DNA of 64,000 nt from Escherichia coli 042 (GTDB lineage: Bacteria; Pseudomonadota; Gammaproteobacteria; Enterobacterales; Enterobacteriaceae), in assembly GCF_000027125.1 (NCBI RefSeq), contig NC_017626.1. One strand, given 5' to 3'. The notes under the pieces were generated by a model that had not been told where the DNA came from, did not search any database, and saw only the letters and a program-made list of their open reading frames with translations. How positions within the stretch are numbered: position 1 is the first letter of the stretch; each line of letters begins with the position of its first letter. The translations under genes and the position numbers were made by a program. This document shows, in pieces, positions 1 through 64,000 of the stretch.

Positions 1-531
1 TACGAATAATAGTTCAACACACAGGTAATCCCATGCGTTAAATTTAACGTTTAAAAAATACTGAATAGCGAAGATCGTACACGTTGCAATAGATGCAATT
101 GCGATCGGAACCGTGAGAGATTTATTGGAATTGAGAGATTGAAAATAGCTATTTGAGAAATTAAAAAATAAAGCAACAGGTAAGGCTAACACAATAGGAA
201 TATAGACATTATATTGATAACCCTGAACAAAAGAATACAAACAAAACAGTAGTAAAACAATTACTCCAGAAAGAATTTTTTGTGCAAACGTTACATTTAA
301 TAGTTTTATTTTATCTGTAGAATCATTATATTTTTTTATAACAAACAGATCCACACCAAAATCAGTAACCACCCGAAGGACTTCGAGAAAACCAACTAAA
401 AAAATGAACTCTCCGCCTACATCTTCTCCTAAGGAACGAGTAATCAGAATTATTGCAAGTGTTTTAAAACCGAAGTAACATATTTTATTAAATAGCGAAA
501 AAATGCCATCGGAGAAAATTTCTTTGATCAT
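1..531 (-). CDS. O-antigen flippase Wzx-like, 5' portion only; gene continues beyond window start
   Basis: Manual translation of minus strand from ATG at 531-529: 177 codons open to the window edge in very AT-rich DNA; product MIKEIFSDGIFSLFNKICYFGFKTLAIILITRSLGEDVGGEFIFLVGFLEVL... is hydrophobic with a Wzx-type N-terminal pattern. Not in the ORF track because the stop lies outside the window. Confidence 0.5.
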   Translation of the reverse strand, partial: MIKEIFSDGIFSLFNKICYFGFKTLAIILITRSLGEDVGGEFIFLVGFLEVLRVVTDFGVDLFVIKKYNDSTDKIKLLNVTFAQKILSGVIVLLLFCLYSFVQGYQYNVYIPIVLALPVALFFNFSNSYFQSLNSNKSLTVPIAIASIATCTIFAIQYFLNVKFNAWDYLCVELLFV

Positions 532-572
532 GTCATGCCTACTGGTGAGATCCTGGTCGAAAAATAAACCAC

Positions 573-1904
573 TTACTGACCATGATAAATTTTATTTTTA
601 ACAAGTAATGGAGATATAAGAACAATCGGCAATGATTTTAGAAGAAAAGCCAATGGCAAAATCAGTTCACCACGAACAGCATAAAAAAATCCAGATATCA
701 TGGAGATGGCAACAAAGTTTATTATTATCCGTTGATTATTTAGTCCCCATTTAATAAAAAGCATCACCCCTGATAAATACAGTAAATAAATAATCACTCC
801 CAAGTTTAGACTCAGCAACGATGACTCTAACAATCCTGAAGATGACAACGCAATACCAGAGGATACATCACCTAAAACAATTATTGAAAAATCTTTTGCG
901 ATTTGTTGATCATCAAGAAAACCAAGACCGCTTAGCGGTAATACTTGTGTGAATACCACAGCGGGATGAAGTTGATCCCATCCTGATGATTGCATATCAA
1001 ACAAATTCTGCATCCCCCCAAGAGTAGAGGATAGCGAATCTAAAACAATGCCAATATAAATCATAAAATCGATTTGGTACCCTTCACGGAAATACGATAC
1101 CATCGAGAAGCATAAAAAACCGGCGATGAGAAATATTGGTTTTGAGAGTTGCTTAAATAAATTTCTTACTCTATACTCATTAGAGTACATATATAGTATA
1201 AAAATACAAATCACTGAAAAGAAAAACTTATTACGTATTCCAATAGCTAAATCAGATGCAAGTAAAACAAATGCAATAACTTTAATGTAGGTCGGTGTTT
1301 TAAAATAAAAAGTGGACAATGACATTACAACTGCAAAACCACTAATAGCACGAATAAAAAATGGAACTTGGGATAGCAATTCTTCGCTTTCAGTATAAAT
1401 TGCTAAATGCCCTTCTCCTGAATTCAATATAAACATAAGATAAATTAATATTTTGTATAATTGACACAGTGCAACAATAGAAAACAAAATATAAAATAAA
1501 CTAGTTAAATATCTTTTTTCTTCTTTTATGACAGTCTCTGTTGTTTGCAAGTAAAGGATGGAATTGATCAACATCCCCCAGATACAAATTATTTCAAACC
1601 CATGATTTGCGTTTTTAAAATAGTAAAGATAAATCGATGGCAAACCAATAATCAAAGAAAAAACGAATGCAAAAAGTAAGGTTAGTGATAAATAGCGAAC
1701 TCTATTAATATAATAATAGAACATCAAAACAACTAATAGCGCTGTAGATATAGTGGCTAAAATATCAATATACACTTGCGATACAAATGTATCCGCCCCT
1801 CCCCACAAGAAACATGAGGATAGTGAAAGAAATACAGAAAAATATATAGCCAGATGTTTAAACTGTATTTTATTGCACAATAATGAATAATATTGCTTAT
1901 GCAT
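573..1904 (-). CDS. polytopic membrane protein, putative O-antigen polymerase (Wzy-like)
   Basis: 443-aa ORF made of many hydrophobic segments and no recognisable enzymatic motif; position inside an O-antigen cluster. Wzy assignment is inferred from context. Confidence 0.45.
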   Translation of the reverse strand: MHKQYYSLLCNKIQFKHLAIYFSVFLSLSSCFLWGGADTFVSQVYIDILATISTALLVVLMFYYYINRVRYLSLTLLFAFVFSLIIGLPSIYLYYFKNANHGFEIICIWGMLINSILYLQTTETVIKEEKRYLTSLFYILFSIVALCQLYKILIYLMFILNSGEGHLAIYTESEELLSQVPFFIRAISGFAVVMSLSTFYFKTPTYIKVIAFVLLASDLAIGIRNKFFFSVICIFILYMYSNEYRVRNLFKQLSKPIFLIAGFLCFSMVSYFREGYQIDFMIYIGIVLDSLSSTLGGMQNLFDMQSSGWDQLHPAVVFTQVLPLSGLGFLDDQQIAKDFSIIVLGDVSSGIALSSSGLLESSLLSLNLGVIIYLLYLSGVMLFIKWGLNNQRIIINFVAISMISGFFYAVRGELILPLAFLLKSLPIVLISPLLVKNKIYHGQ

Positions 1905-2087
1905 AGTAATTAGCTTTACTAGTGAAGTAACTCATTTGAAAAATAAGAAACAGTTAATTTTACAATCTCTTATTCGGGATGAACGCAAATAAAAACACCA
2001 ATGCTAAATATAAACAATTTATAAACAATCTATTACTGAGCGGTTAAATGACAAACCGCTCAAGAGTAGAAAAAAGTTTATATTTTT

Positions 2088-3509
2088 TTACAAAAGAGTA
2101 ACTTTATGCAAAACTTCTAACACTAATTTTTCAGCTTTTATTATGTTATCTGCTTCTGCATAGCATCGCAATTCAGGTGCGTTGCCTGACGGTCGCAAAT
2201 GGATTATTGAACCATCACTTAGTGTCAATCTTAACCCGTCAATTGTATCCACCGATTGTACATGAAGATCGACAAAGCCTATTCTTTCGATAAATTCTTG
2301 AGGATTTTCTTGAGCTGACGCGATAATGCTTTTGCTTTTGCTTGTTGCAAAATTTTGAACTCTATTTGAGTAGGTAAATCGTGGTGGCAACTCCGCCAAG
2401 AGTTTTGAAATAGTCACATTATTTTTTATAGCCAGTGCCAGTACCATTAAAGCAGGCAAAACAGCATCTCTTGTTGGAAGCGCTTTAATCATACCGCTGT
2501 TATAATTTACATCGCTACCTAAAAGATACCCACCGTTAGCCTCAAACCCTGCAACCCTATCAAAACTATTATTCAGAGAATCAAACGCTGAAATGACGTA
2601 TGGTGAACCAATTTTAGTCAGCGTTACATGATTAAACCACCCGCAAGTCTGAATAACCGTATTACAACTTACAGGTACAGCTACCGCTTCAATATTCATT
2701 GCCTTTGAGCAAAATAGTCCTAATATATCACCCCGTAACCAAACGCCATTTTCGTCAGCAACCAAAGGACGATCGCCATCACCATCGGTAGAAAAAATCA
2801 TATCGAGGTCATACTCAGATGACCAGTGTAAAGCTTTTTCTTCATCTTCTTTTGATACTGCTTCAGTATCAATAGGCACAAACTCATCACTTCTACCAAT
2901 ACTTACAACTTCAGCACCAAGCTTACTGAATATTTCTGAATAAAGATCCCGTCCCGCACTTGAATGTTCATAAATCCCGATACGTTTACCTTTAAATATA
3001 TTTGAAAAAATTGAAGTGTTTCTCTCGATATAAGTATCAGCGGCACGCTTTGAACATTGTAATTCTGGCAATACAGTTACATCAGGATACTCTTTTTCAG
3101 CATGTATAATGCTGTTCTCATTTTCTTTTGAAATTTCCCCGTCTGGACGATAGAATTTCAAACCATTTCTATCAAATGGAATATGACTTCCAGTAACCAT
3201 TATTGCAGGAATCCCATCGGCAATCGCTTGATTTGCCAAAGCTGGAGTTGGAATTACACCGTAGTAAATAGGTTTAATACTACATTCCAACAATGCTGCT
3301 GCGCAAGCTTGTGCCATAGCATAGCTGCTTGGGCGATTATCTATTGCGAGCGCAACCTCTTTAAAAGAAAAATCCTTCATCATTACATCGATAAAAGCAT
3401 AAGTGAATGCAGCACACACGTTGGGTGTAAAATCTTTCACTAATCCACGAGCACCACTTGTACCAAATGCAATTCCGCTATTTTTAATTACATCATTGGT
3501 AATATTCAT
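2088..3509 (-). CDS. phosphomannomutase/phosphoglucomutase-family sugar phosphate mutase (manB-like)
   Basis: ORF-track protein has a [11 protein letters not shown] active-site serine loop and DGDGDR metal-binding loop typical of alpha-D-phosphohexomutases. Start trimmed to the ATG at 3509 (MNITNDV...), which avoids overlap with manC. Confidence 0.7.
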
Positions 3510-3513
3510 ATAA

Positions 3514-4929
3514 TTATTTATCCTCAACACGACCATATTTATCACTTAGGCGCACAATATCATCATCACCTAGATATACACCCGACTGAATCTCAATTAC
3601 TTCTAATGGTATCTTTCCTGGATTTTCCAAGGTATGAACTGTGCCAATTGGTATGAAAGTTGACTCATTTTCAGTGACGAAAAAAGTGCGTTCGCCGCAA
3701 GTCACCTTTGCAGTACCAGCGACAACCACCCAATGCTCAGCTCGATGATGATGCATTTGTGTTGAGAGACATTCACCAGGCTTAACGGTAATACGCTTTA
3801 CCTGATAACGGTCGCCACGTTCTACAGAATCATAACGTCCCCAAGGACGATAGACTTCGCGATGGGATATATGTTCGCTACGTTTTTGCTTTTTAAGAAT
3901 TTCGACAATCTTCTTTATGTCTTGTACGTTGTCTTGCTGTGCTACCAGGAGCGCATCTTTAGTTTGAACTATAATAAGGTTATTAACTCCTACAGTGCTG
4001 ATCAGTGAACCTTCAGAGTAAATGTAGTTGTTCCTGCTGTCATAGTTAATTACATCGCCATGCGATACGTTTTCATGTTCATCTTTCTCTGATATTTCCC
4101 AAAGTGATGTCCATGAACCGATGTCACTCCAGTCAGCATCAAGTGGAATAACTACACAATCCTGAGTTTTTTCCATTACCGCATAATCAATTGACTCATC
4201 GGGACATTCTGCAAAGACATCAGAATTTAATCTGATAAAATCTAGATCAGTACTAGCACTGGAAAGCGACTCTTTACACGCTGCTAAAATATCAGGGCGA
4301 AATTTTTTCAATTCATCTAAATATACGCTCGCCTTGAACATGAACATACCACTATTCCACAAATAGCATTTTTGTTCGAGATAATTTTTAGCCGTTTCTA
4401 AATCAGGTTTTTCGACGAAAGAATTTACTTTAAATACAGAGTTTTTAACTTGTTCGCCCTTTTTAATATAGCCATACCCAGTTTCAGGTTTGGTCGGGAC
4501 GATGCCAAAAGTCACTAACTTATTGTCAACGGACTCTTGTTCTGCAGCTAAAACAGCTGCATGGAAGGCTTCAATATCCTGAATAGCATGGTCAGCAGCA
4601 AGAACCAGCATATGATGATCGCCATGGAGTTCTAGAGACTTTAGAGCAGCCAGCGCAACGGCGGGCGCAGTATTTCTACCTACAGGTTCTAGAATAATCT
4701 GGAAGTCATCCACACCGAACTGTCGCAATTGTTCAGCAACAATAAATCTATGCTCATTATTGCTAACAATGACAGGAGGCAAACAATTTAATCCATCAAG
4801 TCTCTTCAACGTTTCCTGGAGCAAACTATTTTCATTAATCAATGATAAAAATTGTTTCGGGTATAACGAACGCGAAAGAGGCCATAAGCGAGTACCAGAA
4901 CCACCGGCCATAATAATTGGGATAATCAT
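3514..4929 (-). CDS. manC: mannose-1-phosphate guanylyltransferase / mannose-6-phosphate isomerase (type II)
   Basis: 471 aa; N-terminus [27 protein letters not shown] is the nucleotidyltransferase signature; a cupin-like C-terminus; clear paralogue of cpsB at 17171-18607. Confidence 0.85.
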
Positions 4930-4930
4930 T

Positions 4931-6133
4931 TTATTTAACAGACTCCTTAATTTTCTGGATATATGGGCTCAATTTAGCTTCCCATGAAAAATTCTCACCG
5001 ATAAACTTTTTCGCAACTAATGCTGTTTCGGTATATTTATCCAGATTTGTTATAAAATAATTTAATACACGTAAATATTCTTCTTTTGTATTGGCAACAT
5101 AAATCTCCTTACCCTCCTCTGCTCCCAAGCCTTCAAAGCCTACAGTAGAAGAGATACAAGGTAATCCCAACGCCATATATTCAAGTACCTTATTTTGGAT
5201 ACCTGCCCCTAATCTAATAGGACATACACCAATATGCCCATCAGCTGCTGCATAAGTTATGCTATCAACTTCACCTGTGACAACAACGCCAGGCTGGCTT
5301 TCTAACCAACTCTTATCTTTATCTGTAATACGTCCGATGACCTTAAATTCAAAATTACCATGCTTGTTAAGAAATGGTAAAACTTCCTTGGTGAACCATC
5401 TCACACCATCCATATTTTGCAAAGAATATAAATTACCTATAAATACAAGGGTTATCTTTTTATCTTTAGCTATTTTTCGTTCTGAAAAAGGTAAGCTAAC
5501 GGCATCAACACCATTTCCACAGACTAATACATTATTCGGACGGTCTGGATATAAATAATCGGAGTCAACCTGTGATACCAAAGTAGTCAAGCTGAACTTG
5601 TTATTTATAGTTCGCTCATATCGTTCGAGTCTTTTTTGTTCAAAAGAATATACAAATGTTTTTAAACTCAATAAAGATGCTTTTTCCTTTACTCGTTTAT
5701 AATTAAGTGAAATGGCATCGGTCATCTCTAAAAAATTTATATCTTTATTCTCTTTCACATAATCACCAACCCTTATCAAATGTGAAAGAGTTGCAGAATG
5801 TTCAGGTAATAACTGCTTAAGTTTATCTTCAAATTCTTTAGATTTATAATACCCAATCTGTAGGGGAGTATTTGAAAACAAAGAGAATATGACATTTAAA
5901 ATAGATTTTTTCTTTGAAAGATATACTCTGTGAACACTACTAAAAACTTCACGATCATATTCATAGTTGAGCTCTTCGCGTTTATCACACAGACTCAGCA
6001 ACGTAAGATCATAATGCTTAGACAGTTCTTTACAGATCTTATAGATACGTAATCGATCCCCACCAATGACAGGAAACGGGAACCGTGGAGTCAAAACTAA
6101 TATCTGTTTCTTATTTATATCAATATTACTCAT
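4931..6133 (-). CDS. glycosyltransferase, GT4 family (GT-B fold)
   Basis: 400 aa; C-terminal half has the GT4 pattern (GNG..., E-x7-E-like [10 protein letters not shown]); ATG start; located in the O-antigen cluster. Confidence 0.7.
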
Positions 6134-7130
6134 AAATCTTTCTCAATTCATTTTCAAATAAAATATGTTCATGCAGAGCTTTCCTTTCGACACTGGGTGA
6201 ATTATCTACCAAGTATGAATAGACTTCATAATACTCAGAATAGTAAGTATAAAAGAAAATATTCGAATCCTTTTGTTCGCGGAAAGCAGAGATCCGTGTG
6301 CATATAACATTTTTGCATGTGAGTTTTGCTTCAGCTAAAGTCCTTCCATACCCCTCGGCAAGCGAATGAGCCCAAACAATTTTAGAATTACAATATAGTT
6401 TGACGACTTCCTCTAAAGAAACAAAACCAATAATTTCAATTTCTTTATCTGTATCCCGCCCATCAATTAAGTCGTTAACCTTGCTAATACCATTCCCACA
6501 ACCTAATATTTTTAATGGTATTCTTTCTTCCCTTGGGATTGAAAAATAATAGTCCAGAGCTGTGCCTAGATCCTTATTATCCCCTAAACCTGAAACTAGA
6601 AGTAAATATCCAAGATCTTTTATTTCGGTAACATTAGCAATTTTCTCAAATGAGAAAAATGGATTTGGGAGCAGGATAGATTCTATACACTTAAATAGCG
6701 ATATTCTCTTAGATACTCGCTGAGTGCTTTGAGAAATAAATATTACTTTCTTTGCTAAAAAAGATGAAAAATAAATACAGACTTTCACATAAATGGCAGC
6801 AAGATTTCGTTTATTTTTCTTAAGACTAATGAAGTCATGAATTATAACAATTGCCTTACCTAATAACAAGTCAATGATGGAACTACTATTATAGGGATAT
6901 ATATTATACTTAGTTCTATAAAATATACCCATAATTGGTATTAAAAGCTGCTCTACTATTATAAAAAGAACATTCAGAAACCATGAAGGCAGCTTATGGA
7001 ATGCTTTTGGACATGCAACATAAATAACCTGAACATTATTGTCTCTTAACTTTTGCACAAGTTCAGAAGTATAGATCGGTATTCCTCTTTTCAAAATACC
7101 ATCAAAAAAATTATTTACAATTACTTTCAT
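6126..7130 (-). CDS. glycosyltransferase, GT4-like
   Basis: ORF-track frame 6126-7163 begins with TTG; the internal ATG at 7130 (MKVIVNNFF...) has an AAGAG Shine-Dalgarno ~8 nt upstream. C-terminal LAEGYGRTLAEA motif resembles GT4 enzymes. Confidence 0.6.
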   Translation of the reverse strand: MKVIVNNFFDGILKRGIPIYTSELVQKLRDNNVQVIYVACPKAFHKLPSWFLNVLFIIVEQLLIPIMGIFYRTKYNIYPYNSSSIIDLLLGKAIVIIHDFISLKKNKRNLAAIYVKVCIYFSSFLAKKVIFISQSTQRVSKRISLFKCIESILLPNPFFSFEKIANVTEIKDLGYLLLVSGLGDNKDLGTALDYYFSIPREERIPLKILGCGNGISKVNDLIDGRDTDKEIEIIGFVSLEEVVKLYCNSKIVWAHSLAEGYGRTLAEAKLTCKNVICTRISAFREQKDSNIFFYTYYSEYYEVYSYLVDNSPSVERKALHEHILFENELRKIYE

Positions 7131-7229
7131 GTTTGCTCTTAAGTTTATTTCAGATATTATCAATAGTATAAAAATAGTCAGGATTATTATTTCTTATTTT
7201 GAGAACGCATCATATAAACACAATCTTAC

Positions 7230-7268
7230 CACGCTACCGCCCCTGGCTTAACAGCTACCAGTGCACTA
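7230..7268 (-). promoter_or_regulatory. JUMPstart element with ops (GGCGGTAGCGTG), RfaH-dependent antitermination site in the O-antigen operon leader
   Basis: Minus-strand sequence TAGTGCACTGGTAGCTGTTAAGCCAGGGGCGGTAGCGTG matches the 39-bp JUMPstart consensus and ends with the ops element. Confidence 0.85.
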
Positions 7269-7523
7269 GCAAAATGCCAAAGATGTACCCCGCCCCGCTA
7301 GCTATCGCAAAGCTATCTTAAATTCAAACGCCAATTGTCTTACCAAATGCTGTCAGAAACAAGGATAAATCCAACAAAAAATAGATTAAACTTAGTAGGT
7401 TAACTCGTTGTTATTCTTTGTTTTAAAAAGAAAAACGACAGTAACATTCCTTTGTTTAAAGCATAGACGCCGGGATGTTAGCTGCCGCTATTTATCTAAA
7501 TTATTGTTACATTGGCTTGGGAT

Positions 7524-8417
7524 CTATTCCCCGAGCAACTTCTCAATGCTCTTACGGAACTTTGGCCCTTCCTTCAGGTTGCGCAGTCCATACTTCACAA
7601 ACGCCTGCATATAGCCCATTTTTTTACCGCAGTCGTAGCTGTCGCCGGTCATCAGCATGGCATCAACGGACTGTTTTTTCGCCAGTTCGGCAATAGCATC
7701 AGTCAGCTGAATACGCCCCCATGCACCAGGTTGCGTGCGTTCAAGTTCCGGCCAAATATCGGCAGAAAGCACATAGCGACCAACGGCCATGATGTCTGAG
7801 TCCAGCGTCTGCGGCTGATCCGGTTTTTCGATAAATTCGACGATGCGGCTGACTTTACCTTCACGATCCAGTGGTTCTTTGGTCTGAATGACGGAGTATT
7901 CAGAGAGGTCACCCGGCATACGTTTTGCCAGCACCTGGCTGCGGCCCGTTTCGTTGAAGCGCGCAATCATGGCAGCAAGGTTATAGCGTAGCGGATCGGC
8001 GCTGGCGTCATCGATAACAACGTCTGGCAGTACCACGACAAATGGGTTGTCACCAATGGCAGGTCGTGCACATAAAATGGAGTGGCCCAAACCTAAAGGT
8101 TCGCCCTGACGCACGTTCATAATGGTCACGCCCGGCGGACAGATGGACTGCACTTCCGCCAGTAGTTGACGCTTCACGCGCTGTTCAAGGAGAGATTCTA
8201 ATTCATAAGAGGTGTCGAAGTGGTTTTCGACCGCGTTCTTGGACGCGTGAGTTACCAGGAGGATTTCTTTGATCCCTGCAGCCACAATCTCGTCAACAAT
8301 GTACTGAATCATTGGCTTGTCGACGATCGGTAGCATCTCTTTGGGAATCGCCTTAGTGGCAGGCAACATATGCATCCCAAGACCCGCTACAGGAATAACT
8401 GCTTTTAAATTCGTCAT
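7524..8417 (-). CDS. galF: UTP-glucose-1-phosphate uridylyltransferase paralogue GalF
   Basis: Protein [30 protein letters not shown]... matches GalF as I recall it; start trimmed from the ORF-track MDEI extension to the ATG at 8417. Confidence 0.9.
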
Positions 8418-8591
8418 TATTTCATCCACCTGTAAAATGGTTGCTGAATTATAGCTTGTTCGATTTTTTTCGCCAGCATCAATTACCCTGAATTGATTAC
8501 TGAATTACTTGTGATGTTACGCCGCTTCGTTGTGGATTGCAGTAGCATTGTTCCTAAGTATGGCTCCATTTTTCCAGGAATGGTCGCAAAT

Positions 8592-9986
8592 CTACTCTCT
8601 CCGTTCTGGCAATCTAAAGTTAATCTTTTCCACATTAACAATATGGTGATTAACCCTGTCGATATCGACGGAGCTTTGCCCTCTTTCATTCACCGCATGA
8701 ACATTTGCAAGAGACAGCAGTGTTTCTTTTTTCGCCATAAAGACGCCGCGAACGTCTTTGCGCATGTCGAAGTTCATGCTCAATGCGGGTCCAACAGAGG
8801 ATTCCTGCATCACTTTGATATTTCGTATAAAAAGATGTTGCGGTTTGTTGTGTAACTCCAACGAGGCACGCTTCATCTCAATGTTAGTCAGTGCAACAAA
8901 GGAGACAGCATTCCCGGCAGAGATTTGGATACCGCGCAATTTGTAAGCAAGGTGGGTGTTATCCAGCTGAATATTATTCACTCGGAAATTTTGCGGTATC
9001 GAGAGATATTTGCCTTTAATTACCCCATAACCGATTAACATCCCGGCGCTATTAATCATTTCAATATTATCAATCACGAAATTGTCACAACCGTAAATAG
9101 CGACCGTGGCGTTATCAATACCTGCTTTCTTACTGAAATCCGGCGTGATATTGCGGGCTTTGATATTACGAATAACAAAATGTTTACCATTTTCAACATG
9201 GATCAGTTGTCGACAATCCGATCCCGTGATATTCGCCACGACAAAGTTTTTCACTGCCTGGTCTTCCGGGTAGTTATTATCATAAGTACTCCCCGCAAGG
9301 CCTATGCCGATTCCCCAGTTGATTTTGCCGTTGGTACAGTTGATGCGCTCGATGATGTGGTCGGAGATCAAAATATCACTGTCGTTAATCGCCACGTTCC
9401 ATTCAATGGCGTCCCCCTGTAAGTCGCTGAACTTACAATTGGTGATGTTGGCACCGATAATCTGGTTATGAAATCCCTGACGTAAGATGGCGTAATTAGC
9501 GTGGCTGACAGTGAGGTTATCGATGGTCAGGTTGCGCATGACCCGTTTGTTTTTGCCGCCGATATAAATCTGCGTTACTGGGCCAAAGCCGCTCATCGCC
9601 AGCCCTTTGATGGTGCAGTCAGAGCCGCGCACATCCAGGGTGATGTTATGCATACTGCCGCCCTCCTCCCCTGTCACCTGGCTGCCGTCTTGTAAGACAA
9701 AACGCCCTCTGCCGTTGCCGCGCAGGCTTCCAAGGATGTGTAACGTTTTGCCAGGAGGAATGAAGATGCCGGTGTTGATATTTTCACAAACCAATCCGGC
9801 AGGCACGACGACCGTTTGCCCTTCGCTGAAGGCTTGTTTAAATGAAGCAATCCAGTCGTGTGGGTTGTAGTCGTTAATGTTAACGCTTTGCCGGGCAGGA
9901 AGTGCTCGGGCGAAAGGCGTATGAAGGAAGGCAAGCGCCGAGCTTACCGTCAGGAAAGTGCGTCGGGAGAGTTTTTTAAATGGCAT
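8592..9986 (-). CDS. wcaM: colanic acid biosynthesis protein WcaM
   Basis: 464 aa, same length as K-12 WcaM; signal-peptide-like N-terminus; last gene of the wca operon, adjacent to galF. Confidence 0.88.
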
Positions 9987-9996
9987 ACGTTCTCCT

Positions 9997-11217
9997 CTAT
10001 AAAGCTTGCAGCAAGCTGGCGAGTTCTCGATTAATCACCTGCTGGTTAAAATCATGTTCGACTTTTTCGCGCGCACGTTTGATAACCGGAGCCAGTTCGT
10101 CGGTGTCCAGTTGGCTAAACGCCGCCAGTCGTTGCGCCAGTGCACGGGCATCGTTCTCAGGCACCAGCCAGCCGGATTTGTCAGCCTCCACCAGTTCCGG
10201 TATTCCGCTATGCAGAGTAGAAACCACCGGAATGCCGACCGCCATCGCTTCCATTAGCGCCACCGGAATGCCTTCCATATCACCATCCGCACCTGTAACC
10301 GATGGCAACAGGAAGACATCCGCGTCGTCGAGCATCGCTTTCACTTCGTGGCTCGGTTTAAAGCCCGGCATCTCCACCACATCTTCCAGTTGATATTGTT
10401 CGATGAGGGTGCGCAGGCGTCGTTCCCACGGGCCAATGCCGAGGATGCGATAGCGAAATGCCACGCCCTGCTCTTTCAACTGACGGCAGGATTCGATCGC
10501 CACATGCAGGCCTTTTTTCTCGGTTAAGCGTGCGACGGAGATGATTTCCAGCGGTATTGCGGGCGCTTTCACCGGACGCGGGCTAAAACGCGTCATGTCC
10601 ACGCCCATGCGCGATACGGCAATTTTTTCCCTCGGGCAGCCCATTTTTTGCAGCCTTCCGGCCCAGAGATCGCTGATCGGTAGCATCAAATCGCCACGGC
10701 GAAACAGTTGCTGATATTCGGGGGTGTAGTGGTTGAGCACTTCCCGACTGGAGATATCAATGCCGTGGAAGATAGTAGCGATTTTGCCGCGAATGACACC
10801 CAGTTCCCGTAGTTTTGCTGCGGTTACCCCCGCCGGGCCAAAATGAGCGATGAACACATCGGCATAAAATGGTGTTGCGACCTGGCCGCAAATGGCAGAC
10901 AAAATCAGGTTCCGCGACTCGGCACCATAGCGTTTGAGGTTGAGCGCCTGCCAGGTATTTTTGCGATGAATGCCGCGTAAGGTCTGGCTGGCGCGGTGGC
11001 GCAGCTTCGCCACTTTGCCCGTAGGTTCGTCCTGTAACCAGCGGGTTCTGGCGGCAAGGTTGTATTTCGTCCATGCCGCGTGGGTGTTTTGTGTGTCGCC
11101 TTTTTGCAGCGCGACAATCTCCACCTCAAATCCCATATCAATAAACGCAGTGATTTGGTTGAGAACGAAGGTTTCCGACGACAGCGGAAATTTCAGTAAA
11201 AAGAAGCCGACCTTCAT
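9997..11217 (-). CDS. wcaL: colanic acid glycosyltransferase WcaL
   Basis: 406 aa GT4-type protein in conserved wca order. Confidence 0.88.
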
Positions 11218-12494
11218 TTCACCTCCCCGATGCGTTCAAGCACAGATTGCACCATCTGCATTCCCGTCTGACGTTCGCGACTGACGGCTTCGTTAAGTCG
11301 CGCGTTCAGCGCCGGAAGTTGGCCTAAGGTATCCGCAACCATCGCTTGCAGGCTGCCGTCCAGTAAATGACGGATATCAATTGCCATCTCTGGCAGCCCC
11401 AGCTGCTGCATAATCCCGGCGGATTTATGTTCATAGTTGATGGCAATCGCCGGAGTGGCAAAGTTCATCGAGATAATGGCTGAGTGCAGGCGCGTACCGA
11501 CGGTGAGTTCACTGGCACCGAGAATTTTGCCCATTTCCAGATCATTGAGTTCATCCATCACTACGTGGTAACGGGCAGGATCGCAGATGTGCTGGCGCAG
11601 ATTGAGCGCCACCATGCGGTCGTCTTTGTTATAGCTGTCGATGCCCGTACAGGTGGAGAGCGCAATGACCTGATAGCCTTCGTCGAGAATGCGATTGACC
11701 ACCCCGGCAAAGGCTTTTTCATACGCTTGTTGGGTGGTGCCGAGACGTTTGTCGAACGGTGCCAGTTCGCGCAGGGTAATTGCCACCGTTTTCTGTTGTG
11801 CGGCAACGTCCAGCCAGTGTTGAACGGCATAGCTGGCGGTGAAGTCTTCTGTGTGGTGATCGACCAGCCACGCGGTATCGACGCCATGTTCAACTTTTGC
11901 AGTGGAGATATTGCTGCGTTTCATCAAATCAAGGCTGACCGATTCGCGCAGGATCAGCGCATCGCAGTGACCAAAAACGTAGTTCGCCAGTTGGTTAAAT
12001 TGCTCATCCTGGAAGGGGCCGACGCTGTGACCAATCATAAACAGCGGCTTTTTCGCCATAAATGTGCAAAGCGCATGTTCAAACTGTGGCACGCCGTAGA
12101 GATCGACAAAAAACGATCCGCCGACCTGAATAATGGCGTCGTAACCTGACAGCAGGCGCACGAAGTCAGTGAATCCCTGGGCGATGGCGATATTACGCAA
12201 CTTGCCAGTGTCGGTGACGCGTGAGAGCAATACCTGATGCTGGTAGCGGCGACGGAGGACTTTTTTAACGCGCCCGACAACGCCCGCCACGCTGTTGTGT
12301 TGTTTCATTTGCAGGAACAGTGGATCGCCCATTACCGGGCGGTTGAGCAGCCAGGAAGAACTGACCGGATAGCGGCTCATCACGTCCACTTCGGCATGTG
12401 GATTGAGGATGTTGATGGCATCAAGTAAGCCGCGCAGGATGGCGCTGTCGCCACGATTGCCGCAAGTGTGGTTGCCCAGAATAAGTAATTTCAT
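11214..12494 (-). CDS. wcaK: colanic acid pyruvyl transferase WcaK
   Basis: 426 aa; 4-nt overlap with wcaL (translational coupling); conserved position. Confidence 0.88.
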   Translation of the reverse strand: MKLLILGNHTCGNRGDSAILRGLLDAINILNPHAEVDVMSRYPVSSSWLLNRPVMGDPLFLQMKQHNSVAGVVGRVKKVLRRRYQHQVLLSRVTDTGKLRNIAIAQGFTDFVRLLSGYDAIIQVGGSFFVDLYGVPQFEHALCTFMAKKPLFMIGHSVGPFQDEQFNQLANYVFGHCDALILRESVSLDLMKRSNISTAKVEHGVDTAWLVDHHTEDFTASYAVQHWLDVAAQQKTVAITLRELAPFDKRLGTTQQAYEKAFAGVVNRILDEGYQVIALSTCTGIDSYNKDDRMVALNLRQHICDPARYHVVMDELNDLEMGKILGASELTVGTRLHSAIISMNFATPAIAINYEHKSAGIMQQLGLPEMAIDIRHLLDGSLQAMVADTLGQLPALNARLNEAVSRERQTGMQMVQSVLERIGEVK

Positions 12495-12555
12495 TTTTTC
12501 CTCATAAATTTGATGCCAGGTGAAGCTGCGTTTGTTTTGTTCGTTGCCGCTTTTT

Positions 12556-12745
12556 GCCTGATGCGACGCTGGCGCGTCTTATCAGGCCTACAAGACCCGA
12601 GCACAGAACCGTAGGCCGGATAAGGCGTTCACGCCGCATCCGGCATTCAGTGCCTGATGCGACGCTGACGCGTCTTATCAGGCCTACAGGTCCCGAGCAC
12701 AGAACCGTAGGACGGATAAGGCGTTTTACGCCGCATCCGGCAACC
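12556..12745. repeat. REP/BIME cluster (several palindromic units) between wzxC and wcaK
   Basis: Repeated GCCTGATGCGACGCTGGCGCGTCTTATCAGGCCTAC and CCGGATAAGGCGT...CGCCGCATCCGGCA units in alternating orientation. Confidence 0.85.
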
Positions 12746-12769
12746 ATTGCCGGAACCGAAAACAACAAC

Positions 12770-14248
12770 TCACCCCGCCCGTAAAAGCATTTTCATTTTT
12801 TCGCTGCGACAAAACTGACGCTTCACTTCCACCACCAGCGGATGGCGCGACAGCACAATCATCACTACAAACGCCAGCACGCCTGCGGCTATTTGCACCG
12901 CCAGCAGCATCCCCAGCGCCAGTTGCCCTTTCAGCACAATGCCCAGCGCATAACTGACCACCAGCGTCGGCAGCGAGAGATAAAACGGCAGCCATAAACT
13001 CAGGATGTACTGGCGATAACTGGAACCGAGCACCGGTTTAATCATCACGAAGTAACTCAGAATGGTGTTGATAATCTGCACCAGCAGGAAGCCGAGCGTG
13101 ACGCCGATTGCGCCCGCCATTTGCCCACCTATAACAATCGCCGGAATAAACAGAAAGGTTTTGAATACGTTGAATTTAAAGCTGATATCGACCCGCGCTT
13201 TCGCCATCAGCAGCGAACCAATCGGGTTCCCCACTGAGCGCAGCAGCCCCACCACACACAGTAAATGCAGCACCGGAATAATGCTGTTCCACTTCTCACC
13301 AAAGACCAGCGGTACAAAGTTATTCGACACCACCATCAGCCCCAGCAGCGCCGGAAAGTTGATAATCCCCACCACCGACAGCAGCTTGTAGAAGTTGACG
13401 CGCAGCTTTTCGGTGTCGTCCTGAATTTTGGCAAATGCCGGAAACAACACGCGGGTGATGATCGGGTTCAGCTTCATCGGCGGCACAACGGCCACGTTGT
13501 ACGCCAGGTTGTATCCCCCTGCCACGCCCGCGCCAAGAATACGCGCCAGCACCAGCGTTGAAAGGTTGGTGTTGAGATAGTTGATGATGCTGTCCGCCGT
13601 CAGCCAGGCACCAAAACGTAAGTTCGGTGCTACCGACGCCAGCGAGAAGTGCAGACCGGGACGATAAATTTTGCGGCCAAAGTAGCCAAACAGCAGCGTT
13701 CTTACCGTACTATTGACCAGATAACCGAGGATCGCGGTCATCGCCAGCGGCCAGAAATGGGCGCTAACCACAGTAAAAGTGAAGCCCGCCAGCACCGCGC
13801 TGGTTTCGATCATGCCGATTTTGTTGAACTCCAGCTCCTTCTGCATCAACGCGCGGAACTGTTGCCCGTGGGGGATCACCACAAACGCCAGCGACAATGT
13901 TTTAATCAACGGTGCCAGGTCCGGGTTATTCAGCACGTCGCCGATGAGATCACTCAACAAAAACACCGCCACGCACACCACGATCCCCAGCCCGACGTTC
14001 AGCCAGTACAGCGTGGTGAGTTCAAGGTGGCTGATTTCTTTTCGCTGAATAATCGAGTTAGCGATACCGAAGTCAGAAAGCGTATCTGCCAGCGCGATAA
14101 TCACCAGCGACACAGTCAGCAGGCCGAACTGGTGGTTGTCGATAATCCGCGCCAGCACGGTCATCTGTACCAGCCCGAGGCCGATGATGATCACCGTGGC
14201 AATCGCCGACCACTTCGCGCCGCTGATGGTTTTTTCACGTAAGCTCAT
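12770..14248 (-). CDS. wzxC: colanic acid repeat-unit flippase WzxC
   Basis: 492 aa polytopic membrane protein; conserved position. Confidence 0.9.
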   Translation of the reverse strand: MSLREKTISGAKWSAIATVIIIGLGLVQMTVLARIIDNHQFGLLTVSLVIIALADTLSDFGIANSIIQRKEISHLELTTLYWLNVGLGIVVCVAVFLLSDLIGDVLNNPDLAPLIKTLSLAFVVIPHGQQFRALMQKELEFNKIGMIETSAVLAGFTFTVVSAHFWPLAMTAILGYLVNSTVRTLLFGYFGRKIYRPGLHFSLASVAPNLRFGAWLTADSIINYLNTNLSTLVLARILGAGVAGGYNLAYNVAVVPPMKLNPIITRVLFPAFAKIQDDTEKLRVNFYKLLSVVGIINFPALLGLMVVSNNFVPLVFGEKWNSIIPVLHLLCVVGLLRSVGNPIGSLLMAKARVDISFKFNVFKTFLFIPAIVIGGQMAGAIGVTLGFLLVQIINTILSYFVMIKPVLGSSYRQYILSLWLPFYLSLPTLVVSYALGIVLKGQLALGMLLAVQIAAGVLAFVVMIVLSRHPLVVEVKRQFCRSEKMKMLLRAG

Positions 14249-14249
14249 A

Positions 14250-15644
14250 TCAATATGCCGCTTTGTTAACGAAGCCTTTGAATACCGTCAGGAAAACGAT
14301 TTTGATATCGAACCAGACGCTCCATTCGCGGATGTACTCAAGGTCGAACTCGACGCGTTTTTCCATTTTCTCCAGCGTGTCGGTTTCGCCGCGCCAGCCA
14401 TTAATCTGCGCCCAGCCGGTAATGCCCGGTTTCACTTTATGGCGCAGCATGTAGCCTTCAATGAGCTGGCGATACTGTTCGTTATGCGCCACCGCGTGCG
14501 GACGTGGACCCACAATCGACATCCCCCCGGTCAGCACATTGATAAACTGCGGCAGTTCATCCAGCGAGGTGCGGCGCAGAAAGTTCCCCACTTTGGTGAC
14601 GCGCGGATCGTTCTGCGTCGCCTGGGTCACCACTTTGTCGTTCTCCATCACTTTCATGGAACGGAACTTCCACACTTTGATCGGCTTGCCATCCATGCCG
14701 TAGCGAGTCTGGCGGAAAATAACCGGCCCAGGTGAGCTCAGTTTCACCGCCAGCGCAATGCAGCACAGCACCGGGGAGATCAGCAGCAGGATAAGCGTCG
14801 CCAGCACAATGTCTTCCGCACGTTTGAGCAGGCGGTTAACCCCGGAAAGCGGCGTGTCGTAAAGCGGCACCACCGGAACGCCGTTCATCTCTTCAAGACG
14901 TGAATGAAGAATGTTGAAGGTAAAAACATCGGGGATCAGCAGCACCGAACAGGTGGTGTCCGCCAGTTGATGGACCAGTTTTTTCACTCGCGCGCCGTCG
15001 CACATCTGCATCGCGATATAGACGTTATGAATCTTGCCCGCTTTTGCATCCTCTACCAGCTGTTGCAGATTGCCCGCCCAGTCGTTAGAAACGCCGCCCG
15101 GTTTTGGGTCGTGGTATACGCCCACCACTTCAAACCCTAACCACGGCTGATTACGGAAGCTCTCCATCAGCATTTGTCCGGCGGCTAAATCCCCCGCCAC
15201 CGCGACCATCCGCTTGTTATAGCCATGATTACGCAGCCAGCCCGCCCCAATGCGAATACATGAACGGCAAACCACCAGTCCGATGCTGGTCAGCCCATAC
15301 AACGCCAGCCAGATTTTCAGTTGCGTGTCGAAATCATTGTTGAACGCCACCAGTCCGGCGCTGAAAATCACGCTTAAGGTCCAGTTTTGTAGCAACAGAG
15401 CAAATTCTGTCGCTGCCCGAACACCGCGCCATGAGCGATAAAAATCGGTGATGCCGCCCAGCATCTGGAACACCACCAGCGTAATCAGCGCCACCAACAG
15501 GTGCATGTAGAGGAATGACAGTCCGCTGACTTCGCAAACCAGCCATAGTCCGGCAAACATGATGGTGATATCTGAAAAGCGTTGCACCATAGAGATTAAC
15601 GATGCATTGGTTTTCGCTCGCTCGCGCTTTTTTAGATTTGTCAT
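14250..15644 (-). CDS. wcaJ: undecaprenyl-phosphate glucose-1-phosphate transferase WcaJ
   Basis: 464 aa; C-terminal sugar-transferase domain (…DELPQF…GPRP…) with N-terminal membrane segments. Confidence 0.9.
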   Translation of the reverse strand: MTNLKKRERAKTNASLISMVQRFSDITIMFAGLWLVCEVSGLSFLYMHLLVALITLVVFQMLGGITDFYRSWRGVRAATEFALLLQNWTLSVIFSAGLVAFNNDFDTQLKIWLALYGLTSIGLVVCRSCIRIGAGWLRNHGYNKRMVAVAGDLAAGQMLMESFRNQPWLGFEVVGVYHDPKPGGVSNDWAGNLQQLVEDAKAGKIHNVYIAMQMCDGARVKKLVHQLADTTCSVLLIPDVFTFNILHSRLEEMNGVPVVPLYDTPLSGVNRLLKRAEDIVLATLILLLISPVLCCIALAVKLSSPGPVIFRQTRYGMDGKPIKVWKFRSMKVMENDKVVTQATQNDPRVTKVGNFLRRTSLDELPQFINVLTGGMSIVGPRPHAVAHNEQYRQLIEGYMLRHKVKPGITGWAQINGWRGETDTLEKMEKRVEFDLEYIREWSVWFDIKIVFLTVFKGFVNKAAY

Positions 15645-15698
15645 CGTTGTTCCTGTTATTAGCCCCTTACCCGCAGTGGGGTAAGGGAAGATCCGACA

Positions 15699-17069
15699 TT
15701 ACTCGTTCAGCAACGTCAGCAGAGTTCGCGTTCTCGCTTCCATCAGCGGCACATCACCGCGTGATTCCACATTCAACCGCACCACCGGTTCGGTGTTGGA
15801 GGAGCGCAGGTTAAAGCGCCAGTCGGCAAAGGTCATACTGATGCCATCGGTGCGATCCACCGCCAGCGCCTCGCGGCTAAAATGCTGTTCCACGCGATTA
15901 ATTGCCTCAACGGGTTGCGCCAGTTTGCTGTTGATCTCACCGCTTGCCGGAAACGCTGCCATCCGGTCGCGCACCAGTTCGCCCAGCGTTTTCCCTTTCA
16001 GGCACACCAGTTCGGCGACCAGCAGCCACGGGATCATGCCGCTGTCGCAGTAGGCAAAATCACGGAAGTAATGGTGGGCGCTCATTTCGCCACCGTAGAT
16101 GGCGTCTTCCTTGCGCATCCGTTCTTTAATAAAGGCGTGTCCGGTTTTCGACATTACCGGGGTGCCGCCTGCGGCCGTCACCACATCAACGGTGTTCCAG
16201 GAGAGACGCGGATCGTGGATGATCTTCGCGCCGGGATTTTTTTCGAGGAACGCTTCTGCCAGCAGGCCGACAATGTAGTAGCCCTCGATAAACTGCCCTT
16301 TTTCGTCAAACAGAAAACAGCGGTCAAAATCGCCATCAAAGGCAATGCCCATATCCGCGCCGTGTTTGATGACCGCATTGCGGGTGTCGTCGCGGCATTC
16401 CGGCAGCAATGGATTAGGAATACCGTTGGGGAAATTGCCGTCCGGCGTGTTGTGTACTTTGATGAATTCCACCGGTGCGCCGAGGGCGTTAAAGCGGGCT
16501 TCGATGGCGTCCACCACCGGACCCGCCGCGCCGTTCCCGGAGTTAATCACCAGCTTGAGCGGCGTGAGGTTTTTGACGTTGATATAACCGAACAGGTGAT
16601 CAACGTAAGCGTCACGCAGATTGATTTGCTGATAGCGACCGCGTTTGGTTTCATCGACAGGAGGGAAGTCATTGGCTTCTGCCAGGCGCTGGACGTCGCG
16701 CAGTCCGGTATCACCGCTGATCGGGCGAGCCCCTTCGCGCACCAGCTTCATGCCGTTGTAATCCATCGGGTTATGGCTGGCGGTAACTTCGATGCCGCCA
16801 TCCACGCCGAGATGGAACGTGGCGAAATAAATCTCTTCGGTGCCGGACATGCCAATATCCAGCACATCGACGCCCGCATCCTGTAAACCTTTCGCCAGCG
16901 CCAGTTTTAAGGTTTCGCTGGTGAGGCGGACATCACCGCCTAACACAATAGTTTTCGGTTTGAGAAATTCGCCATAGGCGCGACCAATGCGCCAGGCAAT
17001 ATTTTCATTCAGTTCTTCGCCTAATTTCCCGCGAATATCATAGGCTTTAAAGCAGGTTAATTTTTTCAT
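15699..17069 (-). CDS. cpsG: phosphomannomutase
   Basis: TASHNP active-site motif; start trimmed to [14 protein letters not shown] (ATG at 17069), giving 456 aa. Confidence 0.9.
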
Positions 17070-17170
17070 ATCGTTACCCTTTTTCAGGCAATAGTTGGCC
17101 CTGACCGAAACGGCCAATTTTGTTTTTGTCGTTATTTACCGGAGAATTAATCCGGTTGATTATTCAACTG

Positions 17171-18607
17171 CTACACCCGTCCGTAGCGATCCGCGAAGCG
17201 CACCACATCATCCTCTTCGAGGTAAGACCCGGAGCGCACTTCAATTAAATCGAGTGGAATTTTCCCCGGGTTTTCCAGGCAGTGCGTCGCCCCCAGCGGA
17301 ATATAAATCGACTCGTTTTCACCAAGCAGTTTGATATCACCGTCAATAGTGACTTTTGCCGTTCCTGCGACAACCACCCAGTGTTCCGCGCGGTGATGGT
17401 GCATCTGTACCGACAAACCCTCGCCCGGTTTCACGGTGATGCGTTTCACCTGGTAGCGGTCGCCCGCGTCGATAGAGTCATATTTGCCCCACGGGCGATA
17501 CACTTCGCGATGCACCCGATGCTCATGGCGACCGTCGGCTTTGATCTGCTCGACCACTTTTTTCACATCCTGCACCGCGTTACGGTCGGCAATCAGCACC
17601 GCATCTTTGGTCTGCACCACTACCAGATCTTTCACCCCGACGGTGGTGACCAGGCCAGATTCGGCGTACACATAGCTGTTTTCAGTTTTGTGATTAATCA
17701 CATCGCCGTGGCAAACGTTGCCCTCGGCGGTGTGGGCGCTGATCTCCCATAATGAAGACCAGGAACCGACATCGCTCCAGCCCGCATCCATCGGCACCAC
17801 AACGGCATCTGCCGTACGTTCCATGACCGCGTAATCCACAGACTCTTCCGGGCAGGCGAGAAACGCTTCTTCATCCACACGAATAAAATCGAGATCCGGA
17901 TCGACGGCGCTCATCGCTTTTTCACAGGCGTCGAGAATATCCGGGCGATATTTTTTCAGCTCTTCTAGATAGCGTCCGGCGCGGAACAGGAACATACCGC
18001 TGTTCCAGTAATATTCGCCGCTTGCCACATAGGCCTGAGCGGTTTCCAGATTCGGTTTTTCGACAAACTGCGCCACTTCAAAGGCCACCGTATCCTGCTC
18101 ACCCGCCGACACTTCACCGCGACGAATATAGCCATATCCGGTTTCAGGTAGATCCGGCACAATGCCGAAGGTCACCAGCTTGCCTGCTTCGGCATACGGC
18201 ATGGCGTTACGCACGGCGGCACGGAACGCGTCTTCGTCGGCAATCACATGATCCGCTGCCAGCACCAGCATTAATGGGTCGCTCTCCGGGCTATGACGTT
18301 TTGCCGCCAGCGCCGCCAGCGCAATGGCAGGTGCAGTGTTACGCCCTGCCGGTTCGAGAATAATGTTCTCGGTGAGTTTGTTCAGTTGACGCAGCTGTTC
18401 CGCGACAATAAAGCGGTGCTGCTCATTGCAAATCACCACCGGGCTTTCGCACTCCACGCCGTTCAGGCGGCAGATGGTGGTTTGCAGCATGGTGAGATCG
18501 CCTTTCAGGCATAAAAACTGCTTGGGGTAAAGTACGCGGGAAAGCGGCCATAAGCGGCTCCCGGAGCCACCTGCCATCACAACTGGATAGAGTTTCGACT
18601 GCGCCAT
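17171..18607 (-). CDS. cpsB: mannose-1-phosphate guanylyltransferase
   Basis: 478 aa; [14 protein letters not shown] nucleotidyltransferase motif. Confidence 0.9.
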
Positions 18608-18609
18608 AA

Positions 18610-19833
18610 TTATCCCCGAATATCATTTATAAATTGACGTAACACGTTCTCTTTATCGAGCGTGCGTTCGGCATATTCACGTGCCACCGTGTTGTGTTTG
18701 GGCAGCAGGAGCGCCTGACGAATCCCCGCCACCAGCGCCTCGACCGATTCCGGTTCAACGCAAACCGCAATGCCCGGAAAGGTTTCGCAAAGGTGTCCCA
18801 GTTCGGTGTGAGCTTCTGCGGTAATCACCGCGTTGCCGCCTACCGCCAGAATATTGGTCAGTTTCGACGGCAATACGGCATCCGCCGCGCCGCGTTTTTG
18901 CACCACCAGATGGCAATCGCCCATCTTCAGCAGTGCGGGTAAAGCGTCATACGATTGCAGCGGGAAGAATTGCATGTTGCGCAGTCCACGCTGTTGCGCC
19001 ATTTTTTCCAGTCGCGCTTTGCCGCCGCCCTGCCCGACAATGGCAAAAATCAGCGGTTCATCACGCAGGCGTTCGGCAGCTTCAATAACGTTTTCCAGCC
19101 CCTGCTTTTCACCAATATTGCCGGAGTAAAGAATGATTTTTTTGTTATCCGGCAGGCCAAGCTGGTTACGAAGGGCATCAACATCGGCCTCTGCGACATG
19201 CTGAAAACGGGTAATTTCTGACCAGTTGGGGAAGAAGATGACGTTTTCTGCCGCCACGCCTTTTTCGATGGCTTTATTCATCATCGAACGCGAAATCGTG
19301 GAGACGTTATCGACGTTATGCAGTCCGCTACGTTCGAACGCCGTTGCCAGCTGTGCCACTTTGCCGCCTTTGCCTTTTCCGGCAAGGCCCAGCCCCAGCA
19401 TGGCGTCCACTTCGTAATCCTGAATATGCAGCACGGTACGCGCGCCAGAGAGTTTCGCCAGCAGGCGCATTCCCGGCGTGCAAAACAGCGTTGGCACTAC
19501 GCCGATAATGCGATCCGGCTTCCAGCGACGTTGCGCCATCAACGGGAAAAAACTGCTGGCGGCAAAACTGCCGAGATGCAACAGGCGTTTCAGGGTGCTC
19601 GGCTGTTTTGGCACGTACAGCGGGCAGCGCCACACCGTGGCGGCCCCCTCTTCTCGTTTGTACCGCCAGGCGGAATAGTTCTCGCCCACCTGCCATTGCG
19701 GGTAGTAAGGCGGTGCGGTAATAACCCGCACCTCATGACCTTGTGCCGCCAGCCATTCCACCATCTCTCCGGTGTATTTGCCGATACCGGTTAACTCCGG
19801 CGAGTAGTTAATGCCGTAGACCAGTATTTTCAT
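18610..19833 (-). CDS. wcaI: colanic acid glycosyltransferase WcaI
   Basis: 407 aa GT4-like protein; conserved position. Confidence 0.88.
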
Positions 19834-20309
19834 AATCCGGGTACTCCGGCACGCTTCTCAGCGAGAAAATAGGCGCGGCTGTTAGCGTGAACATTGTCAC
19901 TGGCGAGCAGTGCATCCGGCGTCAGCCAGCGGTAATCGTCATGCTGCTCATCCGGCAGTAACAGCTCTTCTTCCGATACTCTGAAGCGAAAACCGAGCAC
20001 CACATAGTGAGTGGTGAAATCCGTGCCGGAGAAGTTATCGTCATAAAAGTGCTGCCAGACACCGTAAAACTGGCCTGCTGTTATCGGCAGACGCAGCCCC
20101 AGTTCCGCCATCGTCAGCCGCTCAAATGCGGCTTCCAGCGTTTCGTCTTTCTGCACGCGCCCTCCCGGCACAAACCAGTAACCCTGCGCCGGGCGGTTGG
20201 TTCTTTTGCCAAGCAGAAACTCGCCGCGACTGTTCTCGACAATAAAATCGAGAGAGACAAGCGGAGTGGAGCGCACTACCGTGGCAAAGTCTTCCTGACG
20301 TAAAAACAT
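19830..20309 (-). CDS. gmm: GDP-mannose mannosyl hydrolase (Nudix)
   Basis: Nudix-family protein; start taken at the second Met (MFLRQEDF...), 159 aa; 4-nt overlap with wcaI. Confidence 0.85.
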
Positions 20310-20311
20310 CA

Positions 20312-21277
20312 TTACCCCCGAAAGCGGTCTTGATTCTCAAGGAACCACTGGTAAGTGCTGGCAAGCCCCGCTTCCAGTGAGATTTCGTGATACCAGCCAA
20401 GCTGATGCAGGCGCGTCACATCCAGCAGTTTGCGCGGTGTGCCATCTGGTTTGCTGGCATCAAAAACCACCCGACCTTTGTAACCCACCACTTTGGCGAT
20501 GGTTTGCGCCAGCTCGCGGATAGTGCAGTCAACGCCCGTGCCGACGTTAATGTGCGACAGCATCGGCTGGGTGTTCTCCAGCCAGACTTCGTGCGCCAGC
20601 TCCATGACATGAATGCTCGCCGCCGCCATATCATCGACATGCAGAAATTCGCGCATCGGTGTACCGCTGCCCCACACCACCACGTCCGGCGCATTCTGTG
20701 CCGTCGCCTCGTGGAAGCGACGCAGCAATGCAGGGATCACATGCGAATTACTCGGGTGGAAGTTGTCGTGTGGCCCGTACAGGTTGGTCGGCATGACCGA
20801 GCGGTAATCGCGTCCGTACTGACGGTTGTAAGATTCGCACAGTTTGATCCCGGCGATTTTGGCAATGGCATAAGGCTCGTTGGTCGGCTCCAGCGTACCC
20901 TGCAACAACTCGCTTTCTGCCATCGGCTGTTTTGCCAGTTTCGGGTAGATACAGGACGATCCGAGAAACAGCAGTTTGTTCACGTCGTTCTGATGCGCGG
21001 CGTGAATGATGTTGCTCTCAATCATCATGTTCTGATAGATGAAATCCGCCGGATACGTGTTGTTGGCGACAATGCCGCCCACTTTCGCCGCCGCCAGATA
21101 GACCTGGTCAATGCTTTCGCTGGCAAAGAAATCATGCACCGCCCGGCTGTCCAGCAGGTTCAGCTCGTCGCGGGTGCGTAATACCAGTTCCACATCACCG
21201 CGCTGTTCGAGCTGCCGCCTGATGGCAGAACCGACCATCCCGCGATGGCCAGCGATAAAAATGCGTTGTCTACTCAT
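20312..21277 (-). CDS. fcl: GDP-L-fucose synthase
   Basis: 321 aa; N-terminal Rossmann motif [14 protein letters not shown] of the SDR family. Confidence 0.9.
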
Positions 21278-21279
21278 GC

Positions 21280-22401
21280 TTATGACTCCAGCGCGATCGC
21301 CACGTCGTAGCCGTGAGATTTCAGCAGAGAGTGTTTTTTCGCCGCTTCGAGGTCATTAGCCACCATTTCAGACACCATCTCTCTGAGGGTGATTTCCGGT
21401 TTCCAGCCCAGTTTTTCGTGCGCTTTGGTCGGGTCACCGAGCAGCGTTTCAACTTCTGCCGGACGGAAGTAACGCGGATCAACGGCGATAATCACATCAC
21501 CCGGTTTAACGCCCGGCGCGTCATGCCCGGTGACGGAAACCACAATGCCCTTCTCTTCAACACCCGTGCCTTCAAAGCGCAGTTTGATGCCCAGCTGTGC
21601 TGCCGCCATTTCCACGAACTGACGTACGGAGTACTGAACGCCGGTCGCGATAACGAAATCTTCCGGCTGTTCCTGTTGCAGCATCATCCACTGCATTTTT
21701 ACGTAGTCTTTGGCGTGGCCCCAGTCACGCAGGGAATCCATATTGCCGAGGTACAGGCACGACTCCAGCCCCTGGGCGATGTTGGCGATTGCGCGGGTGA
21801 TTTTGCGGGTAACGAAGGTTTCGCCGCGGCGCGGGGATTCATGGTTGAAGAGAATACCGTTACAGGCATACATGCCGTAGGATTCGCGGTAGTTAACGGT
21901 GATCCAGTAGGCATACAGTTTGGCGACCGCATACGGAGAGCGTGGATAGAACGGCGTGGTTTCTTTCTGCGGAATTTCCTGCACCAGACCATACAGTTCA
22001 GAGGTGGAAGCCTGATAGAAACGGGTTTTCTTTTCCAGACCGAGGAAGCGGATCGCCTCCAGCAGGCGCAGCGTACCCATCGCATCGACGTCTGCGGTAT
22101 ATTCCGGTGACTCAAAAGAAACCGCAACGTGGCTCATTGCGCCCAGGTTGTACACTTCATCCGGCTGCACTTCACGCAAAATGCGCGTCAGGTTGGAGGT
22201 ATCACTCAGGTCGCCATAATGCAGATGGAATTTCGGGTTGCAGGTGTGCGGATCCTGATAAATGTGATCCACGCGCTCGGTGTTGAATGACGATGCACGA
22301 CGCTTAATACCATGCACCTCGTAACCTTTTTCCAGCAGAAACTCTGCCAGGTAAGAACCGTCTTGTCCGGTTACACCGGTGATGAGAGCGACTTTTGACA
22401 T
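21280..22401 (-). CDS. gmd: GDP-mannose 4,6-dehydratase
   Basis: 373 aa; [19 protein letters not shown] Rossmann motif. Confidence 0.92.
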
Positions 22402-22427
22402 GTCTTATTCCTCTGTATTTTTTGAAT

Positions 22428-22976
22428 TTATTCAGTTTCAACGCGTTCGCGTATCACCACTGCGGGATTCCCCCGGCAAACCACATTTGCCGGAAGCGAT
22501 TTAAAAACACTGCTTCGCGCACCCACGACGGTGCCGTCGCCAATCGTGACGCCAGGCGCGACAAAGACATCGGTTGCCAGCCAGCATTTCTCGCCAATCA
22601 CAATAGGCGTGGCGTTAATGGTGAAATGTTGACTTGCATGGTCGTGGCTCCCGGTGCATAAATAACTTTTTTGCGATATCACCGAATGTGCGCCAATGGT
22701 TATTTCACCGAGGGTATATAAATTGACGTCATCGCCGACCCACGCGTAATCACCTAAGGTTAATTTCCACGGATAGGTAATTTTTACTGACGGACGAATA
22801 ACTACGTTTTTTCCTATTTTTGCGCCGAATAAACGTAATAAAAATGCCCGCCAGCGATACAATACTTGTGGCGACCAGGCAAATATTGTTGCCTGTACTG
22901 CCCACCACAATTGCACTTTAATAGCGTTGCCACCCCGGAACCCTTTCGGCACCGAGAATCCACTTAAATCCTGCAT
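22428..22976 (-). CDS. wcaF: colanic acid acetyltransferase WcaF (hexapeptide-repeat)
   Basis: 182 aa with left-handed beta-helix hexapeptide repeats. Confidence 0.88.
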   Translation of the reverse strand: MQDLSGFSVPKGFRGGNAIKVQLWWAVQATIFAWSPQVLYRWRAFLLRLFGAKIGKNVVIRPSVKITYPWKLTLGDYAWVGDDVNLYTLGEITIGAHSVISQKSYLCTGSHDHASQHFTINATPIVIGEKCWLATDVFVAPGVTIGDGTVVGARSSVFKSLPANVVCRGNPAVVIRERVETE

Positions 22977-22991
22977 CGTTTTCCCTTATAT

Positions 22992-23738
22992 TCAGCTTTT
23001 GTTATATAAGGCTTTCGTCTTTGAGGTAGTACGTTGGCGTAAATGCCAGGATAATTCTGCCCAGAAGCCAGGCACATGTAATATCTGCCGTTGGACTTTT
23101 TTGGCGTCAGCACATAATTCCATATTATTGGTGGTAGATACTCCACCCATAGAAAATTCAGACACCAGGCCATTGAGTTTTCTAAATGCATAACCAGCTT
23201 TATACATTTTGGCTGCCAGCGCGTAATCGGAAGAAACTTTATATTCCAGGTCATAACGCCATTTTTTCAAGCCGGATACCGGAAAAAATATCGCCTGATG
23301 ACTGGCGGGCAGGCTGTGATAAATATACCAGCCCGGTTTGGCGCTACGTTTAATTTTATGCCCGTCGCCAAAATCCAGCAGCGCATCGCCGGTGATCATC
23401 ACGTTATCTTTTTGCACTTTTAACTTACGGACAAAATTTGCGGCATCCTGATGAAAAATATCGCCTGAATTGAGAAACAGCGCGAACTTGCCTTGCGCCA
23501 TTTCAATACCTTTGTTCATGGCGTCGTAGATACCGTTATCTGGTTCGCTGACAAAGCGTAGGTTATAGATACCATTGAGATTTTCCAGATACTCACGGGT
23601 ACCGTCGTTGGAACCGCCATCGACAACAATCCATTCGAAGCTGATATCGTCCGCCTGCGCCAGATGCGCCAGAGAGGCGTGTGTTTTGACTATCCCTTCG
23701 AGGTTACGAAACGCGACAGTGATTATGCTAAGCAACAT
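22992..23738 (-). CDS. wcaE: colanic acid glycosyltransferase WcaE (GT2)
   Basis: 248 aa; GT2-like N-terminus (…[10 protein letters not shown]…). Confidence 0.88.
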
Positions 23739-23748
23739 GTTCTTATTC

Positions 23749-24966
23749 TTACCTCGTAATATTTAACGCTTTTCGCAAAATAAACGGACAGACGATTAAA
23801 AATGCATATTCCGGGCTAAATATCGAACCGGTAAAAAACAGCGATACCGGAGTAAAAAGATATAATTGCACGCGAAAATTGCGGTTATCACCAAAAGCGT
23901 TGATCATCATTTTTATCACTTTCCCCATGTACCACAGTGATAAAAACACCGCGAACCAGGAAAAATAAATAATCAGCAGATACAAACCATTGTCTATGGT
24001 TTTTCCGACATCCGCACCGTTAAATATTCCGAATGATGCGACATATTCATAAAGTGAGCCAAATCTGACTACACCGTCAATATGGGTCAAAGAATAACCG
24101 ACCATCACCAGCGGACCGACAATACGATAATATGATGACGATCCTTCCGTACCTAAATCGCCCAGACGGGTGGAAATATAAGGAAATGCAATTACCACAC
24201 CAACCAGGAATACAGCCAGAGAAATCAATGCTAACGGTAACTTTTTCTTAATCGCCTCTTTATTCAGATATTGAAATGCCCACTCCAGCAAATAAAACAG
24301 GATAAAGGTCATAACCCCTGAAAACGATCCGGATAATATTATCCCTGCGAGAATCATAGCATCGGTTTTAGGCGTTTTGATACCAAACTGTTTGATGCTG
24401 AGCCAAATTGAGATTAATGCCAGAGCGAAAAATGCCGGTTCGAAATAAAGTGCTGTCGTGCGCTTGCCGCCGAATTTAATGAAATTCAGCACATAGCTGT
24501 TGCTGTAAATCAGATATTTCGAAATCGACTCCATAATACTGCTGCCACCGGTGAGGATAATTTGCGCCATCTCCACCGCCGCCAGCGCCACCACCAGCCC
24601 GACCACCAGATAAAAGAAACGTAATATCTTGCGATGGTTGTGTGGCGAAATTGTTTTAAAGCGAATACTCCACACCATGCCAATAATGATCACAATATAG
24701 ACAAACAGCATGGTTGAAGTGACGTATTTACTGGCATCCAACGACTGACCAAACAGGTAGTTAAACGCCGTGAGTCCCGCACCAATCCCTAAGGCAATCA
24801 TCAATTTTTTAACGCTGATGCGCTCTAAAAACAGCAGTAACAAGACAGGTAAAAAAGTGACGATGGTGATGGGAAAACTTTCGCCAAGCTGGGCGATTTT
24901 GACGTTAACCAACAGGTAAATCAGCGGCAGCAGCAGGTAGCTACAGATTCTGATAGAAGTTGACAT
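23749..24966 (-). CDS. wcaD: colanic acid polymerase WcaD
   Basis: Polytopic membrane protein; start trimmed to [15 protein letters not shown] (ATG at 24966), 405 aa; overlaps the wcaC 3' end by 26 nt. Confidence 0.85.
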
Positions 24967-26158
24967 ACTCCTCCAGCATCTGTTGTCCACTGTAGGCGGC
25001 GCGGCTGCGCTGGCTGAACTCATCCAGCGTGGTACTAAATATCGCCTGCGCGATTTCCGGTTTGCTTAACTGCACCAGTTGCAGCACGTCTTCTTCACTG
25101 ACGGTTTTACCGCCGGATTTTTGCAGCACTTCCCGCGCCGCGTCGCTATGGGTGGCAATCACCGGCACGCCAATCGATAGCGCCTCACACAAAATTAGCG
25201 GGTAGTTATCGACGCGAGAACTGAATACCAGCGCATCCATCTGATTGAGCGCGCTCATCAACTTGCGCTTGTCAGTTTCAAAGCCGTGATTAACCACGTT
25301 GCCAGCGGTGAACGGCGAGAACTTACCAAAGGTATGCAGTTCGATTTTGTCGCCCAGCGCCATCATCTCGCGTACCAGTTGCTGGTTAGTTTTGCCGTCG
25401 TAACGCAGGTCATGCGCTACCACCGCGATTTTCGGCTTGCCCTGAGTTTCGCGCACCGGAGGCAAGTCCGCCAGAATCGCTTCGGTTGCCATATCAATGC
25501 CATTATTGATAATCCGGCAACGCCCTGGACCGTACAGACTATTGAAAGCATCAGCCACATGCTGGCTGGGGGAAATAAACTGACAGCCCAGCGCCAGCAT
25601 CTCACGGAATAACTGGCGTTTGCCCGCCACCAGCTGGTGTGCGCGATCAATCTTCACCGGCGGATAATTATTTAAGGTCGGGCATTTCTGGCAGCCCGTT
25701 TTCCAGCCTTCGCAACCGTCGGTAAAGGCGCAGCGTCCGGTAACGCTCCAGTGATCGTGCAGCGTCCAGACCAGAGTGACATCCGGTTTGTGGTTTTTCA
25801 CCTTTTCGCAAAAGCGCACCACGCTCTTAAGATTTAGCCAGTAGCTGTGCAGCACATGAAAATGCAGAACCACCGGGCCCGGTGTGCAAGTAATGGTGCG
25901 ATATAACTCATTGAAATTGCCAAACAGATCGCGATTAAACAGACGAAACAGGGCAATGTTCGCCATCGCGGTCATCTGCGGCGTATGTTTGATGACCTGC
26001 GGATAGTTTTGATGGCTGACGCTCTCTTTGCCGCCTTTGCCGTAGCCGTAGACAAAATGTGACGCCAGCCCCTGTTGCAGCGCACGCTGGTGGAGATCTA
26101 ACGCCACACCTGCCGCCCCGCCTTCCGCCAATCGCACATTAAATTGCAGAATATTCAT
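24941..26158 (-). CDS. wcaC: colanic acid glycosyltransferase WcaC
   Basis: 405 aa GT4-like protein. Confidence 0.88.
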   Translation of the reverse strand: MNILQFNVRLAEGGAAGVALDLHQRALQQGLASHFVYGYGKGGKESVSHQNYPQVIKHTPQMTAMANIALFRLFNRDLFGNFNELYRTITCTPGPVVLHFHVLHSYWLNLKSVVRFCEKVKNHKPDVTLVWTLHDHWSVTGRCAFTDGCEGWKTGCQKCPTLNNYPPVKIDRAHQLVAGKRQLFREMLALGCQFISPSQHVADAFNSLYGPGRCRIINNGIDMATEAILADLPPVRETQGKPKIAVVAHDLRYDGKTNQQLVREMMALGDKIELHTFGKFSPFTAGNVVNHGFETDKRKLMSALNQMDALVFSSRVDNYPLILCEALSIGVPVIATHSDAAREVLQKSGGKTVSEEDVLQLVQLSKPEIAQAIFSTTLDEFSQRSRAAYSGQQMLEEYVNFYQNL

Positions 26159-26643
26159 TTAATTACCTTCACTCGCGCTTTTTCTCCCACCACCAGCGCG
26201 TTGTCCGGGACAGAGTCGAGCACCACGCTGCCCGCGCCCACGGTGACGTTGTTACCAAGCGTGATATCACCAAGAATAATGACGTTGGCACCGAGCTCGA
26301 CGCCGTTGCCAATGTGTGGACATGCCATGTTATCGGCACCACGATTGCCGATAGTGACGCCGTGGCGAATGGTGAAATCATCCCCCGCTACCACGTTTTT
26401 ATTGATCACTACGGCGTAACCGTGATGGATAGTGAAACGGCGACCAATGGTTGCGGCTGCCTGGATTTCATAACCGAAAAAGCCTTCGGTGATAATGCGA
26501 TACAGCACCAACAGCGGGGCCGCCCAAAGATTGTTGAGGACGTTCTTTTTGCGCCACACCGAACAAAAATGAGCGGCGCGATAGGCAAGAACCATGCAGC
26601 ACGGGCGTAAACTCCAGCTGTTGGCGCGCAGATCTTCCAGCAT
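26155..26643 (-). CDS. wcaB: colanic acid acetyltransferase WcaB
   Basis: 162 aa hexapeptide-repeat acyltransferase. Confidence 0.88.
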   Translation of the reverse strand: MLEDLRANSWSLRPCCMVLAYRAAHFCSVWRKKNVLNNLWAAPLLVLYRIITEGFFGYEIQAAATIGRRFTIHHGYAVVINKNVVAGDDFTIRHGVTIGNRGADNMACPHIGNGVELGANVIILGDITLGNNVTVGAGSVVLDSVPDNALVVGEKARVKVIK

Positions 26644-26645
26644 CT

Positions 26646-27485
26646 TTAGCGCCCCCGAATACCATCAGCCAGACGTTTGCCGTTACGCACCGACAGCAGC
26701 GTCAACAACGTGCGCCAGGTCATACGTTTATTGCGGATCTGGTAGAGGGTAAACAGCTGATATTTTTTACTGGCACGGTCGAATTTATCTTTGTGCTTGC
26801 GGTAAAAGTGGAAGTATCCGGAGAATTTTTTTGGTGACGAGGTGATCTGCATTTCGCCGTGATTGATATGCAGGATCTGCGTCGCCTCTTCTACTTTCCA
26901 CGGTTCGCCATACTCCACCACCATCCGCAGGAAAATGTCGTAATCCTGTGCCGCTTTCAGTTCGGTATCGAACAAACACTCTTTGAAACGCCACGCCCAG
27001 GTAAAGACCTGATTGCCAATGATATTGCGTTTGTAGAACAGGCGGCGTGAATACGGCGATTTGGGATACAGTGGTAAGCTTGCCGGTTGGGAATAAACTT
27101 CTCCCTGGCATACGTAGTCGTTAGCGTACAAAAAGGCGTGAGTGACCAGTTGCTGTTTATGGGCGAGGAAGACGCTCAGGCGGTTGGGTGTCCATTCATC
27201 ATCATCATCGATTCCGGTGATATATTCCCCTTGCGCCAGCATAATCGCCTGGTTACGTACCGCGCACGCCCCGTTGTTAATGTCGTTGTGAATGTAGGTG
27301 ATACGCGGGTCGTTGAGGGCGGTGACGTACTGTTGCAGCTGTTCCCAGGAGGTGGAGCAATCATCCACGATGATCATCTCCCAGTTACTGTAGTCCTGGC
27401 GCAGGACCGATTTTATCGCCCGAATCGCCAGTTGTTGGCGGTTCCAGGTCGGCATATAGATTGAAATCAGCGGATTGTCTTTCAT
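26646..27485 (-). CDS. wcaA: colanic acid glycosyltransferase WcaA (GT2)
   Basis: 279 aa; GT2 N-terminus ISIYMPTWNRQQ...VDDCS. Confidence 0.88.
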   Translation of the reverse strand: MKDNPLISIYMPTWNRQQLAIRAIKSVLRQDYSNWEMIIVDDCSTSWEQLQQYVTALNDPRITYIHNDINNGACAVRNQAIMLAQGEYITGIDDDDEWTPNRLSVFLAHKQQLVTHAFLYANDYVCQGEVYSQPASLPLYPKSPYSRRLFYKRNIIGNQVFTWAWRFKECLFDTELKAAQDYDIFLRMVVEYGEPWKVEEATQILHINHGEMQITSSPKKFSGYFHFYRKHKDKFDRASKKYQLFTLYQIRNKRMTWRTLLTLLSVRNGKRLADGIRGR

Positions 27486-27549
27486 AGGTTGTTCTCCCGG
27501 AGTGTCGAGATGTTCTGCCGGTTTATAAGCTTGTTTACGGGTTCTGTTG

Positions 27550-27612
27550 CCGGATGCGGCGTGAACGGAGGTCGGATAAGATGCGTCAGCATCGCATCCG
27601 ACAGCGGATCTC
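27550..27612. repeat. REP-like palindromic unit between wcaA and wzc
   Basis: CCGGATGCGGCG...GCATCGCATCCGAC inverted-repeat structure typical of REP. Confidence 0.5.
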
Positions 27613-27613
27613 G

Positions 27614-29776
27614 TTATTTCGCATCCGACTTATATTCGTATTCGTAATAGCCATAATCCTGATACGCGCTGGCGCGGCGGAAGATGGAGTTCAGAATCAC
27701 CCCTTTCACCGGAATACCGTTTTGCTCAAAGCGGCTCAGACTGGTTTCCACTTCTTTCAATGTGTTGACCGCATAACGCGCCACCATTAACGTGGTTCCA
27801 ACATGACGACCAACAATTGCCGCATCGGTCACTGCCAGAATCGGCGGCGTATCAATCAACACCAGGTCGTAGTTTTTACTCGCCCAGTTCACCAGTTCGG
27901 CAAAGCGTTCGCTCATCAACAGTTCAGAAGGATTTGGCGGCACCTGACCGCGCGGGATCAGGTCAAATTTGGCAATAGAGGTCGGTTTAGCAGCGGTAGT
28001 AATATCGCCCTGACCAATCAGAATTTCCGACAGACCATTAACGTTATTAGTGCCCAACAGCTCGTGGGTGTAGCCTTTGCGCATATCGCAGTCGATCAAC
28101 AACACCCGTTTATTGGTCTGGCTGATCACCGCCGCCAGGTTGGCGCAGACAAAGGTTTTACCGATTGACGGGCTAACCCCGGTCATCATCAACACATTGT
28201 TCTGTGCCTGCATCATCGCGAAGTGCAGACTGGTACGCAGACTACGGATGGCTTCAATCGCCAGATCGGTTGGATTCCCCACCGCCAGTAGCTGGCTCTG
28301 TTTATAGCGTTTAACCCCTTTGATGGTTTTGACGCTATCGCGCGCTTTCTGCCACTCCGACAGCGGGATGCTGGCATAGACGCTGATGCCATGTTCTTCC
28401 AGCACCTGCGGGCTTTCAATGCCGCGATTGAACAAAGAGCGCAGCAGCACACCCACGATAGAGAGCATCAGGCCGAAGATAATCGCCCCGAGGATAATCA
28501 GCCCTTTCTTCGGTTTCAGCACACCAGGCTGGGTGATTGCCGGGTCAACAATGCGCACATCGCCGACGGTGCTGGCTTCGGTGATTTTCAGCTCCTGTTC
28601 TTTATTCAGCAGTTGCATATAGACCTGCTGCCCAGACTCGACATCGCGGGTCAGACGGACAATTTCCTGCTGGGTTTTCGGCATCGCCGTTACGCGACCG
28701 TTAAGTTTGGCTTTTTCGTCTTCCAGCGCCTGCCGTTTCTCCAGCAGCGTGCGATACGCCGGGTGAACTTTGGTGTACAGCTTGGAGATTTCCGCTTCTT
28801 TAAAGGTCAGTTCGTTCAACTGCGCGTCGATGTTCACCATCGAATCGAGCACCGCTTTCGCTTCCAGCGGCAGATCAACAGAATCTTTATCCTGACGGAA
28901 GGCATTCAGTTTGTTTTCGGCAACATCGAGGCGGCTACGTACTTCCGGTAACTGTTGCGCGAGGAAAGCGAGGCTTTTCGACGCTTCCGCCGATTTGCGC
29001 TCAATATTTTGTTCCTGATAGTTACGAGCGATGCTGTTAAGAATGTCGCGGATCTGTTCACGATCTTCACCGGTATAAGTCAGGCTCAGGACGCCTGCGT
29101 CTTTGCCGTTCTCCGTTACCGTCAGGCTGTTTTGCAGTTGATTGATCATCCCCAGCGTGGAGTATTTGGTGACGGTAAACTCACTGCCCGGGCGGGCGTG
29201 AATAGCTTCAACCATCAGCGTGACGCCTTCTTTTTTCAGCATCTGGCCCGCTTGCCCACGGGCGCTAAAGCCGCCATCGCTGCTCAGAGTGTAGTTTTTA
29301 TCGTCCAGCACATTAAGCGTAAACACCTGATCCGCCATCTCTTTCGGGCGGTTAAAGGTGGTCACTTTTACCGTCTCGTTCTGGCGTCCCATCAGGCGAT
29401 CCCAGCCCGCACCGAAAATCGGGAACGTGTTTTTGCTCACTGCAATATCGAGGTCGAGATCGTCCACCGTTTTACCAAGCACCAGACGCGAACGAATCAA
29501 CTGGATCTCGGCGTCCGATGCAGGCGGTTTGTTGGCTAATGCAGAGCCAATATCCTGCACCAGCGAATTGCCGCTGCTTTGTTCGATTTGTACCAGTGCG
29601 TCGGCGCTGTATATCGGCGTGGCGAAGAAGGTGTAAACCACGGCACAGAGGGCGAATACGGCGGTGATGCCAATTACCCACCAGCGCGCTTCAATGACGG
29701 TGCCGACCAGGCGACCAATATCGATTTCATCACTGCCCGTTACCGGAGCGGCATGTTGTTTTACTTTTTCTGTCAT
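27614..29776 (-). CDS. wzc: tyrosine autokinase / polysaccharide co-polymerase Wzc
   Basis: Start trimmed to MTEKVKQHAAPVTG (ATG at 29776), 720 aa; Walker A-like GVSPSIGKT and a C-terminal tyrosine-rich tail YQDYGYYEYEYKSD. Confidence 0.9.
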   Translation of the reverse strand: MTEKVKQHAAPVTGSDEIDIGRLVGTVIEARWWVIGITAVFALCAVVYTFFATPIYSADALVQIEQSSGNSLVQDIGSALANKPPASDAEIQLIRSRLVLGKTVDDLDLDIAVSKNTFPIFGAGWDRLMGRQNETVKVTTFNRPKEMADQVFTLNVLDDKNYTLSSDGGFSARGQAGQMLKKEGVTLMVEAIHARPGSEFTVTKYSTLGMINQLQNSLTVTENGKDAGVLSLTYTGEDREQIRDILNSIARNYQEQNIERKSAEASKSLAFLAQQLPEVRSRLDVAENKLNAFRQDKDSVDLPLEAKAVLDSMVNIDAQLNELTFKEAEISKLYTKVHPAYRTLLEKRQALEDEKAKLNGRVTAMPKTQQEIVRLTRDVESGQQVYMQLLNKEQELKITEASTVGDVRIVDPAITQPGVLKPKKGLIILGAIIFGLMLSIVGVLLRSLFNRGIESPQVLEEHGISVYASIPLSEWQKARDSVKTIKGVKRYKQSQLLAVGNPTDLAIEAIRSLRTSLHFAMMQAQNNVLMMTGVSPSIGKTFVCANLAAVISQTNKRVLLIDCDMRKGYTHELLGTNNVNGLSEILIGQGDITTAAKPTSIAKFDLIPRGQVPPNPSELLMSERFAELVNWASKNYDLVLIDTPPILAVTDAAIVGRHVGTTLMVARYAVNTLKEVETSLSRFEQNGIPVKGVILNSIFRRASAYQDYGYYEYEYKSDAK

Positions 29777-29778
29777 TC

Positions 29779-30222
29779 TTATACCTGCTCTGCGTTCAAT
29801 GCCTGCGCCCACTGGCGGGCAGACCGTTCAAGTAATGTGTACACCGCTGCAAACGTTTCCCGGCTTTTGCGATATGGATCGGGGATTTCACATTCGTTAT
29901 CCCAGTGACCAAACAGCATCACTTTGCCGCGCATCTCAGGTGCCATCTCGCATAAGCGTTCGATATGGCGCTTTTCCATGGTCAAAATCAGGTCGTAGTT
30001 GCGACACAGGCTGCGGCTGATTTGACGGGCACAGTGACCTTCCAGAGACAGTTGATGTTCTGCGGCGACGCTGATAGCGGTAGGATCAGCGCCCTTACCG
30101 ACCAGCGCGCCGAGTCCAGCGGACTCCACTTTCAGCTCCGGGTGATAACGTTGCAGTAAGCGTTCCGCCGTCGGGGAACGGCAAATATTGCCGACACAGA
30201 CAACTAATATGTTGTTAAACAT
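29779..30222 (-). CDS. wzb: low-molecular-weight protein-tyrosine phosphatase Wzb
   Basis: 147 aa; N-terminal CVGNICRSP P-loop. Confidence 0.92.
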   Translation of the reverse strand: MFNNILVVCVGNICRSPTAERLLQRYHPELKVESAGLGALVGKGADPTAISVAAEHQLSLEGHCARQISRSLCRNYDLILTMEKRHIERLCEMAPEMRGKVMLFGHWDNECEIPDPYRKSRETFAAVYTLLERSARQWAQALNAEQV

Positions 30223-30227
30223 GACGA

Positions 30228-31367
30228 TTACCAGTTATGAATGTCGCTGGCTGTATCCGTCATGTAACGGACACCGCTAATAGTTGGCAGCAACTGATTG
30301 ATCAGACGGTTCCAGCGGGAAACCGGTGCGGTGGTGACATACACCACGTCATAAGGTTGCAGGCGGAATTCTGTCGCCATCACCAGCGACGTCGCATCGG
30401 ACATATCCAGCTGATAGATATTGGCAATCTTGCCGTTACGCCCGCCCTCGCCTTTCAGCGGACGAATGACAAAGATGCCGCTGGCGTTGGAGGTGGTCAT
30501 GTCGATGCCTTCAGCATTGCCCAGGGCTTCAGTCAGGGTCATACCGCTAAAGTCCATTTTCAGGGTGCTCTGTTTCTTCACTTCACCCATCACAAACACT
30601 TTCAGATCATCATTACGCGGCACGTAGAGAATATCGCCAGGATAAAGCAGTCGGTTCTGATTGAGGTCGCCGTTTTGCATCAGCGCCTGCAAAGAAATGC
30701 GTTCTTCACGACCATTGTGTGTTAGCACCACGTTGCGCCAGTCAGCGGTGTCGGTCAGGCCACCTGCGGCGTTGATGGCGTCGAGAATGGTCAGTGGTAC
30801 GTTGGTGATCGCCTGTTGACCGGATTTATTCACCTGACCGGAGATATACGCTTTTTGCGAGCGGAAGGCGGCGATATTAACGTCCACCTGCGGGTCAGCG
30901 ATGTACGTCGCTAAGCGCCCGGTAATATCACTGCGGATTTCAGCGAGCGTTTTCCCCACCACGTGAACTTTGCCGATATACGGGTAGAACATGGTGCCGT
31001 CAGGCTGTACCCAGTTGCCGGTGTCGCTGGAGCTGCGGTACTGACCGGCTGGCGTGGTGAGCTCCGGGTGATCCCAGACGGTGACATTAAGAACGTCCCC
31101 CGGCCCGACGCGATACTGGTAATTCGCGATCTCACTTTCCAGCGTCATATTGGGGCGCGCTACGTTGGGTCGTGGACGTAATTGGTCAATCAGGCGCGGG
31201 GTCAACGGATAAACATTCACCATTTTGTCGAGATCGAAATCAGCGTCCTGCTGTTTGATGACGTCTTTGCCCATCGTCGACATATTGCTGCCCGGAAGTA
31301 CTGTGCAACCGCTTATCAAGGTTACTGACACCAATAATGGCATCAATTTCATTTTGGATTTCATCAT
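30228..31367 (-). CDS. wza: outer-membrane polysaccharide export lipoprotein Wza
   Basis: 379 aa; lipoprotein signal ending ...LISGCT. Confidence 0.9.
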
Positions 31368-31545
31368 TGTTTATTTATCACTTTGGCAGAGTAATTATCC
31401 TGTGCACTATTAATAGCAATGTCGCCATGCACATTTACCTTGCAGTTAATTGAATAAAAATTTAACTGGCATCAGTCCTAAAAAAATTGATTTCATCCGC
31501 AGGCTATTGACAGAATAATTCAGACTGGTCTTTCAGGCATCCAGA

Positions 31546-31584
31546 CACGCTACCGCCCCTGGCTTTTTAGCTACCAATACACTG
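31546..31584 (-). promoter_or_regulatory. JUMPstart element with ops (GGCGGTAGCGTG) in the wza leader
   Basis: Minus-strand sequence CAGTGTATTGGTAGCTAAAAAGCCAGGGGCGGTAGCGTG; shares the ...AGCCAGGGGCGGTAGCGTG core with the element at 7230-7268. Confidence 0.85.
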
Positions 31585-31769
31585 ATTTAGCTTAATTTTT
31601 AAAACCCTCTCAACATACAGTCGTTGATGAGAAAGGGTTATTGCGGAAATTAACTTCCGAATATAAGGTGACATTATGGTAATTGAATATTGGCTCTCCA
31701 ATAATGCAGGAGGAAGTGTTACAGCTAACGGAATAGCAGGCAAGGTAACAATTCGGCAATTGGCTATTT

Positions 31770-31785
31770 TTAAGAATTATATTAA
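31770..31785 (-). promoter_or_regulatory. candidate RcsAB-box-like site upstream of wza
   Basis: TAAGAATTATATTAAG partly resembles the RcsAB box consensus TaAGaatatTCctA; the match is weak and the position is not verified. Confidence 0.25.
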
Positions 31786-32025
31786 GTGTCATTCAATATG
31801 GTTTTTAGGAGTTTCTTTAGGTTGACAATATTTAATATAGTGTCTCCACATGCGATATTTCTTAAATAATGTTTTATTATTACCACTTTTAATTCAGGGA
31901 TAATGTGAGGTTATAAACCTCAAATAATATGAGATAAATAGTGCTGCAACATTGCATTTTTGCCCCGATTTATCCATGATCGAATTGTGACATTTGTCAT
32001 ACAACGAATAGGTTTTGTACTTACT

Positions 32026-33609
32026 ATGGAATGGATTGCCGATCCGTCTATCTGGGCCGGGTTAATCACGCTGATTGTGATCGAACTGGTCCTCGGCATT
32101 GATAACCTGGTCTTTATTGCCATCCTCGCCGAAAAACTACCGCCGAAGCAGCGCGACCGCGCACGGGTTACCGGGCTGCTGCTGGCGATGTTAATGCGCC
32201 TGTTACTGCTGGCGTCAATCTCCTGGCTGGTCACCCTGACTCAACCGCTGTTCAGCTTCCGCTCGTTTACCTTTAGCGCCCGCGACTTAATCATGCTGTT
32301 TGGTGGTTTCTTCCTGTTGTTCAAAGCCACGATGGAGCTTAACGAACGGCTGGAAGGGAAAGACAGCAATAACCCCACGCAACGCAAAGGTGCGAAGTTC
32401 TGGGGGGTGGTGACACAAATTGTGGTACTGGACGCCATCTTCTCACTCGACTCAGTGATTACCGCCGTCGGGATGGTCGACCATTTACTGGTCATGATGG
32501 CCGCCGTGGTTATCGCTATCAGCCTGATGTTGATGGCCAGCAAGCCGTTAACCCAGTTCGTTAACAGTCACCCGACCATCGTTATTCTCTGCTTAAGCTT
32601 CCTGTTGATGATTGGCTTTAGCCTGGTGGCGGAAGGTTTCGGCTTCGTCATTCCGAAAGGCTACCTGTACGCTGCCATTGGTTTCTCGGTGATGATCGAG
32701 GCGCTCAATCAGTTGGCTATCTTTAACCGGCGACGTTTTCTTTCCGCTAACCAGACGCTGCGCCAGCGGACTACCGAAGCGGTAATGCGCCTGCTTAGCG
32801 GGCAAAAAGAAGATGCGGAACTGGACGCCGAAACCGCGTCCATGCTGGTGGATCATGGTAACCAGCAGATCTTTAATCCGCAGGAACGGCGGATGATTGA
32901 GCGGGTACTTAATCTTAACCAGCGTACTGTCAGCAGCATTATGACGTCGCGCCACGATATTGAGCATATCGATCTCAACGCGCCGGAAGAAGAAATCCGC
33001 CAGTTGCTGGAGCGAAATCAGCATACGCGGCTGGTGGTTACTGATGGCGATGACGCAGAAGATTTGCTCGGTGTTGTTCACGTTATCGACCTGCTACAAC
33101 AGTCTCTGCGCGGCGAACCGCTCAACCTGCGGGTGTTGATTCGCCAGCCGCTGGTGTTCCCGGAAACCTTGCCGTTGTTACCTGCCCTGGAGCAGTTCCG
33201 TAATGCTCGCACACACTTTGCTTTTGTGGTGGATGAGTTTGGTTCAGTGGAAGGGATTGTGACATTAAGTGACGTCACTGAAACCATTGCCGGTAACTTA
33301 CCGAACGAAGTGGAAGAGATCGACGCCCGCCATGATATTCAGAAGAATGCGGACGGTTCCTGGACGGCGAATGGTCATATGCCACTGGAAGATCTGGTGC
33401 AATATGTGCCGCTACCGCTGGATGAGAAACGCGAATATCACACCATTGCCGGGCTGCTGATGGAATATTTGCAGCGTATTCCAAAACCTGGCGAAGAAGT
33501 TCAGGTGGGGGATTATTTGCTTAAAACGTTGCAGGTGGAAAGCCATCGCGTGCAGAAGGTGCAGATTATACCGCTGCGTAAGGATGGCGAGATGGAGTAC
33601 GAGGTGTGA
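32026..33609 (+). CDS. yegH: inner-membrane TerC-family protein with CBS/CorC domains (UPF0053)
   Basis: Start trimmed to [13 protein letters not shown] (ATG at 32026), 527 aa; N-terminal membrane domain followed by a soluble C-terminal region. Confidence 0.85.
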
Positions 33610-33946
33610 TGGTATCGGCCATTTTACCCAATGCTGCGTAACGCCTTATAACTTCAGCAATGAAGCGATGTCTGTGGTACATGGACATCACAGCGGGGGT
33701 GTGGGTCCGGCTGTAAATCGCCGAATCGTTTCCTGTAGGCCGGGGCAGCCCACATGGATGTGGGCTGAGGGCGCGTTTTACAGGGATGTTACCTCGCGCC
33801 CGTACCCGATAGCCGAAAGGAATAAGATGAGGGAACCGCGCCAGCGGCGATTTACCGCCGGGAGCCCGGGTTGCCAGGGTGGTGGCGATTGAGCCACCCT
33901 GGCACGTTCACCGGCTTGAGCGTTCCATAGTAGCGAGGAACATCAA

Positions 33947-34168
33947 GTGAACGGAACAGCCTTCGATCTTACATATTCAGAATATAATGGTGCCGCCGCT
34001 CGCGATGCTGATGGGATCTATCGCGTCATGTATGTCGCAAAATTTGAAGAAGCGGTTTACGTATTGCATTGTTTTCAAAAGAAAACACAGACTACCAGTC
34101 AATCGGATATTGATTTAGCCAAACGACGCTATAAAGAACTTGTTCAGGAGCGGAAAAATGAAAATTGA
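33947..34168 (+). CDS. RelE/HigB-2 (Gp49-like) family toxin, apparently N-terminally truncated (possible remnant)
   Basis: C-terminal core ...GIYRVMYVAKFEEAVYVLHCFQKKTQTTSQSDIDLAKRRYKEL carries the LHxFxKKTQ signature. The frame is closed by an in-frame TGA at 33917-33919 and the first start is GTG at 33947, leaving only 73 aa. Confidence 0.5.
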   Translation: MNGTAFDLTYSEYNGAAARDADGIYRVMYVAKFEEAVYVLHCFQKKTQTTSQSDIDLAKRRYKELVQERKNEN

Positions 34169-34448
34169 AACCTTTGATAGTGTGTGGGATGCGGTGAGTG
34201 ACACCCCTGAACAAGCGGAAAATATGCGGATCCGTGCCGAACTTGTTACGATCATTAATAACTGGATTGAACAACAAGGGTTTAGCCAGGCTCAGGCAGC
34301 GTCTGCTTTAGGGGTCACTCAACCTCGCATATCTGAACTTGCCAGAGGTAAGATCCAGATCTTTAGTATCGATAAATTGATCACCATGATGGCTCATGCA
34401 GGATTGCATATTCAACGTATTGAAGTTCAATATCCACATGCTGCTTAG
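34158..34448 (+). CDS. HigA-2-like XRE-family helix-turn-helix antitoxin
   Basis: MKIETFDSVWDAVSDTPEQAENMRIRAEL...GFSQAQAASALGVTQPRISELARGKIQIFSIDKL fits the small HTH antitoxin pattern; AGGAG Shine-Dalgarno at 34146-34150; ATG at 34158 overlaps the toxin ORF 3' end. Confidence 0.7.
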   Translation: MKIETFDSVWDAVSDTPEQAENMRIRAELVTIINNWIEQQGFSQAQAASALGVTQPRISELARGKIQIFSIDKLITMMAHAGLHIQRIEVQYPHAA

Positions 34449-34459
34449 TACTATAAATA

Positions 34460-34489
34460 CAGATGGCGACAAATTGACGCCGCCATCTG
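34460..34489. terminator. hairpin between the convergent antitoxin gene and asmA (possible bidirectional terminator)
   Basis: CAGATGGCG...CGCCATCTG inverted repeat; no strong U-tract, so the call is tentative. Confidence 0.35.
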
Positions 34490-34500
34490 CATAACTTGTC

Positions 34501-36354
34501 TTACATCTTCTCCAGCAACTTCTTCACATCTTTGCCATTGCGGGAATCTTTATTCCGCTCGGCCCAGTCATTCAGGCGACGTTTCGCTTCGTCCTGTAAG
34601 TGTTTACGCAGTAACTGATCCACTTGCAGACTGTAATTGAGTTGCTGCCAGTTGCCATAAACCCGCAGCGGTACTGGCGTTTCTTTGAGGAAATCAATCA
34701 GTTTGCTTTCCCCGTTCCAGCCACCCACGACCCGAATATCAAACTGGGTGTCGCAGGTTTGATCTGCCAGATTCAACATACCTTCCCCTGTAAGCGCCAG
34801 CACAGGCGATTGACCTTGCATGTCGTTTAACGTCACGACGCCATCCTTCAACATCAAATCGGTGGTAAAGCGGTCAAGACGCGTCACGTTATCAAAGTTT
34901 TCAGCGGCCTTCACATCACCACCATTACGCTCTACCGCTTGCTGAATCATCTGCTGGAAGTTCATCCCTTCCATGCGCGTGTCGGTCATTTCGACATGTG
35001 CCTGTCCTTGCCAGTTGTGGCGGAATGCGTCGGCATCTATGTCAGCACCGGAGAAATCACCAGCCAGTGACATCTTTCCAGTCAACGAAATCGGATAGTT
35101 AAACGCCTTCAGAATGGTGCCAATCTCAACGTTTTCCAGCCGGGGCTGGAAGTTTATCCGCGGATTTATTGATGTCGCGTCCAGCGCGCCCGGCAGTGAA
35201 ACCTGTCCACCGTTAAGTTTGCCCTGCAGTTGAGTAATTTCCAGCAGACCCGACTTGTTGGTCATTTGCGTGGCAACATCTGTAAAATTCATTCCGCGCC
35301 AGCGCACGTTACTGGCCTGCAACAAAATATCAGCCGTAAAGCCTTGCAGTCCCTGATAGGCCGGTTCATCAATACGCGAAGAAATGACCGGGCGCGGCAA
35401 CGTTGATTGGCTCTGCCCCTGCTGCGCGGCACCGTTTTCACCGTTCGCTGTTTCATTAAGCGGGATGAGGTTGTCAAGATTCAGTTGCGGAAATTGCAGT
35501 CTCAGCTGCCATTCCGGTTGCTCTGTCAGCGTGACCTGTGCTTGCCCGCTCAGCGTACTGTCATTGGCGGTCAAACTAATTTGGTTAAATGAAAGGCGTT
35601 TATGTGACTCCTGCCACTGGGCCTGGAAACTCCCCTGCCCCTGAATACCTTGTTTTGGTAAATCTGCACCCTGCAACTGCCAGTTAACTTGTTCAATAGC
35701 CGCCGTTAAATCATGCGGATAATCAGAAGCATCTACCGTACCGTTAAGGGATATCGTGAGATCGCGCTGATCGCGATTAACCCGCCCGGAGAACTCAAAT
35801 GAACCACGATGTTGGGGATCTTGTTCCATTTGCAGGCGAATATTGCGGATTGTCACCTGCTCGTCATCTTCATGCTGGAACACCAGCACGCTGTCCGCCA
35901 CCTTAAGACTGGATATATCAAACGACCATCCGCGATCGTCTGACAGATCCGGCAAGGTATTGTCGCGCGGTGCAACCGGAGCGTCTTCACTGCGCACCGC
36001 TTCCGTCTGCGGCGTCAGTTGAATCACTGCCCCTTTTAGCATCACCTGCTTAACGCTCAGTTGATGACTCAGCAGTGGTAAAAGCGCCACGTCCAGACGC
36101 ATGTTGTCTGCGCGAACCAGTGGCTGGCTCGCGCCCTGGGCAGTGAGAGACATTCGCCCGGAGAGGATACTAAGCTGCGGCCAGACGTGCCAACGCAGTG
36201 GCCCGTCGAGCTGCAATTGATAACCGCTACGTGCAGCAACTTGCTTGACCATATAGTCGCGGAAATCATTCGGATTCACCAGCAACACTAACGCAGATAA
36301 CCCGGTCACCAGCACGACCAGGAGTATCATCAGCGTCGTCAGAAATCGTCTCAT
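34501..36354 (-). CDS. asmA: outer-membrane assembly protein AsmA
   Basis: 617 aa; N-terminal signal anchor; matches AsmA length and position. Confidence 0.9.
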   Translation of the reverse strand: MRRFLTTLMILLVVLVTGLSALVLLVNPNDFRDYMVKQVAARSGYQLQLDGPLRWHVWPQLSILSGRMSLTAQGASQPLVRADNMRLDVALLPLLSHQLSVKQVMLKGAVIQLTPQTEAVRSEDAPVAPRDNTLPDLSDDRGWSFDISSLKVADSVLVFQHEDDEQVTIRNIRLQMEQDPQHRGSFEFSGRVNRDQRDLTISLNGTVDASDYPHDLTAAIEQVNWQLQGADLPKQGIQGQGSFQAQWQESHKRLSFNQISLTANDSTLSGQAQVTLTEQPEWQLRLQFPQLNLDNLIPLNETANGENGAAQQGQSQSTLPRPVISSRIDEPAYQGLQGFTADILLQASNVRWRGMNFTDVATQMTNKSGLLEITQLQGKLNGGQVSLPGALDATSINPRINFQPRLENVEIGTILKAFNYPISLTGKMSLAGDFSGADIDADAFRHNWQGQAHVEMTDTRMEGMNFQQMIQQAVERNGGDVKAAENFDNVTRLDRFTTDLMLKDGVVTLNDMQGQSPVLALTGEGMLNLADQTCDTQFDIRVVGGWNGESKLIDFLKETPVPLRVYGNWQQLNYSLQVDQLLRKHLQDEAKRRLNDWAERNKDSRNGKDVKKLLEKM

Positions 36355-36375
36355 GGTATCCTCAATGGGCCTGAA

Positions 36376-36957
36376 TTAGTCTTTATCGATTCGGCTGGCT
36401 ACCGCGCCCTGCTGGTTGCGATATTTCGCATCTTCACGGCGGTTGTAAGGTCGCGCCGCCGGGCCGGAAAGCGGCTCAAAGCTCAGCGCACCAATTAACA
36501 TGCCCGGACGCAGCGCCAGCGGCAGCTTACCGGAGTTGTAGAACTCCAGCACAATACAGCCAGACCAGCCCGGATCGATACGGTGCGCGGTGACGTGCAC
36601 CATCAGCCCCAGACGCGCCAGTGAGGAACGACCGTCCAGCCAGCCCACCAGATCGGCTGGCAGCGTCACCGACTCCAGCGTCACCGCCAGCGCCAGCTCT
36701 CCTGGGTGAAGATAAAACGCCTCGCTTTCATCGAGTACGATCTCATCGCTCATCACGCGGTCAAGCGCGGCGCTCACTTCATCTTTGGGACCGCTCAGAT
36801 CGATAAACGCTGCCGTGTGACCACGGAAGGTACGAAATTTATTGCCCAGGCGCACATCCACCGTCGCGCCATTAATACGCTCCACTGGCGGACGTGGGTT
36901 GATCGACAAACGGCCTTCATCAAGCCAGGCTTCAATATCTCGGTCACACAGACGCAT
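36376..36957 (-). CDS. dcd: dCTP deaminase
   Basis: 193 aa; [18 protein letters not shown]-terminus of Dcd. Confidence 0.92.
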
Positions 36958-37048
36958 GGCATTTTCTCCTTTCGTGCATCACTCCCTTAACGCCAATTAC
37001 GTCAAGGGCATACCAGGTTATCACTGAACGGTACACAATTTATCAAGC

Positions 37049-37690
37049 TTATTCAAAGAACTGACTTATTTTCGCTTTCAATATATCGATGGCGATGCGG
37101 TTTTTCCCGCCGCGTGGCACGATAATGTCCGCATATTGTTTAGAAGGCTCAATGAATTGCAGGAACATCGGGCGCACGGTTTTTTGATATTGCGCCATCA
37201 CGGAATCCATTGAACGCCCACGCTCGTTAACGTCACGCTTGATGCGGCGCATCAGACAGATATCCAGCGGGGTATCAACGAAAATTGAGAAGTTAAGTTC
37301 ATCACGCAAACGCGCATCCGTCAGCAGCAAAATGCCTTCGAGAATGATGACTTTCTTCGGCTCAACCGTCACCGTTTCTTTCATACGCGTATGTTCAACA
37401 TAGCTGTAAACCGGCAGGTCAATTGCCGAGCCGCGTTTCAATGCTTGTAAATGCTCAAGCAGCAGGCTGTGATCCATCGCGCTGGGATGGTCGTAGTTGG
37501 TCTTAACGCGTTCTTCCATCGACAGATGGCTTTGATCTTTGTAATAGCAGTCTTCGGGAATTACGCCGATGTGTTCATCACCGACTTGCTCACGTAATTC
37601 ACGATAAAGGGTACTGGCAATAAGACTCTTGCCGGAAGCCGATGCGCCAGCGATACCGATAATGACGCACTGATGAGACTGATCAGTCAT
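37049..37690 (-). CDS. udk: uridine/cytidine kinase
   Basis: Start trimmed to [22 protein letters not shown] (ATG at 37690), 213 aa; Walker A P-loop. Confidence 0.9.
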
Positions 37691-38007
37691 ATATTTAGCG
37701 ACCTGATTAACCTGGATGTTAGGAAGGGGGCGACGAAGCGCCAAACGCGGCAATTATAGGGATTTCATCCGCCTGATACCAGTCGAATAGCGTTGCCGCG
37801 CGCTCAGAGTTAATTGTTGACGAAGAATTCCCGGTGGCAAATTACGTTGATCAGTTTTATACAAGGTAAAAAATGTTATACGCCGTTGCGCAAATTATCC
37901 GCCTTTACGTCACTTTATGTGCAATTCGCATATAAAATGTAAAACTTTTGTACTAGCATAAACACAGAAACGAATACTGGCGACCTGGTCTTGCGGATAA
38001 AGCGGTA

Positions 38008-41000
38008 ATGAGCAAACAATCACAGCATGTATTAATTGCCCTGCCCCACCCGCTGCTTCACCTGGTCAGTTTAGGTTTAGTCTCGTTTATCTTTACCCTT
38101 TTCTCGCTTGAGCTTTCGCAGTTTGGCACCCAACTTGCCCCATTGTGGTTCCCGACGTCCATCATGATGGTGGCGTTTTATCGCCATGCCGGGCGCATGT
38201 GGCCGGGGATTGCGCTGAGCTGCTCGCTGGGAAATATCGCCGCATCCATCCTGCTTTTTTCCACCAGCTCGCTGAACATGACCTGGACGACCATCAATAT
38301 TGTTGAAGCCGTGGTCGGGGCAGTGCTACTGCGTAAATTACTGCCGTGGTATAACCCCTTGCAAAATCTGGCTGACTGGCTGCGTCTGGCACTCGGCAGC
38401 GCCATTGTTCCGCCTCTGTTGGGGGGGGGTTCTGGTTGTCCTGCTGACGCCCGGAGACGATCCTCTCAGGGCATTTTTGATATGGGTACTGTCAGAATCC
38501 ATCGGCGCACTGGCACTGGTGCCACTGGGATTGTTATTTAAACCACACTATCTGCTGCGCCATCGCAACCCACGGTTGCTTTTTGAGTCGCTGCTCACGT
38601 TAGCCATCACACTGACGTTAAGCTGGCTTTCGATGCTGTATCTGCCGTGGCCTTTTACTTTCATTATTGTGCTGTTGATGTGGAGCGCCGTGCGCCTGCC
38701 ACGAATGGAAGCCTTTTTGATCTTCCTTACCACGGTGATGATGGTGTCACTGATGATGGCCGCTGATCCCTCCCTGCTTGCTACGCCGCGTACATACCTG
38801 ATGAGCCATATGCCGTGGCTACCGTTTTTGCTGATCCTGCTGCCCGCCAACATCATGACCATGGTGATGTATGCCTTTCGTGCGGAACGCAAACACATTT
38901 CCGAAAGCGAAACCCGCTTTCGGAACGCGATGGAATATTCCGCCATCGGCATGGCATTAGTGGGCACCGAGGGGCAATGGCTGCAATCCAACAAAGCGCT
39001 CTGCCAGTTTCTCGGTTACAGTCAGGAAGAACTGCGCGGACTCACCTTTCAGCAACTGACCTGGCCGGAGGATCTCAATAAAGATCTGCAACAGGTTGAA
39101 AAGCTGATCAGCGGTGAAATAAACACCTATTCAATGGAAAAACGCTACTACAACCGCAATGGCGATGTTGTCTGGGCGTTGCTTGCCGTCTCACTGGTGC
39201 GCCACACCGATGGTACGCCGCTCTATTTTATCGCTCAGATTGAAGACATTAACGAGCTAAAACGCACCGAACAGGTGAACCAGCAACTGATGGAGCGCAT
39301 CACGCTGGCTAACGAAGCGGGCGGGATTGGCATCTGGGAGTGGGAGCTAAAGCCGAATATTTTTAGCTGGGATAAGCGGATGTTCGAGCTGTATGAAATT
39401 CCTCCGCATATCAAACCGAACTGGCAGGTGTGGTACGAGTGCGTGCTGCCGGAAGATCGCCAGCACGCCGAAAAAGTGATTCGCGATTCATTGCAATCAC
39501 GCTCTCCCTTTAAACTGGAATTTCGCATTACCGTGAAAGACGGCATCCGCCATATCCGCGCCCTCGCCAACCGGGTACTGAATAAAGAAGGCGAAGTCGA
39601 ACGTCTGCTCGGCATTAATATGGATATGACCGAGGTTAAACAGCTTAACGAGGCATTGTTTCAGGAAAAAGAGCGCCTGCACATTACGCTGGACTCCATC
39701 GGTGAAGCCGTGGTCTGTATTGATATGGCGATGAAAATTACCTTTATGAATCCGGTGGCGGAGAAGATGAGCGGCTGGACGCAGGAAGAAGCATTAGGTG
39801 TTCCGCTCCTGACGGTGTTGCATATTACTTTTGGCGACAACGGACCATTAATGGAGAACATTTACAGTGCCGACACCTCACGTTCCGCGATTGAACAAGA
39901 TGTGGTGTTGCACTGTCGGAGCGGCGGCAGCTACGACGTGCATTACAGTATTACGCCGTTAAGTACTCTGGACGGCAGCAATATAGGCTCGGTTCTGGTG
40001 ATTCAGGACGTCACCGAATCGCGTAAAATGCTGCGCCAGCTGAGCTACAGCGCCTCCCATGATGCACTGACGCATCTCGCCAATCGCGCCAGTTTTGAGA
40101 AGCAACTACGCATCCTGCTGCAAACGGTAAACAGTACACATCAGCGACATGCCCTGGTGTTTATCGATCTTGATCGCTTTAAAGCGGTGAATGACAGCGC
40201 CGGGCACGCCGCTGGCGACGCTTTACTGCGCGAACTGGCGTCATTGATGCTGAGTATGCTGCGCTCCAGCGACGTGCTAGCGCGACTCGGTGGCGATGAA
40301 TTTGGTCTGCTGCTGCCAGATTGTAATGTCGAAAGTGCGCGTTTTATCGCTACACGTATTATCAGCGCCGTGAATGACTATCACTTTATCTGGGAAGGAC
40401 GTGTACATCGGGTAGGTGCCAGTGCCGGGATTACCTTGATTGATGACAACAATCATCAGGCGGCTGAAGTGATGTCGCAGGCTGATATCGCCTGTTATGC
40501 CTCCAAAAATGGTGGACGGGGCCGGGTGACGGTTTACGAACCGCAGCAAGCTGCCGCACATAGCGAACGGGCGGTGATGTCGCTTGATGAACAGTGGCGG
40601 ATGATTAAAGAGAATCAGTTGATGATGATCGCCCGCGGTGTCGCTTCGCCGCGGATCCCGGAAGCGCGTAATTTGTGGCTGATTTCACTTAAGCTCTGGA
40701 GTTGCGAAGGCGAGATTATTGATGAACAAACATTTCGTCGTAGCTTCAGCGATCCGGCACTTAGCCATGCTCTTGACCGACGGGTATTCCACGATTTTTT
40801 CCAGCAGGCCGCAAAAGCGGTTGCCAGTAAAGGCTTAAGCATCGCCCTCCCCCTTTCCGTTGCCGGTTTGAGTAGCGCCACGCTGGTGAATGAACTAATT
40901 GAGCAGCTGGAAAATAGCCCTCTACCACCACGGTTATTACATCTGATTATTCCGGCAGACGCGATTTTAGATCACGCAGAAAGCGTGCAAAAACTGCGGC

Positions 41001-41326
41001 TGGCAGGATGTCGGATCGTATTCAGTCAGGTGGGCCGCGATCTGCAAATCTTCAACTCGCTGAAAGCGAATATGGCAGATTACCTGCTACTTGATGGTGA
41101 GTTATGCGCCAACGTGCAGGGAAATTTGATGGATGAGATGCTGATTACGATCATTCAGGGGCACGCTCAGCGGCTCGGGATGAAGATCATCGCCGGGCCA
41201 GTCGTTTTACCCTTAGTGATGGATACGCTTTCTGGCATCGGCGTCGATCTGATTTATGGCGATGTGATTGCCGATGCCCAACCGCTGGATTTGCTGGTGA
41301 ATAGCAGTTATTTCGCGATTAACTGA
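38008..41326 (+). pseudogene. dgcE: diguanylate cyclase DgcE (MASE1-PAS-GGDEF-EAL), interrupted by a +1 frameshift in a G9 homopolymer at 38431-38439
   Basis: N-terminal ORF 38008-38541 reads ...SAIVPPLLGGGSGCPADARRR* while frame 38300-41326 continues ...VLVVLLTPGDDPLRAF... through the GGDEF (RLGGDEFG) and EAL regions. Deleting one G restores a 1105-codon reading frame. Confidence 0.8.
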
Positions 41327-41343
41327 GGGAGCGTTTGCCCATT

Positions 41344-41368
41344 GCCTGATGCGACGTATCAGGCCTAC
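41344..41368. repeat. single REP unit at the alkA 3' end
   Basis: GCCTGATGCGACGTATCAGGCCTAC palindromic unit. Confidence 0.6.
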
Positions 41369-42222
41369 AATTCGTCCGTTCCGTCTGGTTGCCAGCCTTC
41401 TGTATACCAGATATGCAACAGCGCATAAGAACGCCAGGGCTTCCAGCGTTCGGCATAACGGCGGATTTGTGCCGGTGTCATTCCCGGAAATCGCTGTTTA
41501 ATCAGATAATCATCCGGCAGGAAAACATCTTTCGCCTGCCAGCCACGTAAGGCGAAATAATTCGCCGTCCAGCGCCCGATACCCGGAAAAGTTTGCAGCG
41601 TTTTCATCGCTTGTTCTACGTCGCCCGGAATTGTCATTGGTAAGGTGCCCTCCAGCGCCGCATTTGCCAGATGAATCAGTGCCTCTGCCCGTTTCAACGG
41701 CATACCTAACGCTTTTAATGCCTGCGGGTCGGCTGCAGCCAGCCGCTGAGGCGTGGGGAAGCAGACATAATCCGGAAAATCATCCAGCCGTTCGCCATAA
41801 AGCTGTGCCACTCTGGCGGTCAATTTTGCCGCCATCGCCACGCTCACCAGTTGGCCTAAAATCGCCCGCACGCCCTGCTCAAAAGCATCAACACTGCCGG
41901 GTAAACGCAATCCGGGCCGCGCCGCGCCTAACTTGCCCAACGCACCGTTAACAATCTGCGGGTGACATTGCAGATCAAACAGGCGGCTCATTTTCGCCAG
42001 ACACTCTGCGGCAACAGGTTCTAAACCTGCACTTAAATTTATGTGCAGAGTATGGCGGGCTATATCCGGAATAGCAGTCACCACGCCGCGATATTCGCCC
42101 ACCGCCAGACTACGGGCATAATAATCGTCAGCGACCGTTTCCACACCGTTCACCGCACGGGCGGCGAGAAATCCCAACATCCACGACCAGTCATACGGCG
42201 GCTGCCAGTTCAGGGTATACAT
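41365..42222 (-). CDS. alkA: 3-methyladenine DNA glycosylase II
   Basis: 285 aa; MYTLNWQPPYDWSWMLGFLAARAV N-terminus of AlkA. Confidence 0.9.
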   Translation of the reverse strand: MYTLNWQPPYDWSWMLGFLAARAVNGVETVADDYYARSLAVGEYRGVVTAIPDIARHTLHINLSAGLEPVAAECLAKMSRLFDLQCHPQIVNGALGKLGAARPGLRLPGSVDAFEQGVRAILGQLVSVAMAAKLTARVAQLYGERLDDFPDYVCFPTPQRLAAADPQALKALGMPLKRAEALIHLANAALEGTLPMTIPGDVEQAMKTLQTFPGIGRWTANYFALRGWQAKDVFLPDDYLIKQRFPGMTPAQIRRYAERWKPWRSYALLHIWYTEGWQPDGTDEL

Positions 42223-42274
42223 CGCATCTCCTTGTTAATCCGCTTTCAGCATAAACGTTATTCAGACGCTACGC

Positions 42275-42282
42275 TTTGCTTT
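42275..42282 (-). promoter_or_regulatory. Ada box (AAAGCAAA) in the alkA promoter
   Basis: Minus-strand AAAGCAAA about 50 bp upstream of the alkA start, matching the alkA-type Ada site. Confidence 0.6.
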
Positions 42283-42355
42283 CATATTCCGGTTGTCGCG
42301 ACGGCAACATTTCGCTAAAGTCACGCCCCTTCTTCACCGGCATGGGGATTATTTC

Positions 42356-43708
42356 GTGTTTATTGGTTTTGATTACGGTACAGCAAACTGTTCAGTGGCG
42401 GTTATGCGCGACGGTAAGCCGCAATTACTGAAAATGGAAAACGACAGCACGCTGCTGCCTTCAATGCTTTGCGCGCCAACGCGTGAAGCGGTAAGCGAAT
42501 GGCTGTACCGCCATCATGATGTTCCGGCAGACGACGATGAAACGCAGGCGCTGTTGCGTCGGGCGATTCGTTATAACCGCGAAGAAGATATCGATGTTAC
42601 GGCGAAAAGCGTGCAGTTCGGTCTTTCCTCACTGGCACAGTACATTGATGATCCAGAAGAGGTGTGGTTTGTGAAATCACCAAAATCATTCCTCGGTGCC
42701 AGCGGCTTAAAACCGCAGCAGGTAGCGCTGTTTGAGGATCTGGTCTGCGCAATGATGTTGCACATTCGCCAGCAGGCGCAGGCGCAGCTGCCGGAGGCAA
42801 TTACTCAGGCGGTGATTGGTCGCCCGATCAACTTCCAGGGGCTGGGCGGCGATGAAGCAAACGCCCAGGCGCAAGGGATTCTGGAACGCGCGGCGAAGCG
42901 TGCCGGGTTTAAGGATGTGGTATTCCAGTACGAGCCGGTCGCGGCTGGGCTGGATTACGAAGCCACCTTGCAGGAAGAAAAACGGGTGCTGGTGGTGGAT
43001 ATCGGCGGTGGTACGACTGACTGTTCATTGCTGCTGATGGGGCCGCAGTGGCGTTCGCGTCTCGATCGTGAAGCCAGCCTGCTGGGTCACAGTGGTTGCC
43101 GTATTGGCGGTAACGATCTGGATATCGCACTGGCGTTTAAAAACCTGATGCCGTTACTGGGCATGGGTGGCGAAACCGAAAAAGGCATCGCCCTGCCGAT
43201 TCTGCCGTGGTGGAATGCGGTTGCCATCAACGACGTTCCTGCACAGAGTGATTTCTACAGTAGTGCCAACGGTCGTCTGCTTAACGACCTGGTACGCGAT
43301 GCCCGCGAACCGGAAAAAGTGGCCCTGTTACAGAAAGTCTGGCGTCAGCGTTTAAGCTATCGCCTGGTACGTAGCGCAGAAGAGAGCAAAATTGCGCTTT
43401 CAAGCGTAGCGGAAACCCGCGCCTCACTGCCGTTTATCAGCGATGAACTGGCTACGCTGATTAGCCAGCAAGGGCTGGAAAGCGCCCTCAGCCAGCCACT
43501 GGCGCGGATTCTGGAACAGGTGCAACTGGCGCTGGATAACGCCCAGGAAAAACCGGACGTTATCTACCTGACCGGCGGTAGCGCCCGTTCGCCGCTGATT
43601 AAAAAAGCGCTGACAGAACAGTTGCCGGGCATTCCGATTGCAGGTGGCGATGACTTTGGCTCCGTCACCGCCGGGCTGGCACGCTGGGCGGAAGTGGTGT
43701 TTCGTTAA
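42356..43708 (+). CDS. yegD: Hsp70-family (actin-like ATPase) protein YegD
   Basis: GTG start at 42356 gives 450 aa beginning FIGFDYGTANCSVAV; ORF-track frame extended upstream to 42293. Confidence 0.85.
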   Translation: MFIGFDYGTANCSVAVMRDGKPQLLKMENDSTLLPSMLCAPTREAVSEWLYRHHDVPADDDETQALLRRAIRYNREEDIDVTAKSVQFGLSSLAQYIDDPEEVWFVKSPKSFLGASGLKPQQVALFEDLVCAMMLHIRQQAQAQLPEAITQAVIGRPINFQGLGGDEANAQAQGILERAAKRAGFKDVVFQYEPVAAGLDYEATLQEEKRVLVVDIGGGTTDCSLLLMGPQWRSRLDREASLLGHSGCRIGGNDLDIALAFKNLMPLLGMGGETEKGIALPILPWWNAVAINDVPAQSDFYSSANGRLLNDLVRDAREPEKVALLQKVWRQRLSYRLVRSAEESKIALSSVAETRASLPFISDELATLISQQGLESALSQPLARILEQVQLALDNAQEKPDVIYLTGGSARSPLIKKALTEQLPGIPIAGGDDFGSVTAGLARWAEVVFR

Positions 43709-43720
43709 TTGAAAACTGGC

Positions 43721-45667
43721 TCAGCAACGGCTTAAATCAGCCTGCGCCTGAGCCAGTTTTTCTGCCGCCTGACGTAACGGTTCCATCAACGGCATGGTCC
43801 GTGCTGGAGCATGAAGGCGGAATCGCTGCAACTCTGTCGCACCGACAGTCAGCGCCGATTCCAGCCGATGTCGTTTGGCGGCCATTTTTGCCATTACCGC
43901 TTGTCTGTCTGCAGGCGTTACCGCTTCGTTCGGCCTGAAAACAAAACGGCGTTCGCAACTCGCTTTCCAGTCGATAACCGCCTGGGTCAGATGATCACCA
44001 AAACCTTTAACTTGCTTAACGCTCCGTCGGGTAACGTCTGCCGCCGTTTCAATACCAAAGGACCGTAACGCCGCTTTACGCGCAGGGCCAACGCCGGGAA
44101 TAGAGGCAACATCAATAAAAAATCCCTCCAGAAACTTCTGCTTCTGCCGTTCCCTTGCGGTGTCCTGAAGTGCTGCCAGATCGCGCTTTTCTTCTTCCGG
44201 TAACCCAAGAATTTCGTCCTTCATTTTTTCGAGCATCGTCCGTTTGGCAATAAAACCTTCCAGCCCGCCCAACTGTTGGATCTGGCTGACTAAATGGTCA
44301 TAGTCCATTTTTGCGCGATTAAAAGCCTCTCTTCGTCGCTGGACTTCTGCTTTGTACGCTTTGCTTGTCAGGCTGCCAATAATCCAGATAGCCGCCAGCA
44401 CGGGAACCAAAATGATATAACGCGGTTCTACCTGAAGGCCGCAAAGCAACAGCGATAACGCTGACAGTGTGATCTCAATCAGAATGATGTATTCACGCCG
44501 TAACAGGCCTAAAGGAAGCGGCCTGCCAGTCGGTTGGAAATGATCGGGTAATGGCAGTTGCAATGCTGGTGGTGCTACTGACGCCATCACCATCGCCCAG
44601 ACTTTCGCCAGCACAAAATCACCGCTGGTGGTAATGACCTCTTCGCCGAGATCAATAAAATAGATAACGCCTTGATTATCCAGCGCACACCACGGGCAGT
44701 CAGTCAAATGACCAGGGTAAACATGCATTGCCGAAACGGTACATTTCTTTAACTGTTGGCGTAGTAAATCAAGTGCCGCTACCCACGCTTTTGCCGTCGG
44801 ACGCCCGGTTGCCACGCCACTTTCCGTGAATGCCTGCTGAAACATGGCTTCAACATCGCCCGGTAACATCGACAGCGGAATAGATCGTGGCGGCGGTTTT
44901 AAACCACGTCGCTGATTATCTGACGCGTAGGCATAACGGAAATGGGCAATATCCGTCTCCAGCGCATTACCCGCATCAGAGATAAGCGGTACACCAGAAT
45001 AAGGATGCCGCCCACCAAACAAGACGTGAAAAATCAGCAACGCAAGGCCAAAATTATCGTGATTCGCGGTACGTTCAAAACCGACAAATGACGACAAGGT
45101 TTGTAGCTCTGGCGGCGTAAAATGCGACACGCCGACTTCGCATAAATGCAGTGTGCCATTGGCGTTAATCTGAAAGGAGTCGCTATCAATCAACACCACT
45201 TTGCTGTCACGGCCTACCATAAAGCTGTTCTGGTTTACGTCACCCACGACATGCCCGTGCTCGTGAACCGTAGCAAAAGATGACGCAATATTGCGCGCAA
45301 CATAGAGTAGAAAATCCCACGCACAATGAGGGTAACGTTGGCGACGATGTGCCGGGCTATAGATCATATGAATCGGTTCTTTACCAGAAACTTTTGGCAT
45401 CATAAAACCGATAACTTTTCCGCCTCGTCCACCGTGAAGCGTTGCCTGCGGCCAGGCGACATAATCCAGCAACTGTGCGTCAGCTGTCGCAGCCATAAAG
45501 GCAAGTTTGTCCTGTTTTAAGGCGGGTGGCGGCGTGTGATAAATCTTGGCGACGCTATCGACAAACTCCTCGATATCATAAACCGCGCCTTCACCACCTT
45601 TACCCAGTTCACGCCCGAGAGTGGTCAATTCACCTGTCGATGTAAATACTTTTATATTTGTCTTCAT
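43721..45667 (-). CDS. yegI: protein kinase-like protein YegI
   Basis: 648 aa; N-terminal kinase-like domain, a predicted transmembrane segment and a coiled-coil/helix-hairpin-helix-like C-terminus. Confidence 0.85.
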   Translation of the reverse strand: MKTNIKVFTSTGELTTLGRELGKGGEGAVYDIEEFVDSVAKIYHTPPPALKQDKLAFMAATADAQLLDYVAWPQATLHGGRGGKVIGFMMPKVSGKEPIHMIYSPAHRRQRYPHCAWDFLLYVARNIASSFATVHEHGHVVGDVNQNSFMVGRDSKVVLIDSDSFQINANGTLHLCEVGVSHFTPPELQTLSSFVGFERTANHDNFGLALLIFHVLFGGRHPYSGVPLISDAGNALETDIAHFRYAYASDNQRRGLKPPPRSIPLSMLPGDVEAMFQQAFTESGVATGRPTAKAWVAALDLLRQQLKKCTVSAMHVYPGHLTDCPWCALDNQGVIYFIDLGEEVITTSGDFVLAKVWAMVMASVAPPALQLPLPDHFQPTGRPLPLGLLRREYIILIEITLSALSLLLCGLQVEPRYIILVPVLAAIWIIGSLTSKAYKAEVQRRREAFNRAKMDYDHLVSQIQQLGGLEGFIAKRTMLEKMKDEILGLPEEEKRDLAALQDTARERQKQKFLEGFFIDVASIPGVGPARKAALRSFGIETAADVTRRSVKQVKGFGDHLTQAVIDWKASCERRFVFRPNEAVTPADRQAVMAKMAAKRHRLESALTVGATELQRFRLHAPARTMPLMEPLRQAAEKLAQAQADLSRC

Positions 45668-45867
45668 AATGTTTCAAGGGCAGTCATATTATATTTTAAT
45701 GAATAATAACACTGCCCATTATAATTATTTCTATATTGGAAGAGTCCCACTCAAGAATAAAAATGATAATGCAATTTCATCAGGATACAATTCAATTCCA
45801 ACCTGATAATGATTCACTTCCACAGGTTTTTTGCTAACTTTTACTACACAGGGATTCTGGAGAAAAA

Positions 45868-46329
45868 ATGAAAAAGATATTACTTATGTTGAGTCTGCTA
45901 TTTTTTACTACCGCGGGCTTTAGTGAAGTTTCGGATACGTTAGTGACGGGAGGTTATGATAAACAAGCGATGTCTGACGCCATTCAACATGCGCGGAAAG
46001 AAACCGATCAATTCATCGAAGTTATGAATAAAAAAGATGCAGATACTTTCGCAGTCAAAGCCCCGATAACCGATCACGGAAGAACCGAGCATTTCTGGCT
46101 TACGGATGTCACTTATTCTAACGGCATATTTATTGGCGTAATAAGCAATGACCCTGGTATTGTTACAAACGTAGAATATGGTCAGGAGTGGAAAATCAAG
46201 AAAGAAGATATTTCAGACTGGATGTATACGCGCGGGGATAAAATTTACGGCGGTTATACCATTGATCCTTTATTGGTCACCTATCCAAAAGAAGAAGCCG
46301 ACGAGCTAAGAGCAAAATTAGTTCGCTAA
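45868..46329 (+). CDS. yegJ: DUF2314-family secreted protein YegJ
   Basis: 153 aa with an N-terminal signal peptide (MKKILLMLSLLFFTTAGFS). Confidence 0.8.
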   Translation: MKKILLMLSLLFFTTAGFSEVSDTLVTGGYDKQAMSDAIQHARKETDQFIEVMNKKDADTFAVKAPITDHGRTEHFWLTDVTYSNGIFIGVISNDPGIVTNVEYGQEWKIKKEDISDWMYTRGDKIYGGYTIDPLLVTYPKEEADELRAKLVR

Positions 46330-46356
46330 CCAGCCATTATATTGATTGCTTAAACT

Positions 46357-46384
46357 GGCGGTTGAACTGTTGTCTTCAACCGCC
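46357..46384. terminator. hairpin between convergent yegJ and yegK (possible bidirectional terminator)
   Basis: GGCGGTTGAA-ctgttgtc-TTCAACCGCC, a 10-bp perfect stem. Confidence 0.4.
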
Positions 46385-46393
46385 ATGCGATGT

Positions 46394-47155
46394 TCATTCT
46401 GTCCACAGCGCCAGTGCCAACGTTTTATCATCATCGGTACGCTCGTTTACCGCCGGGCTGGACAAAAACTGCTTTAACAATTCAGGTAATAAATCGAGTT
46501 GTTCCTGCGTTGCTGACGCCAGCCCATTGAAAAACGGGGTAAAGAAAGGCACATGGGGAGAATTATCCAGCATATTTAACGCCAGCCGCTGGATACCATC
46601 CGTAAAAGCTGCAACTTTGTGCGCACGCTCAGTGCTGGTGAAAGTTTCCAGTCTGGAAACCGCATCTTCATCAGTAATGAAGTGTGTCATATTGGCATAT
46701 TCACCCACCATCGGCGTGAGCGGCAGTTGCAGACCGTGCCCCAAATCTACCACCACGCCGCCATCGCCAATCTGCATAATCAGGGTGCCATTAGCTGATG
46801 AAATCAATCCCATAAACGTGCAGGCAAAATCTCGAACAGCTAATTCTTTGGCTTCCGCCTCGGCAAAAAGTCGCTGACGAATAGTCAGCACAATATCCGT
46901 TGCGAGGACATCATTAAGCCCAAATTCCCCGCCCTGCACTTTTTGCATCATATAAGCCATCGCTTCATTGACGGCAAGCATCGCACCTTCGCCACCCTGC
47001 GAGACGCTACCTGCGCCATCGGCGACAAATAACGTCAATAATGGCTGCTGGTCATTTAGCCAGGCAACCTGCATCTGGCAGGCATCCTGGCAAGGCAAGT
47101 CCGCGCTGATGTGCGACGTTCCAACGGTTGATGCATAGACCAGACGCCAGCTCAC
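46394..47155 (-). CDS. yegK: PP2C-family Ser/Thr protein phosphatase YegK
   Basis: 253 aa; 4-nt overlap with yegL. Confidence 0.85.
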
Positions 47156-47811
47156 ACTGACGTCCAGCCTTTTGGCGCTTCCAGCACAACTTCCGTTCCC
47201 GGCGTGGAGCGGGAAACCGAACGCAGTGAACTGGATAACCAGCTAAACAGTTCACGGAATTGTAATCCCTGCAGTGGCAAAGGCTGACGAACGCTGATTT
47301 GTGCCAAAGTCTTCATATCCGCCCCCTGAACACCGATGGAAAAGAAGGCAAACTTCTTATCTTCTTCCCCCTGAAACACTTTGTTGGCGGCAGCCTGCCA
47401 CTCATCGGTTGGAGCGCCATCGGTGATCAGGAAAATCCACGGGCGATAATACGAAATACCATTTGCACGATACTCACGTTTGCGCTCCTCTACCATATCC
47501 AGGGCTTTGGTAATGGCAGCGCCCATTGGTGTATCGCCCTGGGCAAACAGGATGGGTGGGAAAAAATTAGCGGCGCTGGTAAAGGGTTGTTCCACATGCA
47601 CCGGGCCGAACGTCACAATGCCGAGTTCCACTCTTTTTAAGGCCAGCGGGTCGGCAAGCAGCTCATCGCGAAAGGTAACCAATCCGGCATTAAGTTCATT
47701 AATAGGTCTTCCGCTCATCGAGCCAGAAACATCCAGCAACAAAATGCAGGGGCAACGTGGTTCCGGGTTACTGGCAAAATCGCTGGTGGCAAACATGATT
47801 TGTTCGCTCAT
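47152..47811 (-). CDS. yegL: von Willebrand factor A domain protein YegL
   Basis: 219 aa; vWA MIDAS-like motif DVSGSMSG near the N-terminus. Confidence 0.85.
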
Positions 47812-47992
47812 AAGAAATCCTTTCTTAGAGAATTATTGAGGTCCGGTATCATACCGATTGCAATAATGAAATAAGAGCAAACGAAGAAACTTTCAGAATT
47901 AGGCCCGGCGGCGCAGAAAATTTTGCTATTCGCCTCGCAAGAACGAAGAGCCGTCGATTGACACTAAGGGCGGAGTGACATAATTTCAGGAG

Positions 47993-48134
47993 TGAGGGTT
48001 AGGGAGAGGTTTCCCCCTCCCCCTGGTGTTCTTAGTAAGCCTGGAAGCTAATCACTAAGAGTATCACCAGTATGATGACGTGCTTCATCATAACCCTTTC
48101 CTTATTAAAAGCCCTCTTCTCCGGGAGAGGGTTT
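47993..48134 (+). ncRNA. sibA: Sib antisense sRNA (type I antitoxin), unit 1 (SibA-like); coordinates approximate
   Basis: Sigma70-like promoter TTGACA (47958-47963), 17-nt spacer, TAATTT; fully antisense to ibs unit 1; ends at a stem-loop CCCTCT...AGAGGG followed by T residues. Confidence 0.7.
48032..48091 (-). CDS. ibsA: Ibs type I toxin peptide, 19 aa (MMKHVIILVILLVISFQAY)
   Basis: Manual translation of the minus strand; hydrophobic Ibs-family peptide encoded opposite the Sib RNA. Confidence 0.8.
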   Translation of the reverse strand: MMKHVIILVILLVISFQAY

Positions 48135-48327
48135 CCCGTTTCAGCGTCCCGCTGAAATCGTCGGCTTACCTCCTTTCGCCCTGAATGCAGTCTATCGCTA
48201 ACGCGTGAACAAAATAGTTTCCTCTGTGATTATTGCGTAACGACTCGCAAAGAATATTTGCTGGCAGGATCGCAGACTGCAAAGCCTGCAGATTGACAAT
48301 CTTATCGTGAAGGCATACTTTCAGGAG

Positions 48328-48465
48328 TGAGGGTAGAGCGGGGTTTCCCCCGCCCTGGTAGTCTTAGTATGCTGGGTAGCTAATCACTAAGAGCACCACG
48401 ATGATGAGTATCTTCATCATGACCCTTTCCTTATTTAAGGCCCCTTCCTCGGGAGGGGCTTTCCC
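48328..48465 (+). ncRNA. sibB: Sib antisense sRNA, unit 2 (SibB-like); coordinates approximate
   Basis: Promoter TTGACA (48293-48298), 17-nt spacer, TACTTT; terminator stem GCCCCT...AGGGGC plus T-run. Confidence 0.7.
48364..48420 (-). CDS. ibsB: Ibs type I toxin peptide, 18 aa (MMKILIIVVLLVISYPAY)
   Basis: Manual translation of the minus strand, antisense to Sib unit 2. Confidence 0.75.
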   Translation of the reverse strand: MMKILIIVVLLVISYPAY

Positions 48466-48655
48466 GTTTCAGCGTCCCGCTGAAATCGTCGGCTTACCTC
48501 CTTTCGCCCTGAATGCAGTCTATCGCTGACTTGCGGATAAAATAGTTTCCAGTGTGATTATTGCGTAACGTCTCGCAAAGAATATTTGCTGGCAGGATCG
48601 CAGACTGCAAAGCCTGCAGATTGACAATCTTATCGTGAAGGCATACTTTCAGGAG

Positions 48656-48793
48656 TGAGGGTAGAGCGGGGTTTCCCCCGCCCTGGTAGTCTTAGTAAGC
48701 TGGCCAGCTAATGACTAAGAGCACCACGATGATGAGTAGCTTCATCATGACCCTTTCCTTATTTATGGCCCCTTCCTCGGGAGGGGCTTTCCC
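48656..48793 (+). ncRNA. Sib antisense sRNA, unit 3 (additional SibB-like copy); coordinates approximate
   Basis: Near-identical to unit 2 with a 328-bp period; promoter and terminator are conserved. Confidence 0.65.
48692..48748 (-). CDS. Ibs type I toxin peptide, 18 aa (MMKLLIIVVLLVISWPAY)
   Basis: Manual translation; differs from the unit 2 peptide at two positions. Confidence 0.75.
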   Translation of the reverse strand: MMKLLIIVVLLVISWPAY

Positions 48794-48955
48794 GTTTCAG
48801 CGTCCCGCTGAAATCATCGGCTTACCTCCTTTCGCCATGCACGTAGTCTATCGCTAACGCGTAGATAAAATAGTTTCATGTGTTATTACTGGATGCGTGC
48901 TCGCAAATGTGCCCGTCATTCAGACGATTCCCGACAGTGTTTCATAATTCCTCCA

Positions 48956-48973
48956 TTTTTCTCCCTTATTGGC
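48956..48973 (+). promoter_or_regulatory. BaeR box in the mdtA promoter
   Basis: TTTTTCTCCCTTATTGGC matches the BaeR consensus TTTTTCTCCATDATTGGC at 17 of 18 positions, about 55 bp upstream of the mdtA start. Confidence 0.7.
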
Positions 48974-49026
48974 TGGCTACACTAGTATCATTCCGCGAAA
49001 CGTTTCAGGAAGAGAAACTCTTAACG

Positions 49027-50274
49027 ATGAAAGGCAGTTATAAATCCCGTTGGGTAATCGTAATCGTGGTGGTTATCGCCGCCATCGCCGCATTCTGGTT
49101 CTGGCAAGGCCGCAATGACTCCCAGAGTGCAGCCCCAGGGGCGACGAAACAAGCGCAGCAATCGCCAGCGGGTGGTCGCCGTGGTATGCGTTCCGGCCCA
49201 TTAGCCCCGGTTCAGGCGGCGACCGCCGTAGAACAGGCAGTTCCGCGTTACCTCACCGGGCTTGGCACCATTACCGCCGCTAATACTGTTACGGTGCGCA
49301 GCCGCGTGGACGGTCAACTGATGGCGTTACATTTCCAGGAAGGCCAGCAGGTCAAAGCAGGCGATTTACTGGCAGAAATTGACCCCAGCCAGTTCAAAGT
49401 TGCATTAGCACAAGCCCAGGGCCAACTGGCAAAAGATAAAGCCACGCTTGCTAACGCCCGCCGTGATCTGGCGCGTTATCAGCAACTGGCAAAAACCAAT
49501 CTCGTATCCCGTCAGGAGCTGGATGCCCAACAGGCGCTGGTCAGTGAAACCGAAGGCACCATTAAGGCTGATGAAGCAAGCGTCGCCAGCGCACAGCTGC
49601 AACTCGACTGGAGCCGCATCACCGCACCAGTCGATGGTCGCGTTGGTCTCAAGCAGGTTGATGTTGGTAACCAAATCTCCAGTGGTGATACCACCGGGAT
49701 TGTAGTGATCACCCAGACGCATCCTATCGATTTGCTCTTTACCCTGCCGGAAAGCGATATCACTACCGTAGTACAGGCGCAAAAAGCCGGAAAACCGCTG
49801 GTTGTTGAAGCCTGGGATCGCACCAACTCGAAGAAATTAAGTGAAGGCACGCTGTTAAGCCTCGATAACCAAATCGATGCCACTACCGGTACGATTAAAG
49901 TGAAAGCACGCTTTAATAATCAGGATGATGCGCTGTTTCCCAATCAGTTTGTTAACGCGCGTATGTTAGTCGACACCGAACAAAACGCCGTAGTGATCCC
50001 AACAGCCGCCCTGCAAATGGGCAATGAAGGCCATTTTGTCTGGGTGCTGAATAGCGAAAACAAGGTCAGCAAACATCTGGTGACGCCGGGCATTCAGGAC
50101 AGTCAGAAAGTGGTGATCCGCGCAGGTATTTCTGCGGGCGACCGCGTAGTGACGGACGGAATTGATCGCCTGACCGAAGGGGCGAAAGTGGAAGTGGTTG
50201 AAGCTCAAAGCGCCACCACTTCGGAAGAGAAAGCCACCAGCCGCGAATACGCGAAAAAAGGAGCACGCTCCTGA
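49027..50274 (+). CDS. mdtA: RND efflux membrane fusion protein MdtA
   Basis: Start trimmed to [14 protein letters not shown] (ATG at 49027), 415 aa. Confidence 0.9.
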
Positions 50275-53200
50275 TGCAGGTGTTACCCCCGAGCAGCACA
50301 GGCGGCCCGTCGCGCCTGTTTATTATGCGTCCTGTCGCCACCACGCTGCTGATGGTGGCGATCTTACTCGCCGGGATTATCGGTTATCGCGCCCTGCCCG
50401 TTTCGGCGCTGCCGGAAGTGGACTATCCAACCATTCAGGTAGTCACGCTCTACCCAGGTGCGAGCCCGGATGTCATGACCTCTGCCGTTACCGCGCCGCT
50501 TGAACGCCAGTTTGGGCAGATGTCTGGCCTGAAACAGATGTCGTCGCAAAGTTCCGGCGGTGCGTCAGTTATCACCTTACAGTTCCAGCTAACATTACCG
50601 CTCGATGTCGCCGAGCAGGAAGTGCAGGCCGCGATTAACGCTGCGACCAACTTGTTGCCGAGCGATCTGCCTAACCCGCCGGTTTACAGCAAAGTGAACC
50701 CGGCAGATCCACCAATCATGACGCTCGCCGTCACCTCAACCGCCATGCCAATGACGCAAGTGGAAGATATGGTGGAAACCCGCGTCGCGCAGAAAATCTC
50801 GCAGATTTCCGGCGTCGGCCTGGTGACACTTTCCGGCGGTCAGCGTCCGGCTGTTCGCGTCAAACTTAACGCTCAGGCGATTGCCGCCCTCGGCCTGACC
50901 AGCGAAACCGTGCGCACCGCCATTACCGGCGCTAACGTTAACTCGGCAAAAGGTAGCCTCGACGGCCCTTCCCGTGCGGTTACGCTTTCCGCGAACGACC
51001 AGATGCAATCCGCCGAAGAGTATCGCCAGCTAATCATCGCCTACCAGAACGGCGCACCGATTCGTCTGGGCGATGTCGCAACCGTAGAGCAAGGTGCAGA
51101 AAACAGCTGGCTCGGCGCATGGGCGAATAAAGAACAGGCCATTGTGATGAATGTTCAGCGCCAGCCCGGTGCTAACATTATCTCCACCGCCGACAGCATC
51201 CGGCAGATGCTGCCACAGCTCACCGAGAGTCTGCCGAAATCGGTGAAGGTGACGGTACTTTCTGACCGTACCACCAATATCCGCGCATCCGTCGATGATA
51301 CTCAGTTTGAATTGATGATGGCTATCGCGCTGGTAGTCATGATTATCTACCTGTTTTTGCGCAATATTCCGGCGACCATCATTCCCGGCGTCGCAGTGCC
51401 GCTGTCGTTAATCGGCACCTTCGCGGTCATGGTGTTTCTCGATTTTTCAATCAATAACCTGACGCTGATGGCGTTAACTATCGCCACCGGATTTGTGGTC
51501 GATGACGCCATCGTGGTGATCGAAAACATTTCCCGCTATATCGAAAAAGGCGAAAAACCGCTGGCGGCAGCGCTCAAGGGCGCGGGTGAAATCGGCTTTA
51601 CCATTATCTCGCTGACCTTCTCACTGATTGCGGTGTTGATCCCACTGCTGTTTATGGGCGATATCGTCGGGCGACTGTTCCGCGAATTTGCTATTACACT
51701 GGCGGTCGCGATTTTGATCTCAGCCGTGGTGTCGCTGACCCTGACGCCGATGATGTGCGCACGGATGCTCAGCCAGGAGTCGCTGCGTAAACAGAACCGC
51801 TTCTCCCGTGCCTCGGAGAAAATGTTCGACAGAATAATCGCCGCCTATGGTCGTGGACTGGCGAAAGTGCTGAATCATCCGTGGCTGACTTTAAGCGTAG
51901 CGCTCAGCACGCTGCTGCTTAGCGTTCTCTTGTGGGTGTTCATTCCGAAAGGTTTCTTCCCGGTACAGGACAACGGCATTATTCAGGGTACTTTGCAGGC
52001 ACCGCAATCCAGTTCCTTTGCCAATATGGCCCAGCGGCAACGCCAGGTTGCAGACGTGATTTTGCAGGATCCGGCGGTGCAAAGTTTGACCTCGTTTGTT
52101 GGCGTTGACGGCACTAACCCATCGCTGAACAGTGCGCGTTTGCAGATCAACCTCAAACCGCTGGATGAGCGTGATGACCGGGTGCAAAAAGTCATCGCTC
52201 GTTTGCAAACGGCGGTAGATAAAGTGCCGGGCGTCGATCTCTTCCTGCAACCAACGCAGGACCTGACCATCGATACTCAGGTCAGCCGCACCCAGTACCA
52301 GTTTACCTTGCAGGCAACTACACTGGATGCACTCAGCACCTGGGTGCCACAGTTGATGGAAAAACTCCAGCAGTTGCCACAGCTTTCTGATGTCTCCAGC
52401 GACTGGCAGGACCAAGGGCTGGTGGCGTATGTCAATGTTGATCGCGACAGCGCCAGCCGTCTGGGGATCAGCATGGCGGATGTCGATAACGCCCTGTACA
52501 ACGCGTTTGGTCAGCGGCTGATTTCCACTATTTATACTCAGGCTAACCAGTATCGCGTGGTGCTGGAACACAACACCGAAAATACCCCAGGCCTCGCGGC
52601 GCTGGATACCATTCGCCTGACCAGCAGCGACGGCGGCGTGGTGCCGCTAAGCTCAATTGCCAAAATTGAGCAGCGTTTTGCGCCGCTCTCCATCAACCAT
52701 CTGGATCAGTTCCCGGTAACGACTATCTCCTTTAACGTGCCGGATAACTATTCGCTGGGCGATGCGGTGCAGGCGATTATGGACACCGAAAAGACGCTGA
52801 ATCTGCCGGTGGATATCACCACGCAGTTCCAGGGCAGCACCCTCGCCTTCCAGTCGGCGCTGGGCAGCACTGTCTGGCTGATTGTCGCGGCGGTGGTGGC
52901 GATGTATATCGTGCTCGGCATTCTGTACGAGAGCTTTATTCACCCGATAACCATTCTCTCGACGCTACCCACCGCAGGGGTCGGCGCGCTGCTGGCATTA
53001 ATGATTGCCGGTAGCGAACTGGATGTGATCGCCATTATCGGCATTATTTTGCTGATCGGTATCGTGAAGAAGAACGCCATCATGATGATCGACTTCGCGC
53101 TGGCTGCCGAGCGCGAGCAAGGCATGTCGCCGCGCGATGCTATTTACCAGGCTTGTCTGTTGCGTTTTCGTCCGATCCTGATGACCACTCTGGCGGCTCT

Positions 53201-53396
53201 GCTTGGCGCGCTGCCGCTGATGTTAAGTACCGGGGTCGGCGCGGAACTGCGTCGTCCGTTAGGTATCGGCATGGTCGGCGGTCTGATAGTCAGCCAGGTG
53301 CTGACGCTGTTTACCACGCCGGTGATTTATTTGCTGTTCGACCGCCTGGCATTGTGGACCAAAAGCCGCTTTGCTCGTCATGAAGAGGAGGCGTAA
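50274..53396 (+). CDS. mdtB: RND efflux transporter MdtB
   Basis: 1040 aa, twelve-helix RND permease architecture. Confidence 0.92.
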
Positions 53397-56300
53397 GTGA
53401 AGTTTTTTGCCCTCTTCATTTACCGCCCGGTGGCGACGATTTTACTGTCGGTCGCCATTACCCTGTGCGGCATACTGGGCTTCCGTATGCTGCCGGTCGC
53501 CCCACTGCCGCAGGTCGATTTTCCGGTGATTATGGTCAGCGCCTCGCTGCCCGGTGCATCGCCGGAGACAATGGCGTCTTCCGTTGCCACACCGCTGGAG
53601 CGCTCACTTGGGCGCATTGCCGGGGTTAGTGAAATGACCTCCAGTAGTTCGCTCGGCAGCACGCGCATTATTTTGCAGTTTGATTTTGATCGGGATATTA
53701 ACGGCGCAGCGCGCGATGTGCAGGCGGCGATCAACGCCGCGCAAAGTCTGCTACCCAGCGGGATGCCCAGCCGTCCGACCTACCGCAAAGCGAACCCGTC
53801 GGATGCGCCAATTATGATCCTCACGCTGACATCCGATACTTATTCGCAGGGTGAACTGTACGATTTTGCCTCGACGCAGCTGGCTCCGACGATTTCGCAA
53901 ATCGACGGCGTCGGTGATGTCGATGTTGGCGGCAGCTCACTGCCCGCCGTGCGCGTCGGGCTGAATCCGCAGGCGCTGTTTAATCAGGGCGTCTCGCTGG
54001 ACGATGTGCGCACTGCCATCAGCAATGCCAACGTGCGTAAACCGCAGGGGGCGCTGGAAGATGGCACTCACCGCTGGCAGATCCAGACTAACGATGAACT
54101 GAAAACCGCTGCTGAATATCAGCCGCTGATTATTCATTACAACAACGGCGGCGCGGTTCGTCTGGGCGATGTGGCGACGGTGACCGACTCAGTGCAGGAT
54201 GTGCGCAACGCTGGGATGACCAACGCCAAACCGGCTATTTTGCTGATGATCCGCAAGCTGCCGGAAGCCAATATTATCCAGACGGTTGACAGCATCCGGA
54301 CAAAATTACCGGAGTTGCAGGAGACCATTCCGGCGGCGATTGATCTGCAAATTGCCCAGGATCGCTCCCCCACCATTCGCGCCTCGCTGGAAGAAGTCGA
54401 GCAAACGCTGATTATCTCGGTGGCGCTGGTGATTCTGGTGGTCTTTTTATTCCTGCGCTCGGGTCGCGCCACTATTATTCCCGCCGTTGCAGTGCCGGTT
54501 TCGCTGATTGGTACGTTTGCGGCGATGTACCTGTGCGGTTTCAGTCTCAATAATCTTTCGTTAATGGCGCTCACCATCGCTACTGGTTTCGTGGTGGATG
54601 ACGCGATCGTGGTGCTGGAAAACATTGCACGTCATCTGGAAGCGGGGATGAAACCGCTACAGGCCGCGCTGCAAGGTACCAGTGAAGTCGGATTTACGGT
54701 GCTATCGATGAGTCTGTCACTGGTGGCGGTGTTCCTGCCGCTACTGTTGATGGGCGGATTGCCGGGCCGCCTGTTACGCGAATTTGCCGTGACGCTTTCT
54801 GTCGCCATTGGGATTTCGTTGCTGGTTTCCCTGACGCTAACGCCAATGATGTGTGGCTGGATGCTGAAAGCCAGCAAGCCGCGCGAGCAAAAGCGTCTGC
54901 GTGGTTTTGGTCGCATGTTGGTAGCCCTGCAACAAAGCTACGGCAAGTCACTGAAATGGGTGCTTAATCATACCCGTCTGGTGGGCGTGGTGCTGCTTGG
55001 CACCATTGCTTTGAATATCTGGCTGTATATCTCGATCCCGAAAACCTTCTTCCCGGAGCAGGACACCGGCGTGTTGATGGGCGGGATACAGGCGGATCAG
55101 AGTATTTCGTTTCAGGCGATGCGCGGTAAGTTGCAGGATTTCATGAAAATTATCCGTGACGATCCGGCAGTGGATAATGTCACCGGATTTACCGGCGGTT
55201 CGCGGGTGAACAGCGGGATGATGTTTATCACCCTCAAGCCACGCGGCGAACGCAGCGAAACGGCGCAGCAAATTATCGACCGTCTGCGCGTGAAGCTGGC
55301 GAAAGAACCGGGGGCTAATCTGTTCCTGATGGCGGTACAGGATATTCGCGTTGGCGGACGTCAGTCGAACGCCAGCTACCAGTACACGTTGTTATCCGAC
55401 GACCTGGCGGCACTGCGCGAATGGGAGCCGAAAATCCGCAAAAAACTGGCGACGTTGCCGGAACTGGCGGACGTGAACTCCGATCAGCAGGATAACGGCG
55501 CGGAGATGAATCTGGTTTACGACCGCGACACCATGGCACGGCTGGGAATCGACGTACAGGCCGCCAACAGTCTATTAAATAACGCCTTCGGTCAGCGGCA
55601 AATCTCGACCATTTACCAGCCGATGAACCAGTATAAAGTGGTGATGGAAGTGGATCCGCGCTATACCCAGGACATCAGTGCGCTGGAAAAAATGTTCGTT
55701 ATCAATAACGAAGGAAAAGCGATCCCGCTGTCGTATTTCGCTAAATGGCAACCGGCGAATGCTCCGCTGTCGGTGAATCATCAAGGATTATCGGCAGCCT
55801 CGACCATCTCGTTCAACCTGCCGACCGGAAAATCGCTCTCGGACGCCAGTGCGGCGATCGATCGCGCAATGACCCAGCTTGGTGTGCCTTCGACGGTGCG
55901 CGGCAGTTTTGCCGGCACGGCGCAGGTGTTCCAGGAGACGATGAACTCACAGGTGATCCTGATTATCGCCGCCATCGCCACGGTGTATATCGTGCTGGGT
56001 ATCCTTTACGAGAGTTACGTACATCCGCTGACGATTCTCTCCACCCTGCCCTCGGCGGGCGTTGGAGCGCTGTTGGCGCTGGAGCTGTTCAATGCCCCGT
56101 TCAGCCTAATCGCCCTGATAGGGATCATGCTATTAATCGGCATCGTAAAGAAAAACGCCATCATGATGGTCGATTTTGCGCTTGAAGCCCAACGGCACGG
56201 TAACCTGACGCCGCAGGAAGCTATTTTCCAGGCCTGTCTGCTGCGTTTTCGCCCGATTATGATGACTACCCTGGCGGCGCTGTTTGGTGCGCTGCCGCTG

Positions 56301-56474
56301 GTATTGTCGGGCGGTGACGGCTCGGAGCTGCGGCAACCATTGGGGATCACCATTGTCGGCGGTCTGGTAATGAGCCAGCTTCTGACGCTGTATACCACGC
56401 CGGTGGTGTATCTCTTTTTCGACCGTCTACGGCTGCGTTTTTCGCGTAAACCTAAACAAACGGTAACCGAGTAA
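53397..56474 (+). CDS. mdtC: RND efflux transporter MdtC
   Basis: 1025 aa RND permease paralogous to MdtB. Confidence 0.92.
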
Positions 56475-57890
56475 ATGACAGATCTTCCCGACAGCACCCG
56501 CTGGCAATTGTGGATTGTGGCTTTCGGCTTCTTTATGCAGTCGCTGGACACCACCATCGTCAACACCGCGCTTCCCTCAATGGCGCAAAGCCTCGGGGAA
56601 AGTCCGCTACATATGCACATGGTCATTGTCTCTTATGTGCTGACCGTGGCGGTGATGCTGCCCGCCAGCGGCTGGCTGGCGGACAAAGTCGGCGTGCGCA
56701 ATATTTTCTTTACCGCCATCGTGCTGTTTACTCTCGGTTCACTGTTTTGCGCGCTTTCCGGCACGCTGAACGAACTGTTACTGGCACGCGCGTTACAGGG
56801 CGTTGGCGGTGCGATGATGGTGCCGGTCGGAAGGCTTACGGTGATGAAAATCGTACCGCGCGAGCAATATATGGCGGCGATGACCTTTGTCACGTTACCC
56901 GGTCAGGTCGGTCCGCTGCTGGGTCCGGCGCTCGGCGGTCTGCTGGTGGAGTACGCATCGTGGCACTGGATCTTTTTGATCAACATTCCGGTGGGAATTA
57001 TCGGCGCGATCGCCACACTGATGTTAATGCCGAACTACACCATGCAGACGCGGCGCTTCGATCTTTCCGGCTTTTTATTGCTGGCGGTTGGCATGGCGGT
57101 ATTAACCCTGGCGCTGGACGGCAGTAAAGGTACAGGTTTATCGCCGCTGGCGATTACTGGCCTGGTCGCTGTTGGCGTGGTAGCACTGGTGCTTTATCTG
57201 CTGCACGCCAGAAATAACAACCGCGCTCTTTTCAGTCTGAAACTGTTCCGCACTCGTACCTTTTCGCTGGGCCTGGCGGGGAGCTTTGCCGGACGTATCG
57301 GTAGCGGCATGTTGCCCTTTATGACGCCGGTTTTCCTGCAAATTGGCCTTGGCTTCTCACCGTTTCATGCCGGACTGATGATGATCCCGATGGTGCTCGG
57401 CAGCATGGGGATGAAGCGAATTGTGGTACAGGTAGTGAATCGCTTTGGTTATCGTCGGGTACTGGTGGCGACCACGCTGGGTCTGTCGCTGGTCACCCTG
57501 TTGTTTATGACTACCGCCCTGCTGGGCTGGTACTACGTTTTGCCGTTCGTCCTGTTTTTACAAGGGATGGTCAACTCGACCCGTTTCTCCTCCATGAACA
57601 CCCTGACGCTGAAAGATCTCCCGGACAATCTGGCGAGCAGCGGCAACAGTCTGCTGTCGATGATTATGCAATTGTCGATGAGTATCGGCGTCACCATCGC
57701 CGGGCTGTTGCTGGGGCTTTTTGGTTCGCAGCATGTCAGCATCGACAGCGGCACCACACAAACCGTCTTTATGTACACCTGGCTTAGCATGGCGTTGATC
57801 ATCGCCCTTCCGGCGTTCATCTTTGCCAGAGTGCCGAACGATACGCATCAAAATGTAGCTATTTCGCGGCGAAAAAGGAGCGCGCAATGA
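56475..57890 (+). CDS. mdtD: MFS transporter MdtD
   Basis: 471 aa major facilitator superfamily protein. Confidence 0.9.
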
Positions 57891-59290
57891 AGTTCTGGCG
57901 ACCCGGTATTACCGGCAAACTGTTTCTGGCGATTTTCGCCACCTGCATTGTCTTGCTGATCAGTATGCACTGGGCGGTGCGTATCAGTTTTGAGCGTGGC
58001 TTTATTGATTACATCAAGCATGGTAATGAACAGCGATTACAACTGTTAAGTGATGCGCTTGGCGAGCAGTATGCGCAGCATGGCAACTGGCGCTTCCTGC
58101 GCAACAATGATCGCTTTGTCTTTCAGATCCTGCGCTCATTTGAACACGATAATTCGGAAGATAAACCCGGCCCGGGTATGCCACCACACGGCTGGCGTAC
58201 TCAGTTCTGGGTGGTTGATCAAAACAACAAAGTGCTGGTTGGTCCGCGAGCGCCGATTCCACCTGACGGTACACGGCGACCCATTCTGGTCAACGGTGCG
58301 GAAGTGGGTGCGGTGATTGCCTCCCCTGTTGAGCGACTGACCCGCAATACTGATATCAATTTCGATAAACAACAGCGGCAAACCAGCTGGCTGATTGTCG
58401 CCCTGGCAACGTTACTCGCGGCGCTCGCCACCTTTCTGCTGGCGCGTGGTCTGTTGGCCCCGGTCAAACGGCTGGTGGACGGCACGCACAAACTGGCGGC
58501 GGGCGATTTCACAACCCGCGTGACGCCCACCAGTGAAGATGAACTGGGCAAACTGGCGCAAGACTTCAACCAGCTTGCCAGCACGCTGGAGAAAAACCAG
58601 CAAATGCGGCGCGATTTTATGGCCGATATTTCTCACGAACTGCGTACGCCATTAGCGGTGCTGCGCGGTGAACTGGAAGCCATTCAGGATGGCGTGCGTA
58701 AATTCACGCCGGAGACGGTGGCGTCTTTACAGGCGGAGGTCGGTACACTGACCAAACTGGTTGACGATCTCCATCAGTTGTCGATGTCTGATGAAGGCGC
58801 TCTCGCCTATCAAAAAGCACCGGTAGATTTGATCCCACTGCTGGAAGTGGCGGGCGGCGCATTTCGCGAACGATTCGCCAGCCGTGGCCTGAAACTGCAA
58901 TTTTCCCTGCCAGACAGTATTACCGTATTTGGCGATCGCGACCGTTTAATGCAGTTATTCAATAACTTACTGGAAAACAGCCTGCGCTACACTGACAGTG
59001 GCGGCAGCCTGAAAATCTCTGCCGAGCAGCACGACAAAACGGTGCGCCTGACCTTTGCTGACAGCGCGCCGGGCGTCAGTGACGATCAGCTACAAAAATT
59101 GTTTGAACGTTTTTATCGCACCGAAGGTTCCCGCAACCGCGCCAGCGGCGGTTCCGGGCTGGGGCTGGCGATTTGCCTGAACATTGTTGAAGCCCATAAT
59201 GGCCGCATTATTGCTGCCCATTCGCCTTTTGGCGGGGTAAGCATTACAGTAGAGTTACCGCTGGAACGGGATTTACAGAGAGAAGTATGA
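57887..59290 (+). CDS. baeS: envelope-stress sensor histidine kinase BaeS
   Basis: 467 aa; HAMP domain, H-box [10 protein letters not shown] and HATPase region; 4-nt overlaps with mdtD and baeR. Confidence 0.9.
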
Positions 59291-60009
59291 CCGAGTTACC
59301 AATCGACGAAAACACACCGCGTATTTTGATCGTGGAAGATGAACCGAAGCTGGGGCAGTTGCTCATTGATTATCTGCGTGCTGCGAGCTATGCGCCGACG
59401 CTTATCAGCCACGGCGATCAGGTACTGCCGTATGTGCGCCAGACACCACCGGATCTGATCCTGTTGGATCTGATGCTGCCTGGCACCGATGGCCTGACGC
59501 TGTGCCGGGAAATTCGTCGTTTTTCTGACATTCCGATCGTGATGGTGACGGCGAAAATCGAAGAGATCGACCGCCTGCTCGGGCTGGAAATTGGCGCAGA
59601 TGATTATATCTGCAAGCCGTACAGCCCGCGGGAAGTCGTAGCGCGCGTCAAAACCATTTTGCGCCGTTGCAAACCGCAGCGCGAATTGCAGCAACAGGAT
59701 GCCGAAAGCCCGTTGATTATCGACGAAGGTCGTTTTCAGGCTTCATGGCGCGGTAAAATGCTTGACCTGACGCCTGCGGAATTTCGTCTGCTGAAAACGC
59801 TCTCTCATGAACCAGGAAAAGTGTTCTCCCGCGAGCAATTGCTCAATCATCTTTATGACGACTACCGCGTAGTAACCGACCGCACCATCGACAGCCACAT
59901 TAAAAACCTGCGTCGCAAGCTGGAATCTCTCGACGCCGAACAGTCATTTATCCGCGCCGTTTACGGCGTCGGTTACCGCTGGGAAGCCGACGCCTGCCGC
60001 ATCGTTTAA
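59287..60009 (+). CDS. baeR: OmpR-family response regulator BaeR
   Basis: 240 aa; receiver domain and winged-helix DNA-binding domain. Confidence 0.92.
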
Positions 60010-60020
60010 CATTTTTACCT

Positions 60021-60053
60021 GCCGGAGAAGGCATTCACGCCGCATCCGGCAAC
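60021..60053. repeat. REP-like palindrome downstream of baeR (possible terminator)
   Basis: GCCGGA...ACGCCGCATCCGGCA. Confidence 0.4.
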
Positions 60054-60188
60054 ATTATCCCATGCATTGTCGGCTATCTGACATTATCTCTTCGCCCTGG
60101 CAACCGCCTGAAAATCGCTCATACTTTAATCGGTAAACAGTCCTTTTAGATGCTGTTTTCGATACGCAATTTCAATCAAGGAGTCATT

Positions 60189-60521
60189 ATGGCTGGTTGG
60201 TTTGAACTCAGTAAGAGCAGTGATAATCAATTTCGGTTTGTGCTAAAAGCGGGCAATGGTGAGACTATCCTCACCAGCGAGCTGTATACCTCAAAAGCCT
60301 CTGCGGAAAAGGGCATCGCGTCGGTGCGTAGCAACAGCCCGCAAGAAGAACGCTATGAGAAAAAAACGGCAAGCAATGGCAAATTCTATTTCAATCTGAA
60401 AGCCGCCAATCATCAAATTATCGGCTCCAGCCAGATGTATGCCACCGCGCAATCTCGTGAAACCGGAATTGCCTCCGTTAAAGCAAATGGCACAAGCCAG
60501 ACGGTGAAAGACAATACGTAA
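60189..60521 (+). CDS. yegP: DUF1508-family protein YegP
   Basis: Start trimmed to MAGWFELSKSSDNQFRF (ATG at 60189), 110 aa with two internal repeats. Confidence 0.85.
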   Translation: MAGWFELSKSSDNQFRFVLKAGNGETILTSELYTSKASAEKGIASVRSNSPQEERYEKKTASNGKFYFNLKAANHQIIGSSQMYATAQSRETGIASVKANGTSQTVKDNT

Positions 60522-60667
60522 TTACGATGCCGGGCGCGTGTTGTTGGCGTCTGGCGCTTTACCAGCTCCCCCCTACAGCGCTACAATGCCCGCCCTTAAA
60601 GTGGGGCACTCCCCTAACCGCTTCATCAGGTGAAGCGGATCTGACCTGTCATCAGAACGAGAGAATT

Positions 60668-62029
60668 ATGTTTAAACCGGAACTCCTTTCCCCGGCGGGA
60701 ACGCTGAAAAATATGCGTTACGCTTTCGCTTATGGCGCAGATGCTGTTTATGCGGGCCAGCCGCGTTACTCCCTGCGTGTGCGCAACAACGAATTCAACC
60801 ACGAAAATCTTCAGCTCGGCATTAATGAAGCCCATGCGCTGGGGAAAAAGTTTTATGTCGTGGTCAACATTGCACCGCACAACGCCAAGCTGAAAACCTT
60901 TATCCGTGACCTGAAACCGGTGGTGGAAATGGGGCCGGATGCGCTGATTATGTCTGATCCAGGGCTGATTATGCTGGTGCGTGAGCACTTCCCTGAAATG
61001 CCGATCCACCTCTCGGTGCAGGCTAACGCCGTGAACTGGGCGACGGTGAAATTCTGGCAGCAAATGGGACTGACCCGCGTGATCCTCTCTCGCGAGCTGT
61101 CGCTGGAAGAGATTGAAGAGATTCGTAATCAGGTGCCGGATATGGAGATCGAGATCTTCGTTCACGGCGCGCTGTGCATGGCCTACTCCGGTCGCTGCCT
61201 GCTCTCTGGCTATATCAACAAGCGCGACCCGAACCAGGGCACCTGCACCAACGCCTGCCGCTGGGAGTACAACGTCCAGGAAGGGAAAGAAGATGACGTT
61301 GGCAACATCGTACACAAGTACGAGCCGATTCCGGTGCAAAATGTTGAGCCGACGCTGGGTATCGGCGCGCCAACCGACAAAGTGTTTATGATCGAAGAAG
61401 CCCAGCGTCCGGGCGAGTATATGACCGCGTTTGAAGATGAGCACGGCACTTACATCATGAACTCGAAAGATCTGCGCGCCATCGCCCATGTAGAACGCCT
61501 GACCAAAATGGGCGTGCATTCGCTGAAAATCGAAGGTCGTACCAAATCTTTCTACTATTGCGCACGCACCGCGCAGGTTTACCGTAAAGCTATCGATGAC
61601 GCCGCTGCGGGCAAACCGTTCGATACCAGCCTGCTGGAAACTCTGGAAGGTCTGGCGCATCGTGGCTATACCGAAGGTTTCCTGCGTCGTCATACTCACG
61701 ACGATTATCAGAACTACGAATACGGTTATTCAGTTTCTGACCGCCAGCAGTTTGTTGGTGAGTTTACCGGTGAGCGCAAGGGCGACCTCGCGGCGGTAGC
61801 GGTGAAAAATAAATTCTCCGTTGGCGACAGCCTTGAGCTGATGACGCCGCAAGGCAACATTAACTTTACCCTTGAGCACATGGAAAACGCCAAAGGCGAA
61901 GCAATGCCGGTCGCACCGGGCGATGGTTATACTGTGTGGATCCCGGTGCCGCAGGATCTTGAGCTAAATTACGCGCTGCTGATGCGTAATTTCTCCGGGG
62001 AAACCACGCGTAACCCCCACGGTAAGTGA
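60668..62029 (+). CDS. yegQ: U32-family peptidase-like protein YegQ
   Basis: Start trimmed to MFKPELLSPAGTLKNMRYAF (ATG at 60668), 453 aa. Confidence 0.88.
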   Translation: MFKPELLSPAGTLKNMRYAFAYGADAVYAGQPRYSLRVRNNEFNHENLQLGINEAHALGKKFYVVVNIAPHNAKLKTFIRDLKPVVEMGPDALIMSDPGLIMLVREHFPEMPIHLSVQANAVNWATVKFWQQMGLTRVILSRELSLEEIEEIRNQVPDMEIEIFVHGALCMAYSGRCLLSGYINKRDPNQGTCTNACRWEYNVQEGKEDDVGNIVHKYEPIPVQNVEPTLGIGAPTDKVFMIEEAQRPGEYMTAFEDEHGTYIMNSKDLRAIAHVERLTKMGVHSLKIEGRTKSFYYCARTAQVYRKAIDDAAAGKPFDTSLLETLEGLAHRGYTEGFLRRHTHDDYQNYEYGYSVSDRQQFVGEFTGERKGDLAAVAVKNKFSVGDSLELMTPQGNINFTLEHMENAKGEAMPVAPGDGYTVWIPVPQDLELNYALLMRNFSGETTRNPHGK

Positions 62030-62063
62030 TTAATTTCGATTATTTTTCCCGGATGGAAAATTC

Positions 62064-62079
62064 TTAGAAACCGATCACA
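62064..62079 (+). promoter_or_regulatory. candidate CRP site (class II position) in the cyaR promoter
   Basis: TTAGAaaccgaTCACA with a good right half-site, centred about 42 bp upstream of the CyaR 5' end; -10-like TATCAT at 62101-62106. Confidence 0.4.
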
Positions 62080-62113
62080 TACAGCTGCATTTATTAAGGT
62101 TATCATCCGTTTC

Positions 62114-62200
62114 GCTGAAAAACATAACCCATAAAATGCTAGCTGTACCAGGAACCACCTCCTTAGCCTGTGTAATCTCCCTTACACGGGCTTATTTTTT
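62114..62200 (+). ncRNA. cyaR: CyaR (RyeE) Hfq-dependent sRNA
   Basis: GCTGAAAAACATAACCCATAAAATGCTAGCTGTACCAGGAACCACCTCCTTAGCCTGTGTAATCTCCCTTACACGGGCTTATTTTTT matches the CyaR sequence as I recall it, including the intrinsic terminator. Confidence 0.85.
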
Positions 62201-62522
62201 ACGCATAAGCCCTATCCCTGATAACCGTCTTCCATTGACCACATCGATAGAATCTCCCTTCATAGCACGATGCCTTTCACACAACGGCATCGTGCTCGCC
62301 CAGGTTCCGGCTACGCACAGCCAGAACGCGCATGTTTGACGCTTACCAAAAAATGAACCTAAAGCATTGGAATATTTTTGACATCATTTTCTGATGGCGG
62401 CATAAAATAAAAATGCTGCTTTAGTTTCATCTATCTGTTTGTCATTATTACTCACATTCAATAATGGTGTTGAAGAACAACTATCAGAGATAAAAATGAA
62501 TGTGTACATCGTAGTCTTGAAT

Positions 62523-62846
62523 CTATTCTCGCTCTCCACATTTGAATGTCAGACGAGCGACGCCATGTAATCCTGCACCTTCTGTCTTCAGGTCAACTAT
62601 CTGCATTTTTTTGCCCTGAGTAACACAGAAATGAGCTGCATCATTTTTTACTATATTTTCTGCACCAGAAATTCTGCCCCTGGCTAAAGAAGCTTCGGCT
62701 TCGGTGTAGTATTGGTTATCGAGTTTACGCTGAATATTACTTTTATATGCAAGACCAAATTTACCGATACTTGTCTCATCATTATGTACAGCACACCCAG
62801 ACATAAGAAAAACACTAATTAATGATATAGCAGCTATCTTTTTCAT
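62523..62846 (-). CDS. yegR: lipoprotein YegR
   Basis: Start trimmed to MKKIAAISLISVFLMSGC (ATG at 62846); lipobox LMSGC. Confidence 0.8.
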   Translation of the reverse strand: MKKIAAISLISVFLMSGCAVHNDETSIGKFGLAYKSNIQRKLDNQYYTEAEASLARGRISGAENIVKNDAAHFCVTQGKKMQIVDLKTEGAGLHGVARLTFKCGERE

Positions 62847-63249
62847 CTCACCTTCCCCCATTAAATACCAACGACACGCTCTGGTGTTTAAATATAATAA
62901 TGGCATGATTATTATAATTGAATAGGATTATAATAAATGTTCTGTACAACATTTCCTACATAAGTAGGAATTACATACACGGATGCCTTCCGGGTAACCC
63001 CATGGGGGGGTTAATATATTTTTAATAGTATATTGAAGATGCCACTGTTTAGTTGAATATTAGGTATATGCTCTTTTTTGAAATTTATCGGTGGCTGCCG
63101 TTAACATTCACTGTCCCCATTGCAAGCTCCTGGTGGTAACCACTGAATCCTCTATACTTGAACTGACTTTTTATCCTCCGACTTTCATCCTGTTCTGACT
63201 CCACCTTTTCTTTTCTGCTCTACACTATCTACAGACCAATCATAAAGGC

Positions 63250-64000
63250 ACATACGATCATGGCAGAATTTCCCGCCAGCTTACTGATTCTTAATGGCAA
63301 AAGTACTGACAATCTACCCTTGCGCGAAGCAATTATGCTGTTGCGTGAGGAAGGAATGACGATCCATGTGCGGGTCACCTGGGAGAAAGGCGATGCCGCA
63401 CGATATGTAGAGGAGGCCCGGAAGTTGGGCGTCGCAACGGTGATTGCCGGTGGTGGCGATGGCACCATTAATGAAGTTTCTACGGCGTTGATTCAATGTG
63501 AGGGGGATGACATACCCGCGCTGGGAATTTTGCCATTAGGAACCGCCAATGATTTTGCCACCAGTGTAGGGATTCCTGAGGCACTGGATAAGGCGCTGAA
63601 ACTGGCAATTGCCGGTAACGCCATTGCGATAGATATGGCGCAGGTCAACAAACAAACCTGTTTTATTAATATGGCGACAGGCGGGTTTGGGACGCGTATT
63701 ACCACAGAAACGCCGGAAAAATTAAAAGCCGCGCTGGGTGGCGTCTCTTACATCATTCATGGCTTAATGCGCATGGACACTCTGCAACCGGACCGTTGTG
63801 AAATCCGCGGTGAAAACTTTCACTGGCAAGGTGACGCCCTGGTCATAGGTATTGGTAACGGGCGTCAGGCCGGTGGCGGTCAGCAATTGTGCCCGAACGC
63901 GTTAATTAACGATGGCCTGCTGCAACTGCGCATTTTTACCGGCGATGAAATTCTTCCAGCTCTCGTATCAACCTTAAAATCTGACGAAGATAACCCGAAT
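63250..64000 (+). CDS. yegS: lipid kinase YegS (diacylglycerol kinase catalytic domain), 3' end outside window
   Basis: [18 protein letters not shown]... with the GGDGT motif of DAGK_cat-family kinases; ORF is open to the window end. Confidence 0.85.

Follow-up and report, generated by a model that had tools for sequence, protein, structure and literature searches.

The window, by which we mean the whole stretch of 64,000 nucleotides that was analysed, carries the genes trhP, cyaR, yegR and yegS in this order. The upstream neighbour trhP (yegQ; 60668-62029, plus strand) is a listed open reading frame that was named from the annotation of the 99.9% identical LC-1302-2020. The small RNA gene cyaR (ryeE; 62112-62197, plus strand) was recognised with the Rfam model RF00112, which it matches over its full length (model positions 1-85 of 85) with a covariance score of 100.7 bits against a gathering threshold of 47; together with its intrinsic terminator, this match identifies the gene as CyaR/RyeE. 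The terminator (62165-62200, plus strand) emerged from a terminator scan and from folding as an 11-bp stem (62165-62192) with a 6-nt loop and a T-run that reaches 62200, and its fold has a free energy of −16.3 kcal/mol (z = −4.9). On the opposite strand, yegR (62523-62846, minus strand) encodes a small predicted lipoprotein of 107 aa (105 aa in K-12) that is annotated as 'protein YegR' in LC-1302-2020 and whose homologs carry PF27694. The downstream neighbour, the lipid kinase gene yegS (63261-64000, plus strand), was assigned from the annotation in related genomes and runs off the window. When the region 61900-63300 was compared with 5,425 E. coli records, an identity of at least 99% was found in only 2 of them (LC-1302-2020, 99.9%), most records being 95-98% identical. 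Judged from these identities, the window appears to represent an uncommon E. coli lineage at the cyaR locus.

The gap between cyaR and yegR (62198-62522) measures about 325 nt and contains no annotated gene. A tblastn search of 62101-63300 with the Ogr and Int proteins and the D C-terminus of phage P2 gave no significant match, the best having E = 0.1 over 11 residues, which bears out the statement in the preliminary description that no phage-derived genes separate cyaR from yegR. That description also placed a prophage remnant between the two genes in K-12, and rightly so: ogrK and a 'phage late control D' pseudogene (a truncated D) are found there. In K-12, cyaR ends in AATCTCCCTTACACGGGCTTATTTTTT and is followed by phage DNA of about 630 bp, then by a partial core of 18 nt (TACACGGGCTTATTTTTT), and lastly by host DNA of the type that begins at 62201 in the window, including the hairpin described below; the remnant is thus flanked by one full and one partial core. 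In the window, the junction of cyaR, core and flank is uninterrupted, and a remnant of the K-12 type (ogrK and D') is therefore absent. The window is the uninterrupted version of the K-12 locus. The spacing of cyaR and yegR in K-12 differs from that in the window and a P2-type core is present, both of which agree with the earlier suggestion of an unoccupied attachment site.

The P2 core in the cyaR terminator

The sequence AATCTCCCTTACACGGGCTTATTTTTT at 62174-62200 (plus strand) is identical in 27 of 27 positions to the attP core of phage P2 (AF063097, 24356-24382, annotated as 'attP' and 'Int attP core'). When the phage collection was searched at high sensitivity with 62160-62360 as the query, the identity to P2 was seen to continue up to 62203, 62174-62203 matching AF063097 24353-24382 in 30 of 30 positions, and this part of the P2 record carries the annotations attP, Int attP core and IHF site. 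In the cyaR gene, the core takes in the final two bases of the terminator's ascending arm and continues through the loop, the descending arm and the T-run. Further evidence came from E. coli genomes in which the locus is split. In these genomes the alignment to the window stops at 62200 and sets in again at 62174, as is characteristic of a duplicated core. The copy on the yegR side adjoins a P' arm of the P2 type together with int, C and cox, as read from the sequence of vB_EcoM-720R8, and cox, C and int are also annotated next to yegR in O157:H7 TR01 and in E700025. The prophages seen at cyaR have the same orientation, with ogr toward cyaR and int toward yegR. Based on these data, 62174-62200 is very probably an intact and unoccupied attB for P2 and its close relatives (Peduovirus), which lies inside the 3' end of cyaR.

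The preliminary description had suggested that an empty attachment site of the P2 family adjoins the sRNA gene, and had associated it with a hairpin downstream. The kind of site was named correctly, but the site lies inside cyaR and not beside it, and the core at 62174-62200 leaves the hairpin without a part in it. For annotation this means that the att core belongs on the cyaR terminator and not on the downstream hairpin.

Integration of P2 is carried out by its tyrosine integrase with the help of IHF, the strand exchange taking place between the attP core and its identical counterpart of 27 nt in the chromosome. At the cyaR locus, the core of the incoming phage would bring with it the loop, the descending arm and the U-tract of the terminator, so that CyaR would be rebuilt at the cyaR-side junction and should stay functional. 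It is the core copy contributed by the phage that would keep CyaR intact. The other junction would receive a core copy that is not preceded by the ascending arm, and the prophage would end up between cyaR and yegR with ogr by cyaR and int by yegR, which is the orientation described above. Judged from its attB, the strain is predicted to be proficient for integration of P2 at 62174-62200, and it should accordingly be open to lysogenisation by P2 at the preferred site of this phage.

Two further features in the vicinity of the core were observed. The descending arm of the terminator (GGGCTTAT) could also pair with ATAAGCCC at 62205-62212, just beyond the core, and this pairing, which spans 62188-62212, represents a possible alternative hairpin across the T-run that would be abolished by the insertion of a prophage. 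Moreover, the first 10 nt of the core recur as an exact direct repeat, AATCTCCCTT, at 62251-62260 (plus strand), just ahead of the downstream hairpin. This second copy is marginally unusual (P = 0.023, dinucleotide shuffle) and may be the scar of a hybrid att site or a product of chance.

To place the window among other strains, the state of the locus was determined in 5,426 complete E. coli genomes. The uninterrupted cyaR-core-flank junction was found in 4,206 of these (77.5%), and about 861 genomes have a locus that is split at the core, P2-like prophages being present at all 3 split loci that were inspected. The K-12-type junction, in which D' is followed by the partial core, accounts for 356 genomes (6.6%), mainly laboratory K-12 derivatives. 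The empty site is the majority or default allele in E. coli, and K-12 is the exception with its deletion remnant. This implies that the adjacency of cyaR and yegR is the default arrangement in E. coli and that ogrK and yegZ of K-12 reflect a derived state. An empty site looks the same in sequence whether the strain has been precisely cured or has never been lysogenised.

Some database records from this locus deserve a remark of their own. AY639599.1, named 'Phage TP', is a chromosomal remnant of the K-12 type that contains yegQ (as 'putative protease'), cyaR, ogr, D' and the start of yegR, and the record of vB_EcoM-720R8 extends into the host genes yegR, yegS and the gat repressor gene. The 9.7-kb contig JAIJJM010000051.1 comes from a bin labelled Collinsella sp., in which an E. 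coli-type cyaR with the exact core is followed by a P2 arm; it is almost certainly mis-binned Escherichia DNA.

The segment between the core and yegS

We scanned one genome per species for the 3' half of CyaR and compared the sequences that follow the core. In many Enterobacteriaceae, among them Enterobacter, Kosakonia, Klebsiella/Raoultella, Atlantibacter and Cedecea, cyaR is directly followed by the promoter of yegS and by yegS itself. The same direct arrangement was observed in the divergent 'E. coli' E69 and in Escherichia sp. E1V33, the yegS genes of which are 84-88% identical to that in the window, and in both of these genomes the BLAST alignments break at window position 62200, which is the last base of the core, and at 63168. 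The E. albertii sequence aligns up to 62208 and again from 63168 onward. In the complete E. coli collection we found no case of a direct cyaR-yegS junction. Since E69, E1V33 and the other genera are without the approximately 970 bp at 62201-63172 and no genome of the complete E. coli collection shows the direct junction, this segment appears to be specific to E. coli proper and to have been inserted exactly at the core.

Several features of the segment would fit a decayed integrant of the P2 type. At its far end, AATCCTCTATACTTGAACTGACTTTTT (63146-63172, plus strand) resembles a degenerate second core, here termed core', with 17 of 27 positions identical to the core (18 of 27 in K-12), which is the best match in 62201-63300. 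A match of 17/27 somewhere in the region was also obtained in 9.5% of the shuffled sequences (P = 0.095), and core' is therefore telling only by its position: it lies within 1 nt of the point where the homology to the yegR-less Escherichia genomes resumes. Variants of core' exist in other strains. At the near end, the flank at 62213-62247 (plus strand) resembles the P-arm integrase site of P2, and includes an exact 15-mer, CATTGACCACATCGA, at 62233-62247 that falls inside the annotated 'Int, P arm' site of the phage. None of 3000 dinucleotide shuffles reached the score of the alignment between this flank and the 100 nt to the right of the P2 core, whichever of three scoring schemes was used (P < 1/3000), and in other strains the alignment is longer (of the 27/32 type). 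The motif is located 33 nt from the core, as compared to 49 nt in P2, which places it 16 nt closer. The stretch at 63117-63140 (plus strand) is identical in 18 of 24 positions to P2 sequence left of the core, and its distance to core' is 5 nt, the corresponding distance in P2 being 6 nt; this similarity is suggestive only, P being 0.003, 0.07 or 0.0007 according to how the alignment was scored. Lastly, the segment has a GC content of 33-39%, as compared to 51-57% in the neighbouring genes.

We consider it probable that the roughly 970 bp from the cyaR core to yegS, with the P-arm-like motif, the hairpin, yegR and core', are a fossil, left by an earlier P2-like prophage that had inserted into the same core after E. 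coli split from the closest Escherichia. The proximal core would have been kept perfect as the terminator of cyaR, so that it could still serve as attB for later P2 phages, and the distal core would have decayed. yegR would then be either cargo of this prophage or a gene that settled late among prophage remains, like cdtABC in E. albertii. If this is true, selection on the terminator of an sRNA would preserve the target of a phage while prophages come and decay several times over, and it could be such a cycle that placed yegR, an orphan gene specific to E. coli, where it is. The structure around yegR is a minor addition to the present results, and the verdict on the empty attB is unaffected by it.

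An alternative, which we regard as possible but rather unlikely, is that 62201-63172 is a plain piece of ancestral chromosome, that its likeness to the P2 arm and to the core arose by chance, and that the yegR-less genomes originated by deletion. This would agree with the finding that no integrase gene, no other phage gene and no fragment of a phage protein was detected in the segment by tblastn with P2 Int, Ogr and the D C-terminus or by comparison of YegR with phages. Searches of the phage collection with 62160-62360 and 62900-63185 likewise returned only the core, apart from the records vB_EcoM-720R8 and 'Phage TP' that contain host DNA, and no arm was visible at the BLAST level. The frequency of core'-like matches in shuffled sequences, the weak similarity left of core' under one of the scoring schemes (P = 0.07) and the fact that the relatives of YegR are not associated with phages also fit an ancestral origin. 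However, E69, E1V33 and E. albertii, which represent three lineages independent of each other, are without the segment, as are many genera; the breaks fall on the final base of the core and on core', and deletions that arose independently with the same core-bounded ends would in turn mean that two core copies had recombined. Chance also has to contend with the exact P-arm 15-mer and its wider alignment in other strains, which exceeded all shuffles, and an ancestral chromosomal origin with the low GC content. The divergent Escherichia-like genome 'E. coli' SCPM-O-B-8794 (L034) was considered as a case in which a better-preserved arm is joined to the segment, but a later remnant whose deletion extends into the flank accounts for it equally well, and it was not used as evidence.

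The analyses of yegR itself suggest a wandering orphan gene. The protein encoded in the window gave only weak, sub-threshold matches to Pfam. A comparison with PHROGs and a tblastn search of phages returned one PHROG (phrog_21109) and two phage records, both of which include host flank, and phrog_21109 probably stems from prophage calls of this flank-including kind. Distant homologs of YegR were found in contexts that are unrelated to each other, one of them flanked by IS elements and none of them phage. Inactivation of yegR gave no phenotype (PMC3708739). A YegR homolog with 51% identity was seen in Enterobacter sp. BIDMC 29 (6001-6318 of its locus), among IS and transposase genes and near an omptin gene and an MFS transporter gene. 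FDAARGOS_1077 was examined as a candidate for a yegR-less E. coli and rejected, since most of yegR has been lost there through an internal deletion, with the flank, the hairpin and the sequence ahead of yegS still in place.

Between the hairpin and yegR, the window contains an AT-rich segment of 170 nt (62355-62524) that overlaps the last two codons of yegR and that, according to the alignment, K-12, EC2 and the majority of E. coli do not have. It moves the stop codon of yegR by two codons, which accounts for the lengths of 107 and 105 aa. We found it as a single copy in 947 of the 5,426 genomes, for example in ST131 and UTI89, with 92-93% identity to the window. Because it is single-copy, shows only 92-93% identity between its carriers and the window and is also begun in the divergent L034, the 170-nt segment is more likely to be ancestral and deleted in other lineages than to be a mobile insertion. 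A mobile element was rejected as an explanation, since the segment is single-copy, always occurs at this place and is without clear terminal repeats.

The hairpin downstream of the core

A search for repeats combined with folding revealed a hairpin at 62264-62296 that has a perfect stem of 11 bp, AGCACGATGCC/GGCATCGTGCT at 62264-62274 and 62286-62296, and a loop of 11 nt, with a T-run on neither strand. The preliminary description had reported a perfect stem of 9 bp at about 62267-62295. This stem is real, but its coordinates were one base off: it corresponds to the inner 9 bp, CACGATGCC/GGCATCGTG at 62266-62274 and 62286-62294, of the longer perfect stem. The hairpin has a folding energy of −21.3 kcal/mol (z = −5.9), and none of 200 shuffled sequences folded as well.

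The hairpin is located approximately 64 nt past the core and on the host side of every junction examined, both in lysogens and in K-12. It stays single-copy beside prophages, where it is at their int end, and beside the K-12 remnant, and its stem contains a mismatch in the host of one lysogen. No part of it has a counterpart in the attP of P2. These comparisons place the hairpin outside attB, in ordinary flank that is conserved across E. coli. Its position relative to the P-arm motif is that of the ogr terminator in P2, and if the segment is indeed the fossil of a P2-like prophage, the hairpin may be the leftover of a phage transcript terminator that followed the P arm.

It is also conceivable, though in our view unlikely, that the hairpin is an RNA element of the host and not a leftover of a phage, either as a stabiliser or non-canonical terminator at the 3' end of minus-strand yegR transcripts or as a barrier to read-through from cyaR. 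In accordance with such a role, the 11-bp stem is intact in five of the six E. coli versions examined while three positions of the loop vary, and in genomes without the 170-nt segment the hairpin lies about 70 nt downstream of the yegR stop codon. Against this, the stem is present but the U-tract of a Rho-independent terminator is missing on both strands, which is why the hairpin was not among the terminators that the scan picked up. In addition, the stem carries a mismatch in one strain, the excess of conservation is not significant with only about six sequences, and the inactivation of yegR was without a phenotype (PMC3708739). A role as a host RNA element would, moreover, fit a phage origin too. 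Finally, the original idea that the hairpin serves as the att core or is indispensable to the att site drew on its being a strong and statistically unusual inverted repeat near cyaR and on recombinase core sites often being inverted repeats, but it is extremely improbable, given that the annotated attP core of P2 matches 62174-62200, that P2 attP contains none of the hairpin, and that the hairpin remains single-copy on the host side, 64 nt off the core, in lysogens and K-12, with a mismatched stem in the host of one lysogen.

Comparison with known integration sites

Barreiro & Haggard-Ljungquist reportedly described locI, its 27-nt core and a K-12 remnant of 639 nt in 1992. In the genome paper of E. 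coli W, the RNA gene cyaR has been listed as a prophage insertion site that holds a full P2-type prophage in strain W, 'ogr-D'' in K-12 and a P2 remnant in B, and that is empty in Crooks (PMC3032704, Table 2). The integration site of P2 equivalent to that in E. coli C has been given as MG1655 position 2165238 (Nilsson et al., PMC3448106, Table 1), which is consistent with the end of cyaR. The empty P2 site at cyaR is thus already known, ordinary and documented. Compared with locI of E. coli C and with ogr-D' of K-12, the locus in the window has the same core, the same place (where cyaR ends, with yegQ/trhP on one side and yegR on the other) and the same prophage orientation. The essentials are alike, and the window differs in having the empty allele and the 170-nt segment that K-12 is without.

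Several other temperate phages are known to insert into small structured RNA genes at the 3' end, such as P2-like phages at rybB, Fels-2 and SopE-phi at ssrA, and 186 at a tRNA-Ile gene (PMC3032704, Table 2; PMC3448106). In these cases, the target overlaps the end of the gene and the duplicate carried by the phage restores the gene, and the core in cyaR is alike in this respect. Unlike the tRNA-like structures, however, the target in cyaR is the terminator of an Hfq-dependent sRNA. The overlap with cyaR is easily missed because the sites of P2-type integrases are described as mostly intergenic (PMC3448106).

The closest parallel to the history that we propose for the yegR segment was found in E. 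albertii NBRC 107761 (4964-8322 of its locus), where the cyaR core is followed by a short stub of a P2-type arm, by three open reading frames and then by yegS. The three frames, identified from their translations only, resemble cdtA, cdtB and cdtC (258, 269 and 181 aa). This locus shares with the window the same core and the same right boundary (63168), and its arrangement of an arm stub, cargo that does not look like phage, and yegS is the one proposed for the segment with yegR. The two differ in that the cargo of E. albertii is a toxin operon of about 3.3 kb as compared to a single small lipoprotein gene, and in that its arm stub is much better preserved. The E. albertii locus is in this sense a living case in which the prophage has gone and its cargo has been left behind, and this is the history that we propose for the segment with yegR.

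Follow-up and report, generated by a model that had tools for sequence, protein, structure and literature searches.

Does a perfect inverted repeat between two divergently transcribed genes mark a site at which their expression is controlled? The question is raised by the spacer between yegR and yegS in a 64,000-nucleotide stretch of Escherichia coli 042 (contig NC_017626.1; the window), in which a sequence-only reading had picked out the palindrome TAACCCC-atggg-GGGGTTA, proposing it as an operator and its run of seven G as a potential slippage site. Read directly, the sequences and coordinates of the repeat and of the run proved correct, and a repeat search returned the same pair of arms. 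The annotation of the identical strain LC-1302-2020 confirms that they lie between the divergent genes yegR (minus strand) and yegS (plus strand), the gene ends of that annotation defining a spacer of 62847-63259. The 701-nt stretch around the palindrome is 100% identical to LC-1302-2020 and is present in 5,424 of 5,426 complete genomes, at a median of one place per genome. We find that the palindrome probably has no regulatory role and is a chance, lineage-specific form taken by a GC-rich patch of relic DNA that is unconstrained and prone to indels. The features referred to below are listed in Table 1.

Table 1. Features of the yegR-yegS region of the window and its surroundings
Feature	Position	Strand	Description
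CyaR sRNA gene	62112..62197	+	Rfam RF00112, 100.7 bits
P2-type att core	62174..62200		27 bp, in the cyaR terminator; identical to the junction of prophage record L169
E. coli-specific island	62201..63167	n/a	carries yegR, EvgA box and palindrome; GC 39%
yegR	62523..62846	-	lipoprotein gene of the EvgA regulon; from the annotation of identical strain LC-1302-2020
EvgA box TTCCTACATAAGTAGGAA	62953..62970	n/a	18-bp palindrome, one mismatch to TTCYTACANNTGTARGAA; likely operator
Variable GC-rich patch and AT-rich tail	62975..63040	n/a	most diverse part of the spacer; at least 3 alternative registers of pairing between C-runs and G-runs
Perfect inverted repeat TAACCCC-atggg-GGGGTTA	62995..63013	n/a	7-nt arms, 100% complementary, 5 nt between
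G7 homopolymer	63004..63010	+	C7 on the minus strand
9-bp segment TTTTAATAG	63020..63028	n/a	between TATAT repeats; present here, deleted in K-12/O157-type alleles
Degenerate attR	63096..63174	+	decayed copy of a P2-like arm and core, right end of the island
yegS promoter	63221..63233	+	-10 TACACT at 63221-63226, start site 63233; transferred from the K-12 start site, sequence identical here
yegS, 5' part	63260..64000	+	lipid kinase gene, continues past the end of the window

The palindrome is a minority state of a highly variable patch

We aligned the spacer from 11 genomes picked at even steps along the identity ranking, and added 99 metagenome contigs fished with an invariant 25-mer adjoining the site, which gave 107 usable sequences in all. 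Positions 62950-62974 served as the fishing pattern, so the metagenome set cannot vary there; the 11 genomes, which were chosen independently, show no variation there either. The perfect palindrome is present in two of these 11, and 62975-63030 is the most variable zone of a spacer whose mean column identity is 96%. Among the 107 sequences the segment between GGAATTAC and TATATTG occurs as 31 alleles, the commonest being of the K-12 type (35 of 107). Both the K-12 allele (TAACTCCATGGGGGCTTTA) and the O157 allele (TAACTCCATGGAGGCTTTA) lack the perfect palindrome as well as the G7 run. Column diversity peaks over 62969-63041, at 0.06-0.22 compared to 0.00-0.03 in both flanks, and the number of haplotypes per 60 nt is highest at the palindrome zone (26), with 18-26 over 62940-63150 as a whole and 5-12 in the yegS promoter and coding part. 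There is a further diversity peak, less pronounced than the first, at 63079-63118.

Exact alleles were counted in the 5,426 complete E. coli genomes using a 63-nt query seeded in the right flank. The G7 palindrome with its surrounding window sequence (63 nt) was found in 360 of them (~6.6%) and the TTTTTAATAG-type allele in 618. An identical 63-nt stretch in 360 complete genomes rules out an assembly artefact, and since each palindrome-bearing genome has exactly one copy, the palindrome does not belong to the REP/BIME or MITE-like repeats, which would require many. A 35-aa open reading frame with a TTG start (62918-63025) that covers the palindrome is broken by 1-nt and 9-nt indels in other alleles, and we do not consider it further.

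The palindrome can also be lost. One metagenome contig (L106) carries a 21-bp deletion, homologous to 63008-63028, which takes away the right arm together with the AT-rich tail, on a flank haplotype that is the same as that of the L042 allele described below. A divergent yegR-bearing Escherichia (L114) has the EvgA box and no palindrome. Since the right arm is gone in the one and the whole palindrome is missing from the other, the palindrome is dispensable. The sequence-only reading had proposed a comparison across strains as a check, and the comparison goes against an operator: the palindrome is not conserved.

The window offers many repeats of this kind. Counting perfect inverted repeats whose arms are 7 nt or longer and whose loops are 3-8 nt gives 64 for the window compared to 25 ± 6 in Markov-1 random sequence, and the palindrome is statistically ordinary, one of many such dyads. 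G-runs or C-runs that reach seven are fewer than expected, with 2 in the window against 4 ± 1.8. When the 46 nt around the palindrome were folded and compared to dinucleotide shuffles, the z-scores were +0.34 for the plus and -0.18 for the minus strand.

Regulation of the spacer probably lies at the EvgA box and at the ancestral yegS promoter

The spacer contains another palindrome, the EvgA box, which is separated from the GC-rich one by 25 bp on its left side and is 107-124 bp upstream of the yegR start codon. We take the EvgA consensus to be TTCYTACANNTGTARGAA, an 18-bp inverted repeat (TTCYTACA-NN-TGTARGAA) that reportedly goes back to Masuda & Church and Itou et al., and the EvgA-activated promoters that have the box include those of emrK/evgA, frc, yfdX, ydeP and safA. 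Searching 16 kb around evgAS of K-12 with this pattern gave four matches against 0.25 expected, all of them upstream of emrK-evgA, frc and yfdX. In the 64-kb window the best match is the box at 62953-62970, which is also the only one in the spacer. It is invariant in the 11 genomes and is kept as TTCCTACGTTTGTAGGAA in L114, where the YegR protein is 93% identical and the spacer 69%. EvgA binds the yegR promoter according to a review (PMC8147483), and yegR is induced along with ydeO and yfdX (PMC5811628). This box is the likely operator for EvgA activation of yegR. The two sites are alike in being palindromes of the same spacer, but the EvgA box is invariant and matches the consensus, whereas the other palindrome is GC-rich, non-conserved and dissimilar to the consensus. 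The functional palindrome of the spacer is thus the EvgA box, and the case is a caution that a perfect palindrome between divergent genes should not be taken for an operator unless it is conserved.

Mapped transcription start sites place the GC-rich palindrome away from the main yegS start and from the proximal yegR starts. For yegS the K-12 start site is 27 nt upstream of the ATG (PMC3415461 supplementary file 2) and further MG1655 starts are reported at 147-169 nt; for yegR the starts are at 43 nt in MG1655 and at 41, 58, 77 and 167 nt in EDL933 (PMC10469882 Table S5). The palindrome is located at -238 to -220 with respect to the main yegS start and upstream of all reported yegS starts; an attenuator in the yegS leader is excluded, as every yegS start (27-169 nt from the ATG) is downstream of the palindrome. 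From the proximal yegR starts (41-77 nt from the ATG) it is ~70-125 bp upstream, across the EvgA box from them, and the start site nearest to the palindrome zone is the allele-specific distal yegR start of EDL933. Regulation in the spacer probably lies elsewhere, at the EvgA box for yegR and at an ancestral promoter (63185-63233) for yegS. We note that the additional MG1655 yegS starts at 147-169 nt (63091-63113) coincide with a plus-strand promoter-like TTGAAA-18-TAACAT (63078-63107), and that these starts are in island DNA while the main start at 63233 is in ancestral DNA.

The palindrome lies in a relic at the P2 attachment site

We scanned one genome per species with YegS for yegR and found the gene only in E. 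coli and L114. E. whittamii, Escherichia sp. E1V33, E69, C. koseri and K. pneumoniae lack the island that carries it; in these genomes position 62200 (yegQ, cyaR) joins 63168 and, in the alignment, the cyaR terminator directly abuts the yegS promoter. The int end of a P2-like prophage record (L169) abuts yegR-region DNA, and the phage database contains the yegR region only as the host flank of prophage vB_EcoM-720R8 and in the short record AY639599.1 'Phage TP'. In a gapped local alignment 63096-63174 matches the int-proximal arm and core of that prophage (L169 3920-4000) with a score of 21.5, compared to 9.1 ± 1.25 for shuffles (0 of 1000 reach it) and 9.0 ± 1.2, with a maximum of 14, for 378 unrelated chunks of the window, and the same segment can be matched position for position to the cyaR terminator in the other species. 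The ungapped 30-nt core alone, set against 63145-63174 (18/30), is not significant, being reached by 348 of 2000 shuffles, so the case for a decayed att site is carried entirely by the gapped arm-plus-core alignment and by the collinearity with other species. The rest of the spacer on the yegR side (62847-63095) showed no phage similarity when compared by blastn, tblastx and nhmmer to the int-att end of prophage vB_EcoM-720R8.

The island is thus what remains, in decayed form, of an element that had integrated at the P2 att site of the cyaR terminator, of which the left att core stayed intact through selection on cyaR while the right copy decayed. yegR, together with its EvgA-dependent promoter, belongs to a ~1-kb relic delimited by a decayed P2 att copy at the cyaR terminator. 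This accounts for the E. coli-specific occurrence of yegR and for the alternation of conserved and unconstrained stretches along the spacer. The island resembles the P2 remnants at locH/cyaR, such as ogrK-yegZ of K-12, in its integration site and in having the att core and a decayed arm-plus-core copy at its ends. Unlike the ogrK-yegZ remnant it carries yegR, has no recognisable P2 genes and no similarity to a P2-like int, and is far more decayed. The window strain is without the younger ogrK-yegZ remnant between cyaR and yegR (62203-62522), which K-12 has (L001 1643-2155), and the P2 locH site is therefore unoccupied in the window strain.

No particular helix is supported

Every allele of the patch folds into some GC-rich hairpin, of -10 to -19 kcal/mol over ~40 nt, and the architectures differ. 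The stem of the window type is TAACCCC/GGGGTTA; that of the K-12 type is a long, G.U-dependent AUUGAGGCCCUU/GGGGGCUUUAAU (-17.3 kcal/mol on the plus strand, z = -2.7, and -8.7 on the minus strand); and in the O157 type CATGGAG/CTCCATG encloses GCCC/GGGT. We scored these three helix schemes for pairing on 28 distinct alleles. In the palindrome scheme two central pairs occur in 9 of 27 alleles, and 73.2% of cells are paired compared to 71.8% in shuffles and 68% when the scheme is slid by one column. The corresponding figures for the K-12 scheme are 81.2%, 79.6% and 80.8%, and the O157 scheme gives 81.7% with 81.3% in shuffles. Thus, for the three candidate helices and 28 alleles, covariation does not exceed that of shuffles or slid registers.

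Some alleles do look compensated, namely L017 (TACCCC/GGGGTA), L018 (TACCCCC/GGGGGTA) and the window group with its exchange of G.U for U.G. They count for little, because C-runs facing G-runs will pair in many registers anyway. Comparing the alleles in this way lends no support to a specific helix. Weak selection for a hairpin of any kind may nevertheless act on the patch, given the stable hairpin in every allele and the few that are compensated.

A distal yegR promoter fits the window allele poorly

The main rival to a patch with no regulatory role is that it forms the 5' leader, or the first transcribed stretch, of a yegR promoter that is distal and independent of EvgA, in which case its hairpin would affect mRNA stability or promoter escape and allelic differences would tune basal yegR expression. 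Where present, the 9-bp segment supplies the T-run of a terminator-like tail; its deletion creates TATAAT and a minus-strand promoter-like TAAACA-18-TATATT that faces yegR and, in the O157 and K-12 alleles, adjoins the patch. Shimada et al. attributed this promoter to yegRZ; it falls inside an RpoD SELEX peak, and the spacer carries a flag for H-NS as well (PMC3946193). The EDL933 yegR start mapped by Cappable-seq 167 nt upstream of the ATG (PMC10469882 Table S5) corresponds in the O157 sequence to the A after TATAATATATT, 3 nt before GCCTCCATGGAG and the homologue of the patch. From this start, the patch is transcribed in some alleles as the 5' end of a long leader, and the minus-strand folds of the O157 type are stable (about -15 kcal/mol).

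Against this, the promoter-like site needs the 9-bp deletion, and the window allele retains the 9 bp, a promoter scan finding none there. MG1655 has the deletion allele, yet only the 43-nt start is reported for it. The EDL933 data set contains a great number of non-canonical start sites, spurious promoters arise readily in AT-rich DNA bound by H-NS, and the three helix schemes showed no covariation. We therefore consider a distal leader unlikely as an explanation of the palindrome. A more ambitious version is distinctly improbable: that patch and 9-bp indel together are a selected tuning module for the distal promoter, whose alleles make or break the -10 element and either vary the 5'-terminal hairpins or place C7 at the start, with possible reiterative transcription. 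If true, each lineage would owe its own basal level of the acid-induced lipoprotein YegR to such a module.

A possible terminator between the two promoter regions

Read on the plus strand, the hairpin followed by AUAUAUUUUU could be a weak intrinsic terminator or insulator that halts transcripts from the yegR promoter region before they reach the yegS promoters. A simple, permissive terminator scan does flag 62995-63013, with 7 pairs and the tail ATATATTTTT, and there are plus-strand promoter-like sites at 62871-62898 (10/12 matches) and 62887-62915 from which such transcripts might come. In addition, the plus strand of the K-12 allele, owing to its G.U pairs, folds far better than the minus strand (values above). 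The scan, however, yields 2 sites in 2 kb, about as many as chance alone would give (1.7). Nor does any plus-strand gene or known sRNA have its end at the palindrome: a search of 61500-64000 against Rfam 15 at E <= 1 returned CyaR and one chance-level miRNA match, and nothing at the palindrome. Moreover, the reported yegS starts are all downstream.

Compared to Rho-independent terminators, the palindrome has in common the GC-containing stem-loop followed by a T-rich tail. It differs in that its stem is short and partly A-T, with 4 G-C pairs, its T-run is interrupted, and missing from the commonest alleles including the K-12 type, and its stability is that of shuffled sequence. We regard a terminator or insulator as quite unlikely. 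In the Term-seq supplement of PMC7815308 no entries for yegR or yegS were found. The hairpin does not stand at the 3' end of a transcription unit, there being no plus-strand gene or Rfam RNA upstream, and the T-run is deleted in the commonest allele.

Unlikely alternatives: an operator and a phase-variable switch

The idea of an operator came from the perfect 7-bp dyad between divergent genes, and it would now have to be an operator for a DNA-binding protein limited to the lineages in which the palindrome is perfect. No part of the spacer is less conserved than the palindrome, which is absent from K-12, from O157 and from ~93% of complete genomes, and thus unconserved among strains that have both genes and both promoters; the palindrome is absent from L114, where the EvgA box is kept, and deleted in L106. 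It is separated from the yegS start site by at least 220 bp and lies beyond the EvgA box, has no likeness to the EvgA consensus, matches no known motif and is one of the 64 such dyads counted above. We conclude that an operator is very unlikely.

The G-run does vary in length between alleles, being G5 in the K-12 type, G4 in L046, G6 in the L042 type, G7 in the window group, G8 in L018 and G9 in L072. The L042 type accounts for ~167 complete genomes and also has GGATAA where others have GGGTAA. As a slippage site the run is borne out only in a weak, evolutionary sense, by the G6, G8 and G9 of related alleles, but its length follows the flank haplotype and 360 genomes have exactly G7. The G6, G8 and G9 runs are found only on alleles that differ elsewhere as well, and only two of 59 flank haplotypes bear more than one patch allele, neither of them differing in run length. 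A phase-variable switch, in which slippage in G7 would alter spacing or structure and so toggle expression, is scarcely credible despite the related G6, G8 and G9 alleles, because run length travels with the flanking haplotype and with other substitutions, because exactly G7 is common to 360 genomes, because the tract falls neither in coding sequence nor in the -35/-10 spacer of a mapped promoter, and because contingency-locus tracts are usually longer than seven. With the contingency poly-G/poly-C tracts of Neisseria, Haemophilus and Campylobacter it shares a G homopolymer that differs in length between strains, but it is shorter, lies outside an ORF and a promoter spacer and is stable in length within haplotypes. 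To judge from the alleles, the G-run is an ordinary homopolymer polymorphism and not phase variation.

Probable origin of the palindrome by changes at run borders

Our preferred reading, a chance state of an unconstrained patch, suggests how the palindrome may have come about. The patch is composed of short C-runs and G-runs (GCCC, GGG, CCCC, GGGGG) able to pair with one another in several registers, and E. coli lineages differ in the substitutions and 1-nt indels that they have fixed where these runs end. In the window lineage the K-12-type GGGGGCTTT reads GGGGGGGTT, which extends the G-run to seven and, as a by-product, gives a right arm exactly complementary to TAACCCC. The base beside the run has turned to G repeatedly across alleles (GGGGGCTTT, GGGGGACTTT, GGGGGGCTTA, GGGGGGGTT, GGGGGGGGT, GGGGGGGGGT). 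Slippage and dislocation at the borders of runs are established mechanisms of mutation, and the run-edge changes seen here show the pattern expected of them. We infer that the changes occurred by replication slippage or dislocation at run boundaries and were selectively neutral.

In these respects the patch resembles mutation-prone homopolymers and quasi-palindromes subject to slippage, dislocation mutagenesis or template switching: substitutions and 1-nt indels are clustered at run borders, runs are extended by conversion of the neighbouring base, and lineages have perfected different arm pairings. The likeness is one of allele patterns, from which the mechanism is deduced here. A simple correction of an imperfect palindrome would look different, as the CT to GG change also puts two unpaired G in the loop.

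Other observations in the window

A more consequential homopolymer than the G7 of the palindrome is a G9 run at 38421-38429 (plus strand) that splits dgcE (yegE, diguanylate cyclase) into overlapping open reading frames in different frames (38008-38541 and 38300-41326). The 91-nt dgcE stretch is found at >=99% in 32 of 5,426 complete genomes; most matches are of 90 nt, with one G fewer and an annotated intact dgcE. The G9 could be a real frameshift produced by slippage or else an error of assembly.

In the identical strain the annotation places a ParD/ParE-type toxin-antitoxin pair immediately upstream of trhP (yegQ), at ~60100-60470 (L002 1-366). The segment 60098-60538, which spans about the same position, has 82-83% identity to E. 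whittamii and Escherichia sp. E1V33.
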